NCBI GenBank assembly: GCA_000320545.1
Contig: ADNK01000004.1
Coordinates: 1 to 64,000 of the forward strand
Origin: Bigelowiella natans CCMP2755
Lineage: Eukaryota > Protista > Cercozoa
DNA: 64,000 bases
Direction: 5' to 3'
In this document: piece by piece, positions 1-64,000 of the stretch
How the letters are laid out: each line of letters begins with the position of its first letter
Numbering within the stretch: position 1 is the first letter of the stretch
Notes under the pieces: model-generated
The model's database searches: none
What the model saw: only the letters and a program-made list of their open reading frames with translations
Told to the model about the DNA's origin: nothing
Program-made: the position numbers and the translations under genes

Positions 1-776
1 TTTTCCTTGAGAAGAAAGGGATAATTTTTGGGGAAGTCCGTGCGGCACACCTGGTGCAAGCACTCCAACAGCTGCACACGTATTTGCTATGGGTGGCGAG
101 AGGACAGAAAGCAGAACAGTAAGGAGGATAAACAGGAAGATGAGGAAGGATAACGCAACGTAAATGATGTATCGAAGCTTAACTACTACACATCTCACCT
201 TTTGAGGTTGGGGTTACTATTAGTAAGATGATAACACTTTTTGTATTCATAATGTGCATAAAATTGGATTTCTAGGATGTAATCAACACTGCTCCTCCTC
301 CTCCTCCTCCACCACCACCTCCTCCTCCTCCTCCTCCTCCTCCTCCTTCTCTTCTCTCCTCTTCCATCGTGTTGCTACCTGTCGCGACTGCGTGACTATA
401 GCTTCAAGAAGGTTTCGCTTGATGACTCCCCTATCCTTCTCTCCGATCACAATCGAGTTTTCATGAAGCTTCTTCTTGACCGTCCAGTGCCTCACGACCA
501 TATTCTTGAGCAGAATAGTAGCGGACTGGCGAACCGGAAACGGGAATCTACAACAGCAGCACACAGAGCAAAGGGAAGGGAATTTTTTTTATGAAGAGGG
601 GCCATTTGAATAGTCTATATGATTGCCGACCTGTCCATGACGACAATCTGGAGGAGAGTCCCAGGATAACCTTGCATCCTCTCATATTTCTTGATCGCGG
701 CTTCAGCCGCCCTTCGTTGTTGGTCATCCCCGATGTAGGTGTGTTTTAAAACATTTGCCAGGCCGTCGGCGTTCAT
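1..776 (-). CDS. Importin-7/8-like karyopherin, N-terminal part (IBN_N domain); continues beyond the left edge
   Basis: Spliced exons 776-631 (MNADGLANVLKHTYIGDDQQRRAAEAAIKKYERMQGYPGTLLQIV), 547-~375 (PVRQSATILLKNMVVRHW...DRGVIKRNLLEAIV) and ~50-1 (VCRTDFPKNYPFLL) match the importin-beta N-terminal pattern. The exon 1/2 GT-AG junction keeps frame. Confidence 0.85.
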
Positions 777-1703
777 AAGAGGCGGTTGATGCTGCTGCAA
801 GTCGCAGCGACCGCGTGGAACAGGATTTCAGTCCAAATTGACGGTAGCGAGCGCGTCCTCTCAACACTGAAGCAGAAATCACACACCTGAACCGTACACA
901 ACCAGAGCGAATACGTGGAATATTCGAACACAGAACTCTCAAACCAGAAGATGCAAAACGCAGGCGGGAAAATTTCTACGGAATGCATGGTATAACTTTC
1001 ATACTCAATTCTTCCCACCCGTGGGAGATCCCATTCCAGACTTCCCCCCTCCCCTTCTACTCCTCATCAGCTCACAGCTCCGTTCTCCCCCTCCGCTGCC
1101 CATTACCGACGACAGCTGTGGTAGCTCGAGATTAGCCCGCTTGATTTTCCGGAATGATGCCATTTTCCCCAATAATCGCAGTTTTAGCATGCCTTTCAAT
1201 AGAAATTATGCGCGATTTTTATAAATCCCCATGATCTCCGTGGGTCCGAGTGTCCGAGCGGCAAGCCACATTTCGGAACAGAACGCATGTCGTTTTCTTT
1301 AGAAAGTATTCAAAACCGGTATTCCGGACCTTCAGAATCCAGGCTACGAAATCCAAAGAATTGTGTATAAAATAAGAGTACGTCATGAAAGTTACCATGA
1401 CGTAGAGCATAAACAAAGTTTCTATTCCTTCGCACGGAGTTATATCGGCGAATTTGTTCGAGAAATAATAAGTCGCGCGGCGCTGGCGGAGTCAGGTGTG
1501 GGTGGGGGAAATTAATGGGGAGGGGAGCAGCTGTGCGTAGGGAGAGCTGGAATCTACATTGAAATTAGGAAAATAATTATGTTCTCCTTCACTGCATAAA
1601 TGCCTAGTTGTGCGCTTCTTGCAATGCGGCAAAATGGAAAGATAGCTTGTATTAATCTTCTATCAAGTGAGTAACAATTACTCTAATCTTCACTATCATC
1701 AGG

Positions 1704-2569
1704 ATGGTCAAGCACAATAATATTATCCCGAACGCACACTTCCGCAAGGATTGGCAGAGGTACATCAAAACCTGGTTCGACCAGCCAGCAAAGAAAAAAG
1801 CTCGTAGGGCTGCACGTGATGCTAAGGCTACCAAGCTCGCACCTCGCCCAATTGGAAAGCTTCGTCCTGTTGTTCGAGGACAGACCCTTAAATACAACCT
1901 TCGTGTGAGGGCTGGCCGTGGATTTACTCTCGATGAGCTTAAGGTGAATAGAGACATAATTTTTTTGTTATCTGCATGAATGCATCTATTCGCTCAGGGG
2001 AATTGAGTAGATATTACAGCAGTTCTTACTACTTTAGGCCACTCAGCCAATCATTCCCCCCCCCCCCCAAACTCTCGTTCCGCCTCTATCATCCTGTTGC
2101 ACTCCGATATATGTATATCTATATCTTTCTTGCAACTGAGTAGCAAAATAACAATCAGGCTGCTGGCATTAACAAGCGCGAGGCCCAGGGTCTCGGTATT
2201 GCCGTAGATCACCGCCGCAAGAACCGATCGGAGGAGGGATTTAAAATCAACGTTGACCGTCTGAAGCTGTACAAAAGTAAGCTTGTTGTCTACCCACGTA
2301 AGCCAACTTCCAAGAGGACAAAAGCTGGTGATGCTGATGCGAAGGAGATCAAAGCCATGGAGACTGTTGAGCAGAACACTCTCAAGACCGTCTTACCTGT
2401 CGCACAGCCTTCACAGAGAATTAAGGCTCGTAAGATCACTGACGAAGAGAGAAACGCTAATGTCGCTGCTGTTCTTCGCAAGGCTCTCACTGACCAGAAG
2501 CGTGCAGGAGCTCGTGCTAAGGCTGCTGCTGATAAGGCTGAGGCTGCCGCTGCTAAGAAGAGAAAGTAG
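1704..2569 (+). CDS. RPL13: 60S ribosomal protein L13 (eL13), 2 exons (1704-1943, 2159-2569), 216 aa
   Basis: [28 protein letters not shown]...[12 protein letters not shown]|[27 protein letters not shown] is the eL13 signature. Phase-0 GT-AG intron at 1944-2158. Confidence 0.97.
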
Positions 2570-3205
2570 ATTAAGTGATGATGATTATGACTCCACGTGT
2601 GTTTGGAGAAATACTAAATGGATAAAAATAGTGCAATCGTTGCAGATAGGCCTTGTTTCGCTCCGTGGAATGTGTTACGAACATGTCTTTTTCAATGATC
2701 AAAACCGTAGTTTTCGAAAGAGATTGGATTGTGTCCTAATAAGCATATACATGAAGCAAAGATCAACGTGCTTATAAATGCATAAAAATCTACGCTACGC
2801 AGCTGTATCGGTTCGGTCCACAACCATACTAGCATATGACCACATACACGCATGCGTGTATGTATATGAGACGGATGTAATGAAATGTATAAATTTTTGT
2901 ATATATCTCATATATCATTACGTACATAGCCAGATTGTACATATCGACACGCATGTCATAGCATTATTGTGCACAGCGAGCATGCAGTATATCGCGTAGC
3001 AGCAATGCAGCCTTTGAACTAGCGCGGTATATATATAATTTATTTTACTAGATTATTTTGACTACAATACATCATTATTGCAATGTATAATAAGCTTTTT
3101 CGATTCAGGGCTACAGGGAGCGTCTCTGGCTCGCGGACGAATAATAAAATCTTGACCTTACTACTACGTACGCTACTACTACGATACGATACAACTTTCT
3201 AATTT

Positions 3206-4106
3206 CTAATCAAGGCGACGCGATTCAATCAAACTGAGATGCTCGTCAGTCTTGGTCTCTATACTTCCTAACGAATCCCTGTTGCTGCCCTGCTGATTGC
3301 CTGCTACTACAGCAATTGAACGCCGGGGTATGAATGTTCGCATGTAGTCCAGGTAGTCGTCTTCTATCCCCGTGCTCCCAGCCTCTAAGTCAAACTCTCG
3401 AGACGACGCTACAGCAGCGCCTGTAGTGGCAGAAGACGAAGAAGAAGAAGACGAGGAGGAAGTACTGCTTATACCGAAACACTCAAGGCACTTGGGAATG
3501 CTTTTCGCTCGATTTATTGAACTCGAGTGCGCGTTGGCCTTTGCATCTGCTGCTGCTGATGAGAGCTGGCTTTCGAACTCCTTTCTGTCCTTCTTTTTCT
3601 TCGGCACGCTGGGAACGAGGTGGAACCAGTTGCGATGAGCGGGGTCATACTCCATCTGCATTTGTTGCCCGAAAAATACCGTTATGATGACGACGATGAT
3701 GATGCAGCACTGAAGTATAACAACGCACTACCACGACACAATTTTCCTCATTTGGCATCTTAATACTAAAGCGATTCATTCACTTTGGTTGATGTATTTC
3801 TTCTTTTCCCACACACCGTTTCTGGACTTACCCATCGCTTGTTGGTTTTCGAGCAGAAAAACGCGAGCACATTCCGCACCACCCCTGGAAAAGCGGCAAG
3901 AGAGAGGAAGGGGTACGGCGGGAGAAGGGGAGGACGGGTGAGCAAGAAAACGGTTATGGACCCCCATCATGATGAATATGATCTGATCTCCACGTTCAGA
4001 AATAAGACGGACCTTGGTCGAAAGCATGTGAGCGACAACACAGAAACTTGAATGTGAATCCTTGAGGAGCAGCTTGCCCAGTTAATTTCCTTGCAAATAT
4101 ATTTAT

Positions 4107-4138
<32 letters not shown>

Positions 4139-4399
4139 ATACACACACACGCACACATATCAATCTCAAGGGCTGGTGCATGCTAGCTATAACGTACATT
4201 GATGTCTATGCGTGCGTGTATGTGAAGATAAGCTGCTTCCTATCAGGATGAGAGAAAGAGAAAGAGAGAGAGAGAGAGTGAGTTAGAGAGAGATGTAATT
4301 TGTCTTTCTTACGAGTGCAGCTTGGAGTATCTAATGATGCGATTTCGCAACAGGTATTCGAAGGTGGTCTGTCCAGCCTAGTTAGTTTACACCCATAAA

Positions 4400-4444
<45 letters not shown>

Positions 4445-5450
4445 AGAGAGAAAATGTTCAACGAAGTATATTACTACATACATGAGAGGTGAATATCGTG
4501 CATGCGTGCAACGAAGACGATCCATGCAGGTGGAAATCGATACCAGAACGTTGAACGCCTGCTGGCCCAGAAGTATGGTGTCGAACAATGCAAAGCAGAA
4601 AACGAAGATACTGAAGAGCAAGCGAGCGAAGAACATCGCGTGACTCCTGAGGAGAAAAACGCTGATAAGCAATAACTAGCTGTGTGGAATGATGGAAAAG
4701 GAGGCGGTGGGCGCAATTCGTTGATCGAATGATGATCCTCTGGAAGAAGAAGAAGAAGAAGAAGAAGAAGAAGGAGAAAAAGTGCCTAGATGACTGCTGC
4801 ATCAGCATGGCTATAACCATTATCATCATCATCATCATCATCATCATCATGTGCTCATCTTTATTCACAGCTGTCGTTGTACTCATCGGCGCTATGGTTG
4901 CTGTATTTATGTTTTGAGGTACACCCAGAGACCTCACGCTACCCTTCTCATTTCACGCTTGAGGCTCCCACTCTCCCTCCCGCACATTCCCCTCTCTCTT
5001 GTCGTACGTGGGGTTGTCGAACAGCGAGAAGCAAATCCTCAGGGAAGCCATAGCAGGAACCCACTCGACCTTTAGTTACGGATATCAAGCGATTAATATG
5101 ATGCGTGCACACACGATTAGCTTTCCCATAGGCAATTGCCAGGAAAGAAGGAGGAGAAGAAGAAGAAGAATATAGAAAGAGGGAACTGCAGGTAAAGTCT
5201 TCCTCACCGCCAGGAATATGACAAAGAGCCTGTGATTCTTCGCCCCGATACAGTTGCCTTTCCGAAGGGAGGAGGAGGAGGAGGAGGAGGAGGAGGAGGA
5301 GGAACAAAATTATGAGCTACGATATTAGTCTTGTATTTACACTAAATAGCTTTCGTCTACGTGTGAGGAGGGCAACAATAACAAATGTACACAGTAGAGC
5401 TATTCTGCCACTTGCAAGGTCTTATTATCAGACAGCTGCTCAAACTACTC

Positions 5451-5482
<32 letters not shown>

Positions 5483-7077
5483 AATCGCCGCAACGCACCA
5501 ACGAAGGGGCAATGATGGTCAAAGCTGGAGGAGGAGGAGGAGGAGGAGGAGAAGATGGGGGAGTAGAAGAGAGAGATGACATCCAGATACCACGTAAACC
5601 GTATCAGGTTCAAGCATCACATAAAAGATTATCAAAGAATATGTCAGCGAGGAAGCAATGACCAGGCCAGGCATTCACACTTAAAACAACGAGAAATTAT
5701 CTTCCTTACCACTGCTGCACACACCGATCGATTAATTAATTTATTTGAGGTCGCTTAGCAAATAAGGAAGTGCTGGTGTTCGTTTGGGGCTGCTGTTTGT
5801 GAATTTTGTTCTGTGGAAGTTCTTTTGAAACATCTCCCTGCCCCCTCTCCTCAAACGCCGACGCTAACTAATGCTGTCTGCTGCTATTTTCTGCACGGTT
5901 CTGCTCCTCCTTACCGTGCCACACAACGATTGCACTGGCGACAGTGTTTGGCTGATTTCCGGACGAGAAGCATGGAGAGTAAATGGGGAGGTTAAAGAAG
6001 AGGGAGGAGGGCGAGACACATCAGAGGATGACTGAAACGGGGTTGACTTTCCAGAGAATGAATAATGGTACTACCTCTTTGCGGTTTCATTCCACAGCAG
6101 CTGTGGCAATAGTCCTACAAGATTAGTGTTACAAATAGCTCAGAATTTGACAGTATCTTGTTCTAGCCACCAAACGAAACATACGCACCCCTCTCTTCTG
6201 CTCAGTCGGGGAGGGACTCGATGCTTGAACTGAGCATGCGAAAAACCAGCAGCGAATGGTGATGTAATAGTGTGCGCATCTCAGTGTGATGTGTTAGTCG
6301 GCAGAGATTATATACACTACGTGGCACGAATCCGGGATCCGAAGTGTTGAGCACCATGTACAGGACCACTCCGAGACATTTCAGAATGTATGCCAGAATC
6401 TGCCAAGAACATCACCAAAACCCTTCTTAAGAGAACACCACCTGAGCTGCAGTAAGTCTAAGATGCATTACGTAAGGATATGCGTTCCCAGACTCGAACG
6501 CTACGCTTTGGCTTGTATGCTGAGCAGAGTACGTTGTGTCATTTGCTGTAACTTCTCAGCAATTGCGTTATTTTGGCGAGTGAGGTGCGTTATTTTGGGG
6601 AGTGAGTTGTAAAGTTCTTCATCATCTCCTCCGTGGTGAGTGAGTGCGAGGCCACCTCGAATACGTTACAGCCTAGCACTATCGCCAAGCTGATACCAAG
6701 AAATATGTACCGAGCCTTTTTTCGTGCCTGATGGTGAGCGTTTTGTCAAATATTTTGACGGGATTTGCTAGAATCTAACAGACGGTACACCGATCGATAC
6801 CCTGCTGTTATTGCGAGGCCGATATTCATTCGCCCGCGCCCTTGCGTTCAGGACTTTGTGATGATACCTAATAAAGCGTCATGCGGCACTGATCGACACT
6901 CTACGCCATCATCAAAATCACAAATTTGATGAAATTTAGACGTACTGTTCCGATTGGACCCAAGCCTGTATCAGCCGCGTCACGTACTGTCGCAAACAAC
7001 ATCCTATCACTTTCGTCGCCAATGATCGCGGTGCCTGCTTTGCCAGCTGCTACCTGCTCCACAGTGAGCTTGCTCAT
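3206..7077 (-). CDS. DHHC-type protein S-palmitoyltransferase, multi-exon (start approximate)
   Basis: Minus-strand exons encode NTSDPGFVP (~6325-6350), DYCHSCCGMKPQR (~6075-6113), SAKHCRQCNRCVAR (~5905-5955), FDHHCPFV (~5499-5524), GNCIGAKNHRLFVIFLA (~5208-5257) and GQTTFEYL (TTxE motif, ~4350-4375). The last exon ends at 3206. Confidence 0.9.
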
Positions 7078-7571
7078 GTCGTCTTCCTCCCCCTTCAGCA
7101 GGAGTGCACTAGTGGTGGTGGTGGTGGTGATAGGGGGCAAATAATAGAGGCCCAGAGATCATCTCCGAACAGGCATTTTGTGTAAAGTGGTGAATGTAAT
7201 AATGTGCTGGAACAGGGAGGAGGATCAACTGTCGACGATGATGATTTGGATGGGATCTACTGCTATTTCCCCTTATAAATGTAGTAAAACCATGTCGCAG
7301 TATAAAAACGCCAATGCTTTTATAAAAAATCTTGAAGTCTCAAATCTCGCCCCTGTGCTCTGTCTCTTTTCTCCCCCCTTCTCTGCCTCACCGTCGCTAG
7401 GGAGAGCAAGGTGGCCTTGTAAAAATTAAAAACGTATGAGATAGCGATGCGACCATGCCGATGTTGCTTTCGAAGGAATTTCTACGAAATGCTCTAATGG
7501 CCGCCATTCCAACTTTCCAACATAGCACACACACACACACACTAGCACTGTCGCGTAGGCTACGGATGTCT

Positions 7572-7602
<31 letters not shown>

Positions 7603-7785
7603 TACTCGAACACAAACAGACGCAAACATGCAAACAAATATAAATACGGATGATGTTATGATAAAGAAAGTAAAACGGGTGAGGGGATCGGTGGAACCAG
7701 TATTGTGAAGGGGGATGGCCGACACTGCAGCGGTGAGAAGAACGCTGTTTCATTTGTAGTCGTTGAGAACCGGGTAATAGAGACG

Positions 7786-9475
7786 ATGATGCGGCAAGTC
7801 CACGCCTCGGTTCAAAAGGCGTATTCCAAATATGCTTCTGAGGGGAAGTTTGAGGATGACTGGGAAAATAATCTTCGGAGGCTTGGCTATGGTCGCCAGG
7901 AGATCGAGAAAATTCCCAGCACAAACATGCTGCGAGGTAAATCGACAAGTTCCATCAACAAAAATATGTGCTCCGTGTGATATATCCTTTCTTCCCTTTT
8001 TCCTTTCACAAACCTCACAATCAGCGGAATGCGGCGCAGGAAATCCCTTTAAGATGGGAATGCCTTCTCCTGGAGATTGGGTGGTAGACCTTGGTTGTGG
8101 CGCTGGAGTAGATTCCATCATCGCAGCATCGTGCGTAGGGCCATCAGGATGCGTTACAGGCATCGATATGACTGAGGTGCGTCCATATTCAGAATCAAAC
8201 GCCTTTCTCTCAGTTCTTGTCGAAAATGGACGGGCGTAAAATGCAAGCTATATATGTCCTGCAAAGCAGCAAATGCTGCACGACACCAAATGATTATTTA
8301 CGACCTCTGCAAGCTGAGCACCCTTTTCTTTTACTTTCCGAACTCATGCGTATTTGTGATATTTACCTCAGGGTATGATTCATGCCGCGAGGGACAATGT
8401 GAAGGCGGCTCGCAAAACCAACCCAATATCCGGTGGGGAGTAAATATGACGACTATGCCTTGGAATTAAAAATGTTATCCAACATAATTAAAAGCTCTTC
8501 GTACGCATCAGGAAAAGTAGAATTTCATGTTGCGAAGTTTGACGACCCCAAAGACGACAAAATGAGAAGAATCTTGCAGCACACAAGAGGTATCCGTCGT
8601 CGATATTGGTGTGTGTGTAGTCAGTCTCTCGATTGGACAAACCGTAACAAACCGCCTACAAAGCCATCGCTTCGTATATCTCTTGCTGGATGCTATTGAT
8701 GGGTTACAAGCGTTGAATTAGGTGTTGTCATATTGAAACAGGCAAAGCTTCTCTGGTTATATCTAATGGGGCTTTCAACCTCTCCCCCAACAAACGCGCA
8801 GCATTTCAGCTGGTAGTGCCTCACTGCGATATGTAATCGCTCTCTGATGACGAATTTGTTTCAACAGAATAGCTAAGATTTTCTTTAGATTCTTTCGGCT
8901 TTTACTTTCCGGTGAATACTGAATGCGAGATTTCTGTCAACGCAACATACTGCATGCAGGCATATGAGATGCTTGCCCCCGGAGCTCGCTTCCAGTTTTC
9001 CGACGTGGTAGTGGTACCAAAAACCACAGAAGGGGCGTGACCTCCTCCTGTTGCTTCTTCAAACTGCAGTGATGAGCGTGGGAATGCATGCAAGAGTGAG
9101 GGGAAGCAAGGTCAAGCGGACGAGCTCGCTAGAAACAACATGGTGGAGGAAGATGCTTGGGCAGCGTGAGTTACGGGATGCATCTCAGTCTCAGAAGTTC
9201 TCACTGAGATGCGCAAAGCCGGATTTCAAGACGAAAAAATGGTAAAAGTATAGAGTTGATAGTATTACCATGATGATGGTAATGATGATGCTAGCGATTC
9301 ATCAAGGGTGATCCTATTATTCGACGGCCATATGTCTTACTAGATTGGATGGACGGACTATTATTCTTCGCCTTCGACAAGAGGAGCCTTATTTTTCGCA
9401 AGAAAACCGCTCTGTCCCACCTATTCGAACGCAATGACAACATCCTTAAGGAATTCCATCTTAGGTCCTATGTAA
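7786..9475 (+). CDS. Arsenite methyltransferase (ArsM/AS3MT)-like SAM-dependent methyltransferase, probable selenoprotein with in-frame TGA at 9038-9040 and 9167-9169
   Basis: Exons ~7786-7936, 8025-8176, 8372-8432, 8512-~8589, 8742-8812, 8960-9241 and 9344-9475 give ECGAGNP, VVDLGCGAGVD (SAM motif I), VGPSGCVTGIDMT, VISNGAFNLSPNK, LAPGARFQFSDV, AWAA[TGA]VTGCIS...AGFQD and SSPSTRGALFFARKP. Additional 5' exons are possible. Confidence 0.88.
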
Positions 9476-9720
9476 TTTGCATTTACTACTTTAACATGTA
9501 TAAGTGAAGAACCTATTGAACTTTCTCCATCACATGCACATGCGTGTATGTGTACATTTGTGTGTGTTTGGCATAAACTGTGTACGTGATAATTTTTCTG
9601 CACACAGCGTTGGGTCTGGCGACGTTTGCAGCGATAATGCTTCGTCGCTATAAGTAAAGAAGTGTAAACTTTTGCACTTTCGGGAAGTTGTGGAGTTTTC
9701 AACCAACAATTAAAGCGGTG

Positions 9721-9790
9721 ATGTGAACATGAAAGCATCGATGCGAAAGCCAAGAATTTAATTTCTGGAGCAGCGGTGTTGGAATACAAT
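9721..9790 (+). promoter_or_regulatory. SECIS element (type II-like) in the 3' UTR of the ArsM-like gene
   Basis: ATGAA (9729-9733); helix AGCATCGATGC (9734-9744) pairs with GCAGCGGTGTT (9770-9780) at 10 of 11 positions; unpaired AAA (9746-9748); apical mini-stem CCAAGAA/TTCTGG; GGAA (9781-9784) completes the tandem G.A/A.G core. Confidence 0.75.
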
Positions 9791-10603
9791 GATTTTGATC
9801 ATGGCAATTATCACTGCAGGGTTCTACTACTCCTAGACTTGTCCTTTGCTACTTCTTCACCAGACATGTCTCGATGTGATTATAATGGTTGAGGACAGAG
9901 CACAGCACACGATCGATGCGATGGGTTAGCAGCAATGGTGATGATGATGATTCACACTTGTTAGCACGTGCATTAGAGCATGCGGCTGCTGCATGTGTGT
10001 AGGAGTTTTCCTTGCAACACGTTGAAACAAAAATCACACAATGGAAGCAAGCACGCAGCGTGGATGCAAAAATCCGAAAATGAAGCTAGAAAGCACTATA
10101 GATGCCACAGCAGCAGGTGCAACACAACATGCACGCACATCTCTAGATCTGGACATGCCCGCCCAGCTGCGCTTGTGGCCCACTGGCACCAGATCTCCCA
10201 GCATCAAGTGGTTTTGGCAAACACACCCAGCAGCAGAGTGATGTCACGGCACTGCGTGACGCAGTGACACACTGACGCAGCGACGTTCTGTCATGCATTT
10301 GAAGCACGATTGTCAGGGTCATGGAATCTCAGAGTCTTGATTTGGGCACGCACAGATCGTCACTGAAACAACGTGCGCGTTCTCCTAGCCTCTTCCAATC
10401 GACACTTTTCGTCCACTTCCAGTTGCGTTTGAGAAAGTTGTTCGATCCCTGCTCTCACACTCTGCTTTGACAAGGTTCGATCACAGCATGAAGGGTCGCA
10501 CCGGATCAAAATCACAGCAAAACAGTGCACGCTGAGGACGTGGGCTTCGAGAAGTTCGGATTGAAGGAGAAACAAGAAACAAGAAACACGGTTGAACGAC
10601 CAC

Positions 10604-10975
10604 TGTTGGAGGGCTGGGTGCGGTGCGATGTGCGCGCAGTGAGCAAAAGCTAGCAAACGAGCAGGTAGCGGTGTTCAGATTGAACTGTGAGGTCATCATG
10701 CGAGGGTTGACCGCCCTCTGACAAGTGTCAAGCTTGTCATCAGTCACACGTGATTGCATTGGGTTTCTAGGCCGCGACAAGGCTAGTCCTTGTCGTGCGA
10801 CATGCGTGTGCATTCCTTGTCGCGGCAGGCTGAAGCGTCACGGCAATGCTTGTCGCACCTGTGCCGCTTCACCTGCTGCTACGTGCACAGTTAATTTGCT
10901 AATTTCCTCGGTTCATGCTCGCTTGCATGTTGACTACATGCATGTCAAACTTGCGCGAACATGGGAGCATCAACA
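10604..10975 (-). repeat. 3' LTR of the copia element
   Basis: Identical by eye to 18013-18384; TG...CA ends. Confidence 0.95.
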
Positions 10976-10988
10976 CGCCTCCCAAATT
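10976..10988 (-). other. Polypurine tract (PPT)
   Basis: The minus strand reads AATTTGGGAGGCG immediately before the TG of the 3' LTR. Confidence 0.75.
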
Positions 10989-13142
10989 GGCAAATTGACT
11001 GACGCGCATGCACGCATGCACGTTTCCACAACGGGCAAACCGATGCATCATGCTGCGCATGCGATGCCTCTTCAATCAAGCAGGCCACCACATGCGTTGC
11101 CGCCATTGGAAGCTTGCACTCACTCGTGGTCGAGCTACAGGCTTGAATGCATGCAATGCATGCATGGGTAGGAAGCGCCAATGGCCGCAAAAACCTCCCG
11201 TTGCTTTGCACAATGTGCAACAGCTCCAGAATCGAACTCACTGGAACGCACGTGCAGTTCGATTCGGTGGCTCAGGGCACGGCCTGCCACGATGATCCTG
11301 CACAACCAGTTGCAATGCTTGAGTTGCACGGTGAGTGGCGATGCATGCTCGCACCTTCCGCTCGTTCTGCATGCGAACCGAACGGAAGTGCAGCCATCCG
11401 CTTCACCGTCAACTGCATCTACATCACTGATGTCAGAATGCATCACTCGTGACAGCTGACGCCACAATTACGAGGAGGAAAGCTCTCACGAAGAGCAGCC
11501 ATCCGCCTCCCCAATTTGCAAATTTGTTACCGAATTAATTTCGGTTTCGAAAAATTCGAAAAAATTCGAAATGCGAAATTGTAAAAAACAATCTTTGTGC
11601 ACTAAGCACTATTTCATTTTCTCAAAATGAGGTTGATCCCTACGAAAATGCAAAATGATCGCAAAAATGTAGGCGGTTATTACGCCAAGCGAGAAAAATG
11701 TCAGGAAAATATCCACACACTCACAAAAATACGAAGGTGGAATGGAAGGGAGAGAGGGGGGGGAGGGGGAAAGGAAAGGAAAAATCAAGGTGACCCCTAA
11801 CCCCCCTTCAAGTTGCAAATTGAGTGGCCTTTGTATTTTTTGTTGTGAACATCCTTCCTTTTGAAAGGAAAGGACTTGAACCAATTACTTTGTCTGTTTC
11901 GTTCTGTTCGCTACAATCAGTACGCGAACCAGAAGGATTTTCCTCCGGACCAAAGGTCCGTAAAGGAAATGCGGTGTGGGGAAGGTAATTGTTCAATGTT
12001 CTTTTTGCATTGGTGTCCTTTCTTCATCAAAGACAAGGATACAAACTAACTTGATTATTTTTCCTTTGCATATTCCAGCAAAAGGCGGGTTTCAATTTCG
12101 TGAAACCATCCGCCTCGCAAAGCGAAAAATTATCCGGGAAGAACCGGAAAGGTAGGAAACCAATAATCGCAGGGTGTAGTTAGCATCAAGCAACTACAGG
12201 TTCCTTTCTCTCCTTAATGCTTAACCGGAAAATTTATAATTCAATACCAGTTATAATGACCGAGTATTCTATTGTGTTCATAGGTTCGAACTGAGCCTGA
12301 AAACTAATTCTCAACAAGGTAATCCTTATCACTCGTAGGACACCACTGCAGATAGCAATGTTGAGTATATTACACATCGGGGTTAACCCGCATATATTTA
12401 TTAGTAGCGGTGTTGCTTAATTTAATACCAGCAACACCCTACAAATTCTATAGATTTTATATAGGCTCACAGTTGCATGATTAACATGCCAACTGTAGCT
12501 CTATAGAATGATATTCTTTTGATATAAGCCAGCTTATTGCTGCATGTAGTAATGTATTGAAACCAGCCATATAACTGAACACTTATTGTGTCAGTATTAG
12601 CTCGGTATATAACTATAATTATAATATATCAGCTATGCTGCATACACTATAATTTCATAGTTCCTATTAAGTATAGAACATATATCAGCGTTAATTGCTG
12701 CATATATTTCAGATGTTAATATAACAGTTAATACAACTGTATGTATTCTATAGCGATACTTACTGTAGTAAAGTATTACAAGTAATGTGTCCTATAATTT
12801 ATAGGTTTGTCTTGGACGCCTCCCCAGCAGCAGCAAGTGCTCCCCCCAGCCGCAGAGGCTAACGCCTCCCGAGCTGGAGAAGCTTGAGGCTTATGGGGGT
12901 TAGCATAACACCCCATACGGTATGTATGTTAACCATTACACACCGTGATAGACACCTATATATATAATATATATATATTATAGGTAGTGGAGGAGAAGCC
13001 TGGCGTCACGTATTAAGCGTCGACGCCAGCAACCATATAGTAGGACTATTCCAGCTTAACGTCACGTATTAAACGTCGACGTAGGCTAAAGCCATGTCCC
13101 TAGGAGGCGACATGCGCCGGCTTAACCGGCCCCATAGAGGTA

Positions 13143-16100
13143 CTACTTAGTACGTATGTTAGCGTAGAACTTCTGGCAACATGCCAGTGTCGGTGTTCGC
13201 CCTATAGGTTTAGTCAATATATCTGCAGGTTGTTCCTTGCCAGATATATGATATAATCGTATAACGTCATCACGTATGAGTTGTCTAACGTTATGGTACG
13301 CAACTCTTATTGACTTAGACTTCTTTGTAAAGCCAGGGTTGGTGGCTATTCGGATGGCAGGCTGGCAGTCTTCAAATACAGGTATTTTCATTAATATTTT
13401 CTTGTTAGGCTCGAAGCCTAATTCTTTAACTAACTGCGTAGCATATACTATATCACGCCCTAGCTGAGACATACTCATGTACTCAGCTTCGGCTATGTGA
13501 TTAGCTACCACAGTCTGTCTGTGTGAGCCGTATAATACAGGGCCACCGCAGAACTGTAAGAAGTAACCTGATCTGCTTTTGCCATCCTTCTCAGTCATGT
13601 GAGTAGCATCGGCGTATCCCTCGAAGCCTCGCTCAGGTCGGTTGTAGCATATTTTATAGTGTTTAGTATTTAGTAAATACTTCATAACCCTATACGCCAT
13701 TTTCAAGTGGCTTTCCCTTGGGTCCTGCGAATGTACTGCCAGTAGCGATAAGGCCGCGACTATGTCCGGTCGTGTAGCTACTGCAACGTATAAACAGGCA
13801 CCAATGACTGACCTAAATAATGTTTGATCTACTTTAGGTTCACTGCTACAGTCCTTCCTTATATCCATCGGAATCGGAGTCCGGGCGCGCTTAGAAGGTA
13901 AGATTTTAAATCTTTCACACATCTTCGTGATGTATTTTTCTTGACAGACAGAGTAACAACCTCTGCTGTCTCTTTCTATCTGTAAACCTAAGCACTCTTG
14001 CACTGGGCCAAGATAGTGCATTTCGTATTCCTTCTTTAAATTTTCAACAACGTAGTCTTTATCTTTCTCGTTTTGAAAACATAGAAGGGTATCGTCTACG
14101 TAGATGCCCACTATAACTTTTCTATCTTCTCCTCTGTCTAACACAAATAAGCATGGGTCTGTCTCCATTTGTTTGAAACCCATCTTAGTGAGAGACCTTA
14201 CGAATGTTCGGTTCCATATGTATGCTGATTGTTTTAGACCGTAGATAGATTTATTTAACTGACAGGCTGCATTAGCCCTGTCATTCATAATCTCTTCTTC
14301 TTGTTTACTCCTACAATCTCCTTTTTCTAACCCATCAGGTATCTCAAGGTAGACATCGGCGTCAATCTGGCCGTAGAGGTAAGCTGTACGTATGTCTATG
14401 TTGTGTATCATTAGCTTGTATCTGGAGCACAACGCTAATAGTATACGTAGAGATGCCTGTGAGAGAGTCGGTGCATACGAGCGAAACCATTCAACGCCTC
14501 GGCGTTGATCGAATCCTCTTGCCACCATACGAGACTTGTAGCGAATAGACCCGTCAGGGTTTAGTTTCTTTTTAAATACCCATTTAGTAGAAACTAACTT
14601 ACCTTTCGGTCGTCTAACTATGTCCCATGTATGTCTCTTAACTAACGATCTAATTTCATCCTTTATTGATGGTAACCAATACTTCTTCTCAGGTCCAGTA
14701 ACAGCCTCGCGGAAGGTTTTAGGTATGTCTAATATATCATGTACAGACACATCAACATCCTTTAATATAACCTCCCCGGTGCTTTGATCAAGAGCGGCGA
14801 ACATACGTTCCGCCGTTCTTATCTTGTCATATTCTAATCGTGGATGTTTGTACTCTTCAGCGAATAAGCTATTGCCAGCATGGGCAACAGAGGTAATACA
14901 CTGCTCTTCATCCTGCATGGCCTGAAAATCCATTAGAGCATAGACGCCGTAGTTACGGCCTATCATAGCCGGAGGCACGTTCTTATTAGATCTCTTAGAG
15001 ACTCTAGTAGGTAGTTGAGGTGCCTCCTTACGCTTATGCTTTGCTTTGTCTATCTCAGGCGCAGTTGAAGAACTCATTCCCCCCGTGGATATCGGCAGCT
15101 TTATAGGTAAAGGTAACGTAGTGTCTGCTCTCTCCTCACTATCATCCTTCTTAGTAGCGATGGTAGCTGATGATGATGATGATGACATCGCATCTATCTT
15201 CTTAGCGAGAGTACTCAGCGTATCATGTAATGCTTTAATGAAATCCATTACATTAGTAATGTTTGTACTAGAAGAAGATTCTAATTCATCTCTCTTCTTA
15301 CTCGCAGGAACCTCGCCTTTATCCATCTCGACATCAGAGTCCTCAGGATCCCGATATTGAGGTAACTGTTGTCTTAGAGTAGCAGAGCGAAACACACTTT
15401 GATACCACTTATCCACATTCGCTTTTTCTATGATTTTACCGGTATCGGTACTGACTATGTACGTGCCATGTCTCGTATCATATCCGAGCATGCGTACATA
15501 CTGTCCAGTATCCTCTAACCGTGACCTTTTGCGCAATTGTTTATCCACCGATAGTACACCGATACAGCCAAACACCACTAAATTACTCAGGTCTGGCTTC
15601 TTCTTGTAATAGAGCTCGTAGGGAGTCTTCGTGTTATCGGCAGAGTGAGGTATTCGATTCATAGTGTAGATCACATAATCTAACGCGTAACACCAATACC
15701 GTAACGATATACCGCATTGCTTTATTATCGTACGTATTTTAGTCGTCACCGTTTGTATCGCTCTCTCAGACATTCCGTTCTGTTCTGGCGTTCGCGGCGT
15801 ACTAGGATTAAAGGTAATACCGTTCTTGTCTAGAAATTTCTGTAGCGAAGTAGCCGTAAATTCGGAGCCATTATCCGAACGGAATTCTACAATGTGCGAC
15901 CCGTATGCGTTTTTATGCTTGCGCAATATACTGCGCGTAAGCGCCGGTATTTGCGATTTCTTTTTAGCCTTAGCCGCGGTTATTCTACGTGTACCTTCGT
16001 GTACGTATACCACGAAGTACTTGTAACCGCGCACGCTACGCATTAAGCTTTTAGTGTCCGCGTGCATACGTTCGCTTTGGGCCGAGGTTGCTCCTGGCAC

Positions 16101-17960
16101 ACCTCGCCTTGCGCGTTTAGTGTTAGTCATATCACATGCTGCACAATTTATCTTTTTCAACTGATTAGGAGTTTTTAATCCAGTTGAACATTTTGCAACT
16201 TGTGATATTTTAGGTCGATTATAGTGTAGCAGCTTTCTGTGAAGCTCCACGGTATCATCCATTTGATTATAGACCTGATCGACAGTACACTCAGGTACTT
16301 CGACACCACACGATACATCAATATCATATGACTGTATGTTGGTTGATTTTCTATTGTTGAGCATATTATGATTATCATCCAATACGGCATGATATAATCG
16401 ATTTTTCATCTTGAAATGCATAATAGGCTCATTGTTTTTGAATACCAGGGTCTGGCCATTCGCGGTTTCTATACGACAACCGATTCTATCAATCTTTGAT
16501 TGGGATATACAAGACAAAGAAGAATCAGGTGAGTATAACACTCCACTCAGCATTCCCCTTTTCTTTTTACCCGAGGGGAGTACGAAAGTTATTGGAACTC
16601 TCCCCTTGTGTGTTGCAGTATGGGTAACACCCTTCTTGCCAACACTCACTTTTCTTTTATTCAAGAGAGGGAGTAGGTGAGAGAAATATTTTTTATTATT
16701 GAAAATGTGCGTAGTTGCACCATTATCAAGTATTATTAGATTTTTAGTATCACATTCCGTGCTCTGCATGTAACAACCTCTCCCGAATAAATCATCTTCG
16801 TCCTCTGAGGAGCCGTATTCCTCATATTTTTTATTCTTTGTTTCCTGCTGCACGTACATCGCCTCCTTCTTACTCTTCTTATCCTTTTTACATTTTTCTA
16901 GGACGGCGTTGTACTGCTTCTCGGTCAGGTCGTCAATGTAATAGCATTCGCGTGCATAGTGTCCTTTCTTGCCACACGAATAACATACCACATCCTTTTT
17001 CGCCTTTTTGTGATTATTCTGCTGATCCTTTTTGTGATTATTATTGTAGGATCGCTTCCTTCCACCACGCCCTCGGCCTCGGCGTCCGCGTCCTCCTCTA
17101 CCGCGAGAACCGCGCGACCCTCTGCCTCGTCCGCGCTGGTAATAATTATTATTATTATGATGATACTGGTTTCCCTGATAATTCATCATTTCTTGCGCCG
17201 GACGCTTTCTAACGTAAATCCTCTTTACTTCTGCCTGCATGTGGTTCTTCTCCTGTCCGTCTCTATTAGTAGCCATCCTTTTAGCACTGAGTAGATCTCG
17301 TAGCTGTTCCATGGTATCTTTTAGTTTTTTATTGTTAGCCGTAGCCAGGCTATACACGATAGCCTTATATTTCTTCTTTGGTTTTAACCCATTTATGAAA
17401 CAGGTTATCTGCATCTGCTCGCTGACAGGCTGGTTCGCGTTGGCCAGCCTTCCGCAGATGGTAACGAATTTAGAATAATATGCCTCTACGTCGTGATCGA
17501 AATTTTCGATGGAGGCTTGTTGTAGGCTACTATTCAACTCATGCATGGACGCGTTATCGGTAGGCTTGAACCTCTCCGTTAGACGAGCCCAGGCGACAGC
17601 TGCAAGGCCTCCGGAGTTATCGAGTAGGTGTTGGTGGGCGGAGTGTACAGTTAGACAAATCGCGGCGTAGGCCCTCACATTGGCCTCATCGTCGGCGCTC
17701 GTAGCAGGTACACCTCCGCGCCAGATTTTAGCTTCGGTCTCGCTAATCCGGGCCACCTCCCTGCAGTACTCCGGATTCTTAATCACGTTGATAAGTTTCG
17801 CCGGCCTGTTAGCCGTGGTCGATGGTTTCGCCATTTCGAAACAATCGATCATGTTTTCGGCCGCGAAAACAGCTTTCATCGTGAAGGCGTAATGGTTGAA
17901 GTTGCTACCTGACCTAGTCAGGTGAATCTTGGCTTTGCTCAGAAAAGACAACTGGGACAT
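13143..17960 (-). CDS. Copia Gag-Pol polyprotein, single uninterrupted ORF (~1605 aa from ATG 17960)
   Basis: CCHC knuckle CYSCGKKGHYAREC; protease ILDNGATTH; integrase HADT...SDNGSEF...QNGMSER; RT KSRMVARGF, YGLKQS, IYVDD; RNase H YADA...EAEY...EDCQ...ADILTK. Confidence 0.96.
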   Translation of the reverse strand: MSQLSFLSKAKIHLTRSGSNFNHYAFTMKAVFAAENMIDCFEMAKPSTTANRPAKLINVIKNPEYCREVARISETEAKIWRGGVPATSADDEANVRAYAAICLTVHSAHQHLLDNSGGLAAVAWARLTERFKPTDNASMHELNSSLQQASIENFDHDVEAYYSKFVTICGRLANANQPVSEQMQITCFINGLKPKKKYKAIVYSLATANNKKLKDTMEQLRDLLSAKRMATNRDGQEKNHMQAEVKRIYVRKRPAQEMMNYQGNQYHHNNNNYYQRGRGRGSRGSRGRGGRGRRGRGRGGRKRSYNNNHKKDQQNNHKKAKKDVVCYSCGKKGHYARECYYIDDLTEKQYNAVLEKCKKDKKSKKEAMYVQQETKNKKYEEYGSSEDEDDLFGRGCYMQSTECDTKNLIILDNGATTHIFNNKKYFSHLLPLLNKRKVSVGKKGVTHTATHKGRVPITFVLPSGKKKRGMLSGVLYSPDSSLSCISQSKIDRIGCRIETANGQTLVFKNNEPIMHFKMKNRLYHAVLDDNHNMLNNRKSTNIQSYDIDVSCGVEVPECTVDQVYNQMDDTVELHRKLLHYNRPKISQVAKCSTGLKTPNQLKKINCAACDMTNTKRARRGVPGATSAQSERMHADTKSLMRSVRGYKYFVVYVHEGTRRITAAKAKKKSQIPALTRSILRKHKNAYGSHIVEFRSDNGSEFTATSLQKFLDKNGITFNPSTPRTPEQNGMSERAIQTVTTKIRTIIKQCGISLRYWCYALDYVIYTMNRIPHSADNTKTPYELYYKKKPDLSNLVVFGCIGVLSVDKQLRKRSRLEDTGQYVRMLGYDTRHGTYIVSTDTGKIIEKANVDKWYQSVFRSATLRQQLPQYRDPEDSDVEMDKGEVPASKKRDELESSSSTNITNVMDFIKALHDTLSTLAKKIDAMSSSSSSATIATKKDDSEERADTTLPLPIKLPISTGGMSSSTAPEIDKAKHKRKEAPQLPTRVSKRSNKNVPPAMIGRNYGVYALMDFQAMQDEEQCITSVAHAGNSLFAEEYKHPRLEYDKIRTAERMFAALDQSTGEVILKDVDVSVHDILDIPKTFREAVTGPEKKYWLPSIKDEIRSLVKRHTWDIVRRPKGKLVSTKWVFKKKLNPDGSIRYKSRMVARGFDQRRGVEWFRSYAPTLSQASLRILLALCSRYKLMIHNIDIRTAYLYGQIDADVYLEIPDGLEKGDCRSKQEEEIMNDRANAACQLNKSIYGLKQSAYIWNRTFVRSLTKMGFKQMETDPCLFVLDRGEDRKVIVGIYVDDTLLCFQNEKDKDYVVENLKKEYEMHYLGPVQECLGLQIERDSRGCYSVCQEKYITKMCERFKILPSKRARTPIPMDIRKDCSSEPKVDQTLFRSVIGACLYVAVATRPDIVAALSLLAVHSQDPRESHLKMAYRVMKYLLNTKHYKICYNRPERGFEGYADATHMTEKDGKSRSGYFLQFCGGPVLYGSHRQTVVANHIAEAEYMSMSQLGRDIVYATQLVKELGFEPNKKILMKIPVFEDCQPAIRIATNPGFTKKSKSIRVAYHNVRQLIRDDVIRLYHISGKEQPADILTKPIGRTPTLACCQKFYANIRTK

Positions 17961-18000
17961 GATTGCTCGCAATTCTCGTTGGCAAACTTTTCTCACTTTG

Positions 18001-18012
18001 AGGCTCTTGACC
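18001..18012 (-). other. Primer binding site, half-tRNA type (probably tRNA-Lys CUU)
   Basis: Minus-strand GGTCAAGAGCCT directly follows the 5' LTR. It matches the complement of the tRNA-Lys(CUU) anticodon arm AGGCTCTTAACC (plant-type sequence, recalled) at 11 of 12 positions. Confidence 0.6.
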
Positions 18013-18384
18013 TGTTGGAGGGCTGGGTGCGGTGCGATGTGCGCGCAGTGAGCAAAAGCTAGCAAACGAGCAGGTAGCGGTGTTCAGATTGAACTGTGAG
18101 GTCATCATGCGAGGGTTGACCGCCCTCTGACAAGTGTCAAGCTTGTCATCAGTCACACGTGATTGCATTGGGTTTCTAGGCCGCGACAAGGCTAGTCCTT
18201 GTCGTGCGACATGCGTGTGCATTCCTTGTCGCGGCAGGCTGAAGCGTCACGGCAATGCTTGTCGCACCTGTGCCGCTTCACCTGCTGCTACGTGCACAGT
18301 TAATTTGCTAATTTCCTCGGTTCATGCTCGCTTGCATGTTGACTACATGCATGTCAAACTTGCGCGAACATGGGAGCATCAACA
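18013..18384 (-). repeat. 5' LTR of the copia element
   Basis: Identical by eye to 10604-10975; TG...CA ends. Confidence 0.95.
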
Positions 18385-19579
18385 ACGTGCACCATCGTTT
18401 TCAACCAGCACGATGCGCACGAGTGTGTTGCGTGCTCGCACGTCCAGACGTTTCTGCTCCTGCTGACCTGCCTGCTGGCCTGGCTGTGATGAGAGCATCG
18501 GCCACCAGGCTGGCTAGCTGGGTCGGGTTGCAACAATTGCTTTTCGAACAATCACTTTGTCGGACTTTGGAAGGCGTTTTCACGTTGCTCGTGCATTGCA
18601 ACCTGACGAACTCGCGCTGGAGTCGAGCTTTTCACTTGCTTGCGACGCGCAGGCTGGCGTTCTCTGGTGCCAGCAGCTGGAGCAGGTTGCGACCACGATC
18701 GTGCTCCTGCGGTGCGGCGCATTTCTGCGTCTCACTTGTCGCACGAAACACGAAACGTGAAAGAAGCATTGCACAAAAATCACGTGCGCCAGAACCATGC
18801 ACACGGGAGACCGGAGTTCACACACGCCAGCACGACAGAGCCTCAACAACACTCGTTGCAAGGACTTGTCAGCACCCTGTTGGTGATGAGTTGCACAACC
18901 AGCTGAATGATGACGTGCATCTGAGGAGCTGAAGGTGATGAGACAAAACTGGATGAACTGGTGCCAGGCTAGCAGGCTGCAGGGCAAGGCAGAGCTTTTC
19001 CCGTGCGTGAAGACATGGCTGAGAAGGCGCGCAAAGTGATGACATTGTCATTGCAATCAGCATGATGACGAGAAACAAGCTAGCAAGGTGACGAACCCTG
19101 TTCCAAAAACGCCAGAACGGTCTCTGATGTCAGACGTTCCTTGACAGGAAAACAAAAGGTGTTGCAGCAACCTGGCTAGCTGGCAACGCCAGAACGGCTC
19201 GCGGCGCGTGGTTCTTGCCTCCAAAGTGAACAATCAAGCAGTTGAGACCAAACGATGCAGTGCATGTCTTTACATTGCTCAAGTGCTGCACGCATCTCTG
19301 GATCTGGAGATGTCTGCTGAAGCAGGCTCTGAGCAATGGCTGCTCCAGTCCAGCTAGCTAGCAGTGCTGACAAGTGTTCAATCCGAGAACATTTTGTGTC
19401 AAATGAAAAAGAGCACGATGTCACCAAGCTTGTTTGTTTAGCAAATTTCACCCTGCGCCTGCTACATGCATGAAGTTGTCAAAGTAGAAATACGACTACT
19501 TCGCACATTCTTCTCCGTGTTCCTACTCATCAGCGAGCTCATGCACTAACAGCAGCTCCGCGTCAGCTCCACTATGAGA

Positions 19580-20626
19580 GGACAAGTTCGTCATCCTGTT
19601 TTTGAGACACACACACACGAGGAAACCACCAGTTTTCCTATCTTCAGCAGCCGTTCCAATAGCAAAAAAATGAACGGAATCTCTCTTTACGCATGGAGAT
19701 ATAAATCACAGCGTTTGTTTGACCTGGATCCGGTATTTTGTCGGCGGAAAGCCAGACTTTGCATAGATGGGCCAGGAGAGTGATGAGTAGAAGAATCTGA
19801 GATCACCGCACCACCACCACCGTTGCCTAAATATAAATAAAATACGCGCGTATTCACGTATCTATCATCTAACTTTCGATGCAGAGTATCTTACCGAGCA
19901 GAGCTTCGGCTTCGGACTGTCGGATCTGTGACACGCGTTCAATGATTATTGTCACGATGATGTTTCAATCCCCATTTAGTTTAGCAAATGCGTGCGTGTA
20001 TTTTCTTCTATTTCATTTCTATTCACGCTGCAATTATTTGGTAAAAAACGCTGGTCGCTCGCTCACTCGTGTAACCTCATTGCGAAGTTCCTGCAAGACA
20101 CCTTCTAGCTTCTTGTTCTCGCTCTCAAGAGTGGTGATATATCTGGGGGTAAGAATTGTAAGAAGATGAACATAGAAATAATATAATACAAGAAAACTGT
20201 TGCCATTAAAATCATCTGAGATGATGTTGTGTATCGTTGGACGCCATCAGTGATATGGAGGCTTTTGTGATACTTGATGTTTATGGTGTGCGTCTCGCAC
20301 TTACTCTGATCGCTCGTTGTGGGATCTATCAGCTTCATCGCACATCGACTGAGGAGGAGCAGAAGCAAAGAAAACTATCATTAGGAGTACATGTACAGTA
20401 AACATGCTGCTTTGGGGTGGCAGGTGAGTAATGACGGGTGGGGTGTTACTTCGCTTTTCAATCGATGCCGAGATTAATGCGGTCGGTGTATCTACTATTA
20501 CTACCACGACTACTTACTACTACCTTGAGCTTGTCTAAGTCGTTTCTGGTGTTAAGCTCATTGTGCATCTGGGCCCCGTCGACACTGAGAAGAAATACAC
20601 AAGAAAATACCTACTAAGGATACGAA

Positions 20627-20680
<54 letters not shown>

Positions 20681-22372
20681 TCAGTTATGACGATTTCACA
20701 TGCAAACAAATATAATGAACTTACTGACCGAAGCTGCAAGGCGTTTGCCTCCATCGTCACCTCTTCGTTACCGACATTTCCAGCTGCAGCACCAACCTAA
20801 ACAAACGTATGTTTCACATTCATGAACGGAAGAAGAGACCCTCCCGATTTCATCGATTTAACAAAAATAGCATAGGTACTGCTACCTCTCGCATTCGCTG
20901 AAGTTCCATCTTCTTCTCTTGTAGCTTCTCATTTGCCACTTTGTATCTGGTTCAAGGATAAAATAAGAAGAGGTGATGATGAAATTGAGAAAATGGACGC
21001 CAATTCAAAATTAGGATGACAGAAGGGGGTGGGGTGGGGGTGGGGGGGCAGAATCCTTACTTTTCACGATATCTGAGCTGGCGCTGACAGTAATAGAACA
21101 GACAGGTACATGCAGTAACACCGAAAATGACTCCCATAGCCACAAAGATCCAATATCTCTCCAGGACGTCTAAGTTTCCATCATCGAGCTCTTGCGGCCT
21201 GATGGATGATAATGACAATGACAGTAACAGCAGCCATTTGATTTAGAGTAATATCTGTGGAAAATAATGAGGAGGAAGATTCCTCAAATACACGAATGGT
21301 AAACCCCGGAGCCATTTTGTCCCCACCATTACACTGCCTGCTACTAACATAACAACCTGTCGGATCCAGGTGTGTATATTACGGCATACACCGTTCCATC
21401 GCCATCAATCTATGATATTGTGACAACATTTTCGTCAATAATAAGCAGCTAAACACCGTGAGAGGGGGGAGGAGCTTCCTGTAATCATCATCATCATCAT
21501 CATCATCATCATGATTTTACTGCACTCTTCCATCGCCCTTCTGAGATTGAATTGTGTATATGCTGATTGATGCAATGGAAGATAGATGGAACAACCGTGT
21601 CGCAGTAGCCCATCGACTGTGTGACGAGATTTCCGTCCTCGAATAGGATGGGATTGGCCTCGCGGTCCTCAAACAATGGATGCACACACCGCCACTCGCC
21701 TTCGATGATGTTTGCGCTTGCTAAACAGATATCAGCTGGGGAATGCGGGAACGTGCGGTCGATCCGTGCCGCAACAGTGATATTGAGCCGGAAACTGATG
21801 GATGGGGGCATGGGTCGGGTAGTAGAAGCAGGGAAATTCGAAGTTGAGTATCGTCGTTTTCGGATTTCACAAAACAACACAAAATGGAGTCTATGTTATT
21901 TCTGTGAACCTGTTGATATTAGGACTTCTCCAGCACCGGAATGCAGGAGAAATCACCGTTTGTGGGTACCGAATGAAATCGCCTATGCATTTATTTCGCA
22001 TCGGAGAAAGATGCCACATTAACTCATGAATAACACCAAATTTTCATGCGAGGTGGCGCGAAGGTAAGTGGCCGCAGCAATCTTTTGTTCTTTTATTCTT
22101 TACTCTTCTAGCATGTTACTCATCACCGAAGAAAGGCATCCATCCAGGCCTGATGAAGTTCTCGTACGTTCGCAGATCGGAGTCGGGAACCTGCGTGTGA
22201 GAACGTGCGTGAGTAATGAATGATCGCTATATCGTATCTGGAGCAGGCATCTGGCATGGCTACTTTTTAAGAAAGTTGCCCGATATTATGGCATTCTTTC
22301 TACCGGTCCGATGATGAGGAAGGTAGTATTGTCGTCGCTGACATCGAGCGCGCCAGCTGTATTACACACGCA

Positions 22373-22430
<58 letters not shown>

Positions 22431-25400
22431 ACCGGACGAAAGAATGATTGTTATGTATATACATAGTTAGTACACTGCTGGATGATTATAAGTCTTCCTT
22501 CGTACATCAATCACTCCTCAAACAACCTGTAATTGTAAAACCACAATCTCTCCCACATCCATGATATGTATTATCCACCATCATTATCATAGAACATATG
22601 CTTCATCGTCCACTATCTTTCACCTGGAACTGTGAGAACAAGCGGCATACCAAAGGCGGGATCATCGATCGCCACTATCTCCGTCTCCATTCCTGGATCA
22701 ATCGTAGCGGCGAGGAGGGGAGGACGCAAATCGCGGAAACAGTCAACGGTGCAAATGCCAATCTCATTGTATCCGGCCAGAGGGTCAAACTGAGGGGGAA
22801 AGACGACGGCGACGACGACGATGAGGAAGAGCAAGAACGAAATCATATTAAGCACCACCACATGCCGTACATCATTCTTTCCTTCCCTCCTCATACCTCT
22901 ACTACTACTACTACTACTATACTACTACTACTACTACCATTTCTAAGTTGAGTGCCGTCGTGTTCTCGCAGCGTTCGAATTCGCTTTCACAGTCGAGAGA
23001 TGCAGGGCATAGGTGCATACGGGGCCCACATCCATTGAATCCTGGGCAGTTTTCTCGGCACGTACCGTCGGCACACAGTGTCACGCCAGCAGGACAGTTT
23101 ACAATCACCTTATGAAGAGGGGGGAGGGGGCGGTAGAGATTCGATGGCCATGCTTAGTTTCAGGAGGATGAAATCAAGGCGACAACTCACCTCGCACAGT
23201 TGTCCTGCAGCGACGCAAGTTCCATTGTCACAACGCAGTGGGTGCGACAGCGGGCACGCTGGGACGATATCACACTCAAACTTCTCAGTGGCCTCCGGCA
23301 CGCACAGCCCATTCGCGCACATGTACCTGATTAGTTCATCAAGGGGGTGGTAACACATTATTCGGTAGAAAGTATTTGGATCATGCTTTTCCTTCGTCTT
23401 GCAGCACCAAATGGAGAAAACGATCACAGGGTAAAAGAAGAAGAAGATAGGGGGAATAGGTTATACTCACTGGCCGCTCGGGCAGTTGTCAGACGGATCC
23501 ACGCCAGTGATCTCGATATCTAGTGACATCATCGACGCCGCAGCATGCTGTTTGTCGCTGGTGCTGCTGCTGGTTGTTGTTGTTGTTCCGAAGAGGTGGT
23601 GAAAGAAGGCTCGTCGTCCACTGATGTGTTGTGCACGTATAATCAACCATCCGCAACAAAGGGAAAAATACCCAAATGAAATTTAAATGCCATCATCGTT
23701 CACACGATGGGCGCGTACCAGGACCATCACAAGTCGCTTTACCTGCTCCCCACGCTCAGTGGTGTTGCGGCAGATCCACCAGCCGGACGAATAGCTTGCC
23801 ACGTCGCGATTGAGCGCGACACGCATTCACCAAAACTAGCAGCGAAACTTCCATCCCAGCACTGAAGAAAATCATCGGAGACAACGACATCCTCCCCCCC
23901 TGCTGCTCCAAATGAATTGACACCTGGAGGAGCGAGGAAGGGCAGACAGTCTCGGGGGCTCGAAACACATGACCCTGACAAAGTGTGAGATATAGAGTCA
24001 CATGGTGGTGATGATGATTGACCACCACACATCTGCACACCAGAATCACAGAGAATTGGATTGGGGCTAGGGCAGCGAAGGCCTCCCCTCCGAACACATT
24101 CGTCCAAGCTTGCAGCACACGTAAAATCGGGGCAGAGCACCGGGCTCTCTTCCGAGCGGCAAACGCGGATGGAAGGACACACACTAGGATCTGCCCGGCA
24201 TGACCCGTCTGCGCAGAGAGATTCGCCATCGGAACAAACCTGGAGGGGGGTGGGGGTGGATTGGGGGCCATAACAACGACGATACGATGAGAGCAGCTGC
24301 TTCACATTTCAAACCAATTAGACACGACGATGAACTCTTACCACGCGTGCTTCGCATGAAGACGATTCAGTGTCCTCAGCAGCGCTAAACAAGCTGAGTA
24401 ATCTGTTGTCCCCCGCCCCCGTTATATACAACAGCAACACAAAAGCATTGAAAGAAAATGAGAAGTTTCGGCGTAAAACCACCATTCACGTAATCAATTG
24501 ACTTCAAAGGCACGATTTTCAATAAATTTGCTTCTTCTACAACATTAATGAAAACGACGATGATTTCGGTTTTTCGACAAATGACAAATCGTCGCTATTT
24601 CCACCAACCCAAACACCCCGTGCCAAGGAAGCTTGATAAACCCCTCTCCTCCTCTACAACACAAATTCCAGACATGTGCCCACGCACCTCTGGAAAGCGG
24701 ACCCTCGTGCGCACTCCCCATTGACACATCGGAAAGGATGCGTAACGTTACACAGATAGGACGTCGAGCACTCGGCAAGGCTATCAACACAGCTGCCGTC
24801 GGGACATTGTGCGCGGTTGCAGGTCGCGTCGTTTGCAGGGCAATCAATAGCATTGGCCACGCAAAGACCCCCAGGACAACGAAGAGGGAGGAAAGACGGG
24901 CAACCGTTGGTCGCTGGACACGTGAAGATCGATGGCGAGCACTGTTTGGGGGAGGAGAAGGGGGAGAGGTGTTAGTGGGTATGAATCTGTGCGTGTTAAC
25001 CAATGTTTATATATTGCGGTAGAATGAGTTATATGCACAGAATATATCTTGAAAAGATTCAGCGTAAGTAGATTGATTCTTAGAGCGACGGGGAAGAAGT
25101 ACAAGCCACACACACACGCACACACGCACACACGCACACACGCACACACACATCATCATCATCATCCGATAATGTTTTCTTTCATCCCCCCCTTCACCCC
25201 CCTCCTCCCTTACCTCATTGTTCCAACAGCGGAAGAGATTGGCGTCACAGCCGTTGCTAAGTTCGGTGGTATTTACGCACCGATCCAGAGAGCTGACGCA
25301 CTCCCCATTTAGGCAGCGGAAAGGAAACGCTCCTAAAATCAGGAGGGGTCGGGGGAGGGGGGGGGGGGGGGGTTGAATGGTAGCTGCAAGAAGAACAAGA

Positions 25401-25635
25401 TGCAATTTTATTTCCTTCTTATACTTATGACTTATCCTACTATCCCAATTGTTCTCATAATCATCATCATCATCTTCACCATCTTGTAGTACTACTACCC
25501 GGACAGCCATTTGCCCCAAGGAGGCAATCATTCTCACTCTCCGCACACACCCCATTGCTGCACCGGAAACTGACGGACCAAACAGAGTTCTATCACTTTT
25601 TGGTGGCTCAACGATGCGTTTGAATCTTGGAAATA

Positions 25636-25676
<41 letters not shown>

Positions 25677-25693
25677 TATACAATCACACACAT

Positions 25694-25761
<68 letters not shown>

Positions 25762-25786
25762 CCTAAGTGGAGCTCCTTTTGTGTGC

Positions 25787-25826
<40 letters not shown>

Positions 25827-28800
25827 TAAGTGGAGCTCCTTTTGTGTGCGTTTACGACCGTCAAATTTGTCGTTTACCTAGCTTCATCAGGGCAGGTGTT
25901 CGCGAGGGGACACGCAGCTTCGCTCGAGCGACACGTACCATCTTGGCAACTATAGATTACGTCGATAATAGGATGATTCACCAAACACAAACACACACAC
26001 ACACACACACACATTATATATAATCAAGCATCACGTACAGCACAGAGGTTCAACGCACACGGAATACATTCACAGTCTCCTCGAATGATCTATCACACTT
26101 AACAACAAACGGCTTCATCAAGCCTACCGTACGCTATTGCTTCCGCTGCACGGCGATATCAGAGGGCACTGCGCGTAGCCAGACACGCAGTCACCGGAGA
26201 AACATCGGAGTAATCCTTCCGGACATGACTCAGCGCCCGGTACGAACGGGCAAACTCGCTCGCTGCGAGCACACAAGCCTCCCTCACACAGGAATGGAAC
26301 TTGCGATGGACAAGAATTCACTCCGCCCAAAGCTGAGGTGCAGCCGCCTGCAGGCGTACAAGTGCCTACAGGATGAGTGTAATCAGTTCTGGTTAAATCG
26401 CTCAATATTGTCTGTCTCTGACGATTGGCGCGGCAGGGGATGAATCATAGCTTATGTAAGACGCCGCTGCTTTATGCACATACACTACCGTCGTTACAAC
26501 GCGTCTCCGAGCGCTCGCAGCCATTAGGCGAGCCGAATTGGAAGTCAGGGTCCGAAGCGCTGAAACCAGGGCAGGAGGAGTAGTCCACGACCCCTCCCAT
26601 GCTAGATAAGGTGGCTAAACATGATCCATCAGCGCAGGCGCGGCGTACAGTTATATCTGTTGCGCCAGTGCCCTGTTTGTAACACGCAAACAGCAGTTTG
26701 TAGTATTTTGCAGCAGTGAGAATGAGTGTAATGTTCCGATCGACATTAATCATATTTGTTATCACCACCACCCCCACCACATCACACCTGTTGATTTGCA
26801 GAACCCAAGAACCCAGCCTCGCATGTCGGACCGTTCGTAGGACAGTCGGCCGCAGTCGCAACGCACTCGCCGCTCGAGCACTTGAAAGGGCGGATGAAGA
26901 GGCAGCCATTGAGAAGGGGGCACTCATCCATGCTCGATGCACATGTCCCTTGGCTGCAAACTGCAGGCAATTCAGGGGTACATTCAAACTCCATGCACTC
27001 GGCTCTCCGCGCGCAGAAACCGCCGCGACAGCGCTCGAATCCTGGCGCGCACACAGCGATTTCTTCCGCGTCGGAGTCGTCATCGTTGATGTTGTTGTTG
27101 CCGTCATCTTCGAAGATGATCGATTCGTCTAGGTCAAACGGGGAGATGCATTCCTCGGCGGAGGTTTGGCAGTCTTGCGAGCTTACAGGGCAACGGACAG
27201 GGGTAGAAAGAGGGCAGCTCCTGGTAGCACGGCATTGCCATGGCCGACTCTATGTACATATGTGGGTTCAAGTATGAATCGTGAAGCAATCAGCAAAATA
27301 ATGAAGAAGTAGAAGATACACAGACAAGAGTGGGTTCTTCACAACCATCACTATTATTATTACTACATCCCACCCTGCAGGAAGCATCAGGGCAAAGGAA
27401 CGGTGTGGCCGCCTCGCAGCGGAGGAAATCTGGACAGTCCCTAGGATCCACCTATGTTGTCGTCATTAGGAGCAACGCAACACACCACATCAGATAATCA
27501 ATGCTGCGGACGAAACAAAAAGACACGTGAGCAAAAGCCAGTTTTCAGCGACCTATAGTCTTTTCATCAAAGCTGCTAAAAGGAAAGAATAAATAGGAAC
27601 TTGCGCCTTTTTCTCATCGGCATTTTAGCTATCTTTTCATTCCTCGTTGATCATACCCGGCAAGTGCTGTCCCAGCATGTGAAGAAACCACCGCAGGTTA
27701 CCGCAGCGCCACAAGCTGTTATTTGTGCTTCGAATGACCCATCAGGACACGCGACCTGATTCACACTGGTAAACACCTCAGGGGGCACAGGGCAGTCTCC
27801 AATGTTCGGAGCGCATTGCTTGTCCACGCAGCGTACCCATCCTAAGGAAGGAGAGAAGGGGGGGGGGGGGGGAGGGAGAAAGAAAAGTCATAAGTAATGA
27901 AGAAATAATCGTAATATAAAAATACACGAACTATCAGAATATGTACTGCTGTTTCTACTACGTTGTTCGAATATATATGCTGCGTGCAGGTTGTGTACTA
28001 CCATCAGGGCACACGATGTCACTCGGGCAATCTCTAAGATTGCTACGACAGGTAAAGCCGATTCCTGCTTGTGGGCACTGTACGCTGTCCTGTGCGCATG
28101 GGGATGGGTCGGAGCCTCCTAGGTCAGGACACGTCGCCTGATGAACGGGGTTAGATAGATTCCACCAATAGACGAATCAGGGGGGGATAAGGAGGAAGAG
28201 CGGCGTTATTATTGACCAAGAGGAGAGAATCTGTACGTGCACGCGAGCGCGCGCGCTTGTGTGTGTCTGCATCGTAGCATTATGATTATTATTATTATTA
28301 TCATCATCATTATTATTATGATTTCCAGCTAGCTATTCGAACACATACAGCATGGTGTAGGCAATACCCTGCACGTGCCATCAAAACATCGCACAAAGCC
28401 TTCTGGGCAGGTGATTGGAGTCGCACAGAAGTCTAGGGAGAGGGCACATTCGCCCGTGGGGCACTTCACCTCCCCCTCATCACAGAGCAGGGCGCTGGGA
28501 TCCACGCATTGGTCGGGGGCGGCACGGCAGGCCCCATCACCGCATTTGACCGGATGCGAATCAGGACATGTCGGGTATGAAGGGCACAATGAGCGAGAGG
28601 GTCGGCAGAATCCTCTGGAGCACCGGAACTCATTCTCCTGGCATCTTTCAGTCGGGGCACAATCGGCGGCCTGGGCACCGCAGCTGCCGTCGGGGCAAAG
28701 TACTGGGAAGTCACCCGTGCATGTTGCGGTGTCTTCATTGTTGTTATTGGTAAGAGGAGGACAAAAGAATATTAGGGGAAACGACGATGGTAGCTGTTAG

Positions 28801-29206
28801 GAGTGCCCTATATGGTGCAATCAAGAGACGCTATCTATGATTTCTGTTCTGATGTTTAATTCGTGTAGGGGGGGAGGAGGGAAGCGTTGTCTCAAATGGC
28901 AGGAAGACTTTGACGAAAGTATCATTTCTATGCTAAAGTCCCTTTAATACAGACACATCTACCTCACAGTCAACACGAAAGAATCACAGACAATCGATAG
29001 CCAGCATTAAAGCACACACACACTAATGAAATTGTGATCGATATTACTAGGACAGGCCGTTGCTGTGGTTGTGCAGGTTCCGTCGATACACTGCGTCTCT
29101 CCTGCTTCGCACACCGAAGGATCATTGCAAAGCGACGCTACCGCTACACAGGAGTCGTCAGGACACCGTACAGGGCTGGAAGGCGGGCAGGATGGCTTGC
29201 CTGTGT

Positions 29207-29239
<33 letters not shown>

Positions 29240-31282
29240 CTGTGTGTGTGTGTTCGCGGAGTCAGAAAGAGAGATGAGAGGAGAGAGAGAGAGAGAGAAG
29301 AGAGGTAGAGAAAGATGTATGTGAGCATTATTTCGACATCTTTCCATCATCATCATCATCATCATCATCTCCTCCTTCTCTCCGTGTTATTTCTCATCAA
29401 CAGAACATACTGGGACACAGAGCTATGTTGCTGGCACACGAGTTGTCAGGGCATGGGGTCGATCCAGCGGGACAAGGGGCGAAGTTAGGCGGCAGGAACA
29501 CGGCGTCTGCAGGCGATATTTGTCCAATGTCAGGGTTATTTCGGATCGGGCAAGAAGCTAGATCTGCTGCACAGGAACCGCCTTCACACAGAATAAATGT
29601 CGGAGGGCACACCTGATCATCATAAGCATGGTTTGAGTGACTATTTTCGCAAGCAATGTACTGCTCATCTTGCGTTTAATGTTGGGAATTTCCTTAGAAA
29701 CGCTCTCAAACTTATAATAATGAATAAAGACGAGCTCCGAGTGAAAAATTTACACATATAATTTTGTTTAGGATAACATGGCGCACGAAGACGCAGCACC
29801 CTGGTGGATGGACAGTCATCGTCGTCGCTTCGGCAGGAGCCATCCTGACACCTCACAGGGTTATCGAGCGTGATTTCGTCGCACTCGTACTGTTCCAGGC
29901 ACTGGAAGTTGTCACCTACGCACAAGCCGCCTCCCCCCGCGCAGAGAACTTGGTCAGCCTCCGGACAGGTTACAGCAGTAGGGCATGATTCAAGTGAGAG
30001 CGCACATGACCCATCACCACAACGGCCGAGCCCAGGAGGGCATTGATCTCCACGACGATAGGTAATACATCGCTCAGGCGAAGATGCACAGGAAAAGCCA
30101 TCAGAGCAAGCGAATGTATTGGGAGGGCACACGGTAGGGGAAGGGCATTCCTCGGGGGAGGCTCTGCAGACCTGTGAAGAAGAAGATGAATCTCAGAGAG
30201 TCTCTCCCCCCCGCCCCCTCTCTGTCGCAAACGATAGATTAAAAGAAAAGAAGCCACAACCACCTCGTATTATTATGTAGCATTATTTAGTGGTAGCACA
30301 CCTGTGGGAAGTCGCATTGAACGTACCCACTTGGACATACAGAAGGCCCAAGACAAGTACCCACCACCTCACAAGCCCCTGTCGCACATCGCTCGTAACC
30401 TGCGTTAGTCCATGACGCACATGCACCAATAAGTGCCAATTCATGCACGAATTTCTATATCCCACATACGGATAGGGAGATGTACTGACTGCTACTACTT
30501 GATGTTGTCTTACTACCAGCAGGGCATGGACACTGGAAGTTGTTGGATTGGCAGGAGCCATCTGATGCACACCGAACTTGCCCCTGGGGACAGAAGCCTG
30601 TCGCTTCTGCACAATTTGCATACGAGCTCACACACGTGCCGTTATCACATCTGTACGGCGTTGAAGCACTCTCTGCGGAACATACAGAAGGCTGCACCTG
30701 GCGAAGAAGGGGGAGGGGAAGGGTAAAGATGATCAACGAAATATGATGCAACATTCTGGGCGATGAACAATCAAATCTGCGCCTTAGAAAACCAAAGGGA
30801 AACAAGACTGTTGTCAATATCTAATATAGAAAAAATTGGGTCTCCTCCCCCCTCACTCCCATCCCTCCCGCTCCCCATATATCTCTCTCACACCGGCAAA
30901 GTGAATCCCTGAACCGGAGCCTGATTGACCACCACATCACCAGTGGAGCTGACTATCGTCACAACTGGCCGGAACCTCCCAGCAAGGAAAAACTGGAAAC
31001 GGTGGAAGCTCAACCCGTCCGTGACATTTAGCGGTATCGATGTAACGGAGTACGGCACACCATCCTCGCGCTCGAAGGCCAGGGTTGCAGAGAAATTGCT
31101 GTCCAAGACCTGTCGTCATGATTATAGAGTTTAGTCTTCTTCTACTACTACTAACTACTGCTGCTGCTGTTGCCATGGCGCACGTAAAGCTTGGTATCGT
31201 ATGTAAAAGAAAGGAAAATCAGGAAAATCGCCATAATTCATCTCCAGCAACAACAAAAGTTATGATTGACTTCCACCACCCT

Positions 31283-31315
<33 letters not shown>

Positions 31316-32114
31316 ATCGTTGCCGAACATATCCGTGGCCTGGAGGATTGCGACCCCAAACCCAAGCTCCCTTGCTGGAGGAATGGAGACGACGCGGAAG
31401 GCTGCGACAGGGCCGAAGCTGACCACGATAACCGGTTCGCTGCTTCCCGCTCCGGAGAGGAAGTTGGACACTCGAGTCCCGCTCACAAACACGTCAAATG
31501 GAAACCTCCCAGCAGAAGTTGTAGCATATGTGATCTGTAACACCAGAGGCGCGGTACCTGTTTGTGTACAAGATAAACAGAAGGGTGATGCCATGGACAC
31601 GCTGCTGCTGCTGCTGCTGTCTCTTCTTCCTCCTCTTTCTAAGATCAACCAGTAACATCATGATGATGATGACGATGATCACAGTACCAAGAACTGTCGC
31701 CGTGTGGTTGCCCATGGCAAGCTCGAAAGTCGCATCCGGTGAGCTCAGGGTGAAATCCCCCAACCCAGTGACAACGATCTCTGTGCCGCTGTTTGGGGGG
31801 ACGGCGTTTCCGAACGAATCGAAGAAGGTCAGCTCCATTGTCCCAGAGCCACTCGCAGGGATGTTGGTAAAGGAGGTCACTTGAGTGCTTTCTGGGGAGA
31901 AATCACCGGGAAGGATTCGAACCTGCGTGAACGTGTCGCAGACGAGCTCTCCGTTGACGAATACGGCTAGGATGAAGTCTCCGATTACCTGTGATTTATT
32001 AGTTTTCGTGAGTTTGTTAGTTGATTCATCATCTTTTTTTTTTTCCTTCTTCTTTTTCTTCAATACTTTGTTGTGAGGAGTCTCCATGAAGAAATTATCT
32101 GCCTCAATTCTCTC

Positions 32115-32151
<37 letters not shown>

Positions 32152-33940
32152 ATCTCCCTCCCCTCCCTCAATCCATAGTTTAAAGAGAAGGCATTAGTAC
32201 CCCATTGGCCGAGTATGTGACGTTGTAAACTCCATTGGTGTGGAAAGTCACGCTTGCTGTCAGATCAAGTACCCTATTCACCTGTTATTTCAGTAGTTTC
32301 ATCAGTTACACAATGATTCATATTTGGTTTCCTTGTTAAATCTTTCCTCTGCCACTCTAAGAATAACCCTAATCACACCTCAGGGTCATCCATGTCCGCG
32401 CATGAAGGGGGCACACCAGCATAGAACTCTACATCGATCGTTGCCTGCAAATATCGATCAAATTCATAAATGATTACATTGGAAAGAATCCGTATTTCTC
32501 TCTAGTCTTATTCTTGTGTCATCGATGGATGACGGTGAGTTGTGTTAGGTTATTTTGATGATTCAACCGGGAACTCGTCAGGCCCTGCAACACGATTGAA
32601 GTAGATGTCAAATGTCCTCAGAGCAATGCCGGTAATGTCGACTGCTGTTTGCCCAACAGTAGCCGCCAAGATATCGGGCGTGTAGATGAATTCCAACTGA
32701 CTCCGGCTCGGGCCGAGAGACAGAACCTGAAAGCTTGGATTTGAAAAGGACGTCGATCCGGCAAGGATGTCCGTACCGCGGAATCTTGCTGCTATGAAGT
32801 ATTGGCCGGCAAGACAGGTTCTGCACGTGCTTAAGCAAGCTGGTGGCGTCGAATCGCATCCTACCAGAACCACGCTCCACACCCCTCCCCCAACGTACAT
32901 CAGACCCTGCTCGTTTGCGAGAGTAATTGTGCCCTGGGTGGGGGGCGGCACCGTGACGAGAACGAGGAAGGAGACGAGATCGGTCTCCTGTGTGAAGATG
33001 AACGGATTCCCAAAGATGTCAAACGTCGCCACGGTAAAGTTGATGCTGCTCCCAGCATTAGACGTCGAAGGCAGCTGGAAAATCTATGTGAGAGGAGGAG
33101 AGGAAGGGAGGAGAGGAGGAGAGGAATATATTGATATAAATTCAGGCAGGAGCAATAATTCAACGACAACACGGTCACCATTACCCTCCCCCTCCCTCCT
33201 CTCTCACTTGTCATCCAAACCTGTGTGAGAGAGGAGCTGATCATTGGGCTGTTAGCGACGGTGAAATTGGCGGTGGAAGGAAACAGCTGGCCTTGTCGAG
33301 AGACTGATGCAACCACCACCCCCACCCGCTCTATCACCACGGATACCTAATTATTATTATCGCCATTGCTCATCATAAATATCTCAGTCATCGTGAAGAT
33401 TATCAGGGAAATATCAATAAGAAGACCAAGAAATCGTGAGAGTACAAATGAAGGGAACGTCGCAAAATTATGCATGTCGTCACTTGTTGGAACAAGCGGG
33501 TGGTAGTAGTAGTAGTAGTAGTGGTAAGGTAGTAGTTATAGTAGTAGTAACGAGAGGATAGTCCTAAGGCCTCTCCATGCTTTCTACCTCGAAGCAAGAT
33601 TGCACGGTGTTGGCGACGAGGCAGTCGCTTGGCAACGCAGCAATGGACGCAGAAACGGTGACGCTGGAGGATACAACAGTGCCATTGGCGACGAAGTTGA
33701 ACTGCTCATCCAGGGCCCCGAGGTTGTTGCTAGTGGTCAGCTCATAATCACCGAGCATTCCCACCGAAGTCGGGTTGCCAAACCTGTCAGCCAGAGTCAC
33801 CTGCGACATCGAGGGAAACAAAGGAGTGGGGAGGGAGACGGATCTCAGTGTGTGGGGGTGCATGCGTCGTTTCAAGATAGACTTTCACGTTCTATGACTA
33901 GATCTATGGATCATTCTTTACTCATTGAAGTCTCATCGGT

Positions 33941-33974
<34 letters not shown>

Positions 33975-35233
33975 CCCTGACACTTGTCGCTGTGCCTGCA
34001 GCCACCGGTGCTTCTGCCGCCGCCCCGGAGATCGATACCACTGATCGAGAAGGATCCACCTCCCCAGGGAGAATGGTGAATTGGTAGGATGTCTGCCCGA
34101 TTAACGTCGTGTTAACGAAGACAGAGAAGGAGTGCCTCCCCGCTACCTAATGAATGCCCAGCGAGAGTATTAGCGGTTACTTGTGCCATACTGCTTGTGA
34201 GGCTGTTCTCCGACCCGAGTAGTTCGTCCACATGCATGCATGATTTTTCGTCAATTTTTCTCTCAACTGTTGTATTCAGTAATAATGGTAGCTCTAGCTG
34301 GTGATTACCGAGAGGAAGGAGTCAGGGAACAGGAGATTCCATAGATTGTTGCTGCCTGAATCATCGCCGAGGTACCTGAAAGTATTAAGGGGCTACCATC
34401 AGCGTTCTATGGATGCAACGGCTGAAGAACTAGGAACATCATTATTACTCTGCCGGAATGGTCGCTTGCGTTCCATTTTCATAGGTTATCGTGGCGCTCA
34501 CATCCAAATCGCTGCTATTCACTGGCTGTCCGTAGCGGTCGTTTAGGCGTATCTGCACGTCCGTCGGAGTCCCTGCGACAGCGCTAATGCCAGTGATTAC
34601 GTTGGCATTGCGGAGAACCTGTTAGGCATGGGGGAATTGAATAAGAGAAATACGAACGAGGAAGAGAAAGAAGGTAAAAAAGGGGGATATCCATGGTGGA
34701 GACTGTTCTCACCAGAGAAGCGAAATCGTTGGAGTTAATGAGGAACCGAGCAGCGGGTCCAGCAACTACGGTGATGTCGTAGCCTCCTAACGTTAGCGAC
34801 TGGGCAAGTTCCAAACCGTCGAATATGCGCAGGTTATAGGTTCCAGCATACCTATATGGTGGGGAAAGAAGAAAATGATAAACAGTGGTGGGGGGGGGGG
34901 GGGGGGGAGAGGGGGTGAGGGAACACTTATAGAGCGAAAAGAACGGTGAACATGTAATCATCATTTTGATTCTTCTTCTTCTTCTTCGTTGTTGTGTCTT
35001 GTTTAACTCACTGGAAGACAAGATTGGACACGGGGACAATCGCGCTGCCGTTGACTGGTACGGCAGTGGGCAAGACTGGGATGAACTCTCCGTCGAAGAA
35101 CGGAAGGTTTATAGCCTGAATCGCGAACACGAAGTTGCTGTTCTCCTCGATATTCGTTCGATTATTTTCGTCAGCGTCGAGGGCGAGGATGAAAAATCTG
35201 TTGTTTGCGAATTGTATGTGTGAATGAGCTCCA

Positions 35234-35275
<42 letters not shown>

Positions 35276-36252
35276 TATTATACACTAATCTCATTTTTGT
35301 TGTATTCTGTTTCTGAATCAAGAGGGAGGGACAAAGGAGCATCATGGATGATCATTGGTAGAGGGTAAAGTACTGATTCGTTGCGTCCGAGACAAGGCCT
35401 TCAAACACTCCTGGAAGACCAAGAACAACGCTCTCACCATTCAGCGCGTTGGCTTCAATTACCCGTAAAGTTGTCGAATCAATGCTCTGACTTTCGTTGA
35501 AAAATACCTGGTTGGGAGAAATTTCACATGCTTATTTTCTTACCGCAAGGCCCCAAAATCGTGAATAATACTTCAGTGGAATAACTCGTCCCCCTTCCCA
35601 TTCTGTCGTCTCCCCCACCCCTTTTTCTCTCTCCACAACACTGCCGCTACCAACGCCGCACCTCGAGCATGTAAAAGGTGTTCTCCGGGCAGCTGACGTT
35701 ATATGTGAAGGTGTACACGCCGTCGATCATGCTGGAGGGGGCGAGTTGCTGTGTTGGCATGCTGCATCCAGTAGCGGCAGTGACGTTGAGGGAGAAGGGA
35801 AGGTCTCCTGGGTCTGCAGAGCCGATCAGATTACCGAACTCGTCGGTGGCGAGCACACGGAATGAGGTAGTATTGAATTGGATTGTGCCTTGAGGAGATG
35901 TGCAGGATAAGGAGGAGGAGGAGGAGGAGGATGAACAAAGTGTCATTTTCACACGATGACAATTATCCACATATTTCTATGATCGTGTATGAGCTTACTT
36001 ACCGACGCTCCACCCTTCGTCATTGGTATTGACGAAACCAGTCGTAGCTTGACCGGGGGCGACCATCACCATGCGTGTACTTGCGGTTAGGAGCACGTCG
36101 TTGACGAAAAACTGCAGAGTGTGCAGCCCCGACAGTGTCGTCGTCCAAATCACTAATTTGATCATAAGGAAGGAAGGACAAAGGGCGGGGGATGGAAACA
36201 AAGAGGCGCAGACGACATCAACGAGGTGGAACAAACAAATGTGCAACGTTTC

Positions 36253-36284
<32 letters not shown>

Positions 36285-39200
36285 GGTACGTAACAGCCGG
36301 GAGGGAGGGGGGGGAGGATTATGAATGATATACAATATGTACAACAATAACTACTACTACATATAACCGCTACTAGTACCCGTATAATCGTTTGGCGGCT
36401 GGTAGATAAGGATCGGCGTATTGACCCCACTGTTAGGAAGTTGCAACCTCACTTGAATGAGGTTGGTGAAGTCACGATCGCAAAGGTTGCCGAATACGTC
36501 AAGAGCGGCTATGGAGAAGCTGTTGTTGACGCCAACCAAGCCCATTAAGACATCTGGCACAACGAGGCTGGAAGCTACATCTGCTACCCAAAGTTCAGTA
36601 AAAATCCCGTTGAAAATCAGCTCAGAGCTCATGGTAAATTCGAGGCGTATCGTGACCATAATCTCTCCAAACAAGGTTGTGTTTGTGACGGTGTATTCAA
36701 AGCTATACTGTCCCCCGGGTTGCAGAAGAGGCCCTACTGCAGGCGTGGGTAGTGGGGGGTCGAATTCCGCAGAGAACTGCCCGAGTTCGTTCGCAACAGT
36801 GCGCGTTGCATTGAATCGGTCTCGCGCTTGAATCAAAATGGCGCGCGGTGAGCCAACCACCGTTGTTACCGGGGGGTTATCGACGGGAATGCTATTGCGT
36901 GCCTCGACGCCGACAGCGACAGTCACGGTGAAATTGGAGTCTGGGATGGGGCCGACCGTGGTGCCTGACTGCGTCAGAAGGGGTCGGATAGAGTGCGAGC
37001 CAGCGACGAAGAGCGTGTACGAACACGTGTATCTATCGCCTACGAAAGCGCACAAGGATGACGTATCCTCCACTCCGCAAAGGGTGCATCCAGGTTCATT
37101 CAGAGGGCCGCTACGCTCGTAAACAACGGCAAAAGGGGCGGGGTCTCGTGTAATGATGTTTCCGAACCTATCAGAGAGGATGATGCGGAAGCTCCCTGTC
37201 GCTTCTGACACCAGGCTGAACTGCGGTGGGGCTGTGAGATCAAGAGCGCTGTTTTCTAATGTCGCATTACCGGCAATCACATCCACGAGCTGCGGGGATC
37301 CCCCAATGTCGATGCCCTTGTAGAATACCCTCAGGGTGTACTGCGCGGCGCGAGTTGTCGTCCATGTCGTGGTGTAGTTGTTCGTAGCTATCGAGAAGAT
37401 AGAGCTGACTGAGCCTGGGGGGGACTGGGAGGTCAGATCAGGGGTGATTGTTACGGACACGTCAGCGACAGCCCCATCCAGGAGGTTTCTATCGACGACA
37501 TTCCCGAATGAGTCCCTGAGCTGAAAGATCGCCTGGTTGACGCTACCAGCAATTACTGGATTCTCACTGGCGAAGAGCATTGACTCGTCACGGTCCACCG
37601 CACCAGCGACGACCTGAATCATCCTCGTGTTTCCAGCGTCTATGGTGTCGATGGGTAGTCCGTCAAACAGCACACGGAGGGTGTATCTCTGCGCAATGGT
37701 GGGAGTAAAGGCCAGGATGTACTGGCCGTTGTTAAGATCGATGATTTGGATGGGCACCATTGTCTCATCGTCCTCTCCTACCAATGTAGCCGTGATAGAA
37801 TCCGCACTGCCTCCAGTGATGATGTTTCGTCCGCACACATCACGTGCCTGGATGGTGGTTGCATCGCTAATAATGCCGGCTGGGGTAGTCAAGGGAGCGA
37901 AGATGATCGAGGTTAACGCTGGACTTGGATTTACAACTGTAAAGGACCAATCTGAAATGGTGATATCGACGCCATCAGTGGTCGTCGTTGCCGCTGTAAG
38001 CCCTACAAAGGCACCATCCGTAAAGATATCGAATTCTTCAGCTTCCACGGAGACCTGCAATTGGGGAGAGCGGCTATTGACAAAGCCGAGAATGCTGCCA
38101 CGAGCGCGTGTATCCCCAAATCCAGCACCGGGGAAGTATGAAATTGTGATGTTGTAGCTTTGCCCATGAGTGAGGCCTATGGATTCACTGGGGTCATCTG
38201 TGAATCGATCCGTAGCTTCATCCGCCAGCACTATGCCATCCTGCAACGAGATGTGAAAACCGGCGTGCGAAAAGGTGGGATCTCCCTTCTGTGGGTCCTG
38301 GAGCGCGTCGAATTCAATAGCGGCAGCATTGAGGATACCCTCGTAGCCTAATCCAGCAGCTGCTCCCCCTCGTGCGCTGCCTGAATTGGATTGAATCACC
38401 AACGCAAATCCAGGGACTCGGGTGCCTCTGCTATCACCCAGGCTACCGATCGTGACCGTGAAAGACGTTGAAAATCCGTCACGTACAGTCAGACGCTCCG
38501 GGACACCATTCACTGCATACCAAACAGCAGAGGACGACAGCTCAAATGAGGGATCGGCGCTTGCAATGCGGAGATCTCCGTTTGGTAAGACAGCCGTCAT
38601 TCCTTGGCCGTTTTGTGTGTCAAACAGAGATGATCCCAGCGCACCGGTGAAGCCACCAGGGGGGAAGCTGAACGTTTCGTTGGACCCGGACACCGCGTCA
38701 CAGATTGAGCCTCCTGGAAACTGCCAAGAGATCTGTGGCTCCCAAGCACTAGACCGATGCACAAAGAACAGAGACATTGTGTATGCGATGTCCTCCACAA
38801 GATCGACGTTGTTCGACGCTGCTCCTGGTGGCGGGTTTATCCATGTCAGCGAGCCGAGGTTAAGCGTCGTGGTGGAAGGCATCTCCTCAATCGTGGTGTC
38901 AGCCAGAACCAATCTCCCGTCGATAAATACCCACAGGTAGTCTGAGGACGAGAATTGAACGCTGGTGCCCGGACGATACACAAACTGTGTGATTATGTCA
39001 TAAGTGAAGAAGCTATTGGTGGTTGTATTCGGGTCGAGCCCCGTGTCGAAACCTGCTGCATTGATGGGGAAGAAGGGCTGGAAGACCCCCTCATAGACGG
39101 ATCCCGGCTCACCAGCATCCCCCGATATCAGTCCAAGCACAATCGTCGTGGTTAATCGTGTGTTCACAGCCGGAACATCGTTGAACCAAGTGCCAAACTG

Positions 39201-41213
39201 AGCCTGCGATACGCTTCCTGACGGTGCATTGACGTCGAAAACGGGTCGCAAATTGTCGTCAAGCTGGCCCTCGAGGAAGTTCGGATCCGTCAGTGCTGCT
39301 TGGTTTGTGGGAATGCCCGTGTCCATCTGATCATCGACGCGGAAATCCCTTACGATGCCAGTGACAAATATGAAGTCCCGCTCTTGGACGATGATGGGTA
39401 CGCAGAAGGTCACCTCTGGAGTCGGGTCACTCGGTGCTCCGACATATGATCCCACGGTAGAGATGGCAATTGCACACAGGTTCAGATTCGGCTGTCCTAG
39501 CTCTGGAGTAAAGGAGAACTGGAGCTCGCAGAATTGTGTCATTCCGTTACATGTGTGCGCGATTGATGCTGACCGCGTTTGCGCGAAGCTAAACGTGATG
39601 GCGGTCATGAATCCAGCGGGTGCATACGCCCAGATACCGAAGCTAATCGATTGCCCAATGAAAACTTCGCGAGGAGGTGGGTCGAAGATGTCTATAGTCG
39701 ACACGGGGGGGGGGCCACCGATCGTGTCACGGACTTCTACGAAGTAGGGCGTGTTGCCTTGCTCGTTAACATCGAAGAAGATGTCGAGTGTGTTCGAGTT
39801 GCCCCATGAATCCTCGACGATAAAGGACATTGCATAAAGACCGTCACGATCTGGCGCCCACGTCATCACTCCCGTCTGCGTGAGCTGCGGTACCACAAGG
39901 CCACGCTGGTCAAATATGTTCCCGTTTACGTTGAGGCCTGATTCCTGGAAAGTACTGAATCGGAAAGATAGGTTCGGATCGAACGGACTGAGGCATAGGT
40001 TACGGAGTGTGATTTGCGACTGGATTTGCTGCCCACTGCGATAAGGCCAAGGAAAGATGGCGAAGCTAGAGCAGTGTGGGTTTTGCTTGATCCCATTATC
40101 GACGATATTGTTAATGTTCACTAGGGCTGTGATGGTCATCCTTTCCCCGCTTTCTGTATTCCGTACACCCGTGGTCTGTCGTGCGTCAGGGGAACTTCCG
40201 GCACGATATGTCGTAATCTCTGGATACGTGTGAAAGTGAACCCGTTCGAATTGCAACCAGTTTTGACGACCTGCGTTGATTCGTACGCCATCTTCATAAA
40301 CTCGATCTTCCGTCGCAGCTTCAGAGGAGGGCGTAGATCCACGATAATGCCAAGTAAAAGCGCTTGGGGCGCAGTTGTTGTTGTTACAGTTGCGTCGAAA
40401 TTGGTTTCCGCCGTCGAAGTCATATTCAAAAAAGAACTCTGCATTTCCGAACAGATTCCTCCAGCCTATGTGTATTTATGCTAAGTTCCATCGTTCATTT
40501 TGACTCTCGTCCATTTTTTCTTTTGATATCTCCTATCGCTACCAGGATGGTGGAATCTCTTTCATTAGTTACTCTAAGGACGGGTGTGCACGCATGCGTG
40601 TGTTTGCATATATAATTTTTTTTTATATGTGTTTGTGTTGTAAGCGTAGATTGATTGCTCATAGTTACAGTTTGTGGTTGTCCTGCAGATTTGGTTTTCT
40701 GCGTCTCTGTCCTGATCCTCCGTCCAATAATCAACGGAAGGGTTGCTGTTCGTGAAACCACGGTTCTCTGCTGTTTGTCTATCATCAAATAAGCACCATG
40801 TGCATCAATGTAAATGTAACGGACACTTAGACGATTCAAAGGCGTTAAAAGTATAAGATTAGCTCACGTAACTGCCAGCTGCGTCTCACAGCGGTGTAAA
40901 AAGTGAACTCGATCTCACGTGGGTTATTCACGTCTCTGCACCTCCAATCTGTCAAAGAAGGAACCAGGTGAAGGGGATATATGCACATATTCAAGTGTGC
41001 TGAGCTCAAGAGAATACATTCTTGTTTGTAATCCCCTCAAATCTTACATATCTCTTATGTTTACTCAAGAAGCAAGAAGAAAGCACCAAGCAAGAAGGAA
41101 GCAACGAGGAATCATTAATCTTACGCCATACTCAGAGTTCCATATCGATGGTGAGTGCATGAGGCAAAGCCGGCAAGCAGTATCAACGCACAAGTGTACG
41201 CTGATGACACCAT
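19580..41213 (-). CDS. Giant type I membrane/surface protein: signal peptide, fibro-slime/PA14 domain, legume-lectin-like domain, many filamin/Ig-like repeats, many Cys-rich CxDGSC repeats, TM helix, coiled-coil tail (3' end approximate)
   Basis: Exon 1 is MVSSAYTCALILLAGFASCTHHRYGTL (from 41213). The 4.1-kb exon ~40465-36370 contains VRDFR...WFND...FFPIN...FFT...SDYLWVFIDGRLV (PA14/fibro-slime), AVWY...GFSTSF...GFALVIQ...GLGY...IEFD (L-type lectin) and IQARD..G / DLNNGQY..FTPT (filamin-like). Exons at 22.9-30.7 kb are full of CxDG(S/T)C. TM segment WIFVAMGVIFGVTACTCLFYY lies at ~21090-21155. Confidence 0.8.
25639..25854. repeat. Compound intronic microsatellite (CT)n(CA)n(TA)n with a duplicated ~31-bp unit
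   Basis: TCCTAAGTGGAGCTCCTTTTGTGTGCGTTTA occurs twice (~25761 and ~25824), each preceded by (TA)n. It is representative of the many intronic (CA)n/(GA)n/(CAT)n/(GAG)n tracts in the window. Confidence 0.9.
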
Positions 41214-42144
41214 CGGATTTCCCAGGTTTGAAGGTTGAGAAGCAAAGCCTTCTTTATTTAAAAAAGGTCGATGAAGATGTACAATTTCTATGATTTCAAC
41301 TTCTATGGTTTCAATTTCTATGATTTCTAACTGGAAACCACCACCTTATTATCTTCGATTGTCTCAATGAATGGAGTCAGCTTCTCAGAGCTGAGTAAGA
41401 CCCCTCTGGAGGCCTGGAGGGAATTCTGGGTCGAGGCTAGAATGGCTGCAGTCAGCGTTAAAAACGGAGACCTTGATTGTTTTTTCCCCGTTTGGCGCGT
41501 GCACGGCATGATCCACAAAGTTATGCATCCTGTTTTGCGCAGCAACTGTCTCGCTGATCGAAGTCAGATCGTCATAAAATCCACAAACGTCCTTGGATTC
41601 TGTCCAATGAAAGCATCTATGGGGCACAATGTCCTGCAACGGCACTTGGTCGCAGCAGAATCTAATGTGAATTAAGTGACGGCAAAGTGTCTTGTATTGC
41701 CTGAGCATGCACGCCATCCGGAAAGGTAGCTCTGTGGCATCAAGTATCAATAGTAATGTACGCGGACATACGACGACATGATTTCCTCGCATCAAGATGT
41801 AATAATTTGCCTGCGTTCTTCCTATTTTCTAGGAATACGGGGAATTTTCCTCGGTTCCGAAAGACTCGGCCCACACTTGGAACGAGGCGAGGCCATTTTT
41901 CAGGCGTCGTACTTCGCCGGTACACATTTGTAAGAAACTTCCAGCAATTGTCGGGCGTCAAACGTGGCCAAGATCGGTGGAGAATGGGGTATTTTTCAAG
42001 TCGTAACGGGAATTCGTATCCCGTTTCATTCACTGTTTTCTGACGCCGAAGCTTTGACATTCATCGAAAAGAAAAGAGTCCGTGACTAGATCTACACAAC
42101 TCAAGAGTCTTCAAGCCACGAACGAAAGACCTGTCCAATCAAAG

Positions 42145-43875
42145 ATGCTTCTTACGTATGCGGAGAAAATTGGAACTGTATTCAGAGGGTGGTTTCGGTG
42201 CCCTTTGGCAGAGGAAGCGGTGAATCTCCCAGCAACACCATTTTACATGTACTTGCAAGGATCAGGATACTTGAAGAAGAACGAAGAGGTTCTGGACGAC
42301 AATGGATGCCTTCTAGATCAGTATTTGAATACGAAGAACATTCCACAAGTTGCCCTTGGGCTGCTTCTGTTCTTCACCTCGGCATTAGCTTTCATATTTT
42401 TGGCAATCTTTCGGATGTACAGAACGAAACATGTATCGAAGGAGCAAGATTCATTCAAAGGGGAGGTAGAGGTTGCGGTAGCTTTTGCAGAGGTGAAAGC
42501 ACGAGAAGCTAGTAATGATGCAAAATCTAAAGCCACCATTGCGGAAGCAGAAACAAGAGCTAAAGAAGCAGAGGAAGCAAGAATAAGAGCAGAGAAGGAA
42601 TTGGCCAAACTTAAGGCTAAGATGGAACAGCAAAAAATTGAGAGAGACCGCAAGGAGAAAGACAATGAAGTTGTCGTACAGATAGGAGATCAGGAAGGGA
42701 ATGCTAAGCCCGGTACGACTTCAACTGAAGAAATTGATTTAAAAGGAGATGCAAAGAGTCAAAACCAAAAGCCTGGAGATACCGATCCTCACGAGAAACA
42801 AGATACAGGAAGTTTAGAGAAAACAATGGAGGGATCGTTCGGAGAGGAGGATGAGAAACTGGAACCTAATCATGATGAAAAAGAGACCCCTAAAGAGGCT
42901 CAGATTAAAGACAAGGGCTACCACCTGGAAGAACCTCAATGCTGGGAACAGGAACAAAGTACCACATCATTTGAAGTGGTAAGCCGTGGAGAGTACGAGG
43001 TCATCGTGACAACTAACAAATCAAAAGATGGAGCATCTAATGAGGAAGACAAGAATGGAAACTTGATCGACAACGAGGAGAAAGGTGCTAAATGTTGCAT
43101 ACCACAAGATGATAAGCCCAGCAAGGAAGACCCTCGATTTCAAGAAGAGAGTGAAGGCGCTGGGTTGGAAAAGACTGGAAGCCTCATGAAGGCATGCACA
43201 AGTGTAAAATCGATGGACGATAAGAAAGACTCTCCAAGCAAAGACGACGAACAGAAACACATTCTTCATGAAGAAGGAGAATCTCCAAACCACGATGAGG
43301 AACCAGGACAAGAACAGCAGACTGACACTAAGAAACAATTTCCGACTGACACTAAGAAGCAATCTCCAACCCATGCTGGGGAACAAGGACTGAAAAATAC
43401 TAAAGCAGAGAAGCCTGGCACACAGGTGGGGGAGAAGCTTCACATGAAGGAGCTTCGTATTTGCAAAGGACTGAAACTGATCAGTCGTAGAATGGGAAAG
43501 GAATCCGATAGTTGCGGAGAGCTTAACCGTACCAATTGCGGCGGCGAAAAATTCGAAATCAAGGAAGGAAATCTCAAGATCAAATCTGACGAGCTGAAGC
43601 AGGGAACGCATAAAAAGACAGAAATAATGATAATGGATGAAAAGCGAGGGCGAATTCAAAATGAAAAAGAAGCTCTGGAAAATCTTGAAGCCAAACATAG
43701 GGATGGCTCGGCACGGCAAGGCATACCCAGCTCTCCACAGCACAAGAACCCATTTGCAGTTTCTATGATACTCATCAAAGATATGGGAATTCAGAAGCCA
43801 GATGAAGAGATTTCGCGTGTTTTGTCCTCTGTTGATGGTGACGTCAGCAAGGCTGTTGCAGTTCTTCTTCCTTAA
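42145..43875 (+). CDS. Intronless protein with one TM helix, coiled coil, acidic low-complexity region and C-terminal UBA-like domain
   Basis: Long ORF with TM VALGLLLFFTSALAFIFLAIF and an E/A/K coiled coil. The C-terminus LIKDMGIQKPDEEISRVLSSVDGDVSKAVAVLL fits the UBA/CUE pattern (MG...L...GD+..A+..L). Confidence 0.75.
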   Translation: MLLTYAEKIGTVFRGWFRCPLAEEAVNLPATPFYMYLQGSGYLKKNEEVLDDNGCLLDQYLNTKNIPQVALGLLLFFTSALAFIFLAIFRMYRTKHVSKEQDSFKGEVEVAVAFAEVKAREASNDAKSKATIAEAETRAKEAEEARIRAEKELAKLKAKMEQQKIERDRKEKDNEVVVQIGDQEGNAKPGTTSTEEIDLKGDAKSQNQKPGDTDPHEKQDTGSLEKTMEGSFGEEDEKLEPNHDEKETPKEAQIKDKGYHLEEPQCWEQEQSTTSFEVVSRGEYEVIVTTNKSKDGASNEEDKNGNLIDNEEKGAKCCIPQDDKPSKEDPRFQEESEGAGLEKTGSLMKACTSVKSMDDKKDSPSKDDEQKHILHEEGESPNHDEEPGQEQQTDTKKQFPTDTKKQSPTHAGEQGLKNTKAEKPGTQVGEKLHMKELRICKGLKLISRRMGKESDSCGELNRTNCGGEKFEIKEGNLKIKSDELKQGTHKKTEIMIMDEKRGRIQNEKEALENLEAKHRDGSARQGIPSSPQHKNPFAVSMILIKDMGIQKPDEEISRVLSSVDGDVSKAVAVLLP

Positions 43876-46218
43876 TGCACATTAACACTACTCTTCACAG
43901 GAGTCTCGTTCGAAACCACAATGTGATGCATGAATTTGTTGAAGATGTCATGCATTAGGACACTACCTGTATGTCAAGCCATGTTGATCTTCAAAATCAG
44001 CACTCTACGAAGCTATACTACGCCTACAAAACCTAGCTAGATGATCCATGCTTCCTTCTTGGCAGACATGACTTCGCGCAATGAAGATGAAGATAATGGA
44101 CGAGGTCAACATGTGCTGTGCATTGTGTACGTGTGTCTACAGTGTCAACACTCACACGCACACGCAGCAGCATGGCAGATGTATGCCAGCAGTCAGCATC
44201 CGCTAGAGCTCGACTTGTTGGGGTTAGTTATATGTGCGGTCGACACGATCCTATGTACATATCTGGGCAGATCGCTGCATCACACATCCTACCGCAAGTG
44301 GTACATCTTTATTCTACATACATCTACGACATTTATAGGTCATTGCAACGCAGCTCAAAGTGACGCATGGCTCGTCAATGCGCTTGCTAGCTTGATGAGT
44401 TGCCCGTACAACAAACGATCCTGGTTACATCGTCTAGACGCATATGCAGCAAATATTCTTTAATTCATACACTATACATGTTAGTAATCGCACGCTGGGT
44501 CATGGCTATACAGCACCAGCAGCTACTTTCTATCATCATTATTCGTAGGCCGTTTCCTTCATGGATTCTTCGAGTTCTACAGTTAATTTGACTGATCGCT
44601 AAATCATCAGCGCTCCACCTTGCCTATGTGAGATAGATGCTTAAGTAAATGGTCCCTCGAAATCGTATTCCTCTGATCTAGAAACTGCCTCTCGGTCGAT
44701 ATTTTTTTACCTTGTACTGAATTTTTTCCCTGTAGTTTATTATGGCGTGCACGCCAGGCTATCATGTTTAACGTCTCATAGCATTTTGGGCATTTTATCC
44801 TGATTACAACATCAAACTCACATCACAGAATGAGCTTCGTGAACTAAATTACCTTCTCTCAGTAGCCCCGCATCGTAGCGTTGCTGTACATTTTGGGCAC
44901 TTGAAGTATGTTGTGTATTTGATACGTATCTGCGATTTGCAGGTACATTTCGGGCACATAATGACGGAAGCATTCTTGGGCAGTTGCATTAGTTGGCGGC
45001 AACTTGGACACATGGTTGTAAGCTACACGAAACCAATCCACAACAGTCTCACAAAAGATAACAACGTAAATTAAGGAAATTACCATTTCACCAACAGGTT
45101 GCGTAATCGCAACGGGTCTAAGGCGATCTACATCAGCTATGCCTTCCGACGTCTTCAAATCGTCACCTGCTTCATTGGGTGAACTGAGGTTTTCATGACT
45201 CTGGTTGAAAAGGTGTATACCTCTGGCATCCGGATTCATCAGATTAATTAACACAAGCGTGCGTGCCTGTAAGGGACTGACCACACCCTACGTGGTCCTT
45301 TTCTTCGGCCGTTGGGGAGGTGTCAAGGATCTCGAACATGTACGAGTACAATTCATAATCAATCGAACGAAAAAATAACGAAAAATCCCCGATCTATTGT
45401 CAACCAAATTCAGCCGACAAATAGCCGACAGAAGAAGGAAATACTCGTACGGAATTATTAATAATAAAATTAATTTTGACACCCTTGTTATTTCTCCGAA
45501 GAACAACTTCATAAATGAATTGCATTGAATACATGTAGAGAATTTCTCTTTTGATACATGTTTTCCCAAAAAATTCCCTACGTGTGCTGATACATGTACG
45601 ACGTAGAGCGGCCCGCCTCTTGCCCCGCTGTTTTTGGAGCAAGTGCACAACAGAGTTTGTCTGAACTGCTGACAAGCGCGCTTACTCTCCGGTTTTTATG
45701 TCGAAGTCATTTTTCGCTAACAATTTCATTACGTTTTAGCATATTCCTATCAAATTCTTCGAGTTGCACTTTACAAGCACTTCCCCCGAAAAGCAAGAGT
45801 ATTGGAAACTTTATCCATAAAGTAATAAATTAAAGAAAACAAATATGTCGTATGTTTTAAATGATATGCACTTCAACAATATTTGCGTCTTTTAATGGTG
45901 CATAGTAGTCTGGGAACCGTATTTGGGCTAACTTCTCAACGGCCCTGCAAAGCCTCCTCCCTGCTCACCACCATTCTCTCCTCCGAAGTTCCCTTCCACC
46001 TTCTGTTTATGATTAGCGCCTTTACCGCTATCTACGATTCTCCTCGAACCCCAAAGGACGACGGATAGGAGGGCATTAGCTCATCTCTTCATTGCATTAA
46101 TTGTTCAATAACATTGGATCCGTATTGGCAGTGAATTCTGAGACTGCAGAGATCCATATCTACTGAGAGTAATTATAGTCTTCAAAAATTACGCAACTTT
46201 ACTAAAGCATTTATACCA

Positions 46219-46596
46219 ATGGGAGGCCAAGCTTTGAGGAAGAGCGATAAGTTCCCCGCGCCACCTGGCAAAGTGTACATTCTGCGTTCCAACTATAAGG
46301 TTCATGTTATGTTCACCAAAATCTACAGGAATTCTTCTTCTAACGTGTTGTCCTTGTAGGGTCCTGATGGAACTGCCTTAAAGAGAGGGACATTAGTCAC
46401 TGAATTTCCGGGACATTCCTTTGGGATGGTACCGTTTAACCACATTGCAATCAGTAAGCTCAAGTACGACATCGAGAAGGACAAATGGGTGACCAGCAAA
46501 TCTTTTGAAGCAATTCATCATGGCAAGCTTCAACCCATATCAAAGGAGAATATCCCTCCAAAGAGTGTGAGAATTTTCAAGCGCAATGGTACCTGA
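46219..46596 (+). CDS. Small hypothetical protein, 2 exons (46219-46299, 46360-46596), ~105 aa
   Basis: A phase-0 60-nt GT-AG intron joins MGGQALRKSDKFPAPPGKVYILRSNYK and GPDGTALKRGTLVTEFPGHSFGMVP...RNGT*. No recognised family. Confidence 0.5.
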
Positions 46597-47556
46597 AGTT
46601 CCCCCTGCGGTAGTTAATTGGAATTTGGCATTGAAGTTAAATAGTTGCAAACCTTCGTGTTAGCTGAAGTGTCAAGATATGTGGAGTCCTTAGTACCGCA
46701 TGTATTTCAACGTTTCGAGAAATGATTGTATACAAGCATGTTGTCTCACGCGAAAAATTTACTTATATCCTTTCATTTGACACAGCGATCGTGCCTGCTA
46801 TGATCCATGCACGACTTGCATGTATCCTTTACATGTACACAAACATCATCATTCCTGGACTATTTGATGCTACTTATGAATGCAAATGCAGGCCTTATAT
46901 TGTACGTATGAGCATGCAGCATGATTCTAATTGAATGCATGGCTACTTATAAACGCTGTGACTACAATGCTGACATCATCAAGCGCTAGCTAGCTAGCCG
47001 CCAAGCTACGCTAGTAGTACGTGAGATACGGGGGCGATGTCGATTTACGCATGTGCATGCTGTGCGACACATCAAGCGACGCTGCATGCTACTAGCTATG
47101 TCTCGATATCAACAAATGTAAACACGTGGCGCGCTCATATATAGCAAGCTAGCAAGCTATATCTAGATATAGCTGCTAGTTTAGCTAGGCCTAGCCTAGG
47201 CCTGTCTAGATGCATGCGTATGTGCGTAGCTGCTACTCGCATTCAGCTCATCTAGTACTAGCTAGCTAGCTAGTTGTATGCACTAGCTAGTGTACGATAC
47301 ACCCACAAATCAAAATAGCCTATGTAGCATGCTTTAGATAAGCCGAATGTATGATGCGTACGCTACACATTGGCTGCACCGTCTAGTAGAGCCGTACGTA
47401 TATGCGTTGCATCCATTTCTAGATTTCTCGGCCCGTTTCTTTTTTATTACGCAACATGGTTCGAAACCTTAAGTTTCAAGGAAAATTGGTGGACAACCCT
47501 TCCCTAGTTCCCAGCAGAAATCAATGATTGACTCAAACCTACGGTCTTGGTCACTT

Positions 47557-48900
47557 TTTAACGACGTGACTTGCTGCGTGCCGAAGACTGAAGGAAAACG
47601 ATGTTTTAGACATAAACCTAGGGTTCATGAGAGAAACAGACCTTCGCCGCGGACTTTGCTCGAGGTGCTACTGGTTTGGATTGTTGGGAGCGAGCTTTGG
47701 ACGAGGCTCTCTTTGGTGGAGGTTTTACTTCCTCCTCTTCCTCCTCATCATCTTCTTCCTGGCAATCACAACAAAAGTGAACATGCGAATTGGGGACGTC
47801 AAAGGTAGCATGTTCTAAGTAGTTTATTTTGACAGCTTTCTTTTTTCCTGCCTAAACCTCTTCGTCATCGTCCTCGCCCTCAGCCTCCTGTGACAATATG
47901 TATCTTTGAGTTGATTCATGGTTAACTGATAGTTACGCAAACATGATCACCATTGAATATCCTGTGTCAACGGTGTTCATGCTCGTACCTCATCATCGCC
48001 CTCGTCGTCGTCATCATCGTCGTCATCGTCTTCATCTTCCTCTCCTCCACCTGCCTTTCCCTAAATGATATATGTTTTAAATGAAATTGAGGCTCAGATT
48101 ATGTAGTTTTTAATCAAAACTAATTGTCAGACTTTCGATTTTCCTTCTTCAGCTTCTTCATCGTCATCTTCGTCGTCGTCATCGTCTTCCTCATCTCCCT
48201 CATCAGCATCCTCGTCCTGAAAGAAGGAATTGCTTTGCTTTAAAGAACAGTGACAAAATCAGAAGCAGGTGAACAACCTCTTCATCATCTTCTTCGTCAT
48301 CATCCTCCTCTGATGCCTTCTTCTTCTTCTTGCTTGAACCAATATCCTTGGGTGCCTCCCGCTTGCTCCCCGCCTTTTTGCTGGTTGTTACCTGTAGAAA
48401 TTGGAAGAAACTGAGGCCTAGGCCACTCAATTGTTTTTTATTCTATTTTATCACCTCTTCCATATCTCCGTCTTCATCTTTAACATTTTTTATTTCTTCG
48501 ACGATGAGCTTGTGCAGCCTGACATGGATATCTGTGATGCGCTTCAGCCCTGAGTGTCCAAACAATAGTTTTCAGTTTCGACATGTACTCTCTCGTATAA
48601 CAAAATTAATACCTTTAAAAATATCCTGACGGGCAACTGCCATCTCTTTGGACAGCCTCACAAGGTTCTGGCATCACAAGAAACCACGCACTCACTTAAC
48701 TGCAACGAACGTACACTTTTTCCAACAGATGATTTATGACGGATACGACAATAGGAGCTTCTCCCCTTCTCCTTCACAGTAAAATTACGATGATAAAGGA
48801 TAATGTATTCAATACGGTCATAACCTTGAACGCTTGTGGAGTATTCTTCGGGATCTTGATTACTTTGGCGTTTTGCTCTTTCCGCAGAATCCCTGGATTC
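47557..48900 (-). CDS. Hypothetical highly acidic (D/E-rich) protein with basic tail, probably nuclear; 5' end unresolved
   Basis: Short exons separated by short GT-AG introns give NLVRLSKEMAVARQDIFK, LHKLIVEEIKNVKDEDGDMEE, SSKKKKKASEEDDDEE, poly-D/E exons, KPPPKRASSKARS and SSARSKSRR*. Confidence 0.6.
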
Positions 48901-50390
48901 TGTGGCCCAGAGACACTCGCCGCCAAGAAGGTAAGAAGAGCAGCAGTAGTAATTGCGACAAGCAGTGAGGATTGCAACCTTGATCTGGTTTGGAACTGAT
49001 CACACTCTGCAACAGTGGCGTGCCGCAGCGGCTGGGTCGCGCAAACCCTGCCCGTCATTTTCAGAAATTGCTTAAGCCTCGTTGCAATTCCATATTCTTC
49101 AGAACAGAGGGGAATTACACAAGGCGTCAGGGCATCAGCACAGCATCATCAATATTTTCAAAGAGCGACTTTTTCTCTCGGAAATATCGGATCATCGCGG
49201 AATAGAAATTCGATAACTCACGCTCTGGGACGAACGGCAACGTGCCCCACCCACAGCGATGGACGTCCTTCCAGTAGAAACCGTTGTCCGAGTGCTTGTT
49301 GAATTTCAAAGTGCATCTTCTGGTCAAACTCACTGAGGCTCTGTCCTAGTGGAGCAAGTGCTCCTTTGGAGGCTGTCTTCGTCGTCGGTGGCAGCAGGAG
49401 GATTCCTTTATGTGGAGGACAGGGCTTCTAGTTCACAATTTGGCCAGATGTCTGAGCTCATATCTGGTTAATCTGCAGTCGATAGTCTGTAGGCTTTTCT
49501 AAAGATAACACGATCTGTTGGCAGCGGCAACAAGTTGTGTGTCCGACAACCATTGTGAGCGGCCTTCTGATTGTTCTGGTCAGCCTCACGGTAATCATTA
49601 TTTGGTGTCCAATGGAAACTCTATGTGATAGCTAACAGAAGAAGATTTGGCAACAAAATCTTCAAATATAGCAGAGGAAAGTGTTCAATTACTGTGATGG
49701 CTAGCAGGAGAAGGTATTGGCAACAAACTTCTTCAAATATAACGGAGGGAAGTACTCAATCGTTGATGGTTGAGTACAAAAGCGCAGCCTGAAGGCTACC
49801 ACAAGAAACAACAAGGCATTTCTTGTATCTGCAGTACCATTCACCTAGAAATTTCAATTCAAAGAAATATGTATGTCTGTTGGCTCTGACTTAGTTTTGA
49901 CTATTTTGAATGTAGTCACAATTAGTCAGTGATCGTACAGCACTAGCTTGCTAAAGCAAATAAGCATGCATAAATGAAGTGCACACTTGACAAGGCTTTG
50001 ATCATGTGGAGTTAAATTGTGCCCATCATGACTGCTTGCATATTTTACGCTCTAGACAGAGCTGACAGAGCTCTACCGCTGCACATACGTAGCGCCTATG
50101 CTACACACGTACATATGTATCGTACGCGGCGTGAAGCAGGCCGGAGCACGAACATACTAGCGTAGCTGCATCGCAAAGTCATGGCAATGACTCGCAATGG
50201 ACACTAGCATCAGCTACTCATGTATAATACAGCTATAGCAGACACCTTGCACCTATCTAGCTATGTGCACTAGATAATAAAGAATGTGCCTTAAGCGATT
50301 ATGTGTTCTGCGGACACGATGTCGACATGTTTGCGACACGATGCAATGCGTAATTGCGCGCTTGTACTCTAGTACATGCAAAATCGATGT

Positions 50391-50439
<49 letters not shown>

Positions 50440-50597
50440 GCATGTGATTCATAAAAGGACTGACTTCGGTGTCATTGCAAGGCTATGACGAGATCTTGTA
50501 AGTTTGCACTAGAAGGATTGAAGAATGATTAAATTGCTAAGTTGCCCTTAGAGAACATGGAAATTAGTCAATCAACGATGGTGCCATCGTTAACCTA

Positions 50598-52214
50598 TCA
50601 TAAAGCATATCTTATAACGAGGGACAAAATCACAACGAACGCTGCTAGCTCGAAGTATCTGAAAGTGATTCCTGATTTTGTAACGGATGCAGTAGCTTGT
50701 AAACCATATCCACCATCTGTTGAGTTCGCAGATTGACTTCTATTTTGATATTTTTCCTACATAGAAATAAGGCCAGTAGGATAATTTTGGATTAGCCACT
50801 GATTGTTACATTAGACAAAACTCGTCCATTACCACTTGCATCTGAAGCTCATTTATCCTCTTATCTTTTTCGGCTATAATCTTGGAATTGCTACCACCGC
50901 CAATTTTTAACTCCGCCATAGTCTTTTTTAGTTCTTCATTCTCATTCGCGAGCTTCACCGTGTAAGTCATTAGCTGAAGGAAGAAGAAGAATTAAGTTTG
51001 GATACAGTTGTCAATTGAAAACAGTGAGTTTGAGGATAAGCTCCAAAAACAGCCACCTCCTCATATTCATCACGCTTGCGTTGCAATTCCCGTTGCATTT
51101 CCTTCAGTGTGTTCTGGTCGCTGCGAGAGTCATCCTACCATGACACAGAACCGTGACCAAAGTATATGAGCGAGGATCGTTCAGAATTGGAGAACAACTT
51201 TCTTCTAGAATAGTTGAATTTTTATCGATGCACACAAACATTAACAACCGCCAATCAATATTATAATACCCTGTCTATTTTTTGAGGCTCTTTGTACACC
51301 GGCCCCGTGGAACGTTCATAGTCGGTGGCGCGGTTTGTGCTATTGGTAAAGCTATCATCAACCGCCTTAACGTTAGGCTTTTCTGGGCTTGCATTAACGG
51401 CTAATCCTGGAACCTGCAGGCGACATTTGATTTTCTGCTGGTAATAGCTGTGTAGGACACGGAATAAGAGATGAAGATAAGGACACAATATGGCGGTTGG
51501 TAGAACAATTAGAATTAATTAAGGAAAGGAACATTCTTCTTCGTTAATGCTCATTTTCACTACGGACTAGGTTCCTGGAGGCTGCCTCTTCTGCTTCGTT
51601 TCCAAATCTTTCCACTAAAAAGAAAAGTAATTTGAGATACCACATGAAAGGAGTTGTATTGTTCTGGGATGTTTAATCCAATTGGTGAAGAGAACAACCA
51701 TGGTGGATATGTCCTTCGGCTCACTGGTCAGGACGGTGTGCATAACGAGAAATTTATCTGTGACATTCTTGTCAGGTAACTGTTCCATGGGTTCGATGAC
51801 AATTTTGACATCTCCATGGCTCCGGGGCTGCAGTATTCCGTGGTTGTTCCTGGATAATACCAAAGAACAATCATGCTCCGGTCGAATGTTCAATGAATAC
51901 TTCCAGCTGAGAATCACAGGTCATCATATAACGCACCCGACGGAGTAGCGCTCTGGATGCCTAGTTTTCACTTTGTATGTCACAGTTTTGTCGCTGACAT
52001 TAAAGATCTGGAAGATTCCCAAGCTCTTCTTATTCGGGGTAACTGGAAGAAAGACACATAATTATACAAAACGATTTTTTTTTTAAATATTGAAGAGAAA
52101 CATTTGGCTGCATTGCATGAAGTTCATGAGATCAAAAAAGTGATGGCAAACTTAGAAGCTTCAACTTGACGCACGTGTGAATCTCAGTGAGGACTCGACT
52201 CTAATGAGGTCCAT
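50598..52214 (-). CDS. VAP/Scs2-like protein (N-terminal MSP domain, coiled coil, C-terminal TM anchor)
   Basis: IFNVSDKTVTYKVKTRHPERYSV, NHGILQPRSH and DKFLVM are MSP-domain motifs. Coiled-coil exons follow, and the protein ends FELAAFVVILSLVIRYAL*. Confidence 0.85.
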
Positions 52215-53183
52215 GATAGAAGCTCTGCAAACCACCTGGAAAGGATTACATTGAATGCTTAGTCATTAATACACCACACAACATTTCAGGAATACTGATT
52301 TCCGTTTTTTTATCAATGATAAAGGAAATTTTTGGATAAAGGCTTAAAGTAATGATCGGAAAGGTTCAGCGAGCGAAGGAATCTCGAACGAAACCTCCTC
52401 GAAACCAATGTGATGTTCGCTATCCCATCTTACCCTCCGCACATATTCCCACGCATAGCAATATCCATTCAAAACTAGAATTGATAGTCAAGCGATCATC
52501 GATACTTTTCAAGGGGTCTCCATCAAGCAGCTCATAACCCCCCCTACCCCTTCCATCTTGCGATCATAGTACCAATCAGGATGCCGAAAGCAGTGTGGAG
52601 GTCAATATGCAAAATGGCCTGGATTTACGACAGTTTGCGCCAACAAGGAGCAGCTATCCAAGTTAAAGGCGACACGTATGTCGTAGCTTACGAATGACGT
52701 AAACTTTAGACAAATCATTGTTGTCGTCGCCTGCAATGCGATTGCCAATATTTCTAGCGACAGCTTAGTTAAACAAGCACTCGCATGGAATACTAGGCAA
52801 AAGAATTAGGATATTTATCCGATACCTGCTTGATGCAGAAGATCGTACCAACATTTCCCTCTCCGTACCTCCACTGCAGCTGACTGACAGCTCTCAGTGC
52901 CAACGAGCTCTCTGTATAGCGAAGGTACTCTTGAGCAAGTCCAATTGGCTTGAAAGAACGTTACCCCAGACCCATATACATGCTGGCATGGACACCTGTT
53001 TTCTGAAGAACACGTGCACATCTTCTTCAAGCTCGTAGAATTCTTGTTCGCTACTGCTTTGACTGAATTGAGTGATTAGCGTCAGATCTGAGTACCTGAC
53101 GCACAACATATTCATTCGTAAATATCCTTTTTGATGCATTATATTCATCTTTACCATCTAGTGCGTGGAGCTGACCGGGAATT

Positions 53184-54896
53184 ATGCTGGGAGACGCCAA
53201 GTTCGAAAAACTGGACGATGATCTCGAGCTGGTGACGGGGAGTCACGTCGAGTTAAAGGAAGGGATTGATCAGAAAAGTCGTGATAGTCGCGAGATACTG
53301 ATTGGTATGAGGGAAAACGAGGCAAAAGAGTCTGCCATACAGTCTGGCCTTATGATTGAAGAACCGACCTTCACAGAAGTATGGTGTGAGAAAGGTTTCA
53401 TCTCAAACGTCATTACTTTTGCCATTCTCATTATTGGCTTGCTAATGAGAATTGGCAGCTCTGGTACTTAAAAACATACGATTATAATGTATGGTCATGC
53501 TAGGATGATGTATATTGACGTTCAGAAAACAACACTTTTGCACGATATGTGCTGACGTTCGGGCTATTTGGCTTCTCGGTATACAAATAACTGGATTTGT
53601 CAACTTTATGAGCCAATTTCAGTTTACTGATCGGATTAGGGAGGAGTAACAAACTGGCTCGCTGTCAAGATGCTTTTCGATAAAATACCGTTTCTCTACG
53701 GATCCGGAGTCATTCCCAGAAGGTACGGACAAAAATGTTTCTTCTCTGGTGCGACTGCTGATTACCCTGTCATTCAGGTTCAAAGAGATTCGTGAGGCGG
53801 TCAAAAAGACTATTATGGTTATATTTGATGTTTACAAATGTAGCAGAATTGCAAGGTTGCTCACAATCTTTGCTGATATGTATTTCCCTCCTTTGGCAAA
53901 TAAACAGACTGCTTTCTTCAATCCTGAGTTCTTGAAGAAGTACTTAGCGAATCAAATTGAGGAATTCGAGCTCGAAGGTTAAATAAGAGTATTCATGATG
54001 AATTAATACACTACTGTTGATAATGAAAGTTGCTGTCTGCTAAACTCTTCAAGGATTGATCAAGAAAACGATGGAGTCCGAATCGGTGAGCGGCATTAAT
54101 TCGGAGAAAGTTCTTACTTGTTTCTAAATAATTCTTTCCGTGGATATTGGTAGATGGGTAAGCTTATTGACGAGCAATTGAACAATGCGTTCAACTCTGA
54201 CGAAGGTACTGTCTGAAATCGAGGAGGTCAACAAGAGATCCATAGAATGATAATTGTGCGCATACTTCTGTTAGTAAAAATGCTGCTGAGTATGGCCGGA
54301 ATCAATCCAATGATGATTCAGGCAGTGGTAAGTAATATGTTTTTCAAAAGGTAAATAATAGTAAAATTAAGGGGAAATATCTTGATCCTTAGGTGCCTTT
54401 GTTGAAACCTTTCATCACCAACATGGCTGGTTCCGTAGCTCCAAAGGTACTTAGTTTTGCCGGCCGAGCGAGATAGTGATAAACTGCGACTAATACCCTC
54501 AGCTTAAGGAAATGGCTGTAGAGAAGACTTCAGACAAAAATATAGAGATAATCCGGGGCGAAATCGACAAGGTTGAATCTTTGCTGAATGAAGAATGCAT
54601 TCACAATCGAATGATGTCTTTGAAAGATCAACGGATGCTTGTTAAGAGAAATTCTTTCGTAAATATCAACACATAGATGATGACAGCAAAGTTAAAGCTT
54701 TTAACTCCTGAGATGGTAAAAAAGCTTCTTGAGGAGGTAGGCGTGCTTGTTGTTGTGTTACTTGTGTGTTTAAATTCTTGATGAATAACCTTTTTCATAC
54801 CAGGTCATGAGAAAGCATCTTTCATGGTTAGTTATATGGGGAAATGTCTTTGGAGCTTTAATCGGCGTATTCTGTGCTGTACTTAATATACCTTAG
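53184..54896 (+). CDS. DUF445-family membrane protein, multi-exon
   Basis: GGVTNWLAVKMLFDKIPFLYGSGVIPR|RFKEIREAVKKTIM and C-terminal LTPEMVKKLLEE|VMRKHLSWLVIWGNVFGALIG are DUF445-type motifs. Confidence 0.82.
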
Positions 54897-55515
54897 TAAT
54901 GCTCTGACAGTACCATGGCCATTCGTTTGAATTGATAAACACATAGCGATTATTCCACTCTAGATGATCTCGTGTCTAGCTGCTGTACGCGTAGGCTACA
55001 CACACTAATGTAGCTGAGGTATGTAGGGCCGTAATGCGTACACAGCGCAGCACGGCTCCTCACCTAGTCATGATGGGGTGCAAGTTCACGATGTTAAGAT
55101 GCGGTGCTGCGTGCTAGGTGCATGAACGCCATCGTTGTGCTGGACACAGCCGTAGTCGATGTTTATTGTGCTTGTTTCTTTCAAGCACATTTGTGCAGCT
55201 GTGGTGCATTGCATGCAAATCAGTAGTCGTGCTGAAAGGCGTGCCTGTCATGTCTAGTATCGTATGTCTGATCATTGGAACATGTGTTGACGCCTTTAAG
55301 AGGTTCCATATGCACAACATATATGCATCTATGCATCTGATTGCGCAATCAAATGAGCGCGATCATGAATCGCAACGACGACACGAACCGGCTGACAAAG
55401 GCTGAAAAGGACTCCAGAACTGCTGCGCGCAGTGCGCGGCAACATCGGTCGCATGAGGACGCTTTCAAATGCATGAAGCACGTGGTGGCAGAAACGAATA
55501 GATGCAACATTAGCG

Positions 55516-55592
55516 CTGTAGCCGCTGCATTGCACAGCTACATCAGGATGACCATTGAAAAAAATTAATTCTTCATTACATCCGTCTCATAT
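55516..55592. repeat. Dispersed ~78-bp repeat, copy A (copy B at 60631-60709)
   Basis: Both copies share CTGTAGCCGCTGCATT...GGATGAC.ATTGAAAAAA...ACATCCGTCTCATAT. Confidence 0.8.
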
Positions 55593-55844
55593 ATGCATCT
55601 GACTGACATGTGTTGTTAATTTTCACTACATGTGTGGAATTTAGCAACACATATGCCTAGATGCACTCATGGTGGCATTAGGCTTGTGCGGTAATAATGG
55701 ACGCTGGAATCAACTACACACAACTCATATCTAGATATAGCAGATTCCTCGTGTCTGTTGCAAAGTGGTTGCGAAAGGTGTGTGCTCAGTGCAAGCATGA
55801 GATTTGAGCAATATCATGCGCTGGTTTTCATTATTGTCGCTGGG

Positions 55845-57500
55845 CTATATCGGATGATAATCTGGAGAGTTTTGTGCGGTTTTCTTTTCCAATAGACCCT
55901 CCTTCTTCTTAGCGAGTGAAGTCATTTGTACTCTCTCTTGTGATCTCCGATTGACCTCTAAAGACGCCCCACGCCTTCTACATGTTTTTGGCCATTGCGG
56001 AGCGTAGGAAGGATGAACCAAGAGAATAGCGTAGCAAAACGACGACGCTATGAGTACTACATGGCAGACGATGTACCTAGGTGTAAGATGTTGTAAGATG
56101 GGTCAATGCAACTTCTTTCGAAACATGAAACTTGTTTTTGTAGACAGTAATAGTTCATTAGGAATCTTTGTTGATAAACCATTGCGTCTCGTGTAGCAGC
56201 GTCGTGTCGCAAGATTCGGAGGGTCCACTTCCTCTCCGATTTCGACCGAAGACCAGTGCTGCGCCCGCCAATATCGCAACAAATCTGCATGTAAGATAAA
56301 AGGGAAACAGTTAGCGAACAACACGTGGCCGATCAGTGAACTATGTGTGTGTATGTGTGTGTGTGTGTGCGCGCGCGCGCGCTTTTATCAAATGTTTGTT
56401 CATTCAAAGAATTCTAAGCTCGATGTAGTCATCACTGCATCATCATCAAATTTAAGCGTGGGCATTCTTACAGACTTTGCGAACGCGGCAACAATCAACG
56501 CTGGCGCAAACCATGCCCGTAGAAATTTCCAACGCTGAAATGAGTAAATCATGGCTATTTATCTCGGATTATATAATTTTAACCGTATGAATTAGTCGGT
56601 CGAAGAAAACTCTCACCTTTGGCTTGAATATCAATCCTACGGCACCAACTGTCTGTACAATCTGCAGCACCCCGAAGGAAATCATTAAGACCTGCAGATT
56701 CCTTTCGCAATGAACCTCGACTGTGGGAGAAGGAAAGAGTAACGATAGATGGCGTGAGAACAATGTTTAATAATCCAGAGTTTCGAATTTGTATTCCAGA
56801 CCACCCAATAGCAACAATAATGCGCGACACGGTTCAAAGGCGATATGGTAACATTCGGCGCAAGCACAATAACTAAATTGTTGGAAATATCTATCGATTC
56901 AGGTGTGTTCCTTCGATCGTGGAATGGACTGAGTCTCCTACTTTTAGTGAGGCCAGCAAGTATCCCATAGACACCGACTAGCAGTTCAACAACGGCCAGT
57001 GTGATTACGGTACATATCGGGCAGGCTCGAAGGCATCTGGATACAAGAACACGGCAACACACAATGTACTTCATCCAACAAGTTGTCGTTGTACAAATTA
57101 TCCTCTACTGTAACAGTAGTAGTGGTAATGAAAGAATACATCTCTGCGGCGAAAATACGATATATTTCTCTCACCGGGTCGGCGAGGGACAGCTCTCTCC
57201 TAGGGAGCTGAGACACGAGCTACAAAGTAGCAGGGCAAAATTAACAGTCATCCGTTCAGTACAGTAGTAACAATGACATCACTCATGCATAATAGACACC
57301 ATGTGGTTGGGGAACCTGAGCTCGTATTCCAATGCATCTTTTCTTTGTAGAGGCATGACGCCTTCAAGGGACCTCGCACCGTAACTTCGATGGAGTGCTC
57401 CACTATTCACCAGACACGCAAACAAATGTATAAGCGCGAAACCATCACCCTTGAAAATTTTTAGAAAGATTCTGCAGGCGAGAATAGTGTAAATAGGGAG
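55845..57500 (-). CDS. Hypothetical multi-pass membrane protein (boundaries approximate)
   Basis: Several hydrophobic exons flanked by GT-AG (VITLAVVELLVGVYGILAGL; LQVLMISFGVLQIVQTVGAVGLIF; YIVCHVVLIASSFCYAILLV). No recognised family. Confidence 0.45.
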
Positions 57501-58657
57501 TTATGGGATACAGAATAGAGGGAAAATTCACCGCCCAACACACTGTTACTCGCATTCATTCTAGTAATGTGGAGACCATGCACCATACTTCGCCAGCAAG
57601 TATGACGATTTCCACGTCCGAGTCAACAAAATTTATTTAGAAAATCAGTGCATAGAAAAATGGCTATTGTTGGAATCTGACTCAGAATGAGCGAGGAATG
57701 GCACTTCGGGCCCTGGCTCAAAATCTCCCGTCTCCACCATCTAGACACACTCGAACCTGCGGTATCATACACGAAATTCTTCTGTTAGAATATCAAAGAG
57801 TTTATGCCACAAAATTAGAGAGGGTTCGTTGGATGGGTTGTGGTGAGGAGTCAACGCATACGTCGGCAGGCAGGGCAATGCGGCCATCGTTGGTGGAGCC
57901 GGTCTCATTGGTTCTGATCTCGGTTCCCGTTTCGAAAAGGAATGAAGAAGAAATTTCACAGAAGTTCTTCCTCGAATTCGCCCATCGTTCTTTCTTTTAT
58001 TCACCAGAATAATAACAACAATAAAAAAACAAGGCAAGCCATTTATGATTGATGGCTGAAAACACCGGTTAAAAATGATCACAAAATACACATGGTAACT
58101 TCGAATGTAAAAAGGGTCGAGGGGAGAGTCGTACGATAAAAATTCCCTGATTTTATCCCCAATACATAAGGACTTAATTTGACCAAAGGACCGCTGTGCA
58201 ATAGATCTAGATCTAGATCTAATAAATACAATAATAGGAACTAGTGTCCAACTTTTTGACACTGTGCAGTAATATCGTTTCATCAGTCACTAGATCTAAT
58301 AATAGAATGCTTCCGACAGGTGTGACATCATAGACTAGATCTACTTCTAGGCTAAAATGCAGCCACTTTTTTCTTCTTTTTTTGGTGCACAAGCAGTCCA
58401 CGGGAAAGAGAAAGAGATTTTCTTGCAGGCGACGACGACGCAGTGAGATACTTCTCTCAGCCGAAGGTTTCCACTTCCAAAATTACCGGCACGGATCCTT
58501 TTGAAACAATTCAAATGTCGAAGAAATTTCTGACGTAGTTAACATTTGAATTAATTGTACTCTTTACGGAGAAACCAGTAGATCTTAACCTGCTCTTCAA
58601 GCGTGAGTTGTGCCACTGGTTTGAGTTCCATTGCTTCATCATCTCGCTGTGGAATTC

Positions 58658-59596
58658 ATGGGTGCGTCGAAAAACGAACATGTAGCAAAGGCCGTGCTTC
58701 GTGCAGCGGAGAGCGTATGCTCCGAGGGTCAGCAGGGAAAAGTTTCCAAAAAGGGCGACCTCCAAACTCCCGGACTCATTTTGCCTTTGGGGCTTGTGGC
58801 TCTTGAAATTGCTCTCGTGAAGAGAGTATGGGGCAAGGAATATGAGACCATGGACAACGCTTTCGCTACCTGTTCATACGTGTACCCGCTGGTCACTTCT
58901 GTCTTGTATCTGTCGCTCATAACTGTAGGCCAGGCATTGATGAAGAACCGCGAGCCTATGCACGATTTCTGCAAGCCTTGTATGGTTGTCTACAATCTAT
59001 ATCAGACTGTTTTCAACACGTGGTGGGTGGTGATGGTTATTGTTGAGGTAGCCCGGCTTGGATATCCGCCTTTTACCCTCCCTCTTACCCTGAAGTCTGA
59101 TCAGTACAACCTTGGTTTCCTCATCTGGCTGCACTATCAAAATAAATACCTGGAAATGTTTGACACCGTGTTTATGGTGATGAGGAAGAAGACGAACCAA
59201 GTGAGCTTCTTGCATTGTTACCATCATCTTCTCCTCTTATGGGCTTGGTTTGTGGTATGCCGCTTCGGTTGCGGTGGGGAGGCATACTTTGGAGCTCTGA
59301 TGAATTCCATCATCCACGTTTTGATGTATGGGTACTACTTCCTCTCAACCCTTGCAATTCCCGTCCCTTGGAAAAAATACCTCACCAAGCTCCAAATGCT
59401 GCAATTTGCTGTATGTCTCGTACACACGCTTGTTTGCTCCTACATCAACCTTTATCCGCGTGTGCTTGCAGCGGTCGAAGTGTGGGTGATGGTAAACATG
59501 CTGTACCTTTTTAACGAATTCTACAAGAGAGCTTACGCTGCTAAAAAGGCCAAACAGAAGGCTGCTGCAGTTGCCTCTTCGAAGAAGGAGCAGTGA
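58658..59596 (+). CDS. ELO/GNS1-SUR4 fatty acid elongase, PUFA (delta-5/C20-type-like), intronless, ~312 aa
   Basis: WLHYQNKYLEMFDT, QVSFLHCYHH (His box), NSIIHVLMYGYY and LTKLQMLQF; C-terminal KKEQ ER-retrieval motif. Confidence 0.93.
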   Translation: MGASKNEHVAKAVLRAAESVCSEGQQGKVSKKGDLQTPGLILPLGLVALEIALVKRVWGKEYETMDNAFATCSYVYPLVTSVLYLSLITVGQALMKNREPMHDFCKPCMVVYNLYQTVFNTWWVVMVIVEVARLGYPPFTLPLTLKSDQYNLGFLIWLHYQNKYLEMFDTVFMVMRKKTNQVSFLHCYHHLLLLWAWFVVCRFGCGGEAYFGALMNSIIHVLMYGYYFLSTLAIPVPWKKYLTKLQMLQFAVCLVHTLVCSYINLYPRVLAAVEVWVMVNMLYLFNEFYKRAYAAKKAKQKAAAVASSKKEQ

Positions 59597-60630
59597 AGAT
59601 GCTCTGCTATTTGGGGATATTATTTTATTTGAATATACAATTAGATTTATGCATATTTGCAACACAGTGGTATTAGTAAACAGAATAAAGCGCAGGAGTG
59701 GAATATTAATGTGTGAGGTTCTAGATTTTTACGTGATTCCTCTCACAGACCTGGCTCTTTGGCCGATTCATTTGTAGCGAAGCCTCTAAGAGGCTGATTT
59801 TCTGCATGAAGATGTGGGATAGTGTTTCACGACGTTGCCCGTTAGTTGGCTGTACATAAAATCCTTTGGCATTCTAGGAAATCACTCAATATTGGGATTG
59901 TGTATATAATGTAGTGTTATAGATTATCAGTAAGTAGCAATGGTAGTGTTCAATGTAGTTTCAAAGACGCTACTTTGCAGTAAGGAAGTAAGCTTGCATG
60001 ATCATTACCGTAGCTGCTTTTGTACCCAAGTACCTAAGAGATGTCCACGTAGTAATTTTTAAATGCAAGTTATTTTGTCATGAAAATGATGTCGGTGGCA
60101 TTTACAGCATGATCGATGCGCACTGCGAGAGATAGCGTGCCATGAATCAGTGTTGACGGAATGCGATGCAATGTCAGAAGCGATCTCATGCATCAGACAC
60201 ATCACACATGCATGCATTGTATGCTAGCATGCAGCTGTGAAACACAACAATGCGCAGCTAGGCAGTGCTGGACTTAACACTACATGCACATTATGTTTGG
60301 CCATGCACGGCACAGTCACTCGCATCGCGCTGTGCATGAAAGCTGGGCAGACATCGCGACTGCGCGCATGCTAGCATGTGTGCTGCCGTGCAATGAATGC
60401 CTTGCAAAGCCACACACATGCAGCCGAGAAAAATACTAACCAAAAAAATCACTGCAATTTTCGACAGATGAAATGACGACACCAATAAAGATTTGACCAA
60501 GAAAAGCACACAACACAAACACGCTCGCTCACGCGCTGGGCACATCGCAGGTTGTCACGGGCGCAACTGCAATGCCACATTCGCAAACATGAAGCACATA
60601 CTCGCCAAAATAACAAACACAATCTTAGGA

Positions 60631-60709
60631 CTGTAGCCGCTGCATTACATGGCTACAGTAGGATGACTATTGAAAAAATGTAATCATTTTAGCTACATCC
60701 GTCTCATAT
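60631..60709. repeat. Dispersed ~78-bp repeat, copy B
   Basis: Aligns to 55516-55592; contains the inverted repeats CTGTAGCC/GGCTACAG and GGATG/CATCC. Confidence 0.8.
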
Positions 60710-60925
60710 CTGCAGTGCACGTAGATATATCACTAGCGCAGCTTAGCTGCCTTGTCGAAATGCTACGATACTCTAGAACTGACAAATATGGAAGATAGAA
60801 TGCTTTGTACCTACGACATAAGTAGCTGTGGTTTGTTATTGTGATGCGAAACATTACTCAACGCAACGATGTTTATCAGGGAGCTTTATTTGGCCAAGAT
60901 AAACATAATACTCGCGATAATCAAA

Positions 60926-61861
60926 TCAAGAATTATAGTATGCAAGCAAGTCCTCTGCTGCTCCTGCGCCACTCAAATAAGAAGTTTCGATCCTCCCCCC
61001 CGGAATTGCAAGAAAGTCCCCTGCGAATATAAGTCTTGCTTGTGCATGGATCCTAAATGGCTTTGAAGATGTCGGTGATGGTATATTTGCAGGAAATGCG
61101 GCTCCCCATCGGTGCAGTGCAGGTCCATAGCAAGCCCGCCCCTTCGGTGCCTCGACTCCGATGCTTGAACAGACCTTTTCAAAGGACGAGAGAAGTGTGC
61201 CGATGACGCTGCCGTATTATACACCAAAGCCTCAGAAAAAAGTAAATCGAGTTGACTAACTCAAGGATGTTTGACAGGAAAACGAATCTATTCATAATGC
61301 TGATGATGCATAGCTAGTTTACCTTTTCTCGTCCTTTGAATCACTTCGTGCACCCATGGCCTCCGCAGTGCCCCCACGCCCGTGTGTCTTAGCGGCAGAA
61401 TGTGCAAACTCATGCGTCGAATGAACAATTACAGTGTGATAGCCCCCATCTGTGGTCACTATTATCTTCGCAACCGCGGTATCATTCCGCACATGTAATA
61501 GATTAGCCGGGAATTTGTCGAGTGCAGCACTACCCTTCTCAAAAGCCTGAAGTTTAAGATGCTCTCAGCAAAGGCGTATATTAAAACATCCTTATTGTGA
61601 AATATTAAAGCGTATGGGAATACAAATAACTCCAAATTGTGGTGTCCATGAAACACATCACATAAAGTCACTCTTCCAGATGCCCGAATACGATAAAAAT
61701 TTACTCAATGTAGCTTGTATACCTGCATGACGACGAAAACGGGATCTCCCCGCAGCTGTCCAATCTCATCTAACGTTGCTGATAAGCCCTTGTCGCCTGT
61801 GGAACCAGGAGGGCAACAAAGCCAGAACTAATGTGCGTGCATGTGCGTGCGTGCATGTGTG

Positions 61862-61948
<87 letters not shown>

Positions 61949-62698
61949 CTAGAGCTCGTGCTGCTGTTTCTAAGGGGGGAGGTCCTCCATATATGTCCGT
62001 CCATCGCTTATGTACGACTGACGAACTGGTAACCTTTCATGACAAATCATACGGCTTTACCTGTGTAAAAGTAAATATAGGCGGAAAATGTACTCAACTG
62101 CCAACCAATCGTACTCGCCGAGATCTTCGCCGTTCCTGCCTATAAGAGACCACGACTGCGGTAGGTAGGGTACCGTAAGAACTTTGATGCTTAAAAACAA
62201 CCTGATCACTCAATCAACCTTAGTTTTGTCCGAGAACTTGAAGTCTTTAACCATAGTTCGGAATCGGCATTTGAATTGTTCATCCTCTAAGCCATTAATC
62301 AATCCTTCGCAGAGCGAGGACATGGCAGGGGCCCCCCTGTAGAACATGGTTGGCGATGATGTTGGCATGGTAAGCTTCCCGCTGTTCGCATCGAAGCTCC
62401 CAGTTATCATGTCCTTCCAGGGTGCAACATGTCCTGTTGCTTCCATTTCGGATATCATGTTTTTAAATTCCTTCGAAAGTGCATCGAACGCTGGTGCTCC
62501 ATGGTTAATCGCTAGCCCTTCGAGCTTGGAATCTGAGGATCTTCTCGTGGCTGTGCGACCCCCAAGACCTCTTCCCATTTCAAATAGCGTTGTCTTGATC
62601 GCTGGCGTTCCCGACCCTTTCGAAAGGAGGGAAAGTGTTCGGGCCAGCGAGCAGCCTGCAACGCCGCCACCGACTATCCCCACACGTGTGGCCGCCAT
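60926..62698 (-). CDS. Renalase-like FAD/NAD(P)-dependent oxidoreductase, multi-exon
   Basis: N-terminal VGIVGGGVAG Rossmann motif, FEMGRGLGGRTATRR and NHGAPAF; C-terminal HRWGAAFP...AGDF...GRIETSYLSG. Confidence 0.87.
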
Positions 62699-62907
62699 TT
62701 GGTGTCTGGTCGTAAACAGACCGGTGATTTTTAGTCTAAAAAGATCTGAAATAATCGATGAAAAGCGCATGTCGCAATAATGAAATAGCCTCGATTTAGG
62801 GCCATGATAGCGGCCTCAGCGCCTCCTATGGTGCTCACAGAATCCGCGAAAATCCATTCCCCAAAACCCAGTTCGCTACAATTTCGAGTGTGACATAGTC
62901 GGGAGCG

Positions 62908-64000
62908 ATGCAGGCACCCACTCTTTCTCCACAGGAAGTCAAGCAGCCTCGCCTGGCAACTTCAATGGAAATCCCAGACAAGTATTCTTGGGCTGACATC
63001 TATGTTTTTGGAATCGCCTTCATCCTGTTTCCGGGAGTGGTCGTAGTCTTTGTTCTAAACCTGGTCGTGAGCTTGATTCCCAAGTTGCTGATGGCTGTGA
63101 GAAGATCGTATCTCCAGAGACCTCAGAAGATTGTCCCTCGCTCTTATGTTTTTGACAGGTATTGACTTTCGAATCTCATATCCAGTGTGAAAATCACATG
63201 CATGACTGTATTTATACACAGTGTCCTGCTCATCTTCGCCTTGCCAATGATGATTCTAGCCTTGCTGTGGGTTCTAATAGTCCACGTTGTCAACTTCACC
63301 TTGTCGTTTCCCATTGGTGTACTGTACTGGTCAAGAACTACCCAATCATTCGAAGCATTGAGACCATTTAACGGAAGGCTAGGGGATGCAGGAGAGGTGT
63401 ATACACCAACAGATAGACTTGTCGCACAGTACAGCAATGTTTGGGATTACAGGGATGTCGTTGCAAATTTTATTGGAGCCATCGATCGTCAAGGTTTTGG
63501 GGAGTTCTTTCTCGCGACCTCTTTGTTGGTATCCCTGGTCCCTGTAGTCAAGATTGTGATGATGGCCAACCCGAGACTATACAAGCTCGCTCCTATGTTC
63601 GTCAACCAATGGACGAGGCCTATTGATGCCGACAATGATAGAAAGCTTACACGGAAAGATCAAGAGAAGGTGGCTGATTCATTAAAAGAGCAGATTGTGC
63701 ATCATTTGCTAGAGGAACCGAAGGTTGCATATCGTCTTCCATGTTATATACAACTTTGTTGCCCATTCAGTTCGTCCAATGGTGTTCACCGTTTCTTTGT
63801 TTCGCATTTAAACGTCCTTGAATTTAAGAAGCATGTTTAGAGAAGAGCAATTGCGTACACAGACAATGCTTTCCGATAATATATTTTGTTTGCGATATAT
63901 CTACGCCTCCCGTCTGTTGATATGGCGACAAAACATAATTCTAGAGAAAAAAGGAATGATACTATTTGTAGATTATGCTTGTAAAATTTATGCTACACTC
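62908..64000 (+). CDS. Hypothetical membrane protein, probably continuing past the right edge
   Basis: Two hydrophobic ORF segments (62908-~63158 and ~63222-63722) joined by a short GT-AG intron. Confidence 0.6.

Follow-up and report, generated by a model that had tools for sequence, protein, structure and literature searches.

An ArsM-like methyltransferase gene of Bigelowiella natans with two in-frame UGA codons and a candidate SECIS element

Placement among ArsM-like methyltransferases

The canonical ArsM/AS3MT enzymes bind As(III) through three conserved cysteines, which in CmArsM are Cys72, Cys174 and Cys224. Bacterial Sec-containing ArsM-like methyltransferases are represented in NCBIfam by three "exception" models, NF047649 (an MTase/UXPK-star double selenoprotein), NF041536 and NF041537 (both ArsM fusions). 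In bacteria, arsM-type "arsenite S-adenosylmethyltransferase" selenoproteins were reported in the GOS survey (PMC2398784). Methyltransferase selenoproteins have been described in Ostreococcus tauri, O. lucimarinus and Thalassiosira pseudonana (PMC2375036), and a methyltransferase (MT) family is listed among algal selenoproteins in a study that counts 23 selenoproteins for B. natans (PMC7539508). The class is thus not a new one, as had been said in an earlier reading of the DNA studied here that was made from its letters alone (the sequence-only reading).

The window, a stretch of 64,000 nucleotides of B. natans contig ADNK01000004.1, contains an expressed nuclear gene of eight exons at 7786–9657 on the plus strand. 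With high confidence in the complete two-Sec gene model, we assign its product as a 321-residue SAM-dependent methyltransferase of the ArsM-like Sec-type subfamily; the exon structure, the presence of both UGAs in the mRNA, the homology across position 9167 and the Sec machinery of the alga were all observed directly. Homology queries were single exons or pieces of natural transcripts, with X placed at a TGA only for alignments. Exon 2 (8025–8176), which encodes C-G-A-G-N-P and SAM-binding motif I (VVDLGCGAGVD), matched Methyltransf_31 in Pfam (5.7e-8) as well as ArsM chains in the PDB, and in NCBIfam it ranked NF047649 (5.3e-17), NF041536 and NF041537 above the generic ArsM model NF008823. 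The N-terminal 199 residues scored 116.8 bits against the Sec-methyltransferase models, and the 80 residues after the second TGA scored 24–29 bits over positions 206–262 of all three, both pieces lying far under the curated cut-offs of 460–575 bits. Exon 6 pieces alone, which are too short, had no matches in NCBIfam or Pfam, and a phmmer search of the PDB with short exon pieces and the 80-residue C-terminal piece returned nothing meaningful.

The bacterial Sec-type proteins were the best-scoring group for every informative piece. Together with its Methyltransf_31 domain the B. natans gene has their subfamily signature, C-G-x-G-N-P, I-S-N-G and W-x-x-U, and shares with them the position of the TGA codon. 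It differs in that the protein has neither the U-X-P-K C-terminus nor a DUF2284 or AhpD domain, whereas the gene has introns, a candidate eukaryotic SECIS in the 3′UTR, a predicted tail anchor and a loop insertion. Because the scores stay below the cut-offs and the U-X-P-K terminus and fused domains are absent, we regard the protein as a eukaryotic relative of the bacterial models and not as an equivalog. The comparison with the algal MT family was made by description, not by sequence: that family too is a eukaryotic, SECIS-dependent SAM methyltransferase from marine algae with large selenoproteomes and, like the B. natans protein, is homologous to the bacterial Sec-containing ArsM-like proteins. 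Compared with it, as described, the B. natans gene adds an upstream UGA, a loop of about 32 residues and a predicted C-terminal tail anchor.

Among solved structures, arsenite methyltransferases come closest (CmArsM, 4fr0, 4fs8 and 5eg5; the Chlamydomonas enzyme, 5evj); they belong to the same fold family, and the As(III)-binding Cys224 of CmArsM corresponds to the putative Sec241. In the Cys72 column B. natans has Ala (G-A-G-N-P as against G-C-G-N-P in 5evj), preceded at a distance of two residues by a Cys that is conserved in the Sec-type bacteria and in an orthologous transcript from another species (L015). The Cys174 column holds Gly (I-S-N-G as against I-S-N-C), and of the three canonical positions only the Cys224 column is kept, apparently as Sec. 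The label "ArsM-like" given in the sequence-only reading therefore stands for the fold family and for the Cys224 column, and since two of the three canonical cysteines are absent it must not be taken to mean "arsenite methyltransferase". A separate, canonical three-Cys ArsM paralog is present in B. natans on another contig (C2571). Among the bacterial Sec-type genes, those of three clusters lie directly after a gene of the chromate-transporter family, and one DUF2284 fusion sits among ArsR-type regulators; these neighbourhoods fit a metal(loid) or chalcogen substrate, without identifying it.

Exon structure and protein product

Transcript contigs from three separate studies and a low-depth raw RNA-seq run were aligned to positions 7500–10500, and four additional contigs from IMG samples (L016–L018 and L037) gave an exon structure identical to that from the three studies. 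Every intron of the gene is of the GT..AG type. Exon 1 begins at or before 7619 and ends at 7936, its coding part (7786–7936, start MMRQVH...) being supported by translation, by the transcript contigs and by L016 and L037; an alternative 5′ isoform among the contigs has 7735–7797 spliced out and an upstream ATG as its start (MADTAAV/HASVQ, the slash marking the joint). Exon 2 is bounded by the joints 7936/8025 and 8176/8372. Exon 3 (8372–8432) is followed by a weak donor, GTGGGG at 8433, which is used in three contigs (joint 8432/8512), and exon 4 (8512–8589) was likewise placed from transcript contigs. Exon 5 (8742–8812) encodes the I-S-N-G motif with the Gly at the canonical Cys174 position. 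Exon 6 (8960–9241) holds both TGAs, the lineage-specific loop of about 32 residues and the W-A-A-U-V-T-G-C motif, and the joints on either side of it, 8812/8960 and 9241/9344, occur in the contigs of the three studies and in all four IMG contigs. The joints of exon 7 (9344–9464; IGWTDYY...GALFFARKP...) come from transcript contigs, and exon 8 (9608–10026) supplies the last 16 codons, the stop codon and a 3′UTR that extends to about 9984–10046. Counted from the ATG at 7786, the coding sequence has 963 nt or 321 codons, with in-frame UGAs at codons 198 and 241, and stops with the TAA at 9655–9657.

Exon 6 is a single contiguous piece in the contigs of the three studies, at a word depth of 63–72 and with zero base differences, and no splice joint inside it was found among these contigs or the four from IMG. 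Because the exon is uninterrupted in every contig, the mature mRNA retains both TGAs, and GTGAGT at 9166 does not act as a donor. This bears out the exon at 8960–9241 and its in-frame splice to 9344 as predicted from the sequence, with the TGA at 9167–9169 directly after ...EEDAWAA, followed by VTGCISVSEVLTEMRKAGFQDEKM, and with the frame running on from exon 6 into IGWTDYYSSPSTRGALFFARKP at 9344. Two features of that prediction had to be revised. It had implied a single UGA, whereas a part of exon 6 that it did not print contains a second one in frame at 9038–9040; and it had ended the reading frame at 9475, whereas the joint 9464/9608, supported by three contigs and by a single raw RNA read, removes the last intron (9465–9607) and brings the frame to the TAA at 9655–9657. 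That gene callers would truncate the gene had been foreseen, and the JGI model Bigna1|84792, with 197 residues, does end at the first TGA (9038).

The protein ends in ...SILALGLATFAAIMLRRYK before the TAA. Translation and hydropathy place a hydrophobic stretch of 15 residues, ...SILALGLATFAAIML, in the C-terminal tail, with RRYK after it (...AAIMLRRYK-TAA), which suggests a tail-anchored enzyme whose catalytic domain would face the cytosol.

Decoding of the two UGA codons

Relatives were collected by phmmer with exon 2 against 1.84 billion representatives and by a search with the 197-residue public protein, which together gave 268. Nearly half of these (129/268) terminate at W-x-x, one residue ahead of the position of TGA 9167, for example in ENWAR, which occurs 70 times; their typical length is 202 residues, and 99 of the 129 have C-G-x-G-N-P and S-N-G, as does the B. 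natans gene. At one bacterial locus the DNA reads ...ENWAR-TGA-, and the frame then goes on with A-G-F and ...VLFRAVKP. The sequence-only reading had placed the TGA at a conserved Cys, and in the multiple alignment this column is indeed Cys in all ten full-length Cys-type homologs and TGA in the ortholog L015. A profile of the Cys homologs matched solved ArsM structures with E about 1e-45, and it was through this profile that the column could be assigned to Cys224 of CmArsM. Two B. natans paralogs also have Cys at the codon-241 position (L-I-C-G-C and W-P-A-C).

L015 is 53% identical to the B. natans protein over the N-terminal domain and reads ...DDWSA-TGA-VSGC..., with 82 more codons after the TGA. 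The pieces that follow the TGA in the two species share 42% identity over 78 aligned residues and the same hydrophobic tail. This conservation, together with the match to positions 206–262 of the NCBIfam models, agrees with the earlier statement that family-like sequence continues past 9167. We infer that UGA 9167 encodes Sec241 in place of the conserved, substrate-binding Cys of W-x-x-C, a reading first made from the sequence and now backed by the alignment, by the Sec machinery and by a SECIS candidate. In both species a Cys follows at +4 (Cys245 in U-V-T-G-C). By analogy with ArsM, Sec241 may bind a soft metalloid or chalcogen substrate beside SAM, with Cys53 (C-G-A-G-N-P), Cys245 (U-x-x-x-C) and perhaps Sec198 as partner thiol or selenol groups.

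A search for Sec machinery had been proposed as a check, and it found one tRNA-Sec(TCA) in the genome (68.5 bits), which ARAGORN also calls as tRNA-Sec, together with genes for SepSecS and SelD/SPS. The GPx, MsrA and SelM/Sep15 genes of B. natans each have one in-frame TGA. About 70 nt past the stop codon, in the transcribed 3′UTR, lies a form-2 SECIS candidate (9715–9804, plus strand) with a core of AUGA (9729–9732) facing GA (9782–9783), a helix I of 9718–9722/9797–9801, a helix II of 9734–9744/9770–9780 (11 positions, 10 pairs) and an apex with unpaired AAA (9746–9748), a mini-helix (9750–9756/9763–9768) and a 6-nt loop, UUUAAU. In a descriptor search of both strands of the window (128 kb) it was the only match, with 0.1 expected per shuffled 64-kb strand, the descriptor being post hoc in that it was drawn up after the candidate had been seen. 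Two Sec-GPx genes of B. natans are followed by candidates that share the AUGA-N...G-GA core and form-2 architecture; three outside candidates were located in all. In L015 a hairpin with an AUGAA core and an A-rich loop lies about as far past the stop, but its 3′ side has GUAU and not N-GA-N, so that it does not confirm the B. natans candidate. This and the ordinary folding energy of the B. natans candidate (z = -1.22) weigh against it.

An Rfam scan of 9400–10300 at E <= 10 returned no SECIS family, a third point against the candidate, though one of little weight because the SECIS_1 model is nearly blind in this selenoprotein-rich genome, where it gave one weak match of 24.8 bits overall. The only notable Rfam match in 9400–10300, a mir-511-like hairpin, was weak and lay on the minus strand. 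An alternative SECIS at 9945/10003, from the first ungapped scan, proved a poor candidate and was dropped. We propose that the hairpin at 9715–9804 would direct decoding of the UGAs through the tRNA-Sec machinery of the alga.

The upstream TGA (9038–9040, codon 198) stands in frame within the exon 6 loop, between F-S-D-V-V and W-A-A-U, in the context ...PKTTEGA-TGA-PPPVASS.... The loop is about 32 residues longer than in bacterial relatives, and that of L015 is similarly long and Cys-rich. No relative, including L015, has a TGA at the codon-198 position in the alignments. MAFFT aligns it with a Cys of the C-C motif of five Cys-type homologs (E-G-A-U in B. natans, E-G-A-C-C in the homologs) and with a Ser of L015 that has a Cys at +2, while in the pairwise alignment its L015 counterpart is CGA, an Arg codon. 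In this variable loop the choice of alignment thus decides whether the counterpart is Ser, Cys or Arg, and the codon could have come from TGC or from CGA, by one nucleotide change in each case. A homolog search with the C-terminal piece and a metagenome scan with the two-ortholog alignment yielded no further orthologs.

Four of four B. natans sequence variants (the window and three others) keep TGA 9038, which says little on selection since they differ by only about 0.2%, at the four positions 8563, 9089, 9414 and 9726; the three coding differences are all non-synonymous and affect residues that L015 does not conserve. We also considered whether an intron could take out the codon. The good-looking acceptor at 9069 is in frame only for an intron of 33 nt or 75 nt, and neither occurs in the transcripts. 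UGA 9038 is probably decoded as Sec198: Sec is the most likely reading because a eukaryotic SECIS serves any in-frame UGA of the mRNA that carries it and because the conserved C-terminal third of the protein lies downstream. For algae, PMC7539508 describes cases in which Sec was gained secondarily, ahead of a SECIS that was already there.

Competing explanations and significance

Were TGA 9038 a true nonsense codon, B. natans would have a copy that was truncated recently or is decaying, with a product of 197 residues that lacks the Sec241 site and the C-terminal domain; homology past the codon would then be a mere remnant, and the codon itself might have arisen by a CGA-to-TGA transition. Such truncation is in keeping with the lack of a TGA or Sec at this position in any relative, with the CGA codon of L015 in the pairwise alignment, with three non-synonymous to zero synonymous differences among the variants and with the end of the public model at 9038. 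Yet further along the mRNA there are already a Sec codon conserved in the family and a SECIS candidate, so that a new UGA would be recoded and would not terminate; apart from the conserved TGA 9167 the 123 codons past 9038 are free of stops, and the predicted tail anchor and the A-G-F and F-F-A-R-K-P motifs are intact. The transcript, with two exon junctions downstream of 9038, was assembled whole, at a word depth of 63–72, in three studies, and each of the three polymorphisms affects a residue that varies in L015 too. We consider truncation unlikely.

UGA read-through and UGA reassignment occur in other protists, and one or both UGAs might be read here as Cys or Trp, by near-cognate read-through or under a variant code. 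What speaks for Sec instead is the presence of tRNA-Sec, SepSecS and SelD/SPS in a genome where many genes have one TGA that coincides exactly with a known Sec site, the occurrence of TGA at the same codon in bacterial and eukaryotic relatives, and the use of other stops, TAA in the B. natans gene and TAG in L015, alongside a SECIS-like element; a standard amino acid at either codon is very improbable. Removal of TGA 9167 by splicing had been named beforehand as a finding that would overturn the Sec reading, as the consensus-like donor GTGAGT at 9166 overlaps the codon. It is refuted for the main form of the transcript, with a negligible probability left to it and a rare isoform possible: a joint at 9165/9166 is absent from all contigs and reads, the sequence across it is continuous in seven independent transcript contigs, and use of the donor would break the downstream frame that matches the homologs.

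Decoding of both UGAs as Sec, the reading that we prefer, leaves room for a more tentative proposal, to which we give a minority chance, that Sec198 is more than a passenger. It may be an adaptive second selenol, or it may stem from a CGA-to-UGA nonsense mutation rescued by the resident SECIS. If adaptive, Sec198 would form with Sec241 and Cys245 a selenium-based metalloid-binding or redox site, standing in for the two missing ArsM cysteines. If rescued, it would offer a natural snapshot of how a multi-Sec protein originates, and SECIS-bearing mRNAs would be buffered against UGA nonsense mutations.

The family was already known to include selenoproteins in algae and bacteria; what the B. natans gene adds is a second UGA, an inserted loop, a tail anchor predicted for its product and a revised gene end. 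Its public model is corrected from 197 residues to 321 with two probable Sec, and a rhizarian member is added to the Sec-containing ArsM-like methyltransferases. Because this Sec-only member and a canonical three-Cys ArsM paralog share one genome, B. natans is a tractable organism in which to ask what substrate the Sec-type enzymes act on, and the second UGA provides a natural case for testing how an mRNA with a SECIS in place acquires new Sec codons.

Transcript forms and variants of the methyltransferase gene

At its 5' end (window 7357-7936), the ArsM-like methyltransferase gene contains a 5'UTR intron at 7411-7663 and an optional intron of 63 nt at 7735-7797, which is removed in some transcript contigs and kept in others. 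Removal gives the N-terminus MADTAAV|HASVQ; when the intron is retained, the start is at 7786 (MMRQVH) and is preceded by a short upstream ORF. Across the transcript variants of B. natans, which come from different IMG samples, only four positions differ from the window (8563, 9089, 9414 and 9726). All three coding changes are non-synonymous (M/T, C/S and C/Y), and they fall at positions that are not conserved with L015, the ortholog transcript from another species; the fourth variable position is a 3'UTR base lying 3 nt upstream of the AUGA of the SECIS candidate.

Hairpins and other elements at the 3' end

The ortholog L015 has a 3'UTR hairpin of its own (L015:1140-1200), about 90 nt past the stop codon; its core is AUGAA, helix I is strong and the apical loop is rich in A. 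The 3' side of its core reads GUAU, not N-GA-N. The hairpin could be a non-canonical SECIS or reflect an error in the assembly, or it may not be the SECIS. In the window, the 3'UTR contains a second stable hairpin (9828-9922) beyond the SECIS candidate; on the minus strand it is weakly mir-511-like, at 23.6 bits, well under the gathering score. Immediately beyond the 3' end of the transcript lies a near-perfect palindrome, ACTGCGT-G-ACGCAGT (10251-10265), a possible regulatory element for the next gene. Another TGACGCAG copy is present a few bases after it.

Homologs and a selenoprotein gene cluster

Two paralogs of the methyltransferase gene were identified in the same genome, L001 (G000:C2571:313-3504) and L002 (G000:C2246:35356-38625), one being a canonical ArsM with three Cys (G-C-G-N, S-N-C, C-G-C) and the other a Cys-type gene related to the present one (I-S-N-G, W-P-A-C). 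Bacterial Sec-type homologs on metagenome contigs (L027, L031-L034) are annotated at a length of 202 aa, cut at ENWAR|TGA. Immediately upstream of the bacterial Sec-type homologs, with a gap of 29-32 nt, is a gene of the chromate-transporter family (PF02417), a neighbourhood seen in three different 90% clusters. Another homolog, L035/L036, is the DUF2284 fusion and lies among ArsR-type HTH genes.

Elsewhere in the B. natans genome (G000:C3223:16521-19316), genes for MsrA and GPx, each carrying an in-frame TGA, sit on the same strand about 2 kb apart and form a small selenoprotein gene cluster.
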